Virus record (IMG/VR): IMGVR_UViG_2695420521_000005 | Coordinates: 1-43,752 of that record | Source of the DNA: a virus | Taxonomy: Duplodnaviria > Heunggongvirae > Uroviricota > Caudoviricetes | Direction: 5' to 3' (one strand) | DNA length: 43,752 nt | Shown here: piece after piece, positions 1 to 43,752 of the stretch | Numbering within the stretch: the stretch's first letter is position 1 | Layout: every line of letters begins with the position of its first letter | The notes under the pieces: generated by a model | The model's database searches: none | What the model was told of the DNA's origin: nothing | What the model saw: the letters and a program-made list of their open reading frames with translations, nothing else | Translations under genes and position numbers: made by a program

Positions 1-1143
1 CTATGCTGTTTTCATATCTACGATAACCCAGTCTTTACCACGATCATCATTGTATCGGTCGGTCATTTTTCTGGATTTATGACCTAACAACTTTTGCGTA
101 TCCAGACCCTGTTCCCGATATAACCGTTCTGACAGAGATCGCTGCTCATGAAATGTGGGCGCAGTTCCTTGCTCCCATTTTATGCCACATTTTTCCCTGG
201 CCTTTTTAAAAGCCGTTGTCAGAGTATTTGCAGAAACCTGGTCCCCTCTGTTTGCTTGAGAGGTTGTGTGACGGTAATGGACCAGATATTTACTAACAAC
301 AGCATCCCTGCACTGAGATATAACTTCACGAAGGGTAATATTCAGAGCATCGCATTTCAGGTTAAGCGGAATAGCAAGTTTTGAACCGGTTTTTTCCTGA
401 GTAATGTGCAACATGTCGTCCCAGATATCAGAGAATTTCAAATTGCAGATATCGCCTAAACGTTGTCCAGTGACAAGAGCAAGTAGCATCCCGCATTTTA
501 AATAGGGCTGCCGTCTGCTTACGCTGTCAAATATTGCCTGCCATTCGGGCAGTGATAATCTTTGGCGGTTTACTCGATTTCGCGGTTGTTTTGTTGCCTG
601 CGCTGGGTTAAATCCTGGCGGAACATGTCCTGCGTGTTGTGCTTCTTTGAAGACGTCGATCAACACCATTCTCACGACTTGCGCCATCCTGTTATGACCT
701 TCAGCCTTTACAGCATCAATTATTTCGGCAATATCAAGTGCGGTAATATCCTTGAGGTGTTGCATTCCACAATGCTCACGGAAAAGACGAATGGGTTTGC
801 CTTTTTGCCGATAGGAGTTGGGTCTTAGTTCATTATGTTGCAGCCTGTCCTCCTGGATAGAAATATATTTATCAAGCCATTCTGTCACCGTAATGTCTGA
901 GCGCCTGCCTTTCATTCTTTCTAGACGCTCATTGACGCTTAATATTTGTCGAGTACGTTGTTCAGCAATAATGGTATTTGCTTCAGTAGCAACTTGTTTT
1001 GCTTCATTCTCATCAGTTCCTAAGCTATGAAAACGACCGGATAGTGGATGTTTGTATTGCCAATATACCTTTCCGGTTCGCTTATCTAATTTGCAATATA
1101 AATTGGGTATAGAGATTTTGTGAGATCGGGGTCTAGCAGCCAT
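1..1143 (-). CDS. int: phage integrase, tyrosine recombinase family
   Basis: 380-aa ORF; C-terminal ...HEQRSLSERLY...LGHKSRKMTDRYNDD is the His/Arg/Tyr catalytic pattern of tyrosine recombinases; overlaps the upstream xis by 11 nt as in lambdoid int-xis; the window starts exactly at its stop codon. True start may be an internal Met. Confidence 0.9.
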   Translation of the reverse strand: MAARPRSHKISIPNLYCKLDKRTGKVYWQYKHPLSGRFHSLGTDENEAKQVATEANTIIAEQRTRQILSVNERLERMKGRRSDITVTEWLDKYISIQEDRLQHNELRPNSYRQKGKPIRLFREHCGMQHLKDITALDIAEIIDAVKAEGHNRMAQVVRMVLIDVFKEAQHAGHVPPGFNPAQATKQPRNRVNRQRLSLPEWQAIFDSVSRRQPYLKCGMLLALVTGQRLGDICNLKFSDIWDDMLHITQEKTGSKLAIPLNLKCDALNITLREVISQCRDAVVSKYLVHYRHTTSQANRGDQVSANTLTTAFKKAREKCGIKWEQGTAPTFHEQRSLSERLYREQGLDTQKLLGHKSRKMTDRYNDDRGKDWVIVDMKTA

Positions 1144-1369
1144 CAGCGATTATCCGTTGGAGTTTTGGGTTTGCGTTTATTGGGAGTTGCGGTTCTGCAA
1201 GCGTTCCTACAAAACGGGAATTTCGGTCAATCATCCAGTAGCGACCAACTTTTATAGCGGGTGGGGCCATCATTTTCCCTTGCGCGTATTTTTTCAGAAC
1301 TCGCTCACTTGGTGCTAAGTCCCCAAATTCTTCTTTAGCCCAGTCCTGTAAAGTGATTAGTCGAGACAT
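1133..1369 (-). CDS. xis: excisionase
   Basis: 78-aa basic ORF immediately upstream of and overlapping int; size and position as lambda Xis; content consistent with a small winged-helix DNA-binding protein. Confidence 0.7.
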   Translation of the reverse strand: MSRLITLQDWAKEEFGDLAPSERVLKKYAQGKMMAPPAIKVGRYWMIDRNSRFVGTLAEPQLPINANPKLQRIIADGC

Positions 1370-1506
1370 TTGTCCTCCTCTTAGCTGCTGAGGGAGTTTG
1401 TGACCGATATATCTGACATGATATTAAGCTCATGGCAGGTACATCTCTTGACTGGTCATAGAGATATTTAATGCTGAGAAATGCAGTATTGAATTTATCA
1501 ATTTTT

Positions 1507-1746
1507 CTATTTCCTGCGTATGGCACGTAACTTCTTAATGTGTTCTGCCGTTTCGATCTCTTCTGCTATCCGATCTGCATCAGCTTTATTCACAGGTTCA
1601 AAGTCATGATTAAAGCGGAACATGCTGGCGATACATGTTCTGCCTTTTCGGATGTAGTGAACTTTGTTGTGGGTAGAACGCAGGATTTTGCAGGGAGTGC
1701 CGTGGTGGTCGACGTACCAGGTGTTAGGAAAAATGATTCTGAACAT
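1507..1746 (-). CDS. hypothetical protein, early-left accessory region
   Basis: 79-aa ORF co-oriented with the int-xis-exo block; no motif I recognise. Confidence 0.4.
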   Translation of the reverse strand: MFRIIFPNTWYVDHHGTPCKILRSTHNKVHYIRKGRTCIASMFRFNHDFEPVNKADADRIAEEIETAEHIKKLRAIRRK

Positions 1747-1793
1747 TTTTACACCTCAGTTGGACGATGTTGAAATTTGCTGCTTTGAGGCCA

Positions 1794-2012
1794 TCACAGT
1801 CCCCATTGTTTGTTCTTAAGTTCGATCTCCTCCTGGCAACTTGCACAAGTCCGACAACCCTGAACGGCCAGGCGTCTTCGTTCATCTATCGGATCGCCAC
1901 ACTCACAACAATGAGTGGCAGATATAGCCTGGTGGTTCAGGCGGCGCATTTTTATTGCTGTGTTGCGCTGTAATTCTTCAATTTCTGATGCTGAATCAAT
2001 GATGTCTGCCAT
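1794..2012 (-). CDS. TraR/DksA-family C4-type zinc-finger protein
   Basis: 72 aa with C-x2-C ... C-x2-C (HCCECGDPIDERRRLAVQGCRTCASCQ), the pattern of TraR/DksA C4 zinc fingers common in prophage early-left regions. Confidence 0.7.
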   Translation of the reverse strand: MADIIDSASEIEELQRNTAIKMRRLNHQAISATHCCECGDPIDERRRLAVQGCRTCASCQEEIELKNKQWGL

Positions 2013-2110
2013 CTTTCATTAATCCCTGAATTGTTGGTTAATACGCTTGAGGGTGAATGCGAATAATAAAAAAGGAGCCTGTAGCTCCATGATGATTTTG
2101 TTTTTCATGT

Positions 2111-2392
2111 TCACCGTTCCTTAAAGACGCCGTTTAACATGCCGATCGCCAGGCTTAAATGAGTCGGTGTGAATCCCATCAGCGTTACCGTTTCGCGGTG
2201 CTTCTTCAGTACGCTACGGCAAATGTCATCGACGTTTTTATCCGGAAACTGCTGTCTGGCTTTTTTGATTTCATAATTAGCCTGACGGGCAATACTGCGA
2301 AGGGCGTTTTCCTGCTGAGGTGTCACTGAACAAGTCCCATGTCGGCAAGCATAAGCACACAGAATATGAAGCCCGCTGCCAGAAAAATGCAT
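2111..2392 (-). CDS. hypothetical protein
   Basis: 93-aa ORF co-oriented with neighbours; true start may be internal; no motif recognised. Confidence 0.4.
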   Translation of the reverse strand: MHFSGSGLHILCAYACRHGTCSVTPQQENALRSIARQANYEIKKARQQFPDKNVDDICRSVLKKHRETVTLMGFTPTHLSLAIGMLNGVFKER

Positions 2393-2402
2393 TCAGTGGT
2401 TG

Positions 2403-2594
2403 TCATACCTGGTCTCTCTCATCTGCTTCTGCTTTCGCCACCATCATTTCCAGCTTTTGTGAAAGGGATGTGGCTAACGTATGAAATTCTTCGTCTGTTT
2501 CTACTGGTATTGGCACAAACCTGACTCCAATTTGAGCGAGGCTATGTGCCATCTCGATACTCGTTCTTAACTCAACGGGAGATGCTTTGTGCAT
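2403..2594 (-). CDS. hypothetical small acidic protein
   Basis: 63-aa ORF immediately upstream of exo, in the position of the lambda orf61/orf63/orf60a small genes. Confidence 0.4.
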   Translation of the reverse strand: MHKASPVELRTSIEMAHSLAQIGVRFVPIPVETDEEFHTLATSLSQKLEMMVAKAEADERDQV

Positions 2595-2745
2595 ACAGCC
2601 CCTCGTTTATTATTTATCTCCTCAGCCAGCCGCTGGGCTTTCAGTGGATTTTGGATAACAGAAAGGCCGGGAAATACCCAGCCTCGCTTTGTAACGGAGT
2701 AGACGAAAGTGATCGCGCCTACCCGGATATTATCGTGAGGATGCG

Positions 2746-3426
2746 TCATCGCCATTGCTCCCCAAATACAAAACCAATTTCAGCCAGTGCCTCGTCCATT
2801 TTTTCGATGAACTCCGGCACCATCTCGTCAAAACCCGCCATGTACTTTTCATCCCGCTCAACCACGACATAATGCAGTCCTTCACGCTTCATACGCGGGT
2901 CATAGTTGGCAAAGTACCAGGCATCTTTTCGCGTCACCCACATGCTGTACTGCACCTGGGCCATGTAAGCCGACTTTATGGCCTCGAAACCACCGAGCCG
3001 GAACTTCATGAAATCTCGGGAGGTAAACGGGCATTTCAGCTCAAGGCCATTGCCGTCACTGCATAAACCATCGGGAGAGCAGGCGGTGCGCATACTTTCG
3101 TCGCGATAGATGATCGGGGATTCAGTAACATTCACGCCGGAAGTGAATTCAAACAGGGTTCTGGCGTCGTTCTCGTACTGTTTTCCCCAGGCCAGCGCCT
3201 TAGCATTAACTTCCGGAGCCACACCGGTGCAAACCTCAGCCAGCAGGGTGTGGAAGTAGGACATTTTCATGTCAGGCCACTTCTTTCCTGAGCGGGGCTT
3301 TGCTATCACGTTGTGAACTTCTGAAGCGGTGATGACGCCGAGCCGTAATTTGTGCCATGCATCATCCCCCTGTTCGACAGCTCTCACGTCGATCCCGGTA
3401 CGCTGCAGGATAATGTCCGGTGTCAT
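2746..3426 (-). CDS. exo: lambda-type 5'-3' exonuclease (Red alpha)
   Basis: 226-aa product [40 protein letters not shown]... is near-identical to lambda Exo as I recall it; same length; followed by bet and gam. Confidence 0.95.
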
Positions 3427-4208
3427 GCTGCCACCTTCTGCTCAGTGGCTTTCTGTTTCAGGAATCCAAGAGCTTTCACTGCTTCGGCTTGTGTCAGTTC
3501 TGACGATGCGCGAATGTCGCGGCGAAATATCTGGGAACAGAGCGGCAATAAGTCGTCATCCCATGTTTTATCCAGGGCGATCAGCAGAGTGTTAATCTCC
3601 TGCATGGTTTCATCGTTAACCGGAGTGATGTCGCGTTCCGGCTGACGTTCTGCAGTGTATGCAGTATTTTCGACAATGCGCTCGGCTTCATCCTTGTCAT
3701 AGATACCAGCAAATCCGAAGGCCAGACGGGCACACTGAATCATGGCTTTATGCCGTAACATCCGTTTGGGATGCGACTGCCACGGTCCGGTGATTTCTCT
3801 GCCTTCGCGGGTTTTGAATGGTTCGCGGCGGCATTCATCCATCCACTCGGTAACGCAGATCGGATGATTACGGTCCTTGCGGTAAATCCGGCATGTACAG
3901 GATTCATTGTCCTGCTCAAAGTCCATGCCATCAAACTGCTGGTTTTCATTGATGATGCGGGACCAGCCATCAACGCCCACCACCGGAACGATGCCGTTCT
4001 GCTTATCAGGGAAGGCGTAAATTTCTTTCGTCCACGGATTAAGGCCGTACTGGTTGGCGACGATCAACAATGCGATGAACTGCGCATCGCTGGCATCACC
4101 TTTAAATGCCGTCTGGCGAAGAGTGGTGATCAGTTCCTGTGGGTCGACAGAATCCATGCCGACACGTTCAGCCAGCTTCCCAGCCAGCGTTGCGAGTGCT
4201 GTACTCAT
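3423..4208 (-). CDS. bet: single-strand annealing protein Bet (Red beta)
   Basis: 261-aa product [66 protein letters not shown]... matches lambda Bet from memory; 4-nt overlap with exo. Confidence 0.95.
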
Positions 4209-4213
4209 CCGTT

Positions 4214-4510
4214 TTATACCTCTGAATCAATATCAACCTGATGGTGAGCAATGGTTTCAACCATGTACCGGATGTGTTCTGCCATGCGCTCCTGAAACTC
4301 AACATCGTCATCAAATGCACGGGTAATGGCTTTTTTGCTGGCCCCGTGGCGTTGCAAATGATCGATGCAGAGTGATTCAAACAGGTGCTGTGGAAGACCT
4401 TTTTCCATGTCGTCTGCCAGTTCTGCCTCTTTCTCTTCACGGGCAATCTGCTGGTAGTGACGCGCCCAGCTCTGAGCCTCAAGACGATCCTGAATGTAAT
4501 AAGCGTTCAT
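4214..4510 (-). CDS. gam: RecBCD inhibitor Gam (short GamS-length form)
   Basis: 98-aa product [60 protein letters not shown]... matches lambda GamS; the frame is open further upstream but that part does not match the lambda long-form N-terminus as I recall it. Confidence 0.9.
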
Positions 4511-4585
4511 GGCTGAACTCCTGAAAATGGCTGTGAAAATATCGCCCGCGAAATGCCAGGCTGATTAGGAAAACAGGAAAGGGGA

Positions 4586-4996
4586 TTAGTGATTCAGGCC
4601 GTTGCCTCGTCCGTCGAGAAAAACTTCCACGAGCAAATCACGGGTATAAGTGCGCTCGATGCCGCGATGCAGATATAGCCGTCCGCGTAAATTAGCTGAT
4701 GCTGTCCAGGTACCATCTTTGTGTTTGACCAGCATTCCTGGCATGACCGCACCGCGATTAACGGTCTGCGTTCCGTAATGTTGATGAACCATAAAAACTC
4801 CTGCCCGTAAGCTGGGCTGCTGAACATATAAAGACTTCTGCGCGTATTCAGGCGGTGGATGGCCGCCGGTTGTCATAACTAAGCCGCCTCGTTGAAGCGA
4901 CTGAGGTATGAAATGTTGAGTTAATTTCAGCTGGTCACACCGACGTTCACGCGTCCGCTTCACCCCTCGCACTTCCCGGAGCCTGCTGAAATTCAA
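4586..4996 (-). CDS. hypothetical protein in the N-gene position
   Basis: ORF between gam and the putative pL/oL region. As drawn it starts at a TTG and would have an Arg-rich N-terminus (VRGVKRTRERRCDQLK) reminiscent of N-type arginine-rich motifs; the first ATG is internal (about 4876), giving 96 aa. No kil or cIII homologues are visible between gam and this ORF. Confidence 0.4.
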   Translation of the reverse strand: MNFSRLREVRGVKRTRERRCDQLKLTQHFIPQSLQRGGLVMTTGGHPPPEYAQKSLYVQQPSLRAGVFMVHQHYGTQTVNRGAVMPGMLVKHKDGTWTASANLRGRLYLHRGIERTYTRDLLVEVFLDGRGNGLNH

Positions 4997-5079
4997 GCTA
5001 CGGATCTAAGCGGTCATCGCAACGGTGAATCAGGTGGTTGCCGTATCGTTGTGTTGTTGCGATATGATGATAATAGCTA

Positions 5080-5190
5080 TTGCTATTGGTGATATCAATA
5101 CTTATTGCTATTGACTGATGTGTTTTGATATTAAATGTTTGATAGCAAAAAGAATTAATTTTGTGACTTGCATCGCATAGCGATAACTGA
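5080..5190 (-). promoter_or_regulatory. putative oL/pL operator-promoter region
   Basis: AT-rich intergenic region between the rexB-position gene and the N-position ORF. Holds two copies of TTGCTATTG (5090-5098, 5105-5113), a motif also found twice in the cI-cro intergenic region, plus a 5-3-5 palindrome ATCGCATAGCGAT near 5171-5183. Confidence 0.4.
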
Positions 5191-5271
5191 AGCAGGGGCA
5201 TGGTGGTTTTTTGAACGGTGTGTGATGAGGGGAGGCAAAAGAAAACCCGGCACGACGGCCGGGGAGGGGGG

Positions 5272-5778
5272 TCATTTTAATCTATCAAGGAGTGACTCTC
5301 TTTCCTTCTTCTCTGATTCTCTTCGGTTTAATAACGCTTTAAACTCTTGAAGCTCAACCATTATTTTATGAACGAATACACTGGTATAGAGAGAAATAAA
5401 GAGTAATCCACCTGAAATTTTTAAGACCCTGAAGAGTAGGGCTTGATCATTTGTGCTTGCTATTAACCCCAAGATTACAAACAAAGTTGAAAATACATAG
5501 AAAGCTAATAATAAAACCAATTTCAGTCTCTTGGATTTGACTATTGGCACTAATCGCCTAACCTCACTAGGGGTTAAAGACGAGTGGTCATTGGCCTCAT
5601 TTGCCTTAAAAATGGCTTGTATACAATATGATAATGGCAATTGCATGAGTCCAACCACAGCCCACGGAGCTGTTAGGACAACACCCGGTGTAATATAGCC
5701 CAATGCTGACTTGAACAAAAAGTAACCAGCAACATAGAAGACCAACATACCAATAAGGTGGATGATGTTCGATTTCAT
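5272..5778 (-). CDS. small integral membrane protein (about 4 TM helices) in the rexB position
   Basis: 168 aa with four hydrophobic segments (IIHLIGMLVFYVAGYFLF; VVLTAPWAVVGLMQLPLSYCIQAIF; LKLVLLLAFYVFSTLFVILGLIAS; GGLLFISLYTSVFV) and a charged C-terminal tail. Strong RBS (AGGAGG) 6 nt before the ATG; only 21 bp after the stop of the upstream 340-aa gene; visibly AT-rich. Confidence 0.75.
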   Translation of the reverse strand: MKSNIIHLIGMLVFYVAGYFLFKSALGYITPGVVLTAPWAVVGLMQLPLSYCIQAIFKANEANDHSSLTPSEVRRLVPIVKSKRLKLVLLLAFYVFSTLFVILGLIASTNDQALLFRVLKISGGLLFISLYTSVFVHKIMVELQEFKALLNRRESEKKERESLLDRLK

Positions 5779-5799
5779 TATCGCCCTCCTTTTGGTAGG

Positions 5800-6822
5800 T
5801 TATTTTGCAACCAATTCTCCGGCATCAAGTTTTGAGAACAGCCACTTATGCATTTTTAAGAATAAATCATTTTCATCAATAATGCCATTGTTATGTTCAA
5901 CGCTAATTTTTCCGGATAATTTTATCTCTTTTCCCGTTATTTCCCCACCGCCTTGAAGTTTGATGCTAATATCATCCTCATCTAGATGTCGTAGTGAGGT
6001 AGCAATACTGTCTATAACAGCTTGACCGCTATCATTTGTTTTTCTGAAGTATGTAATCTCGAGGCTTACTTGTAAATTGGCCTCATCTAATGAATCTTTA
6101 ATGTTTATATCATTTGCCCAGTTATCGCCAAAAAATGCTTTTAGTAGCGCACCTCCTTTCCCTATTGGGCGGTATTTTATTGTCTTCACCGAACCATTTG
6201 AAAAGGAGGGTGTTTGGTTCTCTGAATTTTTAACTTCTGAAGTAATGGGTAATCCACCAATTTTTATGCTCTTGGCTGGTGCTTTCTCCATTTTTTTCAT
6301 CGTTTCTTCGGATGGCTTATCTTGAAGCATTAACACAGATTCTTTTTCATCTGTGAATGTATTAATTAGCCAATTCAAATGCGCCTCAAGCTCCCTTGCT
6401 CGAAGCGATGTGGATTGAACGATCATGACATGGTTGTTTAGTACACCAAAATATAAAATTGAATCTACAAACTCTCTTTTTTTGTCACTACGTTTATCTC
6501 CATCAATAATTATATCATTAGACGTGATGGAGTTAATGTCATAAAATTTAACATTATCACTAAGCTCTAATAGAGACTGGCTTTTGTCTTTTTCAAATAA
6601 AACCAGTTGCCCAAAAAGTATAGTTTTGTATGTGTCGCTTTTATTTAAGAAACGATACCCCGAATTTTCATCTGAAGGTGTTATTTTTTCTTGTCTACTA
6701 AGTACTTTTTCTGCAACGCCGCCCTCACCTATAATACTAAGTAGTATGTTTTGTAATGATGATTTGCTGTGTGGGATTACTGCTTTTTTATAATGAACGA
6801 CTTTTTGTCTGTTATCTTTCAT
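5800..6822 (-). CDS. hypothetical cytoplasmic protein in the rexA position
   Basis: 340-aa ORF immediately downstream of cI on the same strand; Lys/Asp/Glu/Ser-rich, no catalytic motif recognised; visibly AT-rich; forms an operon with the downstream membrane protein. Confidence 0.75.
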   Translation of the reverse strand: MKDNRQKVVHYKKAVIPHSKSSLQNILLSIIGEGGVAEKVLSRQEKITPSDENSGYRFLNKSDTYKTILFGQLVLFEKDKSQSLLELSDNVKFYDINSITSNDIIIDGDKRSDKKREFVDSILYFGVLNNHVMIVQSTSLRARELEAHLNWLINTFTDEKESVLMLQDKPSEETMKKMEKAPAKSIKIGGLPITSEVKNSENQTPSFSNGSVKTIKYRPIGKGGALLKAFFGDNWANDINIKDSLDEANLQVSLEITYFRKTNDSGQAVIDSIATSLRHLDEDDISIKLQGGGEITGKEIKLSGKISVEHNNGIIDENDLFLKMHKWLFSKLDAGELVAK

Positions 6823-6879
6823 TGCTATAGTCCAACTAGTATTGAATAAATAAACACAGTAAAGACATAAAAATTTCTT

Positions 6880-6909
6880 ATAGCTACCGATAACGTAATC
6901 GGTAGCTAT
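6880..6909 (-). terminator. perfect 11-bp inverted repeat between cI and the downstream moron (possible intrinsic terminator or regulatory hairpin)
   Basis: ATAGCTACCGA-TAACGTAA-TCGGTAGCTAT; on the minus (transcribed) strand the stem is followed by AAGAAATTTTTATG, which is partly U-rich. Confidence 0.45.
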
Positions 6910-6944
6910 TACAAATCAACCAAAGGTAATTCTTTACATACTAC

Positions 6945-7637
6945 CTACCCATGCTTCCTGTAGGTCTGCGGCATGCTCCCAATAACTTTCCCGAAGATAA
7001 ACACCCGGTTCATCTCGTCTTTCTCGATAGGATCCCACGGTGAGTAGCTCTTGTTATCAGAGATAACCAGCAGTTTATCCTTCATCATTTGCAGGCGCTT
7101 TACATGGGCGGTGTCGTCGTACAGAAATGCATAGATACCATCACCGTCGAAAGATTTAACCGTGATATCAACGAACAGCAGATCACCTGGTTCGATCGTT
7201 CCTGACATGCTGTCACCACGCACGTTAATGATGCGGATATTTTCTGCCTTCCTGCCATCGAACATGTGACGAGCATCGTCAAACGAGTACTCAACCGAGC
7301 GTAGAACTTCTACAAACTCACGGTTGATGACTCCCGGCCCGGCACTGACTTCTATATCAAGAACGTCAATTTTGAAGTATTTGGAATGGCTGACAGCAGG
7401 CTTCCCTGATTGTTGACCGTCATTTCTCATCGGGCCTATGCCTGATGAGAGCCATTCTGTTCGAACACCCAATGCATTAGCTATTTCAACAATTTTTGTT
7501 GAGCCGCGCGCGTTGCCGCTTGTCAGTCTCCAGATTGTGGGTTGAGCTACGCCAGACGCCTTTGCAAGAGCGCCTTGAGACATTCCAGATTGTTCCATCG
7601 CTAGGTTTAAGCGATCAGCAAGAGTTTCTTTTTTCAT
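6945..7637 (-). CDS. cI: CI-type prophage repressor (HTH plus S24 LexA-like autopeptidase domain)
   Basis: N-terminal HTH (MSQGALAKASGVAQPTIWRL) and C-terminal S24 signature (GDSM serine, VKRL lysine); divergent from cro. The first ATG is at 7637 with no SD, consistent with a leaderless pRM-type transcript; the ORF track extends to a TTG at 7673. Sequence is not lambda CI, so the immunity specificity is different. Confidence 0.85.
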   Translation of the reverse strand: MKKETLADRLNLAMEQSGMSQGALAKASGVAQPTIWRLTSGNARGSTKIVEIANALGVRTEWLSSGIGPMRNDGQQSGKPAVSHSKYFKIDVLDIEVSAGPGVINREFVEVLRSVEYSFDDARHMFDGRKAENIRIINVRGDSMSGTIEPGDLLFVDITVKSFDGDGIYAFLYDDTAHVKRLQMMKDKLLVISDNKSYSPWDPIEKDEMNRVFIFGKVIGSMPQTYRKHG

Positions 7638-7747
7638 AAGTTTTAATTTATACGCTTGCGTATTGATGGTCAAAACACGTTTTGCTATTGCTTGGATTAA
7701 TACGCATTGCTATTATTCATTCATTGCAATACCAATAGGAATTGATA
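7638..7747. promoter_or_regulatory. putative oR / pR-pRM divergent operator-promoter region
   Basis: 110-bp AT-rich cI-cro intergenic region with the palindrome ATACGCttGCGTAT (7650-7663), TTGCTATTG at 7682-7690, TTGCTATT at 7707-7714 and the palindromic ATTGCAAT at about 7723-7730. Confidence 0.5.
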
Positions 7748-7975
7748 ATGACAAATCAAACCATTCAACTCGCAATCAGTATTACAGGTAGTCAAAAGCG
7801 ACTGGCAGATCTATGCGGTGTAGCCCAGCCCACTGTTTGGCGTTGGCTACACGGTGGCGGAATTGATGCCCGCTATGTAATGAAAATTGTCTCAGCCACT
7901 GGTGGAAAGATTAAACCAGCAGATATTCGTCCCGACCTCGCACCATTGTTTAACGCGAGTAATTCTGCCGCCTAA
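7748..7975 (+). CDS. cro: Cro-like HTH repressor
   Basis: About 75 aa from the ATG at 7748 (SD AGGA 7 nt upstream); HTH QKRLADLCGVAQPTVWRW; divergent from cI. Confidence 0.8.
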   Translation: MTNQTIQLAISITGSQKRLADLCGVAQPTVWRWLHGGGIDARYVMKIVSATGGKIKPADIRPDLAPLFNASNSAA

Positions 7976-7983
7976 TCTGCGGC
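7967..7983 (+). terminator. small hairpin at the cro stop (possible tR1-like element)
   Basis: GCCGC-ctaatct-GCGGC stem-loop spanning the cro stop codon; no strong U-tract, so if functional it is probably Rho-dependent or N-modulated. Confidence 0.2.
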
Positions 7984-7999
7984 GTTAACTGATAAGGCA

Positions 8000-8545
8000 A
8001 TGACTATGCAACCACTTACATACCAACAGACTAGCGGATTTAGCCCGACTGCGGTGATAAATCGTTCTCAAACAAAACAAGCTCCAGGCCACGAAAAAAT
8101 CCGTGATGCCGTCCGCGCCTGGTCGGCTGCAGATAATCAGGATGTTGTTGCCGCACTCATTGTGAATGAGTATCGGGAGCAGGGCGGCGGCACCATCGAT
8201 TTCCCTGATGATGTCAGCCGTGCACGCCAGAAGCTGTTCCGCTTCCTCGATAACAAATTCGATTCTGAAAAATACCGAAATAACGTGCGTGAACTGACCC
8301 CGGCAATTCTGGCGGTACTACCGCTGGAATATCGCGGCCACCTGGTTGAGCAGGATAGCTTCATGGCTCGGCTGGCTGAAATGGAAAAGGAACTCAGTGA
8401 GGCAAAACAGGCTGTCATTCTCAACGCACCACGCCACCAGAAACTGAAGGAGATGAGTGAAGGCATTGTGTCGATGTTTCGTGTGGACCCGGATCTGGCT
8501 GGTCCACTGATGGCGATGGTCACCACCATGCTGGGGGCAATATGA
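8000..8545 (+). CDS. YdaT-family (CII-like domain) regulatory protein
   Basis: 181 aa in the cII position; the segment NEYREQGGG...TPAILAVLPLEYRGHL resembles E. coli Rac YdaT (EEYLRQGGG...IPAILAILPRELRHRL) as I recall it. Confidence 0.65.
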   Translation: MTMQPLTYQQTSGFSPTAVINRSQTKQAPGHEKIRDAVRAWSAADNQDVVAALIVNEYREQGGGTIDFPDDVSRARQKLFRFLDNKFDSEKYRNNVRELTPAILAVLPLEYRGHLVEQDSFMARLAEMEKELSEAKQAVILNAPRHQKLKEMSEGIVSMFRVDPDLAGPLMAMVTTMLGAI

Positions 8546-17569: not shown

Positions 17570-17945
17570 GCTGGTTATCGCTGCTTTTCTCGTTACTGTC
17601 ATCGGTTCTTTCATCTGGTCTGCCAACCACTACTACAGCAAATATCAGCACGAAAAGAAACGTGCTGATGAGGCTGTACAAAATGCCAAATCGGCAACTG
17701 TCATTACCAATAACGTCCTGCAATCACTGCAAATCGTCAATACAGTTCTGGAGGCTAGCCAGCATGCAAAACAGCAGATTGCACTGGAGTCACAGAGAAC
17801 CCAGACAGATATCAAAACGGCTGTTGCGAATGATGATTGCGCTGCCCGTCCTGTTCCTGCTCGTGCAGCTGAACGGCTGCGCCGGTACGCGGACAGTTTA
17901 CGTACCAGTTCCAGCGGTACCGCTACCGGCGAATCTGACCACTGA
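17553..17945 (+). CDS. Rz: i-spanin Rz
   Basis: 130 aa with an N-terminal TM helix (LVIAAFLVTVIGSFIWSANHYY) and a coiled-coil-like periplasmic region; overlaps the end of R. Confidence 0.7.
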   Translation: MKLSYKLVIAAFLVTVIGSFIWSANHYYSKYQHEKKRADEAVQNAKSATVITNNVLQSLQIVNTVLEASQHAKQQIALESQRTQTDIKTAVANDDCAARPVPARAAERLRRYADSLRTSSSGTATGESDH

Positions 17946-18087
17946 GACCCCACAACCAGTTATTCCTGATCCGCTGACCTATGGGGGCAGTCTGGATTTG
18001 AATGTCAGTCTGCTTTCCGCGCTGGCGACCTGTAACCGAGATAAAGCTGATATTCGAAAAATTGAAGCAGAGAGGATCAAGCTATGA
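17830..18087 (+). CDS. Rz1: o-spanin Rz1 (lipoprotein), overlapped architecture
   Basis: +1-frame ORF starting inside Rz: MMIALPVLFLLVQLNGCAG, a signal peptide with a lipobox-like LNGC, then a Pro-rich stretch VPVPAVPLPANLTTETPQPVIPDP. It extends 142 nt past the Rz stop rather than being fully embedded. Confidence 0.6.
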   Translation: MMIALPVLFLLVQLNGCAGTRTVYVPVPAVPLPANLTTETPQPVIPDPLTYGGSLDLNVSLLSALATCNRDKADIRKIEAERIKL

Positions 18088-18405
18088 AGCAGTAAAGCGG
18101 ACGGACCGTGGCAAGTGGCGCCAATGCAGCAGTCATGATGCTGCCCCGAATACCCAAAGTTGCGGGTAGCCAGTCTCAGGTAAAAAGCTGAGGGCGTACT
18201 GGTGAGGGGTAACGGGAAGAAGCGCACCGGTACTCCAGGCTGGTCGCCAGTCAGCTTCCGGTTAGTGGTGAGGGATTCACGAGATACCCCTGACACATGG
18301 CCTCAAGGGAATGAGCGCAGCTACTGCGAGAGTGTGGTTGGCATTCACTTAGTGCTTGCGATAATGCTTTTAGTTACAATCACTTCATCGATAAATGAGG
18401 TGAAG

Positions 18406-18945
18406 ATGAACGCAGATTATATAGCTTACGAATCATTGGTTGCCACTAGAAATACAGCAGAATGGGCTTTTTGGTCAATGGTAGGAACGTGGTTTTCAGG
18501 CATTGCAACCTTTATGGCAGTATGCCTGACTTTATATATTTCTAACCGTCGACCTCGACCGAAGTTAAGAGGAACAGTATCGCTTGGGGGCATCACAGGC
18601 CAAAATGTGAGCACGTTTGGAGTTACGATCAACATTGCAAATGTTGGCATTCAAACCGCAACTATAACTTCAGTAACATGGACGTTCGGTACAAAAAACT
18701 CACTACTTCAGATTCTGGGGGGTGGGTTTGGTGACGATTTACCAAAAAAAATTGAGCATGGCGAATATGCATTTTTCTTTATTCAAAATGATACTAATGG
18801 CGACTGGGCCAGAGATATGAAAAATAAGATATGGGAACAGGGCGGCAACGTTCGCAAATTAATGTTGCTTGTGCACCTTGCTACCGGCGATACGATGAAA
18901 ATTAAGCCAGCCAAAAATGTAATAAAAATGATCGAAAAATCATAA
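18406..18945 (+). CDS. hypothetical membrane-anchored protein (post-lysis moron)
   Basis: About 179 aa from the ATG at 18406 (SD GAGGTG); one N-terminal TM helix (WAFWSMVGTWFSGIATFMAVCLTLYI) and a Gly/Thr-rich C-terminal domain; visibly AT-rich. Confidence 0.55.
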   Translation: MNADYIAYESLVATRNTAEWAFWSMVGTWFSGIATFMAVCLTLYISNRRPRPKLRGTVSLGGITGQNVSTFGVTINIANVGIQTATITSVTWTFGTKNSLLQILGGGFGDDLPKKIEHGEYAFFFIQNDTNGDWARDMKNKIWEQGGNVRKLMLLVHLATGDTMKIKPAKNVIKMIEKS

Positions 18946-19052
18946 CATCCACAGGTGTATCACCATAGACAGCCTCCATTCTAATCTCACCATCACAGGA
19001 TCTCGTAGAGTGTCTGTGATGGTGCTATATCCTGTAAAGTAAAGGGAGACCA

Positions 19053-19340
19053 ATGATGACATCTTTAACCGTTGCGGTATTAGCTTTAATAGTTGCAATC
19101 TGGCATGAGATAAACCGATTTCCAGCAACCGGGAAGAGCTTACTGTCTTTACAGCAAGAAGTTAGGGAGCTGAGGGATGAAAATGAAAGATTAGCCTCTG
19201 AAGTAGATTCTTTAAAGGATGAGTTACTTGAAATTTCAAATCAGATAGATCGAATTAAAGACCCTGAATATTATGCATTGCTTGATGCAGGAGATGGAGT
19301 GGGTCTTTATGAAATAGAAAAGTCAAGAGGTCAAATTTAA
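19053..19340 (+). CDS. small membrane protein with coiled-coil (post-lysis moron)
   Basis: 95 aa; N-terminal TM helix (LTVAVLALIVAIW) then a heptad-like segment (LQQEVRELRDENERLASEVDSLKDELLEISNQIDRI); followed by a terminator hairpin. Confidence 0.5.
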   Translation: MMTSLTVAVLALIVAIWHEINRFPATGKSLLSLQQEVRELRDENERLASEVDSLKDELLEISNQIDRIKDPEYYALLDAGDGVGLYEIEKSRGQI

Positions 19341-19344
19341 TAAC

Positions 19345-19370
19345 CGCCTTTTTGGCGGTTTATTATTCCG
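19345..19370. terminator. hairpin terminator between convergent genes
   Basis: AACCGCC-ttttt-GGCGGTT followed by TATTATT, directly after the 19053-19340 stop and facing the convergent 19405-19731 gene. Confidence 0.5.
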
Positions 19371-19404
19371 TCATCATGGGCAGGCCCATCGTAACTGCAG
19401 TATC

Positions 19405-19731
19405 TTATATACACCAATGACATCTCTGGATGGTTGGCAGTCCTGTTAGTTGGCCTGCGGTGGACTCGGCCTCGTCAAGCGTAAGAACACATACTTTTTG
19501 GTATCGGCCAGTAGTAAAGCCGGCGTGATTTTTTGGGCTGATTAACGGGTTGATTGATTTGCATGAGGCTCGATGAATCCGCGTAAATCTGGCATCATTT
19601 TTTCTGCCTTTCCCGCTGGCCGACTTAAGCAGATTAATAACGAATCCATCGGAATGGGTTGCTAGCCAACTCTTGTACATCGCTTCGCTATCAACATCCT
19701 GTATTTCACTGCTGAAAATAGTAATGCCCAT
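19405..19731 (-). CDS. hypothetical protein (convergent moron near cos, in the bor region)
   Basis: 108-aa ORF with a C-terminal CHWC; no family recognised; not Bor-like. Confidence 0.4.
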   Translation of the reverse strand: MGITIFSSEIQDVDSEAMYKSWLATHSDGFVINLLKSASGKGRKNDARFTRIHRASCKSINPLISPKNHAGFTTGRYQKVCVLTLDEAESTAGQLTGLPTIQRCHWCI

Positions 19732-19879
19732 ATTTTTTCCGTATATGACTAACTGATATGAATATGTATCAGGACTATTTTATGGCAAAACCAGAGTAGA
19801 AGGCCATTGGGGTCCGGAGTGTTGATGTGAACAAATTAACCCCCCCCTTTAAGTGTAATTGATATGTATTATCATTTTC

Positions 19880-20098
19880 GGGTCCTTTCCGGCGATCCAG
19901 AACGTTACGGGGCGGAAGGCGCGCGGGTTTTCGCTATTTATGAAAATTTTCCGGTTTAAGGCGTTTCCGTTCTTCTTCGCCGTAACCTAATGTTTTTATT
20001 TAAAACCCCCCCTGAAAAGAAAGGAAACGACAGGTGCTGAAAACGGGCTTTTTAGCCTCTGTCGTTTCCTTTCTCTGTTTTTGTCCGTGGAATGAACA
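19880..20098 (+). other. cos: cos region (cosN plus cosB terminase-binding region) with a variant cosN core
   Basis: AACGTTACG-GGGCGGAAGGCG-CGCGGGTTTTCGCTATTTATGAAAATTTTCCGGTTTAAGGCGTTTCCG... aligns to the lambda cos / left-end leader from memory; the 12-nt core at 19910-19921 reads GGGCGGAAGGCG where I recall lambda GGGCGGCGACCT. Confidence 0.8.
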
Positions 20099-20618
20099 AT
20101 GGAAGTCAACAAAAAGCAGCTGGCTGACATTTTCGGTGCGAGTATCCGTACCATTCAGAACTGGCAGGAGCAGGGAATGCCCGTTCTGCGAGGTGGTGGG
20201 AAGGGTAATGAGGTGCTTTATGACTCTGCCGCCGCCATAAAATGGTATGCCGAAAGGGATGCTGAAATTGAGAACGAAAAGCTGCGCCGGGAAGTTGAAG
20301 AACTGCGGCAGGCCAGCGAGACAGATCTCCAGCCAGGGACTATTGAGTACGAACGCCATCGACTTACGCGTGCGCAGGCCGACGCACAGGAGCTGAAAAA
20401 TGCCAGAGACTCCGCTGAAGTGGTGGAAACCGCATTCTGTACTTTCGTGCTGTCGCGGATCGCAGGTGAAATTGCCAGTATTCTCGACGGGATCCCCCTG
20501 TCGGTGCAGCGGCGTTTTCCGGAACTGGAAAACCGACATGTTGATTTCCTGAAACGGGATATCATCAAAGCCATGAACAAAGCAGCCGCGCTGGATGAAC
20601 TGATACCGGGGTTGCTGA

Positions 20619-20644
<26 letters not shown>
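20099..20644 (+). CDS. nu1: terminase small subunit
   Basis: 181 aa, MEVNKKQLADIFGASIRTIQNWQEQGMPVLRGGGKGNEVLYDSAAAIKWYAERDAEIENEKLRR..., near-identical to lambda Nu1 from memory. Confidence 0.95.
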
Positions 20645-24325
<3,681 letters not shown>

Positions 24326-24345
<20 letters not shown>

Positions 24346-25657
24346 TCTCCCGCATATTGCCAGCATGGCTTTTAATGAGCCGCTGATGCTTGAACCCGCC
24401 TATGCGCGGGTTTTCTTTTGTGCGCTTGCAGGCCAGCTTGGGATCAGCCGCCTGACGGATGCAGTATCCGGCGACAGCCTGACTGCCCCGGAGGCACCCG
24501 CGACGCTGGCGTTATCCGGTGATGATGACGGACCACGACAGGCCCGCAGTTATCAGGTCATGAACGGGATCGCCGTGCTGCCGGTTTCCGGCACGCTGGT
24601 CAGCCGGACGCGGGCGCTGCAGCCGTATTCGGGGATGACCGGTTACAACGGCATTATCGCCCGTCTGCAACAGGCTGCCAGCGATCCGATGGTGGACGGC
24701 ATTCTGCTCGATATGGACACGCCAGGCGGAATGGTGGCGGGAGCATTTGACTGCGCTGACATCATCGCCCGTGTGCGTGACATAAAACCGGTATGGGCGC
24801 TGGCCAACGACATGAACTGCAGTGCAGGTCAGCTGCTTGCCAGCGCCGCTTCCCGGCGTCTGGTCACGCAGACCGCCCGGACAGGCTCCATCGGCGTCAT
24901 GATGGCTCACAGTAATTACGGTGCTGCGCTGGAGAAACAGGGTGTGGAAATCACGCTGATTTACAGCGGCAGCCATAAGGTGGATGGCAACCCCTACAGC
25001 CATCTTCCGGATGACGTCCGGGAGACACTGCAGTCCCGGATGGATGCAACCCGTCAGATGTTTGCGCAGAAGGTGTCGGCATATACCGGTCTGTCCGTGC
25101 AGGCCGTGCTGGATACCGAGGCTGCAGTGTACAGCGGTCAGGAGGCCATTGATGCCGGACTGGCTGATGAACTTGTTAACAGCACCGATGCGATCACCGT
25201 TATGCGTGATGCACTGGATGCACGTAAATCCCGACTCTCAGGAGGGCGAATGACCAAAGAGACTCAATCAACAACTGTTTCAGCCACTGCTTCGCAGGCT
25301 GACGTTACTGACGTGGTGCCAGCGACGGAGGGCGAAAACGCCAGCGCGGCGCAACCGGACGTGAACGCGCAGATCACCGCAGCGGTTGCGGCAGAAAACA
25401 GCCGCATTATGGGGATCCTCAACTGTGAGGTGGCTCACGGACGCGAAGAACAGGCACGCGTGCTGGCAGAAACCCCCGGTATGACCGTGGAAACGGCCCG
25501 CCGCATTCTGGCCGCAGCACCACAGAGTGCACAGGCGCGCAGTGATACTGCGCTGGATCGTCTGATGCAGGGTGCACCGGCACCGCTGGCTGCAGGTAAC
25601 CTGGCATCTGATACCAATAAAGAATTAATTAATACACCTGAAGCTTTACCGGTATAA
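24326..25657 (+). CDS. C: head maturation protease/scaffold C (with embedded in-frame Nu3-type scaffold in its 3' part)
   Basis: Probable GTG start at 24326 (VTAELRNLPHIASMAFNEPLMLEPAYARVFF...); lambda gpC-like including the ClpP/S49-like region. Confidence 0.9.
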
Positions 25658-25666
25658 GAGGCAGTT

Positions 25667-25999
25667 ATGGCGACAAAAGAAGAGTTTAACCATTACCAGC
25701 CGCTGGGTAACAGTGATCCGGCTCATACAGCAATTGCGCCTGGCGGATTGAGTGCGAAAACGCCTGCAATGACCCCGCTGATGCTGGATGGCACTACCCG
25801 TAAGCTGGTTGTGTGGGATGGCACAACCGACGGTGCAGCCGTTGGCATTCTGGCGGTTGCTGCTGACCAGACCAGCGCCACACTGACGTTCTACAAGTCC
25901 GGCTCGTTCCGTTATGAGGATGTGCTCTGGCCGGAGGCTGCCAGCGACGAGACGAAAAAACGGACCGCGTTTGCCGGAACGGCAATCAGCATCGTTTAA
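25667..25999 (+). CDS. D: head decoration protein D
   Basis: 110 aa, [41 protein letters not shown]...; lambda gpD-like with the same length. Confidence 0.95.
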
Positions 26000-26054
26000 T
26001 CTTCCCCTTCATCAACAAAGGCCGCCTGTGCGGCTTTTTTTATGGAAATAATTT

Positions 26055-27080
26055 ATGTCTGTATATACAACTGCAGAATTACTGGCATCGACCCAGCATC
26101 ACTTTAAGTTCGATCCGCTGTTTCTGCGCCTGTTTTTCCGTGAAACCTATCCTTTCACCACGGAAAAAGTCTATCTCTCGCAAATTCCGGGACTGGTAAA
26201 CATGGCGCTGTACGTTTCGCCGATTGTTTCCGGTGAGGTTATCCGCTCCCGTGGCGGCTCCACATCTGAATTTACGCCGGGTTATGTCAAGCCGAAGCAT
26301 GAGGTGAATCCGCAGATGACCCTGCGTCGCCTGCCGGATGAAGATCCGCAGAACCTGGCTGACCCGGCTTACCGTCGTCGCCGTATTATTCGGCAGAATA
26401 TGCTGGATGAAAATCTGGCGATTGCCCAGGTCGAAGAGATGCAGGCAGTTTCTGCCGTGCTTAAGGGCAAATACACCATGACCGGTGAAGCCTTTGATCC
26501 GGTTGAGGTGGATATGGGCCGCAGTGCGGCGAACAACATCACACAGTCCGGTGGCACGGAGTGGAGCAAGCGTGACAAGTCCACGTATGACCCGACCGAC
26601 GATATCGAAGCCTACGCGCTGAACGCCAGCGGTGTGGTGAATATCATCGTGTTTGATCCGAAAGGCTGGGCGCTGTTCCGTTCCTTCAAAGCCGTCAAGG
26701 AGAAGCTGGATACCCGTCGTGGCTCTCATTCCGAGCTGGAGACAGCGGTGAAAGACCTGGGTAAAGCGGTGTCCTATAAGGGGATGTATGGCGATGTGGC
26801 CATCGTCGTGTATTCCGGACAGTACGTGGAAAACGGCGTCAAAAAGAACTTCCTGCCGGACAACACGATGGTGCTGGGGAACACTCAGGCACGCGGTCTG
26901 CGCACCTATGGCTGCATTCAGGATGCGGACGCACAGCGCGAAGGCATTAACGCCTCTGCCCGTTACCCGAAAAACTGGGTGACCACCGGCGATCCGGCGC
27001 GTGAGTTCACCATGATTCAGTCAGCACCGCTGATGCTGCTGGCTGACCCTGATGAGTTCGTGTCCGTACAACTGGCGTAA
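26055..27080 (+). CDS. E: major capsid protein E
   Basis: 341 aa, MSVYTTAELLASTQHHFKFDPLFLRLFFRETYPFTTEKVYLSQIPGLVNMALYVSPIVSGEVIRSRGGSTSEF..., lambda gpE-like. Confidence 0.95.
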   Translation: MSVYTTAELLASTQHHFKFDPLFLRLFFRETYPFTTEKVYLSQIPGLVNMALYVSPIVSGEVIRSRGGSTSEFTPGYVKPKHEVNPQMTLRRLPDEDPQNLADPAYRRRRIIRQNMLDENLAIAQVEEMQAVSAVLKGKYTMTGEAFDPVEVDMGRSAANNITQSGGTEWSKRDKSTYDPTDDIEAYALNASGVVNIIVFDPKGWALFRSFKAVKEKLDTRRGSHSELETAVKDLGKAVSYKGMYGDVAIVVYSGQYVENGVKKNFLPDNTMVLGNTQARGLRTYGCIQDADAQREGINASARYPKNWVTTGDPAREFTMIQSAPLMLLADPDEFVSVQLA

Positions 27081-27121
27081 TCGTGGCCCTTCGGGGCCAT
27101 TTTCTCTCTGTGGAGGAGTCC

Positions 27122-27517
27122 ATGACGAAAGATGAACTGATTGTCCGTCTCCGGTCGCTGGGTGAGCAACTGAACCGTGATGTCAGCCTGACGGGGACGA
27201 AAGAAGAACTGGCGCTCCGTGTGGCAGAGCTGGAAGAAGAGCTTGATGACACGGATGACGCTGCCGGTCAGGATACCCCTCTCAGACCGGAAAATGCGCT
27301 GACCGGACATGAAAATGAGGTGGTATCAGCGCAGCCGGATACCATGATTGATACGGCTGCTCTGGTCACGGTCGTGGCACTGGTGACGCTGCATACTGAT
27401 GCACTTCACGCCACGCGGGATGAACCTGTGGCATTTGTGCTGCCGGGAACGGCGTTTCGTGTCTCTGCCGGTATGGCAGCCGAAATGACAGAACGTGGCC
27501 TGGCCAGAATGCAATAA
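27122..27517 (+). CDS. FI: DNA packaging protein FI
   Basis: MTKDELIVRLRSLGEQLNRDVSLTGTKEELALRVAELEEELDD..., lambda FI-like; ATG at 27122 preceded by a GGAGG SD (the ORF track starts 39 nt earlier). Confidence 0.9.
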   Translation: MTKDELIVRLRSLGEQLNRDVSLTGTKEELALRVAELEEELDDTDDAAGQDTPLRPENALTGHENEVVSAQPDTMIDTAALVTVVALVTLHTDALHATRDEPVAFVLPGTAFRVSAGMAAEMTERGLARMQ

Positions 27518-27528
27518 CGGGAGGCGCT

Positions 27529-27882
27529 GTGGCTGATTTCGATAACCTGTTCGATGCTGCCATTGCCCGCGCCGATGAAACGATACGCGGGTACATGGGA
27601 ACGTCAGCCACCATGACATCCGGTGAGCAGTCCGGCGCAGTAATACGTGGTGTTTTTGATGACCCTGAAAATATCAGCTATGCCGGACAGGGCGTGCGCG
27701 TTGAAGGCTCCAGCCCGTCCCTGTTTGTCCGGACTGATGATGTGCGGCAGCTGCGGCGCGGCGACACGCTGACCATCGGTGAGGAAAACTTCTGGATAGA
27801 CCGGATTTCGACGGATGATGGCGGAAGCTGTCATCTCTGGCTTGGGCGTGGCGTGCCGCCTGCCGTTAACCGTCGTCGCTGA
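27529..27882 (+). CDS. FII: head-tail connector FII
   Basis: 117 aa, lambda FII-like (MADFDNLFDAAIARADETIRGYMGTSATMTSGEQSGAVIRGVFDDPENISYAGQGVRVEGSSPSLFVRTDDVRQL...). Confidence 0.9.
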   Translation: MADFDNLFDAAIARADETIRGYMGTSATMTSGEQSGAVIRGVFDDPENISYAGQGVRVEGSSPSLFVRTDDVRQLRRGDTLTIGEENFWIDRISTDDGGSCHLWLGRGVPPAVNRRR

Positions 27883-27893
27883 AGGGGGGATGT

Positions 27894-28472
27894 ATGGCCA
27901 TAAAAGGTCTTGAGCAGGCCGTTGAAAACCTCAGTCGTATCAGCAAAACGGTGGTGCCCGGTGCGTCAGCAATGGCCATTAACCGCGTTGCTTCATCCGC
28001 GATATCGCAGTCTGCGTCACAGGTTGCCCGTGAGACAAGGGTACGCCGGAAACTGGTAAAGGAAAGGGCCAGGCTGAAAAGGGCCACGGTCAAAAATCCG
28101 CAGGCCAGAATCAGGGTTAACCGGGGGGATTTGCCCGTAATCAAGCTGGGTAACGCGCGGGTTGTCCTGTCCCGACGCAGGCGTCGTAAAAAGGGGCAGC
28201 GTTCATCCCTGAAAGGTGGCTGCAGCGTGCTTGTGGTGGGAAACCGTCGTATTCCCGGCGCGTTTATTCAGCAACTGAAAAATGGCCGGTGGCATGTCAT
28301 GCAGCGTGTGGCCGGGAAAAACCGTTACCCCATTGATGTGGTGAAAATCCCGATGGCGGTGCCGCTGACCACGGCGTTTAAACAGAATATTGAGCGGATA
28401 CGGCGTGAACGTCTTCCGAAAGAGCTGGGCTATGCGCTGCAGCATCAACTGAGAATGGTAATAAAGCGATGA
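27894..28472 (+). CDS. Z: tail completion protein Z
   Basis: 192 aa, lambda gpZ-like; position after FII. Confidence 0.9.
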   Translation: MAIKGLEQAVENLSRISKTVVPGASAMAINRVASSAISQSASQVARETRVRRKLVKERARLKRATVKNPQARIRVNRGDLPVIKLGNARVVLSRRRRRKKGQRSSLKGGCSVLVVGNRRIPGAFIQQLKNGRWHVMQRVAGKNRYPIDVVKIPMAVPLTTAFKQNIERIRRERLPKELGYALQHQLRMVIKR

Positions 28473-28864
28473 AACATACTGAACTCCGTGCAGCCGTACT
28501 GGATGCACTGGAGAAGCATGACACCGGGGCGACGTTTTTTGATGGTCGCCCCGCTGTTTTTGATGAGGCGGATTTTCCGGCAGTTGCCGTTTATCTCACC
28601 GGTGCTGAATACACGGGCGAAGAGATGGACAGCGATACCTGGCAGGCGGAGCTGCATATCGAAGTTTTCCTGCCTGCTCAGGTGCCGGATTCAGAGCTGG
28701 ATTCGTGGATGGAGTCCCGGATTTATCCGGTGATGAGCGATATTCCGGCACTGTCAGATTTGATCACCAGTATGGTGGCCAGTGGCTATGACTACCGGCG
28801 CGACGATGATGCGGGCCTGTGGAGTTCAGCCGATCTGACTTATGTCATTACCTATGAAATGTGA
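28469..28864 (+). CDS. U: tail terminator protein U
   Basis: 131 aa, lambda gpU-like; 4-nt overlap with Z. Confidence 0.9.
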
Positions 28865-28871
28865 GGACGAT

Positions 28872-29612
28872 ATGCCAACACCAAATCCTCTGGTACCGGT
28901 GAAAGGGGCCGGGACCACACTGTGGGTTTATAACGGGAGCGGCGACCCTTACGCAAACCCGCTTTCAGACAATGACTGGTCGCGTCTGGCAAAGGTTAAA
29001 GACCTGACGCCCGGCGAACTGACCGCTGAGTCCTATGACGACAGTTATCTCGATGATGAAGATGCGGACTGGGCCGCGACCGGACAGGGGCAGAAATCCG
29101 CTGGAGATACCAGTTTCACGCTGGCGTGGATGCCCGGAGAGCAGGGGCAGCAGGCGCTGCTGGCGTGGTTTAATGAAGGCGATACCCGTGCCTATAAAAT
29201 CCGCTTCCCGAACGGCACGGTCGATGTGTTCCGTGGCTGGGTCAGCAGTATCGGTAAGGCGGTGACGGCGAAGGAAGTGATCACCCGCACGGTGAAAGTC
29301 ACCAATGTGGGACGTCCGTCGATGGCAGAAGATCGCAGCACGGTAACAGCGGCAACCGGTATGACCGTGACGCCTGCCAGCTCCTCGGTGGTGAAAGGGC
29401 AGAGCACCACGCTGACCGTGGCATTCCAGCCGGAGGGCGCAACTGACAAGAGCTTCCGTGCGGTGTCAGCGGATAAAACAAAAGCCACCGTGTCGGTCAG
29501 TGGTATGACCATCACCGTGAAAGGCGTTGCTGCAGGTAAGGTCAACATTCCGGTCGTATCCGGTAATGGTGAACTTGCTGCGGTTGCAGAAATCAACGTC
29601 ACCGCCAGTTAA
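28872..29612 (+). CDS. V: major tail tube protein V (with C-terminal Ig-like domain)
   Basis: [67 protein letters not shown]..., lambda gpV-like; ATG at 28872 with a GAGGA SD. Confidence 0.95.
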
Positions 29613-29627
29613 TCCGGAGAGTCAGCG

Positions 29628-30050
29628 ATGTTCCTGAAAACCGAATCATTTGAACATAACGGTGTGACCGTCACGCTTTCTGAACTGTCAGCCCTGCAGC
29701 GCATTGAGCATCTCGCCCTGATGAAACGGCAGGCAGAACAGGCGGAGTCAGACAGCAACCGGAAGTTTACTGTGGAAGACGCCATCAGAACCGGCGCGTT
29801 TCTGGTGGCGATGTCCCTGTGGCATAACCATCCGCAGAAGACGCAGATGCCGTCCATGAATGAAGCCGTTAAACAGATTGAGCAGGAAGTGCTTACCACC
29901 TGGCCCACGGAGGCAATTTCTCATGCTGAAAACGTGGTGTACCGGCTGTCTGGTATGTATGAGTTTGTTGTGAATAATGCCCCTGAACAGACAGAGGACG
30001 CCGGGCCTGCAGAGCCTGTTTCTGCGGGAAAGTGTTCGACGGTGAGCTGA
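29628..30050 (+). CDS. G: tail assembly chaperone G
   Basis: 140 aa, lambda gpG-like; ends just after the slippery heptamer. Confidence 0.9.
   Translation: MFLKTESFEHNGVTVTLSELSALQRIEHLALMKRQAEQAESDSNRKFTVEDAIRTGAFLVAMSLWHNHPQKTQMPSMNEAVKQIEQEVLTTWPTEAISHAENVVYRLSGMYEFVVNNAPEQTEDAGPAEPVSAGKCSTVS
30026..30032 (+). other. programmed -1 ribosomal frameshift slippery site (G-T fusion)
   Basis: GGGAAAG heptamer near the 3' end of G, the same slippery sequence as the lambda G/GT frameshift; the -1 frame continues into T. Confidence 0.75.
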
Positions 30051-30466
30051 GTTTTGCCCTGAAACTGGCGCGTGAGATGGGGCGACCCGACTGGCGTGCC
30101 ATGCTTGCCGGGATGTCATCCACGGAGTATGCCGACTGGCACCGCTTTTACAGTACCCATTATTTTCATGATGTTCTGCTGGATATGCACTTTTCCGGGC
30201 TGACGTACACCGTGCTCAGCCTGTTTTTCAGCGATCCGGAGATGCATCCGCTGGATTTCAGTCTGCTGAGCCGGCGTGAGGCTGACGAAGAGCCTGAAGA
30301 TGATGTGCTGATGCAGAAAGCGGCAGGGCTTGCCGGAGGTGTCCGCTTTGGCCCGGACGGGAATGAAGTTATCCCCGCTTCCCCGGATGTGGCGGACATG
30401 ACGGAGGATGACGTAATGCTGATGACAGTATCAGAAGGGATCGCAGGAGGAGTCCGGTATGGCTGA
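30032..30466 (+). CDS. T: tail assembly chaperone T segment (expressed as a G-T fusion via -1 frameshift)
   Basis: ORF in the -1 frame relative to G, continuing to just before H; lambda gpT-like sequence (…SPDVADMTEDDVMLMTVSEGIAGGVRYG). Confidence 0.85.
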   Translation: MFDGELSFALKLAREMGRPDWRAMLAGMSSTEYADWHRFYSTHYFHDVLLDMHFSGLTYTVLSLFFSDPEMHPLDFSLLSRREADEEPEDDVLMQKAAGLAGGVRFGPDGNEVIPASPDVADMTEDDVMLMTVSEGIAGGVRYG

Positions 30467-33020
30467 ACCGGTAGGCGATCTGGTCGTTGATTTGAGTCTG
30501 GATGCGGCCAGATTTGACGAGCAGATGGCCAGAGTCAGGCGTCATTTTTCCGGTACGGAAAGTGATGCGAAAAAAACAGCGGCAGTCGTTGAACAGTCGA
30601 TGAACCGACAGGCGCTGGCTGCACAGAAAGCGGGGATTTCCGTCGGGCAGTATAAAGCTGCCATGCGTATGCTGCCTGCGCAGTTCACCGACGTGGCCAC
30701 GCAGCTTGCAGGCGGGCAAAGTCCGTGGCTGATCCTGCTGCAACAGGGTGGTCAGGTGAAGGACTCCTTCGGCGGGATGATCCCCATGTTCAGGGGGCTT
30801 GCCGGTGCGATCACCCTGCCGATGGTCGGGGCCACCTCGCTGGCAGTGGCGACCGGTGCGCTGGCGTATGCCTGGTATCAGGGCAACTCAACCCTGTCTG
30901 AGTTCAACAAAACGCTGGTCCTTTCCGGTCATCAGTCAGGTCTGACGGCAGATCGCATGCTGGTCCTGTCCAGAGCCGGGCAGGCGGCAGGGCTGACGTT
31001 TAACCAGACCAGCGAGTCACTCAGCGCACTGGTTAAGGCGGGGGTAAGCGGTGAGGCTCAGATTGCGTCCATCAGCCAGAGTGTGGCGCGTTTCTCCTCT
31101 GCATCCGGCGTGGAGGTGGACAAGGTCGCTGAAGCCTTCGGGAAGCTGACCACAGACCCGACGTCGGGGCTGACGGCGATGGCGCGCCAGTTCCATAACG
31201 TGACGGCGGAGCAGATTGCGTATGTTGCTCAGTTGCAGCGTTCCGGCGATGAGGCCGGGGCATTGCAGGCGGCGAACGAGGCCGCAACGAAAGGGTTTGA
31301 TGACCAGACCCGCCGCCTGAAAGAGAACATGGGCACGCTGGAGACCTGGGCAGACAGGACTGCACGGGCATTCAAATCCATGTGGGATGCGGTGCTGGAT
31401 ATTGGTCGTCCTGATACCGCGCAGGAGATGCTGATTAAGGCAGAGGCTGCGTTTAAGAAAGCAGACGACATCTGGAATCTGCGCAAGGATGATTATTTTG
31501 TTAACGATGAAGCGCGGGCGCGTTACTGGGATGATCGTGAAAAGGCCCGTCTTGCGCTTGAAGCCGCCCGAAAGAAGGCTGAGCAGCAGACTCAACAGGA
31601 CAAAAATGCGCAGCAGCAGAGCGATACCGAAGCGTCACGGCTGAAATATACCGAAGAGGCGCAGAAGGCTTACGAACGGCTGCAGACGCCGCTGGAGAAA
31701 TATACCGCCCGTCAGGAAGAACTGAATAAGGCCCTGAAAGACGGAAAAATCCTGCAGGCAGATTACAACACGCTGATGGCGGCGGCGAAAAAGGACTATG
31801 AAGCGACACTGAAAAAGCCGAAGCAGTCCGGCGTGAAGGTGTCTGCAGGAGAGCGTCAGGAAGACAGTGCTCATGCCGCCCTGCTGACGCTTCAGGCAGA
31901 ACTCCGGACGCTGGAGAAGCATGCCGGAGCGAATGAGAAAATCAGCCAGCAGCGCCGGGATTTGTGGAAGGCGGAGAGTCAGTTCGCGGTACTGGAGGAG
32001 GCGGCGCAACGTCGCCAGCTGTCTGCACAGGAGAAATCCCTGCTGGCGCATAAAGATGAGACGCTGGAGTACAAACGCCAGCTGGCTGCACTTGGCGACA
32101 AGGTCACCTATCAGGAGCACCTGAACGCGCTGGCACAGCAGGCGGATAAATTCGCACAGCAGCAACGGGCAAAACGGGCCGCCATTGATGCAAAAAACCG
32201 GGGGCTGACTGACCGGCAGGCAGCGTGGGAAGCCACGGAACAGCGCCTGAAGGAACAGTATGGCGATAATTCTCTGGCGCTGAATAACGTCATGTCAGAG
32301 CAGAAAAAGACCTGGGCGGCTGAAGACCAGCTTCGCGGGAGCTGGATGGCAGGCCTGAAGTCCGGCTGGAGTGAGTGGGAAGAGAGCGCCACGGACAGTA
32401 TGTCGCAGGTTAAAAGTGCAGCCACGCAGACCTTTGATGGTATTGCACAGAATATGGCGGCGATGCTGACCGGCAGTGAACAGAACTGGCGCAGCTTCAC
32501 CCGTTCCGTGCTGTCCATGATGACAGAAATTCTGCTTAAGCAGGCAATGGTGGGGATTGTCGGGAGTATCGGCAGCGCCATTGGAGGTGCTACCGGTGGC
32601 GGCTCATCAGCGTCAGGTGGTGCAGCCATTCAGGCCGCTGCGGCGAAACTCCATTTTGCGACCGGAGGATTTACGGGAACCGGCGGCAAATATGAGCCAG
32701 CGGGGATTGTTCACCGTGGTGAATTTGTCTTCACGAAGGAGGCAACCAGCCGGATTGGCGTGGGGAATCTTTACCGGCTGATGCGCGGCTATGCCACCGG
32801 CGGTTATGTCGGTACACCGGGCAGCATGGCAGACAGCCGGTCGCAGGCGTCCGGGACGTTTGAGCAGAATAACCATGTGGTGATTAACAACGACGGCACG
32901 AACGGGCAGATTGGACCACAGGCGTTGAAGGCTGTGTATGACATGGCCCGCAAGGGTGCCCGTGATGAAATTCAGGCACAGATGCGTGATGGTGGCCTGT
33001 TCTCAGGAGGTGGACGATGA
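30459..33020 (+). CDS. H: tail tape measure protein H
   Basis: 853 aa, same length as lambda gpH, lambda-like throughout; Ala/Gln-rich coiled-coil character. Confidence 0.95.
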   Translation: MAEPVGDLVVDLSLDAARFDEQMARVRRHFSGTESDAKKTAAVVEQSMNRQALAAQKAGISVGQYKAAMRMLPAQFTDVATQLAGGQSPWLILLQQGGQVKDSFGGMIPMFRGLAGAITLPMVGATSLAVATGALAYAWYQGNSTLSEFNKTLVLSGHQSGLTADRMLVLSRAGQAAGLTFNQTSESLSALVKAGVSGEAQIASISQSVARFSSASGVEVDKVAEAFGKLTTDPTSGLTAMARQFHNVTAEQIAYVAQLQRSGDEAGALQAANEAATKGFDDQTRRLKENMGTLETWADRTARAFKSMWDAVLDIGRPDTAQEMLIKAEAAFKKADDIWNLRKDDYFVNDEARARYWDDREKARLALEAARKKAEQQTQQDKNAQQQSDTEASRLKYTEEAQKAYERLQTPLEKYTARQEELNKALKDGKILQADYNTLMAAAKKDYEATLKKPKQSGVKVSAGERQEDSAHAALLTLQAELRTLEKHAGANEKISQQRRDLWKAESQFAVLEEAAQRRQLSAQEKSLLAHKDETLEYKRQLAALGDKVTYQEHLNALAQQADKFAQQQRAKRAAIDAKNRGLTDRQAAWEATEQRLKEQYGDNSLALNNVMSEQKKTWAAEDQLRGSWMAGLKSGWSEWEESATDSMSQVKSAATQTFDGIAQNMAAMLTGSEQNWRSFTRSVLSMMTEILLKQAMVGIVGSIGSAIGGATGGGSSASGGAAIQAAAAKLHFATGGFTGTGGKYEPAGIVHRGEFVFTKEATSRIGVGNLYRLMRGYATGGYVGTPGSMADSRSQASGTFEQNNHVVINNDGTNGQIGPQALKAVYDMARKGARDEIQAQMRDGGLFSGGGR

Positions 33021-33346
33021 AAACCTTCCGCTGGAAAGTGAAACCCGGGATGGATGTGACATCGGCTCCTTCCGTCAGGGAGGTGCGCTTTGGTGATGGC
33101 TATTCCCAGCGTGCGCCTGCCGGGCTGAATGCTGACCTGAAAACGTACAGCGTGACGCTTTCTGTCTCCCGCGAGGAGGCCAGGGCGCTGGAGTCGTTTC
33201 TGGCTGAGCACGGGGGCTGGAAGGCCTTTCTGTGGACGCCGCCTTATGGCTGGCGGCAGATAAAGGTGATCTGCGCAAAATGGTCGTCGCGGGTCAGTAT
33301 GTTGCGTGTTGAGTTCAGCGCAGAGTTTGAACAGGTGGTGAACTGA
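33017..33346 (+). CDS. M: tail tip protein M
   Basis: 109 aa, lambda gpM-like (MKTFRWKVKPGMDVTSAPSVREVRFGDGYSQRAPAGLNADLKTYSVTLSV...). Confidence 0.9.
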   Translation: MKTFRWKVKPGMDVTSAPSVREVRFGDGYSQRAPAGLNADLKTYSVTLSVSREEARALESFLAEHGGWKAFLWTPPYGWRQIKVICAKWSSRVSMLRVEFSAEFEQVVN

Positions 33347-34044
33347 TGCAGGATATCCGGCAGGAAACACTGAATGAATGCACCCGTGCGGAGCAGTCGG
33401 CCAGCGTGGTGCTCTGGGAAATCGATCTGACAGAGGTCGGTGGTGAACGTTATTTTTTCTGTAATGAGCAGAACGAAAAAGGTGAGCCGGTCACCTGGCA
33501 GGGGCGACAGTATCAGGCGTATCCCATTCAGGGGAGTGGTTTTGAACTGAATGGCAAAGGCACCAGTACGCGCCCCACGCTGACGGTTTCTAACCTGTAC
33601 GGTATGGTCACCGGTATGGCGGAGGATTTGCAGAGTCTGGTCGGCGGAACGGTGGTCAGGCGTAAGGTTTATGCCCGTTTTCTGGATGCGGTGAACTTCG
33701 TCAACGGAAACAGCGAAGCCGATCCGGAGCAGGAGGTGATCAGCCGCTGGCGCATCGAGCAGTGCAGCGAACTGAGCGCGGTCAGCGCGACCTTTGTGCT
33801 GGCCACACCGACTGAAACGGATGGCGCTGTTTTTCCGGGGCGTATCATGCTGGCCAACACCTGTACCTGGACCTATCGCGGTGATGAGTGCGGTTATAGC
33901 GGTCCGGCTGTCGCTGATGAATATGATCAGCCGACGTCCGATATCACGAAGGATAAATGCAGCAAATGCCTGAGTGGCTGTAAGTTCCGCAATAATGTCG
34001 GCAACTTTGGCGGCTTCCTTTCCATTAACAAACTTTCGCAGTAA
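33346..34044 (+). CDS. L: tail tip protein L
   Basis: 232 aa, lambda gpL-like; Cys cluster near the C-terminus (CSKCLSGC). Confidence 0.9.
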   Translation: MQDIRQETLNECTRAEQSASVVLWEIDLTEVGGERYFFCNEQNEKGEPVTWQGRQYQAYPIQGSGFELNGKGTSTRPTLTVSNLYGMVTGMAEDLQSLVGGTVVRRKVYARFLDAVNFVNGNSEADPEQEVISRWRIEQCSELSAVSATFVLATPTETDGAVFPGRIMLANTCTWTYRGDECGYSGPAVADEYDQPTSDITKDKCSKCLSGCKFRNNVGNFGGFLSINKLSQ

Positions 34045-34049
34045 ATCCC

Positions 34050-34793
34050 ATGACAGAGACAGAATCAGCGATTCTGGCGCACGCCCGGCGATGTGCGCCA
34101 GCGGAGTCGTGCGGCTTCGTGGTGAGAACGCCGGAAGGGGAAAGATATTTTCCCTGCGTGAATATCTCCGGTGAGCCGGAGGAGTATTTCCGGATGTCGC
34201 CGGAGGACTGGCTGCGGGCAGAGATGCAGGGTGAGATTGTGGCGCTGGTCCACAGCCACCCCGGTGGTCTGCCCTGGCTGAGTGAGGCCGACCGGCGGCT
34301 GCAGGTGCAGAGTGATTTGCCGTGGTGGCTGGTCTGCCGGGGGGCGATTCATAAGTTCCGCTGTGTGCCGCATCTCACCGGGCGGCGCTTTGAGCACGGG
34401 GTGACGGACTGTTACACACTGTTCCGGGATGCTTACCATCTGGCGGGGATTGAGATGCCGGATTTTCATCGCGAGGATGACTGGTGGCGTCACGGTCAGA
34501 ATCTCTATCTGGATAATCTGGAGGCCACAGGGCTGTATCAGGTGCCGTTGTCAGCGGCGCAGCCGGGCGATGTGCTGCTGTGCTGTTTTGGTTCATCGGT
34601 GCCGAATCATGCCGCCATTTACTGCGGCGACGGCGAGCTGCTGCACCATATTCCTGAACAACTGAGCAAACGAGAGAGGTACACCGACAAATGGCAGCGA
34701 CGCACACACTCCCTCTGGCGTCACCGGGCATGGCACGCATCTGCCTTTACGGGGATTTACAACGATTTGGCCGCCGCATCGACCTTCGTGTGA
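34050..34793 (+). CDS. K: tail tip assembly protein K (JAB/MPN plus NlpC/P60-like)
   Basis: HSHP JAMM-like motif and a C-terminal Cys/His region; lambda gpK-like; the true start may be internal to the 247-aa ORF. Confidence 0.85.
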   Translation: MTETESAILAHARRCAPAESCGFVVRTPEGERYFPCVNISGEPEEYFRMSPEDWLRAEMQGEIVALVHSHPGGLPWLSEADRRLQVQSDLPWWLVCRGAIHKFRCVPHLTGRRFEHGVTDCYTLFRDAYHLAGIEMPDFHREDDWWRHGQNLYLDNLEATGLYQVPLSAAQPGDVLLCCFGSSVPNHAAIYCGDGELLHHIPEQLSKRERYTDKWQRRTHSLWRHRAWHASAFTGIYNDLAAASTFV

Positions 34794-35332
34794 AAACGGG
34801 GGCCGAAGCCATCCGGGCGCTGGCCACGCAGCTCCCTGCGTTTCGTCAGAAACTGAGCGACGGCTGGTATCAGGTACGGATTGCCGGGCGTGATGCAGGC
34901 GAAACCGAATTATCATCCCGTCTTAATGAGCCGCTGGCAAATGGTGCAGTGATCCACATCGTACCGCGTCTTGCGGGAGCAAAAAGTGGCGGTGTGTTTC
35001 AGGCGGTGCTGGGTGCGGCGTTGATTGCTACGGCAATCTGGATGCCGGGGATCAGTATCGCTTTCAGTGACATTCTCTTTTCAATGGGTGCGGCGATGAC
35101 GCTTGGCGGTGTTGCACAGATGCTGGCACCGAAAGCGAGTACCGCAACAACGACCAGCACGGATAACGGAAAGCAGAACACCTATTTCTCATCACTGGAT
35201 AACATGGTTGCCCAGGGCAATGTTCTGCCTGTTCTGTACGGTGAAATGCGTGTGGGGTCACGGGTAATTTCGCAGGAAATCAGCACGGCAGACGAAGGGG
35301 ATGGAGGTGAAATCGTGGTGATTGGTCGCTGA
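34691..35332 (+). CDS. I: tail tip assembly protein I
   Basis: 213 aa, MAATHTLPLASPGMARICLYGDLQRFGRRIDLRVKTGAEAIRALATQLPAFRQKL..., lambda gpI-like; overlaps the 3' end of K. Confidence 0.9.
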   Translation: MAATHTLPLASPGMARICLYGDLQRFGRRIDLRVKTGAEAIRALATQLPAFRQKLSDGWYQVRIAGRDAGETELSSRLNEPLANGAVIHIVPRLAGAKSGGVFQAVLGAALIATAIWMPGISIAFSDILFSMGAAMTLGGVAQMLAPKASTATTTSTDNGKQNTYFSSLDNMVAQGNVLPVLYGEMRVGSRVISQEISTADEGDGGEIVVIGR

Positions 35333-35392
35333 TGCAGAATGTTTTATGTGAAACCGCCTCCGGGCGGTTTTGTCGTTTATGGAGCGTGACGA

Positions 35393-38300
35393 ATGGGTAA
35401 AGGCAGCAGTAAGGGGCATACCCCGCGTGAAGCGAAGGACAACCTGAAATCAACGCAGTTGCTGAGTGTGATTGATGCCATTAGTGAAGGCCCGATTGAA
35501 GGTCCGGTGGATGGGTTAAAAAGCGTGCTGCTGAACAGTACGCCGGTGCTGGACAGTGAGGGGAATACCAATATATCCGGCGTCACGGTGGTGTTCCGGG
35601 CAGGTGAGCAGGAGCAGACACCGCCTGAGGGGTTTGAATCCTCCGGCTCCGAGACGGTGCTGGGTACGGAAGTGAAATACGACACGCCGATCATCCGGAC
35701 TATCACGTCTGCAAACATCGACCGTCTGCGTTTTACCTTCGGTGTGCAGGCTCTGGTGGAAACCACCTCAAAAGGGGACCGGAATCCATCGGAAGTCCGC
35801 CTGCTGGTTCAGATACAACGTAACGGTGGCTGGGTGACGGAAAAAGACATCACCATTAAGGGCAAAACCACCTCGCAGTATCTGGCATCGGTGGTGGTGG
35901 ATAACCTGCCGCCGCGCCCGTTCAATATCCGGATGCGCAGGATGACACCGGACAGCACCACAGACCAGCTGCAGAACAAAACGCTCTGGTCGTCATACAC
36001 CGAAATCATCGATGTGAAACAGTGCTACCCGAACACGGCACTGGTTGGCGTACAGGTGGACTCAGAGCAGTTCGGCAGTCAGCAGGTGAGCCGTAATTAT
36101 CATCTTCGCGGGCGCATTCTGCAGGTGCCGTCGAACTATAACCCGCAGACGCGGCAATACAGCGGTATATGGGACGGAACGTTTAAGCCAGCATACAGCA
36201 ACAACATGGCCTGGTGTCTGTGGGATATGCTGACCCATCCGCGCTACGGCATGGGGAAACGTCTTGGTGCAGCAGATGTGGATAAATGGGCGCTGTATGT
36301 CATCGGCCAGAATTGCGACCAGTCGGTGCCGGACGGCTCTGGCGGCACGGAGCCGCGCATCACCTGTAACGCTTACCTGACCACACAGCGCAAGGCGTGG
36401 GATGTGCTCAGTGATTTCTGCTCGGCGATGCGCTGTATGCCAGTATGGAACGGGCAGACGTTGACGTTCGTGCAGGACCGACCGTCGGATAAGGTGTGGA
36501 CCTATAACCGCAGTAATGTGGTGATGCCGGATGATGGCGCGCCGTTCCGCTACAGCTTCAGCGCCCTGAAGGACCGCCATAATGCCGTTGAGGTGAACTG
36601 GATTGACCCGAACAACGGTTGGGAGACAGCGACAGAGCTTGTGGAGGACACACAGGCCATTGCCCGTTACGGTCGTAACGTCACGAAGATGGATGCCTTT
36701 GGCTGTACCAGCCGTGGGCAGGCGCACCGCGCCGGGCTGTGGCTGATTAAAACGGAACTGCTGGAAACGCAGACTGTGGATTTCAGCGTGGGGGCCGAAG
36801 GCCTTCGCCATGTGCCGGGCGATGTTATTGAAATCTGCGATGATGACTATGCGGGGATCAGCACCGGTGGTCGTGTGCTGGCGGTGAACAGCCAGACCCG
36901 GACGCTGACGCTCGACCGTGAAATCACGCTGCCATCCTCCGGCACCACGCTGATAAGCCTGGTTGACGGTCAGGGTAATCCGGTCAGCGTGGAGGTTCAG
37001 TCCGTCACCGACGGCGTGAAGGTGAAAGTGAGCCGTGTTCCTGACGGCGTTGCAGAATACAGCGTGTGGGGGCTGAAGCTACCGACGTTGCGCCAGCGCC
37101 TGTTCCGCTGCGTGAGTATCCGTGAGAACGACGACGGCACGTATGCCATCACCGCCGTGCAGCATGTACCGGAAAAAGAAGCCATCGTGGATAACGGGGC
37201 GCACTTTGACGGCGACCAGAGCGGCACGGTGAATGGTGTCACGCCGCCAGCGGTGCAGCACCTGACCGCCGAAGTCACCGCAGACAGCGGGGAATATCAG
37301 GTGCTGGCGCGCTGGGACACGCCGAAGGTGGTGAAGGGCGTGAGCTTCCTGCTTCGTCTGACCGTGACAGCAGAAGACGGCAGTGAGCGGCTGGTCAGCA
37401 CAGCCCGGACGACGGAAACCACATACCGCTTCAGGCAGCTGGCGCTGGGGCGTTACACGCTGACAGTCCGGGCGGTAAATGCCCGGGGACAGCAGGGCGA
37501 TCCGGCGTCGGTATCGTTCCGGATTGCCGCACCGGCAGCGCCGTCACAGATTGAGCTGACGCCGGGCTATTTTCAGATAACCGCCACGCCGCATCTTGCG
37601 GTTTATGATCCGACGGTACAGTTTGAGTTCTGGTTTTCTGAAACGAAGATTTCAGATGTCTCACAGGTGGACAAATCTGCCCGCTATCTTGGTACGGCAC
37701 TGTACTGGGTAGCCTCCGGCCAGAATATTAAGCCGGGCCATGATTATTACTTTTATGTTCGCAGTGTGAATACCGTTGGTAAATCGGCATTCGTGGAGGC
37801 TGTCGGCCAGCCGGGTAATAATCCTGAAGAGTATCTCAATTTTTTTGAAGGGAAAATAAACAGCACCCTGCTGGGGCAGGAGCTGAATGATCGTATTAAT
37901 GCCTCTGCATTGCGCAGTGAAGTTGAGCAACTGGAGGATGAGGTCAATCAGCGACTGGAGAGTGATATTGCCGGGGTGACCCAAAAAATCGGGGAAACTG
38001 AAAACAGCCTCACGCAGCTGGTTGCTAAAAAAAATGATGAGCAGTCACTGGCCATATCCCAGGTGAGTCAGAAAGTGGACAACGTCAGTAGCGAACTCAC
38101 ACAAACGGTCAGTCAGAGTAATGAGGAGAATGCACGCCAGATTGCGCAGGTTCGTCAGTATGTGGATGAAAAAAGCAGTGAAATCATCTCGACGACAGAC
38201 AAAAAACTGGGCGAGCAGGAAGCAACAATCCAGCAGATACAAAAGGTTCAGACAGACACCAGTAATAACCTGAACAGTATGTGGGCCGTGAAACTGCAGC

Positions 38301-39094
38301 AGATGCAGGATGGTCGCCTTTACATTGCGGGTATCGGTGCCGGTATTGAGAATACCCCTGACGGTATGCAGAGTCAGGTGCTGCTGGCGGCAGACAGGAT
38401 TGCGTTCATTAATCCGGAGAACGGTAACACCACTCCAGCACTGGTCACGCAGGGGGGACAGACGTTTATCAATGAAGCGCTGATTAAGACCCTTATTGCT
38501 CCCACAATTACCAGTGGTGGCAATCCTCCTGCATTTTCCCTGACATCAGACGGAAAGCTGACCGCTAAAAATGCGGATATCAGTGGCAGTGTGAATGCGA
38601 ACTCAGGGACGCTCAACAACGTCACGATAAATGAGAACTGTCAGATTAAGGGGAAACTGTCCGCCAACCAGATTGAAGGCGATATTGTCAAAACGGTCAG
38701 CAAGTCTTTCCCCCGCACGAGCACTTATGCCAGCGGCACCATTACGGTCACGATTAGTGATGATCAGAAGTTTGACCGACAGGTCATGATCCCGGCTCTG
38801 CTGTTTAAAGGAAGCAGGAAGGAAAATTATGGCAGTAATAATCAACAGTCTTATGTTTATTCTGTATGCCGTTTGCAGGTAACGAAAAACGGGACAGAAA
38901 TTTTTAACCAGTCTACAACGGATGCTCCGGCGGTTTTTTCTTCCGTTATTGATATGCCTGCGGGGCAGGGAACGTTGACGTTAAAGTTTACGGTCTCTTC
39001 TTCAATGGTCAATAACTGGACACCGACAACCAGTATCAGCGATTTGCTTGTTGTGGTGATGAAGAAATCCACCGCAGGTATCACGATTAGCTGA
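35393..39094 (+). CDS. J: central tail fibre / host-specificity protein J with a divergent C-terminal receptor-binding region
   Basis: 1233 aa. The N-terminal roughly 770 residues are lambda gpJ-like ([37 protein letters not shown]...). It is then about 100 aa longer than lambda J, with a Gln/Glu/Ser-rich coiled-coil-like segment, and the last roughly 150 aa differ from the lambda LamB-binding domain. Confidence 0.95.
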
Positions 39095-39161
39095 ATTTTA
39101 TAACCCATATACGGGCGCCAGAAATGGCGCCTTTTTTATTGCAGAAAAGCGAGAGGTAATT

Positions 39162-39761
39162 ATGCGTAAAGTTTGTGCAGCCATGTTGTCCGCAGCCATC
39201 TGTCTGGCCGTATCCGGTGCGCCTGCATGGGCGTCTGAGCAGCAGGCCACGCTGAGCGCGGGGTATCTTCATGCCCGGACGAACGCTCCCGGCAGCGATA
39301 ATCTTAACGGGATTAACGTGAAATACCGTTATGAATTTACGGACACGCTGGGGCTGGTGACGTCATTCAGCTATGCAGGAGACAGGAATCGCCAGCTTAC
39401 CCGTTACAGCGATACCCGCTGGCATGAAGATTCTGTGCGTAACCGCTGGTTCAGCGTCATGGCGGGACCCTCTGTGCGCGTGAATGAATGGTTCAGCGCG
39501 TATACGATGGCGGGTGTGGCTTACAGCCGTGTGTCGACTTTCTCCGGGGATTATCTCCGCGTAACTGACAACAAGGGAAAAACGCACGACGTGCTGACCG
39601 GAAGTGATGACGCTCGCCACAGTAACACCTCTATGGCGTGGGGAGCTGGCGTGCAGTTTAACCCGACCGAATCCGTGGCCGTTGATGTCGCTTATGAAGG
39701 CTCCGGCAGTGGCGACTGGCGCACTGACGGGTTCATCGTGGGTGTTGGTTATAAATTCTGA
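39162..39761 (+). CDS. lom: outer-membrane beta-barrel protein Lom (Ail/Lom family)
   Basis: 199 aa with signal peptide [24 protein letters not shown]; near-identical to lambda Lom from memory; ends ...GVGYKF. Confidence 0.95.
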
Positions 39762-39781
39762 TTAGTAGTACAGCGTGATGA

Positions 39782-39809
39782 AAGCCCGCCGGTTCAGGTG
39801 GGCTTTTTT
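39782..39809 (+). terminator. Rho-independent terminator after lom
   Basis: AAGCCCGCC-ggttca-GGTGGGCTT stem (one G-U pair) followed by TTTTTT. Confidence 0.6.
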
Positions 39810-39820
39810 GTGGGGTGAAT

Positions 39821-42800
39821 ATGACGGTTAAGATTTCAGGTGTACTGAAAGATGGAGCAGGCAAACCGGTACAAAACTGTACCATTCAGCTAAAGGCCAG
39901 ACGCAACAGCACCACGGTGGTGGTGAACACGGTGGCCTCAGAAAATCCGGATGAAGCCGGGCGTTACAGCATGGACGTTGAGTATGGCCAGTACAGCGTC
40001 ACCCTGCTGGTTGAAGGTTTTCCGCCTTCGCATGCCGGGACCATCACCGTGTATGAAGATTCTCAACCCGGTACGCTGAATGATTTTCTCGGCGCAATGA
40101 CGGAGGATGATGCCCGTCCGGAGGCACTGCGTCGTTTTGAACTGATGGTGGAAGAGGTGGCGCGTAACGCGTCCGTGGTGGCACAGAACACGGCAGCCGC
40201 AAAGAAGTCAGCCAGTGATGCCAGCACATCTGCCAGTGAGGCGGCAACCCGTGCGACTGATGCTGCAGATTCAGCACGTGCAGCCAGCACGTCAGCCGGA
40301 CAGGCCGCGTCGTCGGCTCAGTCAGCGTCTTCCAGCGCAGGAACGGCATCAACAAAGGCCACTGAAGCCTCAAAAAGTGCTGCCGCTGCAGAGTCCTCAA
40401 AAAGCGCGGCGGCTACCAGTGCCGGTGCGGCGAAAACGTCAGAAACGAATGCGGCAGCGTCAGAACAATCAGCCGCCACTTCTGCATCCACCGCGACCAC
40501 GAAAGCGTCAGAAGCTGCCACCTCAGCCAGGGATGCGTCGGCTTCAAAAGAGGCGGCAAAATCATCAGAAACGAACGCATCATCAAGCGCCAGTAGTGCA
40601 GCTTCCTCGGCAACGGCGGCAGGAAATTCCGCGAAGGCGGCAAAGACGTCTGAGACAAACGCCAGGTCTTCTGAAACGGCAGCAGCACAGAGTGCCTCAG
40701 CTGCGGCAGGCTCAAAAACAGCGGCTGCATCATCTGCCAGTGCCGCGTCAACAAGTGCCGGGCAGGCCTCAGCCAGTGCCACCGCTGCCGGAAAGTCGGC
40801 AGAAAGTGCCGCATCGTCTGCTTCAACAGCCACAACGAAGGCTGGCGAAGCCACTGAACAGGCCAGTGCAGCAGCGAGGTCTGCTTCCGCAGCGAAGACA
40901 TCCGAGACGAACGCGAAAGCGTCGGAAACCAGCGCAGAATCCTCAAAAACGGCTGCCGCATCGTCCGCCAGTTCGGCGGCGTCATCGGCCTCATCGGCGT
41001 CTGCTTCAAAAGATGAGGCGACCAGACAAGCGTCCGCAGCGAAGGGCAGCGCCACGACAGCATCCACGAAGGCGACAGAGGCAGCTGGCAGTGCGACGGC
41101 GGCAGCACAGAGCAAAAGTACGGCGGAATCCGCGGCAACGCGCGCCGAGACAGCGGCAAAACGGGCAGAGGATATTGCATCCGCCGTGGCGCTTGAGGAT
41201 GCAAGTACGACGAAAAAGGGGATAGTACAGCTCAGCAGTGCGACCAACAGCACGTCTGAAACGCTGGCGGCAACGCCAAAGGCAGTAAAATCAGCCTATG
41301 ACAATGCAGAGAAACGTCTGCAGAAAGACCAGAACGGCGCTGATATACCCGATAAGGGACGCTTCCTGAACAACATTAACGCGGTCAGTAAAACAGACTT
41401 TGCTGATAAGCGTGGTATGCGTTATGTGCGGGTTAACGCTCCTGCAGGTGCAACATCTGGAAAATATTACCCTGTTGTTGTTATGCGTTCTGCTGGCTCA
41501 GTAAGCGAACTGGCATCAAGGGTCATTATCACCACGGCAACGCGAACCGCAGGCGATCCGATGAATAACTGCGAGTTTAACGGATTTGTTATGCCTGGTG
41601 GCTGGACTGACAGGGGGCGTTATGCTTATGGAATGTTCTGGCAATATCAAAACAATGAACGAGCCATCCACTCAATAATGATGAGTAATAAGGGCGATGA
41701 TTTGCGCTCTGTGTTCTATGTTGATGGCGCTGCTTTCCCTGTTTTTGCGTTTATCGAAGATGGCCTGTCAATATCCGCACCTGGTGCTGATCTCGTTGTT
41801 AATGATACGACCTATAAGTTTGGGGCAACAAATCCAGCGACTGAATGTATCGCGGCGGACGTTATCCTTGATTTTAAGAGTGGGCGTGGTTTTTATGAGT
41901 CTCATTCGTTAATCGTTAACGATAACTTGTCGTGCAAAAAACTTTTTGCCACAGACGAAATTGTAGCGCGTGGTGGTAATCAGATTCGAATGATAGGTGG
42001 GGAGTATGGTGCATTATGGCGTAATGATGGCGCTAAAACTTACCTGCTGCTTACCAATCAAGGTGATGTTTATGGTGGCTGGAATACATTAAGACCGTTT
42101 GCTATTGATAACGCAACCGGCGAACTGGTTATTGGAACCAAACTGTCCGCAAGTCTGAACGGTAATGCATTAACAGCAACAAAGCTGCAAACGCCAAGAC
42201 TGGTTTCTGGTGTTGAGTTTGATGGTTCCAAAGATATTACTTTAACCGCCGCGCATGTGGCTGCTTTTGCCAGAAGGGCAACGGATACGTATGCCGATGC
42301 GGATGGGGGCGTTCCATGGAATGCCGAATCAGGCGCTTACAATGTCACCCGCTCTGGCGACAGCTATATTCTGGTTAACTTCTATACCGGAGTCGGAAGT
42401 TGCCGGACCCTGCAGATGAAGGCACATTACAGAAATGGAGGTCTGTTCTACCGTTCCTCAAGAGATGGCTATGGTTTTGAGGAAGACTGGGCAGAAGTTT
42501 ATACCTCGAAAAATCTTCCACCAGAAAGCTACCCAGTCGGCGCACCAATCCCGTGGCCATCAGATACCGTTCCGTCTGGCTATGCCCTGATGCAGGGGCA
42601 GACTTTTGACAAATCTGCATACCCGAAACTTGCAGCCGCTTATCCGTCAGGCGTGATCCCTGATATGCGTGGCTGGACGATTAAGGGCAAACCTGCCAGT
42701 GGTCGGGCCGTATTGTCTCAGGAACAGGACGGCATTAAATCGCACACCCACAGCGCCAGCGCATCCAGTACGGATTTGGGGACGAAAACCACATCGTCGT

Positions 42801-43752: not shown

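Follow-up and report, generated by a model that had tools for sequence, protein, structure and literature searches.

Which DNA sequence does a phage repressor recognize when its specificity is not that of lambda, and is a lambda-type switch laid out around that sequence? The question arises at a locus within a phage record of 43,752 nucleotides, the whole of which was analyzed and is termed the window here. An initial annotation, made from the sequence alone, had described a non-lambda immunity region in which one 9-mer, TTGCTATTG, recurs at both putative operators, and had proposed it as part of the repressor recognition sequence. Of 5426 complete E. coli genomes, 723 (13%) contain the region, and across positions 4900-8000 the window matches phage Perceval at 98% identity.

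Genes of the immunity region

The genes cI and cro are divergent and lie 110 bp apart, with three to four copies of the motif in between. The surrounding features are as follows.

6945-7637, minus strand: cI repressor, 230 aa, 434-like HTH and LexA-like S24 autoprotease (Pfam Peptidase_S24, 1.3e-18; HTH_3, 1.8e-6)
7748-7975, plus strand: cro, 75 aa, YdaS/Cro family (Pfam YdaS_toxin PF15943, 9.6e-15)
8000-8545, plus strand: YdaT-type functional analogue of cII (Pfam YdaT_toxin PF06254, 7.6e-30)
5272-6822, minus strand: two cargo genes (ORFs) downstream of cI, co-oriented with it and in the rexAB position
5800-6822, minus strand: cargo gene (ORF), 340 aa
5272-5778, minus strand: cargo gene (ORF), 168-aa membrane protein
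5246-5263, minus strand: intrinsic terminator closing the cI operon, CCCGGCCGTCGTGCCGGG then TTTTCTTTTG

The autoprotease residues of cI, read from the translation, are Ala99-Gly100 and Ser143/Lys180. The initial annotation had called cI and Cro unlike their lambda counterparts. For cI this holds for specificity only, as its architecture is the same HTH plus S24 arrangement as in lambda CI; the non-lambda specificity itself is borne out by an HTH identical to that of phages ST104, SE1 and BTP1 and by a Cro of the YdaS family. The recognition helices of the two proteins are nearly equal in alignment (GVAQPTVWR in Cro, GVAQPTIWR in cI). Neither cargo gene has a match in Pfam or PADLOC, and both fall in PHROGs families of unknown function; the 168-aa membrane protein is reported at 81-fold above background in an LF82 lysogen (PMC9928086).

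A recurrent 9-mer is one half of a symmetric site

Exact copies of TTGCTATTG occur at 5080-5088, 5105-5113, 7682-7690 and 42099-42107, that is, four times against 0.45 expected, and at least four copies were reached in none of 100 shuffles of the window. The recurrence at both putative operators is thus real, and about 220 bp of operator DNA account for three of the four exact copies. Among the positions first given, 5105, 7682 and 7707 are right, 5090 should read 5080, and the copy at 7707 is the 8-mer TTGCTATT. This 8-mer has seven matches against 1.6 expected and adds 7707-7714, 370 and 5457 to the exact sites, so that the search of the whole prophage, which had been suggested as a check, yields one further exact copy (42099, inside a tail-fibre-sized ORF) and two further 8-mers. 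A similar density throughout AT-rich DNA had been named as evidence that would speak against the motif; the AT-rich moron block at 5272-6822 holds a single 8-mer and no strong matrix site, and since the operators hold three of the four exact copies, the 9-mer is not a by-product of AT richness. ATASSNNNNSSTAT behaves likewise: 0.26 copies would be expected in the window and four are present, three at the two operators.

The analysis also covered 30 related prophage loci, 221 kb in all, which come from more than 12 genera, among them Kluyvera, Citrobacter, Enterobacter, Raoultella, Proteus, Providencia, Morganella and Serratia. TTGCTATTG proves to be the consensus half-site (TAATAGCAA on the other strand) of a putative 18-bp two-fold symmetric operator, the full predicted consensus being TAATAGCAA followed by TTGCTATTA. 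Both halves fit one 9-bp matrix on opposite strands, with ATA at half-site positions 3-5 conserved at 95-98%, and a perfect 18-bp palindrome, TAATAGCAATTGCTATTA, occurs at the oL3 position in Enterobacter-type loci.

For scoring, a matrix was built solely from 35 oL sites of other genera and then run on the window, where a random sequence would be expected to give 0.18 matches at 13 bits or more and about 0.8 at 10 bits or more. Its best four matches are oL1, oR1, oL2 and oR4, and 11 of the 13 highest sit within the two operator regions. Across the 30 loci, 206 matches comprised 102 at oR, 96 in a single second cluster located 770-3250 bp downstream of cI, and 8 elsewhere; both clusters were present in 28 of the 30. 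A repeat finder independently returned direct repeats of 24 nt in oL (25-bp spacing) and of 19 nt in oR (50-bp spacing).

Putative operator sites overlie predicted promoters

The operator sites and promoters of the window are given below in order of position.

5064-5162, no strand: oL/pL module, the whole block travelling with this cI specificity
5070-5098, minus strand: predicted pL, −35 TTGATA (5098-5093), 17 nt, −10 TATTAT (5075-5070), promoter scan 10/12
5071-5088: oL1, TAATAGCTATTGCTATTG, 26.3 bits, the strongest site, spanning the pL spacer and −10 and holding the 9-mer at 5080
5096-5113: oL2, CAATACTTATTGCTATTG, 22.1 bits, 25 bp from oL1, holding the 9-mer at 5105
5116-5133: oL3, degenerate in the window, TGATGTGTTTTGATATTA, 9.5 bits
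5140-5157: oL4 candidate, TGATAGCAAAAAGAATTA, 11.5 bits, with a canonical left half and an AATTC-type right half
7645-7673, minus strand: predicted pRM, −35 TTGACC (7673-7668), 17 nt, −10 TAAATT (7650-7645), promoter scan 9/12
7648-7665: oR3, TTATACGCTTGCGTATTG, 11.1 bits, between the pRM −35 and −10, outer half-site bases invariant in 22 sequences
7673-7690: oR2, AAACACGTTTTGCTATTG, 9.7 bits, one consensus half (9-mer at 7682) and one weak half
7689-7716, plus strand: predicted pR, −35 TTGCTT (7689-7694), 16 nt, −10 TATTAT (7711-7716), read from the sequence
7698-7715: oR1, TAATACGCATTGCTATTA, 25.0 bits, spanning the pR spacer and −10 and holding the 8-mer at 7707
7727-7744: oR4 candidate, CAATACCAATAGGAATTG, 17.0 bits, the fourth-best window match, at about +4 to +21 of pR

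Sites oR3, oR2 and oR1 are spaced 25 bp apart between cI and cro. The overlap of operators with pR, pL and pRM is clear at the hexamers, the promoters themselves being predictions: the final TATTA of both oR1 and oL1 forms, with one more T, the −10 TATTAT, and the final TTG of oR2 and oL2 is the start of a −35. Next to the pRM −35, oR2 also overlaps that of pR, and oL2 overlaps the pL −35 by 3 bp. The pR −35 fits the consensus at three of six positions, which is why the promoter scan does not list pR; in relatives it reads TTGCTA or TTGTTA. An alignment of 22 oR sequences shows no variation in the half-site cores, little or none in the pRM and pR hexamers, and spacers that vary. GCTATTG of oR2 and ATAC of the oR4 candidate are the same in all 22 sequences, as is ATAC..ATTGCTATTAT of oR1 save one base in one sequence. 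Because oR2, oR3, oL3 and oL4 score just 9.5-11.5 bits, in a range where about 0.8 random-window matches are expected at 10 bits or more, their status as sites rests on position and conservation.

Three additional palindromes had been listed as elements separate from the 9-mers, and all three are present. The one reported at 7650 (ATACGCttGCGTAT) corresponds to ATACGCTTGCGTAT at 7650-7663, which lies within oR3 and so belongs to the same operator family. Near 7723, (C)ATTGCAAT at 7722-7730 is not conserved as an element in the oR alignment; its conserved part is the CAAT end alone, with which the candidate oR4 begins. The third, ATCGCATAGCGAT at 5172-5184, is retained in the heteroimmune phage PhiR5_1 and is therefore not part of an immunity-specific operator.

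The initial annotation had further noted that the first ATG of cI (7637) has no Shine-Dalgarno sequence and had taken this as consistent with a leaderless message. None of AGGA, GGAG, GAGG or AAGG is found at −20 to −4 of this ATG, and a Shine-Dalgarno sequence before the cI ATG was likewise missing in 27 loci. The pRM −10 lies 7 nt from the ATG (6 in one locus), a gap that is conserved together with the pRM hexamers in 22 aligned prophages even as the intervening bases vary; one relative carries an in-frame stop at codon −4 of cI. This geometry and the missing Shine-Dalgarno sequence make a leaderless cI mRNA from the putative pRM a well-supported prediction. In BTP1, cI and bstA form one operon with a single start site (PMC7067206).

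Operators and repressor DNA-binding domain are exchanged together

Part of the oR homology among the relatives reflects common descent; more independent evidence comes from module swaps between phages and from oL sites in other genera. The heteroimmune mosaic PhiR5_1 has flanks 95-96% identical to the window, with two segments replaced, from 5064 to about 5158 and 7502-8004. A scan of PhiR5_1 for the operator motif gave no matches: the motif was replaced together with the DNA-binding domain of cI, and the oL4 candidate falls within the swapped module. Salmonella SE1 and Klebsiella ST11-VIM1phi8.2 have just the oL block and cI-oR-cro in common with the window; their shared left-arm DNA comprises 5072-5162 and 5051-5165, respectively, and nothing else. 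HK022, whose HTH is different, gave no matches when scanned with the operator matrix. The proposal that the 9-mer is part of the repressor recognition sequence is thus strengthened by its identity as the consensus half-site and by its exchange along with the cI DNA-binding domain.

Comparison with known immunity systems

Comparison with lambdoid immunity groups, another of the checks suggested at the outset, assigned cI, oR and oL to the ST104/BTP1 type, whose members are ST104, SE1 and BTP1 (Salmonella, P22-like) and Perceval, 4A7, 3W and PhiR30_1 (E. coli). Over its first 54 residues cI is 93% identical to the repressors of ST104, SE1 and BTP1, and residues 18-58, which include the helix AQPTIWRLTSG, are identical; conservation of oR runs in blocks, and at oL, which has the same 18-bp motif, a matrix trained on the window found the SE1 and ST104 sites CAATAGCATTGAGTATTA and CAATACGTTTTGCTATTA. 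‘ST104’ has been described as a distinct repressor specificity type, experimentally unstudied at the time, alongside a rule of thumb that repressors of one type share at least 92% whole-protein identity (Villafane et al. 2008, PMC2629481). Whole-protein cI identity to the ST104/BTP1 repressors is 86% and falls below this rule, with the differences in the linker and C-terminal domain. The Salmonella ST104-type phages also differ in other respects: they carry an N gene, their CII is of the lambda type, their cargo is different (BstA, for example), and the right half of their oR4 is degenerate. Our literature search turned up no paper that defines the operators of a member of this type, and no protein-DNA binding, immunity or transcript-end experiment.

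With lambda the region shares divergent cI and cro genes around a tripartite operator whose middle site adjoins the pRM −35 and whose third site lies within pRM, operators overlapping the −10 and −35 predicted for pR and pL, a second cluster at pL (about 2.6 kb away here, 2.4 kb in lambda), a self-cleaving HTH plus S24 repressor, cargo genes downstream of cI, and a predicted leaderless cI from pRM. It differs in an 18-bp operator with half-site TAATAGCAA rather than a 17-bp operator of TATCACCGC type, a site spacing of 25 rather than 23-24 bp, a YdaS-family Cro, a YdaT-type protein in place of cII, the lack of an N gene after pL, and candidate fourth sites at both operators.

The PaaR2/YdaS/YdaT region of CP-933P (E. 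coli O157:H7; Jurenas et al. 2021; Prolic-Kalinsek et al. 2023) likewise has a YdaS-family Cro and a YdaT-family cII analogue, and its repressor gene is leaderless, as predicted for cI here. Its intergenic region contains four footprinted 18-bp palindromes, two well conserved on PRM and PR and two without a conserved half, with matching operators at PL (PMC8630535), a layout that parallels oR3, oR2, oR1 and oR4 here. However, its repressor is PaaR2, accompanied by the toxin-antitoxin pair paaA2-parE2, whereas the window encodes an S24 cI; its half-site is GTTTAGTAA, not TAATAGCAA; and its YdaT, of which the structure 8bt1 is solved, is only remotely similar to that of the window (E = 2e-4).

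The closest solved DNA-binding domain to that of cI is that of the 434 repressor (E about 1e-5), alike in fold and sequence, yet the helices differ (QQSIEQL in 434, AQPTIWR here) and the 14-bp 434 operator, ACAA-N6-TTGT, is dissimilar. P22 c2 operators are 18 bp long as well, with sequences not similar to those of the window. The HK022 repressor, named as a similar protein in the ST104 GenBank annotation, has the same architecture and 40% identity, but another HTH and operators of TGAAC-N5-GTTCA type. Its middle operator was reportedly found by Carlson and Little in 1993 to be very weak and to rely on cooperativity.

Alternative explanations

The reading with the largest, if still small, share of probability besides our own is that the sites are recognized mainly by a protein other than cI: Cro alone, YdaT or, at the distal part of oL, a host protein (IHF, for instance). 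Since cI and Cro always co-occur in the relatives, sequence cannot tell which protein prefers which site, and the near-equality of their recognition helices favors a role of Cro; a Cro-only reading, however, would leave cI without sites, and to our knowledge repressor and Cro use common operators in every lambdoid switch studied. The IHF consensus is WATCAANNNNTTR, and the oL3/oL4 junction TATCAAACATTTA (minus strand) fits it by eye; this match, however, is composed of two half-sites that resemble those of the operator, and SE1 lacks it. YdaT is ruled out as the binder by SE1, BTP1 and Klebsiella ST11, which have a lambda/P22-type CII yet the same operators, and its published site, TTGATTN6AATCAA, differs from the operators here (PMC9986795). 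We regard it as very unlikely that the 9-mers are duplicated promoter parts, i.e., TTGCTA-like −35 and TATT-rich −10 elements of paralogous pL and pR. It is true that the pR −35 starts with the last TTG of the oR2 9-mer, that TATTA of oR1 and oL1 forms a −10, and that PL and PR of CP-933P have identical hexamers too (PMC8630535). Yet, because pL is on the minus strand and the exact 9-mers at oL lie in the promoter-distal half, their orientation relative to transcription at oL is the reverse of that at oR. Moreover, pRM, whose hexamers differ, contains the same 18-mer (oR3), every unit is internally two-fold symmetric, and in PhiR5_1 the entire block has been swapped along with the cI HTH between flanks that are retained.

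An equally slim chance attaches to tandem, iteron-like direct repeats in place of dimer-binding palindromes. The four 9-mer copies first noted are all on the plus strand, and direct repeats were indeed returned at both operators, but the opposite-strand fit of the two halves and the perfect or near-perfect palindromes, including TAATAGCAATTGCTATTA and ATACGCTTGCGTAT, speak for symmetric units. HTH plus S24 repressors (lambda, 434, P22, LexA) bind as dimers, as would be expected of this cI. Chance recurrence in AT-rich intergenic DNA, finally, might be suspected from the AT richness of both regions and the exact copy at 42099; it is refuted by the shuffle and cluster counts (198 of 206 matches in the two expected clusters across 221 kb) along with the moron block, which is AT-rich and has no strong site, and we accord it next to no probability.

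A proposed switch and its possible outer sites

We therefore consider it very probable that the region encodes a lambda-type switch between lysis and lysogeny, one that belongs to the ST104/BTP1 immunity type and has 18-bp symmetric cI operators. The anatomy of the motif, its exclusive placement, its conservation and its co-variation with the cI DNA-binding domain are directly established. Actual binding, the order in which sites fill, activation, looping and the ends of transcripts are inferred, along the following lines. As a dimer, cI would bind the 18-bp operators, of which oR1 overlies the pR −10, oR2 touches the −35 of both pR and pRM, and oR3 lies within pRM; oL1 and oL2 would cover pL in like manner about 2.6 kb away. 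With one good half and one weak half, oR2 probably needs cooperative help from oR1. In the lysogen, cI on oR1/oR2 and oL1/oL2 would shut pR and pL, and cI at oR2 would stimulate pRM until, at high concentration, oR3 is occupied and pRM shut. The pRM transcript would begin at the cI AUG or within a few nucleotides of it and would therefore be leaderless. Upon DNA damage, RecA-stimulated self-cleavage at Ala99-Gly100 would release repression, and Cro would then bind the same sites through its nearly identical recognition helix, with oR4, oL3 and oL4 as candidate weaker sites.

More tentatively, both operators may be four-site arrays with conserved outer hybrid sites, oR4 and oL4, as opposed to three sites in lambda, a reading that we consider possible but somewhat unlikely. 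Each candidate may pair a canonical half-site with a conserved variant half of AATTC type. The four-site reading draws on the invariant ATAC in 22 sequences; on joint changes of oR4 positions 1 and 18 from C..G to T..A in three distinct sequences; on the block TTGATAGCnAAnnGAATTTATTTT, placed 44 bp from oL2 in SE1 and Klebsiella ST11 as in the window and kept in most other relatives shown; and on the CP-933P layout. The oR4 candidate overlies the cro Shine-Dalgarno sequence, and the oL4 candidate lies about 65-85 bp upstream of the predicted pL start. If the reading is true, oR4 and oL4 could provide a second tier of control absent from lambda, whether as a roadblock or translational occlusion of cro, as anchors of a dedicated oL4-oR4 loop, or as sites preferred by Cro. 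The switch type itself is common in enterobacteria; as an element it is of an ordinary kind, and what is new is its DNA specificity.

Gene order of the immunity region

The window, a lambdoid prophage, matches Escherichia phage Perceval at 98% identity across 4900-8000; Perceval is the prophage of LF82 and belongs to the genus Bievrevirus. The gene order of the window begins at the left end with exo, bet and gam, followed by a phi80-like kil and the pL region, and continues with the features below.

Features from the pL region to the replication genes
5246-5263: terminator between the pL region and the cargo genes
5272-5778, minus strand: cargo gene for a 168-aa membrane protein
5800-6822, minus strand: cargo gene for a 340-aa soluble protein
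6945-7637, minus strand: cI (HTH_3 and Peptidase_S24; Ala99-Gly100, Ser143/Lys180)
7748-7975: cro, YdaS family
8000-8545: YdaT-type cII analogue, followed by O and P

Among solved DNA-binding domains, that of the 434 repressor is closest to the one in cI, with differences at the contact positions. The window and the Salmonella phages ST104, SE1 and BTP1 have identical cI residues 18-58, a stretch that contains the helix AQPTIWRLTSG. The segment GVAQPT(I/V)WR is common to cI and Cro, consistent with the two proteins reading the same sites.

A predicted 18-bp operator at oR and oL

Exact copies of the 9-mer TTGCTATTG occur at 5080, 5105, 7682 and 42099 (four observed against 0.45 expected, a number reached by no shuffle), and an 8-mer version adds a copy at 7707. 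The initial annotation had placed 5105, 7682 and 7707 correctly, while its fourth position, 5090, should read 5080. When the copies are lined up, each proves to belong to an 18-bp unit, with the 9-mer on the right and the same sequence, on the opposite strand, as the left half. We infer an 18-bp operator, TAATAGCAA/TTGCTATTA, with three sites between cI and cro (oR) and two at pL (oL).

Predicted operators (left half/right half)
5071-5088: oL1, TAATAGCTA/TTGCTATTG
5096-5113: oL2, CAATACTTA/TTGCTATTG
7648-7665: oR3, TTATACGCT/TGCGTATTG
7673-7690: oR2, AAACACGTT/TTGCTATTG
7698-7715: oR1, TAATACGCA/TTGCTATTA

The sites are spaced 25 bp start to start throughout, a periodicity recovered independently by a repeat finder. 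A second operator register, TGATATCAATACTTATTG (5090-5107), overlaps oL2 at a 6-bp offset and coincides with the predicted pL -35 (TTGATA); many relatives have a strong form of it, with a 12-bp palindrome, CAATACGTATTG, that makes two alternative 18-bp sites. All three palindromes reported in the initial annotation are present (5172-5184, 7650-7663 and 7722-7730), although ATACGCttGCGTAT, described there as separate, is the core of oR3. ATTGCAAT (7722-7730) was ruled out as an element since even Perceval does not conserve it, and 42090-42107 was ruled out as a site because its score is no better than chance and a 1119-aa ORF spans it.

The five window sites were used to train a matrix, which was applied to 30 prophage loci (221 kb) from other genera, each encoding a relative of the cI DNA-binding domain. 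This matrix returned 206 matches of at least 12.5 bits: 102 in the cI-cro gap, 96 in a single cluster downstream of cI, at a distance of 770-3250 bp, and only eight elsewhere, with both clusters present in 28 of the 30 loci. A reverse matrix, for which only 35 oL sites from these genera were used, yielded the half-site TAATAGCAA and scored highest in the window at oL1 (26.3 bits), oR1 (25.0), oL2 (22.1) and 7727-7744 (17.0), with lower values at 5140-5157 (11.5), oR3 (11.1), oR2 (9.7) and 5116-5133 (9.5); 0.18 matches of at least 13 bits are expected in a random window. Across 22 aligned oR regions, the invariant columns are the half-site cores and parts of the predicted promoter hexamers, and the spacers vary. 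Motif density in AT-rich DNA, on which the initial annotation had let its proposal depend, does not refute it: the AT-rich cargo block carries no strong site.

The three further segments picked up by the reverse matrix are candidates for additional operators. In 7727-7744 (candidate oR4), ATAC is invariant in the 22-sequence alignment, and in three distinct sequences T..A jointly replaces C..G at positions 1 and 18; relative to pR the segment spans about +4 to +21, where it overlaps the cro ribosome site. Candidate oL4 (5140-5157) is a conserved block; its distance from oL2 is 44 bp in the window as well as in SE1 and Klebsiella ST11. At 5116-5133 lies a degenerate version of a site whose counterparts in Enterobacter loci are perfect palindromes. 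The same layout, with four 18-bp palindromes, is found in CP-933P, which likewise has a YdaS-type Cro (PMC8630535).

Exchange of the immunity cassette among relatives

Mosaic relatives separate the specific parts of the region from its shared flanks. Within the first 12 kb of the window, SE1 has only 5072-5162 and cI-oR-cro in common with it, and Klebsiella ST11-VIM1phi8.2 only 5051-5165, cI-oR-cro and part of gene O. Conversely, the heteroimmune mosaic phage PhiR5_1 is 95-96% identical on both flanks, while 5064 to ~5158 and 7502-8004 are replaced, with sharp recombination boundaries around both segments. PhiR5_1 has a different HTH, with a cI N-terminal domain 46% identical to that of the window, and the operator matrix found no matches in it; the C-terminal two-thirds of cI (90% identical) and ydaT-O-P (96%) are common to both phages. 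Since the oL block is exchanged in PhiR5_1 and retained in SE1 and Klebsiella ST11, it travels with the cI DNA-binding domain. By these boundaries, two pieces make up the exchangeable immunity cassette: a stretch comprising the first 45 cI codons, oR and cro, and a detached oL block of 95 bp. Together, the matrix tests and module swaps indicate that the initial annotation was right to regard the 9-mer as part of the repressor recognition sequence.

The perfect palindrome ATCGCATAGCGAT (5172-5184), between the cI-operon terminator and oL, is conserved in Perceval, 3W and PhiR5_1 and absent from relatives in other genera. Its retention by a heteroimmune phage rules it out as an operator and assigns it to the shared flank instead of the specific immunity module.

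HK022, named as similar in the ST104 record, differs in having another HTH and TGAAC-N5-GTTCA-type sites, and its scan with the operator matrix gave no matches. Klebsiella phage ST15-VIM1phi2.1, whose cI is 63% identical overall, carries HK022-like TGAAC...GTTCA-type repeats in oR, where the window's matrix likewise found no matches; it is a further case of an N-terminal domain swap on the shared C-terminal domain.

Promoters and the start of cI

Predicted promoters
5098-5070, minus strand: pL, TTGATA-17-TATTAT (promoter scan)
7673-7645, minus strand: pRM, TTGACC-17-TAAATT (promoter scan)
7689-7716: pR, TTGCTT-16-TATTAT (by eye)

Predicted pR and pL are built alike: the -10 consists of the O1 end TATTA and one further T, and the -35 begins with the TTG at the O2 end. 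O1 sites end in A and O2 sites in G because operator ends double as promoter parts. Similarly, the oR3 end TAA plus ATT forms the predicted pRM -10. The pR -35 is weak in the window and reads TTGCTA or TTGTTA in relatives.

In the 22 aligned oR regions the gap between the conserved -10 and the cI ATG is seven nucleotides of variable sequence (six in Pluralibacter), and no Shine-Dalgarno 4-mer precedes this ATG in the 27 near-group loci tested. The N-terminus MKKETL(A/S)DRLN is conserved, and cI residue 6-7 is where the 434 repressor domain begins to align; together these place the cI start at 7637. An upstream TTG at 7673 was ruled out as the start, being the TTG of the pRM -35 and separated from the ATG by a stop in Pluralibacter (codon -4). 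This arrangement supports a leaderless cI transcript, as predicted in the initial annotation. The lambda cI transcript is leaderless. The repressor transcript of CP-933P is leaderless as well (PMC8630535), and in BTP1 cI and bstA form one operon with a single start site (PMC7067206).

Left operon, cargo genes and the cro-ydaT gap

A leader of about 270 nt (271 nt, 4793-5063, minus strand) precedes kil, whose ATG at 4792 has a strong AGGAG ahead of it. No N-type antiterminator gene lies between pL and the first left-operon gene. The start of a 136-aa ORF (4586-4996, TTG at 4996), KRTRERR, resembles the N arginine-rich motif; it was rejected as an N-like protein, as this extension is probably non-coding because the Kil profile spans only residues 60-136 and AGGAG precedes the ATG at 4792. 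A search of the leader for put- or nut-like RNA gave a fold no better than shuffles (z = -0.85) and no Rfam match.

The cargo pair (5272-6822, minus strand) lies downstream of cI in the rexA/rexB position and echoes the RexA/RexB layout; it is a candidate defence or exclusion pair. Pfam and PADLOC searches of both genes gave no matches, and both fall into PHROGs families without assigned function. In relatives, the slot is occupied by BstA, HipA/HipD, GevT/GevA, ParA-like or other genes. The membrane protein was 81-fold above background in an LF82 lysogen; according to the Perceval paper, which does not mention operators, cI and this protein are expressed in the lysogen (PMC9928086).

Directly after P, 10392-12038 (plus strand) encodes a 548-aa protein in which a Pua-like domain (3.7e-43) is combined with a calcineurin-like phosphoesterase domain. 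Its PADLOC matches are weak (Effector endonuclease, 9e-10; PDC-S60; PDC-S10); the gene may be a further item of defence cargo. An IS009 match (43517-43715, plus strand; 207 bits, full length) at the far window end, beyond the 1119-aa ORF (39815-43174), is the sole Rfam match in the window; 4300-8700 gave none even at E up to 1.

The cro end and the cro-ydaT gap (7911-7990) carry inverted repeats: TTAAACCAGCAGAT/ATCTGCGGCGTTAA and, as read by eye, TTAACGC...GCGTTAA flanking a GCCGC/GCGGC hairpin. They could be a YdaT site or a terminator; at the equivalent place, CP-933P has a YdaT operator and a PRE-like promoter.

Discussion

The region is a lambda-type switch of standard design; we found no published operator definition for its specificity. 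ST104 was listed as a repressor specificity type, then without experimental study (PMC2629481). A literature search for the operator strings gave zero papers, and searches on BTP1 operators, ST104 immC, ST104/HK022 and GevT returned nothing on operators. Of 5426 complete E. coli genomes, 723 (13%) carry the immunity module at 95% identity or more, and it also occurs in Salmonella ST104, SE1 and BTP1, Klebsiella phages and prophages of at least 12 other enterobacterial genera. BTP1 is the spontaneously induced prophage of D23580, from the African epidemic ST313 lineage.

The operator model leaves the understanding of such switches unchanged. It predicts homoimmune prophages across genera and would provide exact targets for footprinting, reporters and induction studies in LF82/Perceval and D23580/BTP1, as well as another repressor/operator pair for circuit building, orthogonal to those of lambda, 434, P22 and HK022.

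Follow-up and report, generated by a model that had tools for sequence, protein, structure and literature searches.

The RexAB pair of phage lambda was the first abortive-infection system to be discovered, and lambda provides extra expression of rexB from the P_LIT promoter. We know of no account to date of what triggers RexAB or of how it is gated. Whether the pair is a dedicated defence has been debated on account of its very narrow range: within the BASEL collection, no more than 2-3 phages are affected by lambda RexAB, and the authors of that work proposed that it may not have evolved as immunity (PMC8594841). The structural neighbours of RexA are CHL4, IML3, RdgC, 3OH8 and Cas2 (PMC11077077), and a DUF4747 motif is common to lambda RexA and Sbash gp30 (PMC6426596). 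A paper of January 2026 counted only five described Rex-like systems (PMC12894663). The membrane protein is the effector in those of lambda, Sbash, CarolAnn and Pseudomonas putida (RexABpp) (PMC12894663), and the central-loop substitutions R70A and D73A in Sbash gp31 abolish defence (PMC6426596).

The window studied here is the whole 43,752-nucleotide stretch of a Caudoviricetes virus (IMG/VR record IMGVR_UViG_2695420521_000005), a lambda-like prophage of E. coli. A pair of minus-strand genes lies between its OL- and OR-like regions, downstream of cI, in an AT-rich segment closed by a terminator. The first gene (5800..6822, minus strand; RefSeq WP_000654525.1) encodes a 340-aa soluble RexA-like protein, whose allele in the LF82 prophage Perceval is PERCE_43 (WP_000654526.1). 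The second (5272..5778, minus strand; WP_021544413.1; LF82 allele PERCE_42, WP_000841195.1) encodes a RexB-like, putative inner-membrane protein of 168 aa with four transmembrane helices. The first gene stops with a TAA at 5800-5802, and 21 nt separate it from the ATG of the second (5776-5778). This spacer holds an AGGAGG ribosome-binding site (5785..5790, minus strand), read from the sequence 6 nt before the ATG. The initial annotation had reported both ORFs, their order and strand, the spacer and this site, and the ORF list and the sequence confirm all of them. The AT-richness that it remarked on is also real, the GC content dropping to 0.33-0.40 over 5000-7000, compared with about 0.50-0.54 on either side. 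The cI repressor gene (6945..7673, minus strand) encodes a helix-turn-helix (HTH_3) and a Peptidase_S24 domain (Pfam PF00717, 1.5e-18), and the start annotated in Perceval and RefSeq gives a protein of 230 aa.

An inverted repeat separates cI from the RexA-like gene (6873..6916, no strand assigned). It had been described as a perfect 11-bp repeat at 6880-6909; the repeat is real and perfect at that position, but its arms are 12 bp long, with a 6-nt loop, and the core extends imperfectly to 6873-6916. The RNA hairpin has a folding energy of −26 kcal/mol (z = −4.4 relative to shuffled sequences) and is followed on the transcript by a U-rich run. No homologous hairpin sequence was found in cassettes of 72-73% identity, and an Rfam scan of 4500-8200 gave no matches. 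Three elements had escaped the initial annotation: the terminator after the membrane gene, the OL/pL-like region, and the exact boundaries of the exchangeable cassette (5264-6948). The intrinsic terminator, an analogue of lambda tImm that marks the left edge of the cassette, lies directly 3' of the membrane gene (5246..5263, minus strand) and reads CCCGGC CGTCGT GCCGGG followed by TTTTCTTTT. The OL/pL-like region (about 5064..5160, minus strand) carries operator-like repeats in common with the OR-like region in the cI/cro interval (7666..7752, no strand assigned): a 49-nt direct repeat matches 7666-7714 with 71% identity, and further inverted repeats are present. Within it, a promoter-like site (TTGATA-17-TATTAT, 5098..5070) points leftward into kil-gam-bet-exo.

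We suggest, with a probability of roughly 0.65, that the pair forms a two-gene module of RexAB type within the prophage immunity region, from a large family related to lambda RexAB in fold though not in sequence. Going by lambda RexAB, Sbash gp30/31 and P. putida RexABpp, such a module would be expected to have a protective or abortive-infection function. The earlier idea of a very divergent Rex analogue gains support from the predicted RexA-type fold and from an independent, remote RexA match to the LF82 allele. That match comes from DefensePredictor (2026), in which the LF82 pair, 99.7% identical at the protein level to the one here, is listed as a candidate named "TMRA" and as a remote RexA homologue; the pair is hence not undescribed. 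WP_000654526.1 received log-odds of 9.2 and an HHblits match to a RexA homologue (probability 95.8, 22% coverage). In the sole published test of the pair, TMRA cloned in MG1655 was recorded as defensive = FALSE against 24 phages (DefensePredictor). With regard to this negative result, single-plasmid, small-panel assays may overlook Rex-type systems, owing to their narrow specificity and dependence on sensor:effector stoichiometry. Identity with DS-13 (TMO1) was also checked, and the pair differs from it.

The slot behind cI had been interpreted as holding a replacement module, and comparison with PhiR68_2 bears this out. The PhiR68_2 sequence aligns at 4900-5263 (94.8%) and 6949-7800 (98.2%) and nowhere between, homology resuming at 5263, and exactly the segment 5264..6948 (minus strand; hairpin, RexA-like gene and RexB-like gene) is exchanged for a distantly homologous pair of 341 and 149 aa behind a 98%-identical cI. 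The 6873-6916 hairpin falls inside the exchanged segment. The pair is a mobile cassette. The family comprises 784 clusters at 50% identity, with members in lambdoid prophages, in Stx2a, Shigella and Acinetobacter phages, and in P4-like satellites. A partner HMM detected a homologous 4-TM partner after the sensor gene in 87 of the 90 loci, the other three having no downstream sequence. The distance between the two genes ranges from −26 to +52 nt, with a single exception at 128 nt, and the partners are 19-100% identical to the 168-aa protein. A cI-like repressor is located directly or closely upstream in 28 of the 65 unique variants, including ones from Pseudomonas, Cobetia, Methylobacter and Acinetobacter, and these repressor genes are diverse. 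The other 37 occupy accessory-gene (moron) sites, such as the interval between Q and stx2, the interval between Q and the lysis genes, and P4-like satellites; the pair adjoins stx2 in some O157 phages.

This distribution bears on the proposal that the pair mainly serves the prophage's own lysis-lysogeny switch or its induction control and is not directed against other phages. RexA biases the lambda switch toward lytic growth, a role proposed to be independent of RexB (10.1101/2021.04.19.439022; PMC11077077), and the pair here likewise belongs to the immunity region, with PERCE_43 regulated by condition (up in B6 and in macrophages). The doubt of the BASEL authors about RexAB as immunity and the lack of defence by TMRA point the same way. 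However, over half the unique variants are not adjacent to a repressor, at sites where a switch accessory would lack a partner, and a switch function would not account for the strict association with a membrane protein. In addition, the exchange of alleles behind a 98%-identical cI and the high machine-learning defence score are hallmarks of conflict genes. We therefore regard a role mainly in the switch as unlikely.

The soluble protein had been described as lacking both an enzymatic motif and recognisable RexA sequence, and our searches agree. It contains no hydrophobic segment (the maximum 19-residue Kyte-Doolittle window is 1.1), and searches of Pfam, PADLOC, PHROGs, NCBIfam and PDB sequences yielded PHROGs of unknown function and otherwise nothing informative; these libraries revealed neither an enzymatic nor a toxin domain. 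Neither the protein nor the family alignments (36 and 64 members) matched the RexA models of Pfam (PF15969) and PADLOC (PDLC02339) at E ≤ 1 (E ≤ 10 in one Pfam search), whereas lambda RexA, as a positive control, matched the PADLOC model at 9e-110. There was no Pfam match of any kind, including DUF4747, in the protein or in family members, and no sequence match to RdgC (PF04381). Profile comparisons with RexA and RexB were made with progressively deeper alignments of 36, 64 and 256 sequences and none was significant; hhalign against the RexA alignment gave E values of 0.72, 0.068 and 0.12, the last being co-linear over 231 columns yet not significant. The resemblance lies in the predicted structure, which shows a two-domain, RexA/RdgC-like arrangement when compared with 8TWQ. 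AlphaFold modelled the protein with moderate quality (pLDDT 71, with residues 190-280 mostly below 60). A Foldseek search of the viral library with this model returned five uncharacterised phage proteins only, RexA not among them.

The four transmembrane helices attributed to the 168-aa protein are also found by hydropathy and by structure prediction. Its hydrophobic cores are at residues 8-22, 33-47, 88-102 and 114-128, and AlphaFold (pLDDT 85) predicts four long helices at 2-26, 37-62, 70-107 and 112-167. Lysine and arginine are clustered at the N-terminus, in the central loop and in the C-terminal tail. From hydropathy and the positive-inside rule, both termini and the central loop are predicted to be cytoplasmic, with a conserved loop at about 51-85 and a charged C-terminal helix at about 132-168, and lambda RexB shows an identical positive-inside pattern. 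The RexB models of Pfam (PF15968) and PADLOC (PDLC02340) did not match the protein, whereas lambda RexB matched the PADLOC model at 8.6e-61; hhalign of the partner alignment against RexB gave E 0.31. In a Foldseek search of the viral library, the highest named protein (rank 2) was a 165-aa protein of phage Sbash (probability 0.99, E 0.09), but nothing was found at E ≤ 1e-3 and the E values are not significant. The resemblance to RexB is topological only, and four-helix bundles are common. The conserved residues of the partners are E72, R74, R75, K83, F146 and R153; among 60 unique partners, E72 and R75 are invariant (100%) and F146 and R153 reach 98%, with conservation concentrated on the predicted cytoplasmic face. 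An envelope-based superinfection exclusion, in which the membrane protein would block DNA entry in the manner of SieB or Sie and the soluble protein would be an accessory, would suit a small inner-membrane protein that is highly expressed in the lysogen. However, the conserved residues are on the predicted cytoplasmic face rather than the periplasmic one, and the obligatory RexA-fold partner would be left unexplained, which makes this mechanism most improbable.

According to published LF82 data, both genes are transcribed in the repressed prophage. By RNA-seq in LB, PERCE_42 reached about 578 fpkm, compared with 27 for PERCE_43, 78 for cI and a background of about 5 for lytic neighbours (PMC9928086, S1 Table), and the membrane gene predominates by 7- to 21-fold in LB (PMC9928086). 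The RNA-seq signal falls 3-fold in LB, in keeping with the partial transcriptional insulation that had been suggested for the hairpin. A sigma-70 scan revealed no convincing promoter for the membrane gene alone or in the interval from cI to the pair; despite this, the RNA-seq data imply that both promoters exist. PERCE_42 has been catalogued as a highly expressed moron, 81-fold over the prophage background, and PERCE_43 is up in B6 and in macrophage-internalised LF82 (log2FC 1.8) (PMC9928086). Perceval also carries the host-benefit morons sitABCD, EmrE and Bor (PMC9928086). These observations would fit a lysogenic-conversion moron acting on host physiology, for example in membrane stress or intracellular survival, with the RexA-like fold being that of a generic DNA-binding regulator. 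However, the architecture and the genomic contexts match known exclusion systems, and the family is also present in free-living marine, soil and methanotrophic Pseudomonadota and their phages, so a niche-specific role is unlikely. We consider the moron explanation very unlikely as a whole.

If the pair is a RexAB-type module, its mode of action can be proposed by analogy. The 340-aa protein would be a dimeric, non-specific DNA-binding sensor that recognises a phage protein, or a protein-DNA intermediate of replication or recombination, when certain phages infect. It would then contact the cytoplasmic face of the membrane protein, at E72/R74/R75/K83 in the central loop and F146/R153 in the C-terminal helix, and the membrane protein would oligomerise or open as a channel or pore. 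Membrane potential and ATP would collapse and growth would be arrested, so that the infection would abort. In uninfected lysogens, the excess of membrane protein over sensor may hold the system silent. The sensor may also have a second RexA-like role, biasing the lysis-lysogeny switch of its own prophage.

The transcript excess could also be accommodated by the opposite logic, documented for Butters gp30/gp31 (PMC12894663), in which toxicity or antiviral action resides in the cytosolic RexA-like protein and the membrane protein only sequesters this effector until infection releases it, since a large surplus would suit an antidote. IS insertions recur in or beside the membrane gene, showing that some hosts tolerate the loss of this gene alone, and this has been considered in support of the reversed logic. 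However, SfIV retains an intact sensor gene next to an IS-truncated membrane gene, which would be lethal or costly were the free sensor toxic, and the 340-aa protein has no detectable enzymatic or toxin domain. In lambda, Sbash, CarolAnn and RexABpp, moreover, the effector is the membrane protein. We judge the reversed logic unlikely for this family.

We think the chances are about even that the pair represents by far the largest and most widespread branch of a RexAB superfamily, with about 800 clusters at 50% identity in Gamma- and Betaproteobacteria, unrecognised by Pfam, PADLOC v2, PHROGs and NCBIfam, and with alleles swapped at fixed boundaries behind identical repressors. As none of these four resources recognises the family, inventories of defence systems that rely on profiles of this kind are likely to overlook it in E. 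coli, Klebsiella, Shigella, Acinetobacter and Stx phages. The family shows that an architecture of RexA-fold sensor plus 4-TM protein expressed from the repressed prophage is far commoner than annotation implies, and its diversity is sufficient to infer functional surfaces from conservation. If the pair is functional, the deep alignment pinpoints the sensor-effector interface (the E72/R74/R75/K83 loop and the F146/R153 helix), and comparison would help to address a question that is 70 years old, namely by what means RexA senses infection and gates RexB.

Compared with lambda RexA/RexB (PDB 8TWQ; PF15969/PF15968), the pair occupies the same slot downstream of cI, on the same strand, within the OL-OR interval and ahead of a terminator. 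In both, a gene for a soluble sensor (putative here) precedes a 4-TM gene whose product is N-in/C-in, both genes are on in the lysogen, and the membrane gene receives extra expression. The two systems differ in that neither protein shows significant sequence similarity, and a stable hairpin parts cI from the pair here. The sensors of this family are also longer (340-398 aa versus 279 in RexA), as are the membrane proteins (160-187 versus 144 aa in RexB) and their central loops (28-40 versus 20 residues), and a charged C-terminal helix of 29-37 residues is absent from RexB. Exclusion by the pair here is, unlike that by lambda RexAB, an expectation drawn from analogy. The RexABpp system of P. 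putida prophage P1 (PP_5643/PP_5644; PMC12894663) differs in that RexApp is detectable as a RexA homologue (HHpred 98%), whereas the present family is not by profile comparison. The primer-derived termini of RexABpp (MHRTATFV...SRLMV and MLIGQLANP...LYYLGYKLQE), by which alone the two were compared, are unlike the family consensus; no family protein collected bears them, and a primer-derived 25-mer was absent from the viral and genome contig collections. RdgC and the kinetochore proteins CHL4/IML3/CENP-N, of the RexA-fold superfamily, are housekeeping DNA-binding proteins without membrane partners, and RexA is clearly the closer match. Mycobacteriophage Butters gp30/gp31 is likewise a Rex-like pair of a soluble and a 4-TM protein, but there the soluble protein acts as the effector and is inhibited by its membrane partner. 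The actinophage systems Sbash gp30/gp31 and CarolAnn gp44/gp43 come from another phylum and have no sequence similarity to the pair; the Sbash genes are not repressor-adjacent, and their DUF4747 motif was not detected in our family. Nevertheless, they too combine sensors of similar length (370-372 aa) with 4-TM partners, and the conserved charged residues R70 and D73 of Sbash gp31, essential for its function, lie in a central cytoplasmic loop, comparable to E72, R74 and R75 in the membrane protein described here.

The window is a lambdoid prophage that, over this region, shares 99.8% identity with Perceval, an Escherichia phage carried by E. coli LF82. Downstream of cI (6945-7673, minus strand), which carries HTH and Peptidase_S24 domains, lie on the same strand the ORF of a 340-aa protein (5800-6822), here called the sensor, a 21-nt spacer with an AGGAGG motif (5785-5790), and the ORF of a 168-aa membrane protein (5272-5778), here called the partner. 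A clean intrinsic terminator follows the membrane gene (5263-5246, minus strand), and an operator/promoter-like region at about 5064-5160 has a 49-nt repeat in common with the cI-cro intergenic region (7666-7752). From this terminator and the operator-like repeats, we conclude that the three genes occupy a lambda-like immunity region. The AT-richness and the inverted repeat reported in the initial annotation are both real: GC content is 0.33-0.40 across the pair versus about 0.50-0.54 in the flanks, and the repeat between cI and the sensor gene (6880-6909, extendable to 6873-6916) has perfect 12-bp arms and a 6-nt loop, the hairpin at 6873-6916 folding with −26 kcal/mol (z −4.4).

Other genes of the window also deserve mention. 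The gene in the cII position (8000-8545, plus strand) is annotated as "CII regulatory protein" in Perceval and as a YdaT-domain protein in RefSeq; it is accordingly the YdaT-type functional equivalent of CII, not a lambda CII homologue. A kil-like ORF (4586-4996, minus strand) matches PHROG 294, the phi80-type Kil, only over its C-terminal 77 residues, and its true start is uncertain because the product is 68 aa (207 nt) in RefSeq and 139 aa in Perceval. No N-like antiterminator gene was evident between pL and kil.

The sensor and the partner had no match in Pfam, PADLOC v2, NCBIfam, or PDB sequences, and both fall in PHROGs of unknown function; as a positive control, lambda RexA and RexB matched their PADLOC models at 9e-110 and 8.6e-61, respectively. 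Profile-profile comparison of the sensor family, built from 36, 64, or 256 sequences, with a 23-sequence RexA alignment gave non-significant E values of 0.72, 0.068, and 0.12. The non-significant 256-sequence comparison was co-linear with RexA over 231 columns and placed the family's best motif, REF-DS-LYFGV--NHVV--QS-SLR-R-LE-HL-WL, opposite DESLGFPSFLF---VIGFART-YGPTT-DL--FL of RexA. The possible divergent Rex analogue proposed earlier gave no significant match in sequence profiles (E 0.068 at best) and was supported by structure. The AlphaFold2 model of the sensor, with 36 homologues as input, had a pLDDT of 71 and a pTM of 0.68, being good at residues 1-190 and 290-340 and weak between. 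Its structural neighbours after RexA were CHL4 (7.2), CENP-N, RdgC (6.1), IML3 (5.9), the C. glutamicum epimerase 3OH8 (4.0), and Cas2 (3.7), and the published neighbours of the RexA crystal structure include CHL4, IML3, RdgC, 3OH8, and Cas2 (PMC11077077). This agreement is strong evidence that the protein, as modelled, has the RexA/RdgC fold and that, among solved structures, RexA is its nearest relative.

The four transmembrane helices expected of the partner were borne out by four hydrophobic cores and by four long helices in its AlphaFold model (pLDDT 85); its K/R residues cluster in the N-terminus, central loop, and C-terminal tail. A Foldseek search with this model against viral models returned no significant match. 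Mycobacteriophage Sbash supplied the top named protein, at rank 2 and likewise not significant (165 aa, probability 0.99, E 0.09); it is probably the RexB-like gp31. The most conserved residues among 60 unique partners, 19-100% identical to that of the window, are E72 and R75 (100%), F146 and R153 (98%), K83 (95%), and R74 (93%), all on the predicted cytoplasmic face. Defence is lost in the Sbash gp31 mutants R70A and D73A, both altered in the central loop (PMC6426596).

The sensor family comprises 784 clusters at 50% identity (E ≤ 1e-3), and its named members are from Gammaproteobacteria, with outliers in Rhodocyclaceae and Chromatiales. A partner homologue follows the sensor gene in 87 of 90 loci, the other three ending too early to judge; apart from one locus with 128 nt, the two genes are spaced by −26 to +52 nt. 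Among 65 unique sensor variants, 18 have a same-strand cI-like HTH/S24 gene at most 400 nt upstream and 10 more have one within 2 kb, these repressors being very diverse; the remainder occupy other moron (accessory-gene) sites, including the Q-lysis gene interval of Klebsiella prophages and Shigella phage SfIV. In the Stx2-converting phage Stx2a_1447 (AP012536.1, L096:2992-4555), a homologous pair of 343 and 179 aa (34% identity) is flanked by the gene of the antiterminator Q on one side and, on the other, by the DNA methylase/tRNA/stx2A block typical of O157:H7 Stx2a phages, a late-operon accessory region adjoining the toxin genes. In Aeromonas veronii (LKJW01000064.1, L005:6001-7690), the pair ends a P4-like satellite with Ogr/Delta, GPO_N, P2-type capsid, and primase genes, following the primase gene beside chromosomal rpoD/dnaG, and therefore travels on phage satellites too. 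A 32%-identical homologue downstream of the repressor of Acinetobacter phage phi1_092021 (PQ859669.1, L095:2983-3984) was labelled "DefenseFinder protein" by its depositors and had no match in PADLOC v2. A hicAB toxin-antitoxin pair adjoins the Rex-like pair in a Klebsiella aerogenes prophage (L002:5047-5753) and also the validated RexABpp in P. putida P1 (PP_3899-3900); this association may be recurrent.

The suggestion of a replacement module beside cI is substantiated by PhiR68_2 (PV340576.1, L094:4565-6020), whose identity to the window is 94.8% as far as 5263 and 98.2% from 6949 on, cI included, and which carries in the slot 5264-6948 another pair of 341 aa and a 149-aa four-TM protein. 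The PhiR68_2 sensor is distantly homologous to the window family (hhalign probability 98.6%, E 1.4e-15, 19% identity), and 42 of 5,426 complete E. coli genomes have each allele. The pair forms a cassette that is both conserved and mobile. Conflict genes typically show such exchange of alleles between fixed boundaries behind one and the same repressor gene. Damaged copies also occur: SfIV (L097:3501-4324) has a membrane ORF shortened to 108 aa (homologues, about 170 aa) with an IS transposase gene immediately 3', E. coli T309.Ta3 has IS3 inside the pair, strain CH4794 has IS1 in the alternative allele (interrupted copies are in E. coli records NZ_CP128255.1 [H36] and NZ_CM166349.1 [H22]), and truncated 208-aa sensors (cluster members P0177/P0179) are found on about 39 contigs. 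Repeated inactivation may indicate a fitness cost. Apart from the cassette, a second AT-rich island (about 10200-13300, plus strand, GC 0.32-0.38) downstream of the P-like replication gene, annotated in Perceval as a RenD-like gene, EmrE, and a YbcK-like large serine recombinase followed by an opposite-strand alpha/beta hydrolase, looks like another accessory-gene insertion site.

RNA-seq of LF82 in LB gave about 578 fpkm for its membrane gene PERCE_42, 27 for its sensor gene PERCE_43, and 78 for cI (PMC9928086, Table 1 and S1 Table); neighbouring lytic genes were at background, and in another condition the sensor exceeded cI about 5-fold (PMC9928086). The pair is thus expressed in lysogens, the membrane gene far more strongly than the sensor gene, and simple read-through from cI accounts for neither. 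These data imply that a transcript starts or is processed shortly before the membrane gene (5779-5900, minus strand) and that the cI-sensor interval (6823-6944, minus strand) holds a promoter, or a site of antitermination, whose activity depends on the condition; a consensus scan of both intervals found no convincing sigma-70 promoter.

The LF82 pair (WP_000841195.1 and WP_000654526.1) is the 1,551-bp candidate "TMRA" of DefensePredictor (Science 2026, PMC13092281, Table S6), with a defence log-odds of 9.2 and, by HHblits, a remote match to a RexA homologue (22% coverage at probability 95.8). On a low-copy plasmid in MG1655 challenged with 24 phages, it was marked defensive = FALSE (PMC13092281). 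Hence, a remote kinship of the pair with RexA had been noted before, and one defence screen of it had failed. The window encodes WP_021544413.1 (membrane) and WP_000654525.1 (sensor), the latter 99.7% identical to the LF82 allele. In weighing the negative screen, it matters that lambda RexAB itself affected only two or three phages of the BASEL collection, wild-type T-even phages being insensitive (PMC8594841), and that the sensor:effector stoichiometry is critical in Rex systems (PMC12894663). Considering this narrow range and dependence on stoichiometry, we retain a Rex-type mechanism, with a probability of roughly 0.65, as the best explanation: the sensor would detect infection and the partner would then damage the membrane.

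Five Rex-like systems have been described, and a published supplementary table already lists the pair itself and mentions RexA for it. What it adds is a large and diverse family, the evidence for cassette swapping, and the conserved cytoplasmic-face residues, which offer testable hypotheses on the unsolved RexA-RexB gating. The pair agrees with RexAB systems in predicted structure, predicted topology, gene order, location, and expression (LF82 RNA-seq), and was assigned to none of the sequence families tested (Pfam RexA/RexB, DUF4747, and PADLOC RexA/RexB). By these tests it lies outside the lambda RexA/RexB sequence families and represents a new family of that kind, and a much larger one. The immunity region of the window is ordered as in lambda, pL/OL - rexB - rexA - cI - OR, and the excess of PERCE_42 over PERCE_43 resembles the extra transcription of rexB from P_LIT in lambda. 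The partner shares with lambda RexB the predicted N-in/C-in pattern, but it differs in its longer central loop and in a charged helix, some 35 residues long, at the C-terminus.

What the first reader, a model, noticed from the sequence alone, without database searches (positions are those of the whole stretch)
18088..19731. Post-lysis moron cluster replacing bor: two small membrane proteins and a convergent 108-aa gene
Between Rz1 and cos, where lambda carries bor, there are two co-oriented genes (a roughly 179-aa single-pass membrane protein with a Gly/Thr-rich domain and a 95-aa TM plus coiled-coil protein) followed by a hairpin and a convergent 108-aa gene ending in CHWC. The region is AT-rich and none of the proteins resembles Bor. 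Small membrane proteins here are typical of superinfection-exclusion or host-fitness morons.
Basis: inference. Interest (0 to 1): 0.45.

Follow-up and report, generated by a model that had tools for sequence, protein, structure and literature searches.

The report
Phage moron patch hiding new RNA

Summary
After Rz1 (ends 18087) lie a 179-aa gene (18406-18945), a 95-aa gene (19053-19340), a two-way terminator hairpin (19342-19360) and a convergent 108-aa gene (19405-19731, ends CHWCI). None resembles Bor. All three are real genes with length-conserved homologues. They are not one cluster: each assorts alone, always in the lysis-terminase gap of different enterobacterial lambdoid prophages, which is the behaviour of classic morons. 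ORF-A has a conserved membrane helix plus an Ig-like sandwich and belongs to a large dark family of about 976 cluster representatives (phrog_16957). ORF-B has a membrane helix plus a leucine zipper and resembles FtsB/DivIC below Pfam's threshold. ORF-C is soluble, with an invariant His/Cys set and no fold match. Superinfection exclusion is neither supported nor excluded.

The main result is new. Positions 18070-18337 hold a Shine-Dalgarno site, a 3-codon mini-ORF and a pseudoknotted RNA of about 240 nt. It has more than 200 distinct relatives, always in one of three operon positions: the pL leader before N, after tR' between Q and holin, or after the spanins. Covariation is strong. There is no Rfam match and no annotation anywhere. 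Its function is unknown; I favour a cis-acting, ribosome-primed leader or insulator element.

The parts
18070..18076 (+). Shine-Dalgarno-like GAGAGGA that precedes the mini-ORF of the RNA element
   Evidence: Sequence. An equivalent GGAGG is conserved across the family.
18084..18095 (+). Mini-ORF ATG AAG CAG TAA. Its ATG overlaps the Rz1 stop codon (ATGA, 18084-18087).
   Evidence: Across the family the pattern is AUG + 0-2 sense codons + stop, with the stop 0-8 nt before the first hairpin. A strict heuristic found it in at least 72 of 115 copies, and most 'misses' also carry it.
18097..18337 (+). Structured RNA core. Helices: P1 18097-18109; P2 18110-18122; P3 18126-18144; long-range P4 CCC 18145-18147 with GGG 18206-18208; P5 18152-18167; CCAG/CUGG; hairpin 18175-18192; pseudoknot GCGU 18194-18197 with GCGC 18222-18225; CCGG-bounded domain 18227-18261; subtype-specific insert 18267-18294; P9 18302-18315; P10 18321-18337.
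   Evidence: Comparative structure on 26 copies: 88.6% of cells paired against 32-42% when partners are slid; 21 pairs changed on both sides against 4-10; 0 of 500 shuffles reach the observed values. Family-wide covariation. No Rfam family. No tRNA or tmRNA.
18338..18365 (+). Sigma70-like promoter TTGGCA-16-GATAAT with an upstream TG, overlapping a weak hairpin. It probably drives ORF-A and ORF-B.
   Evidence: 10 of 12 matches plus TG. The same cassette lies directly upstream of an ORF-A homologue (L013) and of ORF-B homologues (L022-L026) that have no RNA. It recurs after many RNA copies.
18406..18945 (+). ORF-A, 179 aa. It has an acidic N-tail, a highly conserved membrane helix (about residues 20-45), the basic stretch RRPRPK, and an Ig-like beta-sandwich.
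18988..19024 (.). Inverted repeat with an 11-bp stem, CACCATCACAG...CTGTGATGGTG, in the ORF-A/ORF-B spacer. It marks a junction between two cassettes.
   Evidence: Sequence. Not followed up.
19053..19340 (+). ORF-B, 95 aa. It has an N-terminal membrane helix (residues 4-17), a leucine-zipper coiled coil, and a conserved DPEYYALLDAGDG tail. Its layout resembles FtsB/DivIC.
   Evidence: Pfam DivIC (PF04977) matches 20 of 21 members at E<1e-3, but the window protein scores 23 bits against the 28.9-bit cut-off. hhalign against E. coli FtsB gives probability 30%.
19342..19360 (.). Two-way intrinsic-terminator-like hairpin AACCGCCTTTTTGGCGGTT between the convergent genes
   Evidence: reported on both strands.
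19405..19731 (-). ORF-C, 108 aa, soluble, with invariant H53, C57, C81, C104 and C107 (a probable zinc site). It is antisense to the late operon. PGAP does not annotate it in the identical record examined (L001, FHI_NMBU_03), nor in E. coli C4 (L002), which is 97% identical over this stretch.
19761..19788 (-). Promoter-like site TTGCCA-16-CATATT upstream of ORF-C
   Evidence: 9 of 12 matches. This is a consensus match only.

Best explanation
Window 18070-19788 is not one functional cluster. It is a mosaic of four independently mobile accessory modules sitting in the lysis-to-cos gap of a lambdoid prophage.

(1) Structured RNA, 18070-18337. It is read as part of the late transcript directly after Rz1. 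A ribosome loads on a Shine-Dalgarno site plus a 3-codon mini-ORF whose AUG overlaps the Rz1 stop codon. About 240 nt then fold into a compact multi-helix, pseudoknotted structure. The element belongs to a large, previously unannotated family that lambdoid phages carry at one of three places: the pL leader before N, just after tR' before the holin, or after the spanins.
Inferred, about 0.4: it acts in cis. It would be a self-contained leader or insulator whose ribosome-occupied 5' edge and rigid fold protect or condition the downstream part of a long antiterminated transcript, through stability, processing or polymerase behaviour.

(2) A sigma70-type promoter (18338-18365) drives ORF-A, and probably ORF-B, up to the two-way terminator. 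This is the classic moron unit, so both genes can be expressed from the prophage. ORF-A is tethered to the inner membrane by an unusually conserved helix, and the positive-inside rule puts its Ig-like domain in the cytoplasm. ORF-B is a bitopic leucine-zipper protein resembling FtsB/DivIC.
Inferred, about 0.3: both act on envelope or divisome proteins of the host, either as an exclusion or injection block or as a division modulator.

(3) ORF-C is a small zinc-type soluble protein with its own antisense promoter-like site. It is therefore likely expressed in the lysogen. Its role is unknown.

Shown: gene reality, independent assortment, anatomy, RNA covariation, family size and contexts. Inferred: every biochemical function.
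For: RNA.
- The same 250 nt is 72-93% identical in prophages with unrelated flanks.
That gives 219 distinct copies in hand.
- Covariation: on 26 copies, 88.6% of cells pair against 32-42% when partners are slid, 21 pairs change on both sides against 4-10, and no shuffle of 500 reaches the observed values. Family-wide, all 6 pairs of the P3 hairpin and all 5 pairs of the GCGCG hairpin covary. The long-range pair is C-G in 49 sequences and U-A in 17. The pseudoknot arms occur as CACAC/GUGUG, UACGC/GCGUA, CAUACC/GGUAUG and CGCGC/GCGUG.
- Orientation: co-oriented with the surrounding coding strand in 119 of 133 copies.
- Neighbours: upstream are Q proteins (PF03589, PF06323, DUF1133), cI-like repressors and spanins. 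Downstream are N peptide (PF25694), holins and assorted cargo.
- No Rfam family matches, and no record annotates it.

Proteins.
- Homologues keep their length at 39-76% identity.
- All three always lie in the lysis-terminase gap but never together.
- Promoter and terminator are, the GC drop, and rarity.
- Structures and fold searches. ORF-A superfamily. DivIC resemblance.
Against: No expression data exist for any part. Promoters and the terminator are consensus matches only, and the number of promoter-like sites does not exceed the shuffled expectation.

The single-sequence fold energy of the RNA is unremarkable (z = -1.2) and predicts a partly different fold, so the structure rests on comparison alone. 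Several helices are invariant and so uninformative. One hairpin is out of register in the MAFFT alignment (helix 6, 49% paired).

The cis model has no direct support. Downstream genes and distances vary widely, from 2 to about 800 nt. N- or Q-modified polymerase should not need help. A simple hairpin would suffice as a stabiliser, so the complexity of the fold argues for something more specific.

The DivIC resemblance is below Pfam's cut-off and could reflect only a membrane helix plus coiled coil. The topology of ORF-A and ORF-B rests on the positive-inside rule alone.
Confidence: 0.6

Rival explanations
1. The RNA is a trans-acting phage non-coding RNA. After excision from the operon transcript it would bind a host factor or a defence sensor, acting as a sponge, decoy or anti-defence RNA. 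Its place in the genome would matter only for being transcribed during lytic growth.
For: It sits in three interchangeable positions with different downstream genes and with variable distance to them. It behaves as a self-contained module with sharp borders: 93% identity to L004 while the flanks are unrelated. In pL leaders it is followed at once by the RNase III hairpin of the N leader, and in late leaders it is often bracketed by two terminators. Both could release a discrete RNA. The ribosome-bound mini-ORF could serve as a 5' stabiliser. The lysis-terminase gap in relatives carries anti-defence and defence genes: Tad2-like and Abi_alpha.
Against: No copy was seen with its own promoter. It is almost always co-oriented with, and embedded in, an operon. 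Timing differs between contexts, early in pL and late in pR'. No loop sequence with obvious target complementarity was identified. No discrete transcript is documented.
Confidence: 0.28
2. The RNA is a catalytic or ligand-sensing element: a new self-cleaving ribozyme that cuts the polycistronic transcript at module borders, or a riboswitch-like sensor that gates read-through into the next module.
For: The size (about 200-nt core), the pseudoknot, the A-rich linker crossing a helix and several invariant unpaired stretches (GGUUA, CUCA-AGGGCA-UGAG, CCCGA) are typical of ribozymes and aptamers. The element sits at operon junctions. About 17 late-leader copies are followed within 30 nt by a canonical intrinsic terminator.
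Against: No known ribozyme or riboswitch model matches, even at E<=10. No alternative pairing between the 3' helices and the downstream terminator was found by eye. Many copies have no terminator. The downstream genes share no pathway that would point to a ligand. Antiterminated polymerase ignores terminators.
Confidence: 0.12
3. One reading: ORF-A, ORF-B and ORF-C form one post-lysis moron cluster whose small membrane proteins mediate superinfection exclusion or host fitness, as a functional replacement for bor.
For: The position is that of bor. The region has its own promoter-like site, a terminator and low GC. Two of the three proteins are membrane-anchored. The membrane helix of ORF-A is exceptionally conserved, and its N-terminal module is reused with other C-terminal domains in other phages. 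That pattern is common in exclusion and immunity proteins.
Against: The three genes never co-occur outside five near-identical E. coli prophages, so there is no operon-level selection. There is no similarity to SieA/SieB, Imm, Cor, Llp, gp15, Bor or Lom, nor to any PADLOC model. ORF-C is soluble.
Confidence: 0.15
4. The conserved 250 bp is a DNA-level feature with no RNA function, for example a recombination 'linker' that promotes module exchange between lambdoid phages, or a protein-binding site.
For: It lies exactly at module borders in three places. It is shared at high identity by otherwise unrelated phages, which is the classical boundary-sequence idea for lambdoid mosaics (own knowledge). 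In L044 and L060 it is flanked by a duplicated 16-nt leader hairpin.
Against: Compensatory double changes preserve pairing in at least seven helices, including a pseudoknot, and partners slid by one column lose the signal. Orientation relative to transcription is fixed. A translatable mini-ORF with a Shine-Dalgarno site is conserved. None of this is expected for a homology patch.
Confidence: 0.04

Closest known systems
Lambdoid 'morons' such as lambda bor and lom (independent promoter-gene-terminator units inserted between operon genes; own knowledge of Juhala et al. 2000 and Hendrix)
   Same: Same genomic slot as bor. Present or absent among relatives, with lower GC. A promoter-like site lies upstream and a terminator downstream. 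ORF-C is antisense like bor.
   Different: No sequence or fold relation to Bor or Lom. Here three unrelated cassettes are stacked, and a non-coding RNA behaves as a fourth 'moron'.
HK022 put RNAs (PMC9378689)
   Same: Structured RNAs in lambdoid operon leaders. putL lies just downstream of pL, where one context of this family also lies.
   Different: put RNAs are about 70 nt with two stem-loops and act where there is no N. This RNA is about 240-270 nt with at least 10 helices, a pseudoknot and a mini-ORF. It co-occurs with N and Q genes and nut-like sites. No sequence relation was seen.
Lambda nutL / N-leader (boxA, boxB, RNase III hairpin) and the pR'-tR' late leader
   Same: Same neighbourhoods. 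Many copies sit between a nut-like site and the GCUUUGGGG...CCAAAGC RNase III hairpin before N, or right after tR'.
   Different: It is an extra module absent from lambda itself. It carries no boxA or boxB of its own.
Lambda bar minigenes / bacterial 'start-stop' mini-ORFs (own knowledge)
   Same: A strong Shine-Dalgarno site plus AUG plus 0-2 sense codons plus stop, transcribed from phage operons.
   Different: Here the mini-ORF is physically and evolutionarily coupled to a large structured RNA starting 0-8 nt after the stop codon. The codons are not conserved.
Prophage sRNAs between Q and holin: STnc100/PasD, AgvB, AsxR (bioRxiv 10.64898/2026.05.13.724894; Rfam RF02076, RF02702, RF02703)
   Same: Non-coding RNAs of lambdoid prophages, in the same general regions.
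   Different: Those families are in Rfam and do not match this element. They are Hfq-type base-pairing sRNAs, not multi-helix pseudoknotted folds.
FtsB/DivIC septum-formation initiators (Pfam PF04977), compared with ORF-B
   Same: A short N-tail, one membrane helix, then a leucine zipper of about 35 residues. 20 of 21 family members hit the profile over residues 8-57.
   Different: The window protein scores 23 bits against the 28.9-bit gathering cut-off, and the best E-value among members is 1.9e-06. hhalign against E. coli FtsB gives 30% probability. The C-terminal motif DPEYYALLDAGDG is unrelated, and the gene is phage-borne.
phrog_16957 and phrog_6169 (unknown function), compared with ORF-A
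   Same: They share the conserved N-terminal membrane-helix module. 29 of 37 superfamily members match phrog_16957.
   Different: The match to the window protein covers only residues 16-51. Neither family has a known function.

Membership tests
Lambda Bor lipoprotein family | Sequence match to the Bor family; lipobox signal peptide | tested here: not met
   No Pfam or NCBIfam hit for any of the three proteins. None has a lipobox (sequences).
Moron (autonomous accessory unit in a phage operon) | Present or absent among otherwise related phages | tested here: met
   The full arrangement is in 5 of 5426 genomes. E. coli C4 has the same holin, cos and Nu1 but lacks ORF-A and ORF-B. Homologues occur in other phage backbones.
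Moron (autonomous accessory unit in a phage operon) | Own promoter and terminator | tested here: inconclusive
   There is a good consensus promoter at 18338-18365, a weaker one for ORF-C, and a two-way terminator hairpin. All are pattern matches only, and no transcript data exist.
Moron (autonomous accessory unit in a phage operon) | Base composition differing from the flanks | tested here: met
   41-43% GC over 18501-20000 against 50-58% in the flanking lysis and terminase genes.
Known superinfection-exclusion / anti-phage defence proteins | Homology to a described exclusion or defence protein | tested here: not met
   PADLOC, PHROGs, Pfam and NCBIfam give nothing above noise. Fold searches give only generic Ig-like matches or none.
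Known superinfection-exclusion / anti-phage defence proteins | Blocks infection when expressed | not testable with these tools
   Needs plating and injection assays.
FtsB/DivIC (PF04977), for ORF-B | Profile score at or above Pfam's gathering cut-off | tested here: not met
   The window protein scores 23.0 bits against the 28.9-bit cut-off. 20 of 21 relatives hit at E<1e-3, best 1.9e-06.
FtsB/DivIC (PF04977), for ORF-B | Bitopic membrane helix followed by a leucine-zipper coiled coil | tested here: met
   Maximum KD19 of 1.84 at residue 2, and a heptad-rich stretch at 30-70 that hits many coiled-coil profiles.
Rz-like i-spanin, for ORF-B | Profile match; partnered o-spanin; position in the lysis cassette | tested here: not met
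   PHROG spanin hits are only at E 0.03-0.09. There is no embedded or adjacent lipoprotein gene. A complete Rz/Rz1 pair lies upstream.
Any Rfam 15 RNA family, for 18070-18337 | Covariance-model match | tested here: not met
   Nothing at gathering score in the window. Nothing at E<=5 over 17900-20100. No consistent hit at E<=10 in 11 other loci that carry the RNA. ARAGORN finds no tRNA or tmRNA.
HK022 put antiterminator RNA | About 70 nt, two stem-loops forming a V | tested here: not met
   The element is about 240-270 nt with 12 helices including a pseudoknot. The put description comes from PMC9378689.
HK022 put antiterminator RNA | Acts in cis on RNA polymerase to suppress termination | not testable with these tools
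   Needs terminator read-through assays.
Riboswitch | Aptamer coupled to an expression platform upstream of functionally related genes | tested here: not met
   The downstream genes are unrelated (N, holins, DUF2560, TerB, morons). Distances to them range from 2 to about 800 nt, and only a subset has a terminator nearby.
Structured RNA (generic) | Base pairs maintained by compensatory change beyond controls | tested here: met
   0 of 500 shuffles reach the observed values, and slid controls pair 32-42% against 88.6% observed. Searches show the same on 69 sequences below 90% identity.

The most novel reading that the evidence does not exclude
The 18070-18337 element represents a new class of large phage RNA: a ribosome-primed, pseudoknotted module carried by hundreds of lambdoid phages. 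It would have a specific biochemical activity of its own, such as self-processing of operon transcripts, direct action on RNA polymerase or the ribosome, or neutralising a host defence sensor. It would not be a passive stabiliser.
Probability: 0.3. Interest if true: 0.85.

Novelty: new variant of a known kind. Interest (0 to 1): 0.62.

Why it matters
Lambdoid phages are the best-studied regulatory system in biology. Even so, a conserved 240-270-nt RNA with clear covariation sits unannotated in their N leaders, in their late leaders and after their lysis genes. It is found in phages that are in hand, namely mEp213, mEp237 and Stx2c-converting phages.

If the RNA works in cis, it adds a layer to the textbook picture of antiterminated operons. 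If it works in trans or is catalytic, it is a new phage RNA function. The coupling of a 1-3-codon mini-ORF to a non-coding fold is itself an unexplained design. It may also explain why lambda carries 'bar' minigenes.

The protein side matters less. It adds three families of unknown function to the list of lysis-terminase hot-spot cargo. One of them has about a thousand cluster representatives, and one resembles FtsB. These could be screened for exclusion or cell-division effects.

Tried and rejected
- Rfam at gathering score and at permissive E-values, on the window and on 11 other loci: nothing. Weak isrJ and STnc100 hits lie outside the element.
- tRNA or tmRNA: none.
- Group I intron, cobalamin riboswitch, 16S helix-24 mimicry, hammerhead: considered from sequence resemblances recalled from memory. 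No model support, so dropped.
- ops/RfaH site: GCGGGTAG is not GGCGGTAG, so dropped.
- RNA linked to ORF-A: rejected. ORF-A homologues in L009-L013 have no RNA. Only 9 of 219 RNA copies are followed by a protein sharing ORF-A's N-terminal module.
- 'TTACAG' as a -35 box for the conserved GATAAT: the spacing is 22-23 nt, so rejected. In the window the TTGGCA-16-GATAAT reading stands.
- Coding potential of 18088-18405: the in-frame GTG at 18202 and the reverse 105-aa ORF are rejected, because copies differ by indels that are not multiples of three and by paired substitutions.
- RNAalifold on the raw MAFFT alignments recovered only part of the structure. A covariance model of the full element was not built because its length would exceed the calibration limit.
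- Literature searches for a described lambdoid leader RNA, mini-ORF RNA or Breaker-type motif found nothing relevant. The library lacks most subscription papers.
- ORF-A: the PDB profile search was empty.
Full report
**Setting**

The window is a lambda-like E. coli prophage. Its late region reads:
- Q at 14858-15547
- an antisense DUF3800 gene
- holin at 16789-17106
- R at 17093-17569
- Rz at 17553-17945
- Rz1/LysC ending at 18087
- a lambda-type cos region near 19909
- Nu1 at 20099 and terminase A at 20619

The finding covers the gap between Rz1 and cos.

**Checking the observation**

- ORF-A, 179 aa, 18406-18945
- ORF-B, 95 aa, 19053-19340
- a hairpin at 19342-19360 that scores as a terminator on both strands
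- the convergent ORF-C, 108 aa, 19405-19731, ending CHWCI

None matches Bor or any curated family. GC is 41-43% from 18.5 to 20.0 kb against 50-58% around it, but 49.8% in 18001-18500. The complete arrangement occurs in only 5 of 5426 complete E. coli genomes. In the identical record examined (FHI_NMBU_03, L001), PGAP calls ORF-A and ORF-B 'hypothetical' and does not call ORF-C.

**Are they genes, and are they a cluster?**

Each ORF has homologues of conserved length in Citrobacter, Raoultella, Enterobacter, Klebsiella, Yersinia, Salmonella and others:
- ORF-A: 10 clusters at 39-70% identity
- ORF-B: 23 clusters at 51-76% identity
- ORF-C: 18 clusters at 53-97% identity, with invariant H53, C57, C81, C104 and C107

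In every context examined the homologue lies between a lysis cassette and a terminase. The lysis and terminase types differ, and the three genes are never together. ORF-C homologues are always antisense to the late operon, often beside the small terminase subunit. The same gap in relatives carries Tad2-like and Abi_alpha genes. The region is therefore a cargo hot-spot, and the three genes are separate cassettes.

A good sigma70-type site lies at 18338-18365: TTGGCA, 16 nt, GATAAT, preceded by TG. A weaker one precedes ORF-C. The 18340-18388 cassette recurs directly upstream of an ORF-A homologue and of ORF-B homologues in other phages. That fits a portable promoter or leader.

**The proteins**

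The membrane helix is unusually conserved (W20, A21, F22, W23, M25, G27, W29, G32, A34, T35). The N-tail has net charge -2 and the post-helix segment +5. By the positive-inside rule the sandwich is therefore cytoplasmic.

A profile search of 1.84 billion representatives finds 976 relatives at E<=1e-3, nearly all 170-195 aa. None has a Pfam domain, and 29 of 37 sampled match phrog_16957, which has no known function. In some phages only the N-terminal 40-70 residues are shared, and the C-terminal domain differs.

*ORF-B.* It has a membrane helix, a leucine zipper and a conserved DPEYYALLDAGDG tail. Twenty of 21 family members hit Pfam DivIC/FtsB at E<1e-3. The window protein scores 23 bits against the 28.9-bit cut-off, and hhalign against E. 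coli FtsB gives only 30% probability. I record this as a resemblance, not membership.

*ORF-C.* It is soluble and models at pLDDT 90. It has no fold or sequence match in the PDB.

**The part that was overlooked**

The 318 nt between Rz1 and ORF-A are not spacer. Positions 18088-18340 are 72-93% identical to non-coding DNA in 13 other E. coli genomes and in phage mEp237. The flanks there are unrelated:
- after LysC and before other cargo: L003, L004 (an S1 peptidase follows), L008
- between Q and the holin: mEp237, L006, L007

Alignment shows paired substitutions in several stems. Scans with two conserved blocks gave the following:
- 31 IMG/VR contigs plus Citrobacter youngae and Pectobacterium polonicum
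- 116 metagenome contigs, many of them human gut

A second subtype is present in 115 of 5426 E. coli genomes. It also occurs in Escherichia, Klebsiella, Hafnia, Providencia and Stx2c-converting phages, and is never annotated. In all, 219 distinct copies are in hand.

**Anatomy of the RNA**

From 5' to 3':
- a Shine-Dalgarno sequence
- a mini-ORF
- two small hairpins (P1, and P2, often with a GAAA loop)
- hairpin P3
- CCCGA, whose CCC pairs about 60 nt downstream with GGG
- one or two hairpins enclosed by that pairing
- a pseudoknot helix joining the segment before CUGG to the segment just before a CCGG...CCGG-bounded domain, across an A-rich linker
- GGUUA
- a variable hairpin or insert; the window subtype has GGUGAGGGAUUCACGAGAUACCCCUGAC
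- the nearly invariant CUCA-AGGGCA-UGAG hairpin
- a terminal hairpin

On 26 copies of the window subtype, my 12-helix structure gives these numbers:

| measure | observed | 3' partners slid by 1-3 columns |
|---|---|---|
| cells forming standard pairs | 88.6% | 32-42% |
| pairs changed on both sides | 21 | 4-10 |
| covariation score | 0.188 | at most 0.072 |

None of 500 shuffles reached the observed values.

On 69 sequences below 90% identity:
- All 6 pairs of P3 and all 5 pairs of the GCGCG hairpin covary.
- The long-range pair is C-G in 49 sequences and U-A in 17.
- The pseudoknot arms occur as CACAC/GUGUG, UACGC/GCGUA, CAUACC/GGUAUG and CGCGC/GCGUG.

Single-sequence folding is not exceptional (z = -2.4 with flanks, -1.2 for the core), so the case is comparative. 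Indels that are not multiples of three and paired substitutions exclude a protein-coding reading.

**The mini-ORF**

Across the family the 5' edge is a Shine-Dalgarno site, AUG, 0-2 sense codons and a stop codon. The stop lies 0-8 nt before P1. Examples are ATGAAGCACTAA, ATGCACCAGTAA, ATGCTGTAG, ATGTAG and ATGTGA.

A strict heuristic finds it in 72 of 115 copies, and most of the remaining copies have it by eye. The codons are not conserved, so the peptide is irrelevant and ribosome loading is what is kept. In the window the AUG overlaps the Rz1 stop codon (ATGA). The mini-ORF is missing only in four copies that begin about 25 nt after the pL start site. In those the pL leader hairpin replaces P3, and in two of them it is duplicated on the other side of the element.

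**Contexts**

The RNA is co-oriented with the surrounding coding strand in 119 of 133 copies. There are three positions:
- (a) In the pL operon, after a cI-like repressor and pL and beside nut-like sequences. The N-leader RNase III hairpin and an N gene (PF25694) follow immediately. Examples are mEp213 and a Stx2c phage.
- (b) Just after the tR'-like terminator downstream of Q (PF03589, PF06323 or DUF1133) and before a holin or a moron. A second intrinsic terminator often follows.
- (c) After the spanins, as in the window.

The distance to the next ORF ranges from 2 to about 800 nt.

**What it is not**

No Rfam 15 family matches, and it is not a tRNA or tmRNA. It is not put: that RNA is about 70 nt with two stem-loops (PMC9378689). 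It is not STnc100, the Pas sRNAs, AgvB or AsxR. The literature searches I could run found no description. The library lacks most subscription journals, so an older description cannot be excluded.

**Mechanism**

Shown: the RNA is a real, conserved, pseudoknotted fold. It is transcribed in sense with antiterminated operons, carries a ribosome-loading mini-ORF, and moves as a unit between three operon positions.

Inferred best guess (about 0.4): a cis-acting leader or insulator. The ribosome on the mini-ORF and the rigid fold would give the downstream RNA a protected, context-independent 5' boundary after processing, or would condition the elongation complex.

Against this guess:
- A hairpin would be enough for stabilisation.
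- Downstream genes and spacings vary.
- N- or Q-modified polymerase should need no help.

The rivals are:
- a trans-acting RNA released by RNase III or terminators, acting as a sponge or anti-defence RNA (0.28)
- a ribozyme or sensor (0.12)
- a DNA-level recombination linker (0.04), contradicted by the covariation, the fixed orientation and the mini-ORF

For the proteins I can commit only to 'lysogen-expressed accessory proteins'. Two would act at the inner membrane and one would be a zinc-type soluble factor. Exclusion or division interference is plausible but untested.

**Verdict**

The 'cluster' and 'exclusion' readings are not supported. As written the finding is ordinary. The overlooked RNA makes the locus interesting: it is a member of a large, unannotated family of structured RNAs in the most-studied phage group.

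Noticed in passing
window 15769-16572 (-): A DUF3800-domain protein gene lies antisense between Q and the holin in a low-GC island. It is another moron in the classic Q-S slot. Rfam's DUF3800-associated RNA motifs did not match the window.
   Followed up: partly
window 43517-43715 (+): Full-length match to the Rfam sRNA family IS009 (207 bits against a gathering score of 117).
   Followed up: no
window 5000-7000 and 10500-13500: Two large low-GC islands (33-40% GC) within a prophage that is otherwise 50-60% GC. They are probably further acquired cargo.
   Followed up: no
window 18988-19024: An inverted repeat with a perfect 11-bp stem lies in the spacer between ORF-A and ORF-B. It could be a cassette junction, a processing site or a terminator lacking a T-tract.
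   Followed up: no
window 18338-18388; also L013 5933-5982 and L022-L026 4935-4975: A portable cassette, 'hairpin + (TG)nGATAAT', recurs directly upstream of unrelated cargo genes, with or without the RNA. Stem sequences differ between copies but stay complementary, so it may be more than a promoter.
   Followed up: partly
L044 and L060 (IMG/VR), pL leader: The RNA lies between the pL start and nutL (boxA/boxB). The 16-nt leader hairpin CTCACCAGGACGGTGA is present on both sides, like a target duplication or a selected repeat of a needed hairpin.
   Followed up: partly
L185 (phage mEp213), locus 1345-3102: The pL operon carries two N-type antiterminator genes (gp51 and gp47). The RNA plus a nut-like site lies between them, so a whole 'leader + N' module appears to have been inserted downstream of another.
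   Followed up: no
L014-L017 and L027-L030: The lysis-terminase gap of related prophages carries Tad2-like (anti-Thoeris family) and Abi_alpha genes next to ORF-C or ORF-B homologues. The slot is a defence and counter-defence hot-spot.
   Followed up: no
L066, L099, L119, L201, L254: Proteins encoded just downstream of other RNA copies share only the first 40-70 residues (N-tail plus membrane helix) with ORF-A and have different C-terminal domains. This is a modular anchor with swappable heads.
   Followed up: partly
window 20013-20080: A long perfect hairpin in the cosB/Nu1 leader, as in lambda, produces spurious microRNA hits in permissive Rfam searches.
   Followed up: no

Follow-up and report, generated by a model that had tools for sequence, protein, structure and literature searches.

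Natural differences from lambda in cosN's right half (bp 7-12 of the 12-bp cohesive-end sequence) occur commonly in lambda-like phages, at positions 9 and 12 in N15 and phiD326 and at positions 8, 9 and 11 in Gifsy-1 (Feiss et al. 2015, PMC4669245). Another natural right-half variant is the cosN of mEp213/LLS, GGGCGGCGCGCT (PMC12315714). Mutations at bp 7-12 have minimal effects and do not measurably affect cos cleavage, while the symmetric left-half changes have severe effects: with G2C the yield falls ten-fold, whereas C11G has no phenotype (PMC4669245). cosQ and the CG pairs flanking the nicks are conserved among lambda-like phages (PMC4669245). The explanation given is that TerL is anchored by TerS at R3, and that its nicking of the bottom strand then depends little on the local sequence (PMC4669245). 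A later account describes the TerL nuclease as not highly sequence-specific and reliant on anchoring at cosB (Feiss 2022, PMC9026076).

Published tests cover single mutations and the two-change allele of N15 (PMC4669245). This allele (GGGCGGCGTCCG, the first 12 bases of N15) is used by lambda TerL as efficiently as the lambda cosN in experiments, with equal yields of lambda terminase on the two sites (PMC4669245, Table 4). Neither the lambda nor the N15 terminase has cosN specificity (PMC4669245). According to the same paper, mismatched lambda and N15 ends are viable but lower-yielding.

The window analyzed here is the whole stretch of 43,752 nucleotides of a Caudoviricetes virus record in IMG/VR (IMGVR_UViG_2695420521_000005). 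The original prediction described a lambda-like cos/terminase region with a variant cosN core. We aligned the cos region of the window with those of lambda, PhiR47_2, PhiR46_1 and YDC107_1. Positions 19880-20075 very probably constitute a complete, functional lambda-type cos site (cosQ-cosN-cosB) with a minority natural cohesive-end allele. Its parts are as follows.

19880..19886, + strand: cosQ, GGGTCCT, the packaging-termination signal (direct reading; lambda alignment)
19887..19907, + strand: cosQ-cosN spacer, differing from lambda at -7, -9, -10, -11 and -18
19908..19923, no strand assigned: cosN in the Feiss definition (12 bp plus two flanking bp per side), CG / GGGCGGAAGGCG / CG (direct reading and lambda alignment)
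19910..19915, + strand: left half, bp 1-6, GGGCGG (lambda alignment), the half in which mutations are deleterious (PMC4669245)
19916..19921, + strand: right half, bp 7-12, AAGGCG (lambda CGACCT), the variant allele, with C11 kept (sequence, alignment and scans)
19959..20075, + strand: cosB, with R3, R2 and R1 the same as in lambda (alignment)
19959-19974, + strand: R3, lambda bp 50-65 (R3 coordinates from PMC9026076)
20020-20034, + strand: R2 core, placed by identity to the lambda sequence
20059-20075, + strand: R1 core, placed by identity to the lambda sequence

The anatomy of the site can be read directly. Positions 19900-19935 run gaacgttacg, then gggcggaaggcg, then cgcgggttttcgct. The 12-mer at 19910-19921, GGGCGGAAGGCG, occurs once in the window (0 expected in shuffles). 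Its lambda counterpart is GGGCGGCGACCT, as read in PV340536 and in phage Perceval, whose record begins at the cohesive end. The original prediction had quoted the lambda sequence correctly, and its tally of five differences in the last six positions is exact: comparison with PV340536 and Perceval places them at bp 7, 8, 9, 10 and 12, leaving bp 1-6 and C11 unchanged. Conservation of the left half (bp 1-5/6, GGGCG[G]), as described in PMC4669245 and in PMC9303873 citing Vahanian 2017, holds at 19910-19915. CG dinucleotides lie beside both predicted nicks, at 19908-19909 and 19922-19923. With the cosN definition and nick positions of PMC9026076, homology to lambda would put the top-strand nick at 19909/19910 and the bottom-strand nick at 19921/19922.

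By hand count, 8 of the 16 bp of cosN in the window obey two-fold rotational symmetry, against 10 of 16 in lambda. The symmetric pairs are -2/14, -1/13, 2/11 and 4/9, and the nick-adjacent pairs are retained; relative to lambda, pairs 3/10 and 6/7 are lost and pair 4/9 is gained. Position 12, which adjoins the bottom-strand nick, is altered, by the same T12G change as in N15.

On the left, cosQ precedes the top-strand nick by 23 bp, the same distance as in lambda, and is kept in every tabulated left flank, variant-type and lambda-type alike. The claim that the junction resembles that of lambda held for the immediate flanks, TTACG and CGCGGGTTTTCGCTATTTATGAAAATTTTCCGG, which are identical in the alignment. 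Further out, the left flank also has changes at -7, -9, -10 and -11 (CCAGAACGTTACG in the window versus CCGACAGGTTACG in lambda), which had gone unmentioned; at -18 the window has C and lambda T. Both allele classes vary in the spacer between cosQ and cosN, for which 118 loci gave 21 haplotypes, and the spacer variants are distributed independently of the 12-mer.

On the right, bp 13-70 are unchanged relative to lambda. There are no indels from cosN to R3, and cosB has the R3-I1-R2-R1 architecture with lambda spacing. The scattered substitutions reported in the cosB leader are real, but they spare R3, R2 and R1 and are confined to the spacers and the I1 region, a predicted IHF site in which they give a run of seven C. 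This leader variant also occurs in Perceval and PhiR47_2, there beside a lambda-type 12-mer (99.4% identity from bp 13 on). The C7 run lies at 20001-20007, where lambda has ATACCCTC and Perceval and PhiR47_2 have ACACCCCC; a C8 run lies at 19840-19847, just left of cosQ. Homopolymers of this kind are prone to slippage.

Compared with lambda cos, then, the window shares cosQ and its 23-bp spacing, bp 1-6, C11, the flanking CG pairs, bp 13-70 and R3/R2/R1, and differs by the right-half bases, two fewer symmetric bp, and a few substitutions in the cosQ-cosN and cosB spacers. N15 and phiD326 are likewise natural variants in the right half only, with T12G in common with the window, but they have two changes to the window's five; in N15, moreover, TerS has a specificity of its own and cosB is simple, with one site, where the window has a tripartite, lambda-type cosB. 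Gifsy-1 is changed at bp 11, which the window keeps, and mEp213/LLS is changed at other positions; both have fewer than five changes. In sequence comparison, the window allele, with five of six right-half bases replaced, is more divergent than any of these published variants.

The variant recurs, and this is a direct observation. Two 52-bp queries that differ in the 12-mer alone were run against 5,426 complete E. coli genomes; 195 carried the variant and 4,221 the lambda type. With a 66-bp query that had the variant at its centre, 215 complete E. coli genomes gave matches, 134 of them across at least 80% of the query length. Hosts of the variant genomes include humans, mice, cattle, dog, chicken and pig, and there is one sediment isolate. 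The variant is also present in 77 IMG/VR contigs. Variant and lambda-type cos sites co-occur in genomes, several of the top variant matches giving two places. An exact 25-mer searched against one genome per species (GTDB) found Escherichia sp. E1V33 alone, with a pattern too strict for relatives in other genera. A literature search for the exact 12-mer gave an unrelated plant paper as its sole match.

Two deposited phages, PhiR46_1 (PV340565) and YDC107_1 (CP025712), have the exact 12-mer of the window together with a lambda-type tripartite cosB, Nu1 and A, and not the simple cosB of N15. Both belong to the N15-like linear plasmid prophages, with telL/telR, ParA/ParB and a large primase, whereas the window is an integrating lambdoid with an integrase, and their left flank differs from that of the window at four positions. 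The PhiR46_1 record gives ECOR13 in its host field, and PMC13190303, in whose text the name PhiR46 does not appear, describes the use of the PhiR panel, a set of lambda-related temperate phages (Brenes & Laub 2025), in plaque assays. From the host field and this use of the panel we reasonably infer that PhiR46_1 is of virion origin.

As judged from the sequences collected, GGGCGGAAGGCG is a minority natural cosN allele, and not a lesion, an artefact or a private mutation. The original prediction counted it as a refutation if this exact 12-mer were the conserved cos of a known lambdoid group with demonstrated packaging. Recurrence and conservation agree with the first part; packaging with the exact allele would be expected.

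The allele is also independent of its surroundings. A scan in which the 12-mer was left free (ACG-N12-CGCGGGTTTTCGCTATTTATG) returned 120 loci; combined with phage loci fetched earlier, it yielded 113 lambda-type sites, 9 variant sites and 2 single-base variants of the lambda type. Among all loci collected, the variant adjoins 28 distinct 34-nt left flanks. One of these is the commonest lambda-type left flank, counted 11 times beside the variant and 45 times beside the lambda allele. Three classes of R3 region and cosB accompany the variant, each of which is also found with the lambda allele.

The allele is independent of the terminase sequence as well. Residues that track the allele were sought in gpA (40 variant-linked and 47 lambda-linked proteins) and in Nu1 (45 and 55), and none was found in either. 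Four gpA sequences, and likewise four Nu1 sequences, are found in identical form beside either allele. At one locus, L163, the variant cosN is accompanied by a gpA identical to lambda's own; this identity comes from protein alignment, as an ungapped DNA comparison of the locus with lambda is uninformative past bp 139 (1-bp indel).

Per-site diversity in the unbiased N12 scan was 0.003 for bp 1-6, 0.00 for bp 11, about 0.11 for bp 7-10 and 12, and 0.12 for the cosQ-cosN spacer. Across the 118 loci, bp 7-12 fall into 3 haplotypes and the neighbouring 20-bp spacer into 21. Rarer right-half alleles with a lambda-type right flank include CAGGCG (4 loci), CAGACG (3), and CTGACG, GAGCGT, AGACCT, TGACCT and CGACCG (1 each). 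These came from loose 15-base patterns with many chance matches in GC-rich contigs, and alleles were counted only if the lambda-type right flank followed. Since rare intermediate alleles exist, the window's allele is one end of a series and not an isolated jump. The collection also contains another, fairly common cohesive-end allele, GGGCGGCAGCGG, at 41 loci (e.g. among L263-L341) with the right flank CGCGGG-ATTTGGCGCATTTTTG, and GGGCGGCGCGCA at 9 loci with yet another flank. These loci probably represent other lambda-like packaging groups.

The genes of the window were surveyed by tblastn with lambda proteins, supplemented with Pfam and PHROGs.

10-1107, - strand: int (tblastn, lambda protein)
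2749-4604, - strand: exo, bet and gam (tblastn, lambda proteins)
6945-7673, - strand: cI-like repressor (Pfam/PHROGs)
8632-10241: O and P (tblastn, lambda proteins)
14858-15547: Q (Pfam/PHROGs)
16789-17106: holin (Pfam/PHROGs)
17093-17566: R, endolysin (tblastn, lambda protein)
17553-17945: spanin (Pfam/PHROGs)
20099..20644, + strand: Nu1 (TerS), 181 aa, 98.3% protein identity to lambda (V46A, A75T, L132I)
20619..22544, + strand: A (TerL), 641 aa, 99.5% protein identity to lambda (E285D, T450I, I459V)
20099 to 43746: Nu1, A, W, B, C, D, E, FI, FII, Z, U, V, G, T, H, M, L, K, I, J, lom, stf and tfa, all full length (tblastn)

Nu1 and A adjoin the site as intact, full-length lambda-type terS and terL genes, with Nu1 starting at about bp 190, as in lambda; they are as close to lambda as the original prediction had said. 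The loss or truncation of excision, lysis or morphogenesis genes that is expected of a defective prophage was not seen among the listed genes of the window, all of which are full length. The window is essentially a complete lambda-like prophage without sign of decay.

Packaging from this site would most likely proceed as follows. Nu1 dimers and IHF would bind at R3, R2 and R1 of cosB and position gpA over cosN. A gpA anchored beside R3 would nick the bottom strand between bp 12 and 13 (19921/19922), largely independently of the sequence of bp 7-12; changes there would be tolerated because the cosB-anchored terminase nicks that side whatever the sequence. A second gpA would nick the top strand between -1 and 1 (19909/19910), for which the left half GGGCG(G) and the flanking CG would be required. 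The product would be a pair of mutually complementary 12-nt 5' overhangs of non-lambda sequence. Their predicted self-annealing energy is -18.6 kcal/mol, compared to -19.0 kcal/mol for lambda ends (DNA parameters). Because the overhangs are complementary and as stable as those of lambda, injected DNA should circularize normally. The variant cosN is almost certainly functional, and we would expect cutting at the predicted positions and a normal yield.

The original prediction left a choice between a different cohesive end used by a lambda-type terminase and a mutated cosN in a cryptic prophage unable to cut or package its own DNA. A dead site might be suspected since five of six bases are off the reference, including the one beside the bottom-strand nick, and some variant loci are degraded, such as L143 with its truncated portal gene. 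However, none of the changes touches a feature of known importance, be it bp 1-6, the flanking CG, cosQ, R3 or the spacings. The same 6-mer also persists beside 28 left flanks and three cosB classes, in 195 genomes and in 77 viral contigs, a pattern that random decay would not give. The packaging, head, tail and lysis genes of the window are all intact, from Nu1 to tfa at full length and with the lysis cassette, Q, repressor, O and P present, and the allele is found in a phage deposited with a propagation host (PhiR46_1). We consider inactivation highly improbable. The choice falls instead on the different cohesive end, as the allele recurs beside lambda-identical terminases and its changes all lie in the tolerant bp 7-12 (PMC4669245). 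That the variant arose as an error of sequencing or assembly at the end of a phage genome is next to impossible: cos junctions are sometimes misassembled from sequenced virion DNA, but this one is internal to a prophage, and hundreds of independent complete genomes and contigs have it in identical form.

A different cohesive end could be matched by a co-adapted terminase, with the specificity of gpA or Nu1 shifted to suit the variant cosN. In favour of such a shift, the window's gpA and Nu1 are each three residues from lambda. Yet no residue segregates with the allele in the protein sets described above, and the lambda and N15 terminases, as noted, have no cosN specificity (PMC4669245). Identical gpA and Nu1 proteins, including lambda's own gpA, occur with both alleles, and co-adaptation is therefore contradicted; we give it scarcely any chance. 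A further reading accepts that the allele is functional but holds that it is not neutral. Variant and lambda-type ends would form separate annealing classes, and chromosomes cut from mixed-cos concatemers would circularize poorly, leading to frequency-dependent selection and partial isolation of lambdoid lineages. Variant and lambda-type ends are predicted to pair at bp 1-6 only, at about -9.5 kcal/mol, compared to -19 for matched ends and about -15 for lambda with N15. The co-residence of both cos types in genomes and the small number of right-half haplotypes relative to the adjoining spacer also point this way. The idea is nevertheless speculative and purely inferential: six linked bp are expected to yield few haplotypes anyway, intermediate alleles exist, and the excess of the lambda type could stem from ancestry and sampling. 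We consider it unlikely. If true, it would amount to a post-packaging barrier between co-resident lambdoid phages and would explain why a region tolerant of single mutations has few discrete haplotypes; as a simple obstacle to exchange among lambdoid phages, it would matter for cos-based vectors and for transduction between phages of this kind.

The reading we prefer, a functional site with a minority allele, bears on annotation, as a cohesive end other than GGGCGGCGACCT is no ground for calling a lambda-like prophage defective. This second allele is present in about 4% of complete E. coli genomes, alongside terminases that cannot be told apart from lambda's. It also takes the natural evidence that cosN is functionally asymmetric from two or three changes to five of the six right-half bases.

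One of the degraded loci, L143 (IMGVR_UViG_2623620496_000002), has two cos sites in the same orientation, at 239 and 12504 (- strand), 12.3 kb apart. After the variant-type site come Nu1, A, W and a portal gene cut short at aa 279; before the lambda-type site lie capsid genes distantly E-like (42%) and D-like (38%). The locus looks like a degraded variant-cos prophage beside a second cos-bearing element.

Several accessory genes of the window differ from those of lambda or have matches to defence models. Between P and the nin/Q region (10392-12871, + strand) are two adjacent genes, the first encoding a 548-aa protein whose domains are Pua-like (PF24405) and calcineurin-like metallophosphoesterase, and the second a 278-aa HAD hydrolase (PADLOC 'Hydrolase' model PDLC03008, E=4e-57). 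The pair may be a prophage-borne defence cassette. A 267-aa DUF3800 protein matching the PADLOC candidate system PDC-M04A (E=8e-35) is encoded at 15769-16572 (- strand), on the opposite strand between Q and holin. Directly downstream of the cI-like repressor, at the place of rexA/rexB in lambda, are genes for 340-aa and 168-aa proteins (5272-6822, - strand), which had no Pfam or PADLOC match and matched only PHROGs 3482 and 16807, both of unknown function; these may be an exclusion or defence pair. From spanin to cos (18202-19731), ORFs of 247 aa (+), 95 aa (+) and 108 aa (-) replace the bor and lambdap78/79 segment of lambda; no family was assigned to these three, save a weak match of the 247-aa ORF to a PHROG of unknown function.

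At the other end of the virion module, identity to lambda is 51% in the C-terminal third of J and 45% in lom; these and the side tail fibre genes are far more divergent than the rest of the module (35393-39088 and 39162-43171). The divergence of the J end, lom and the side tail fibres suggests a different receptor specificity.
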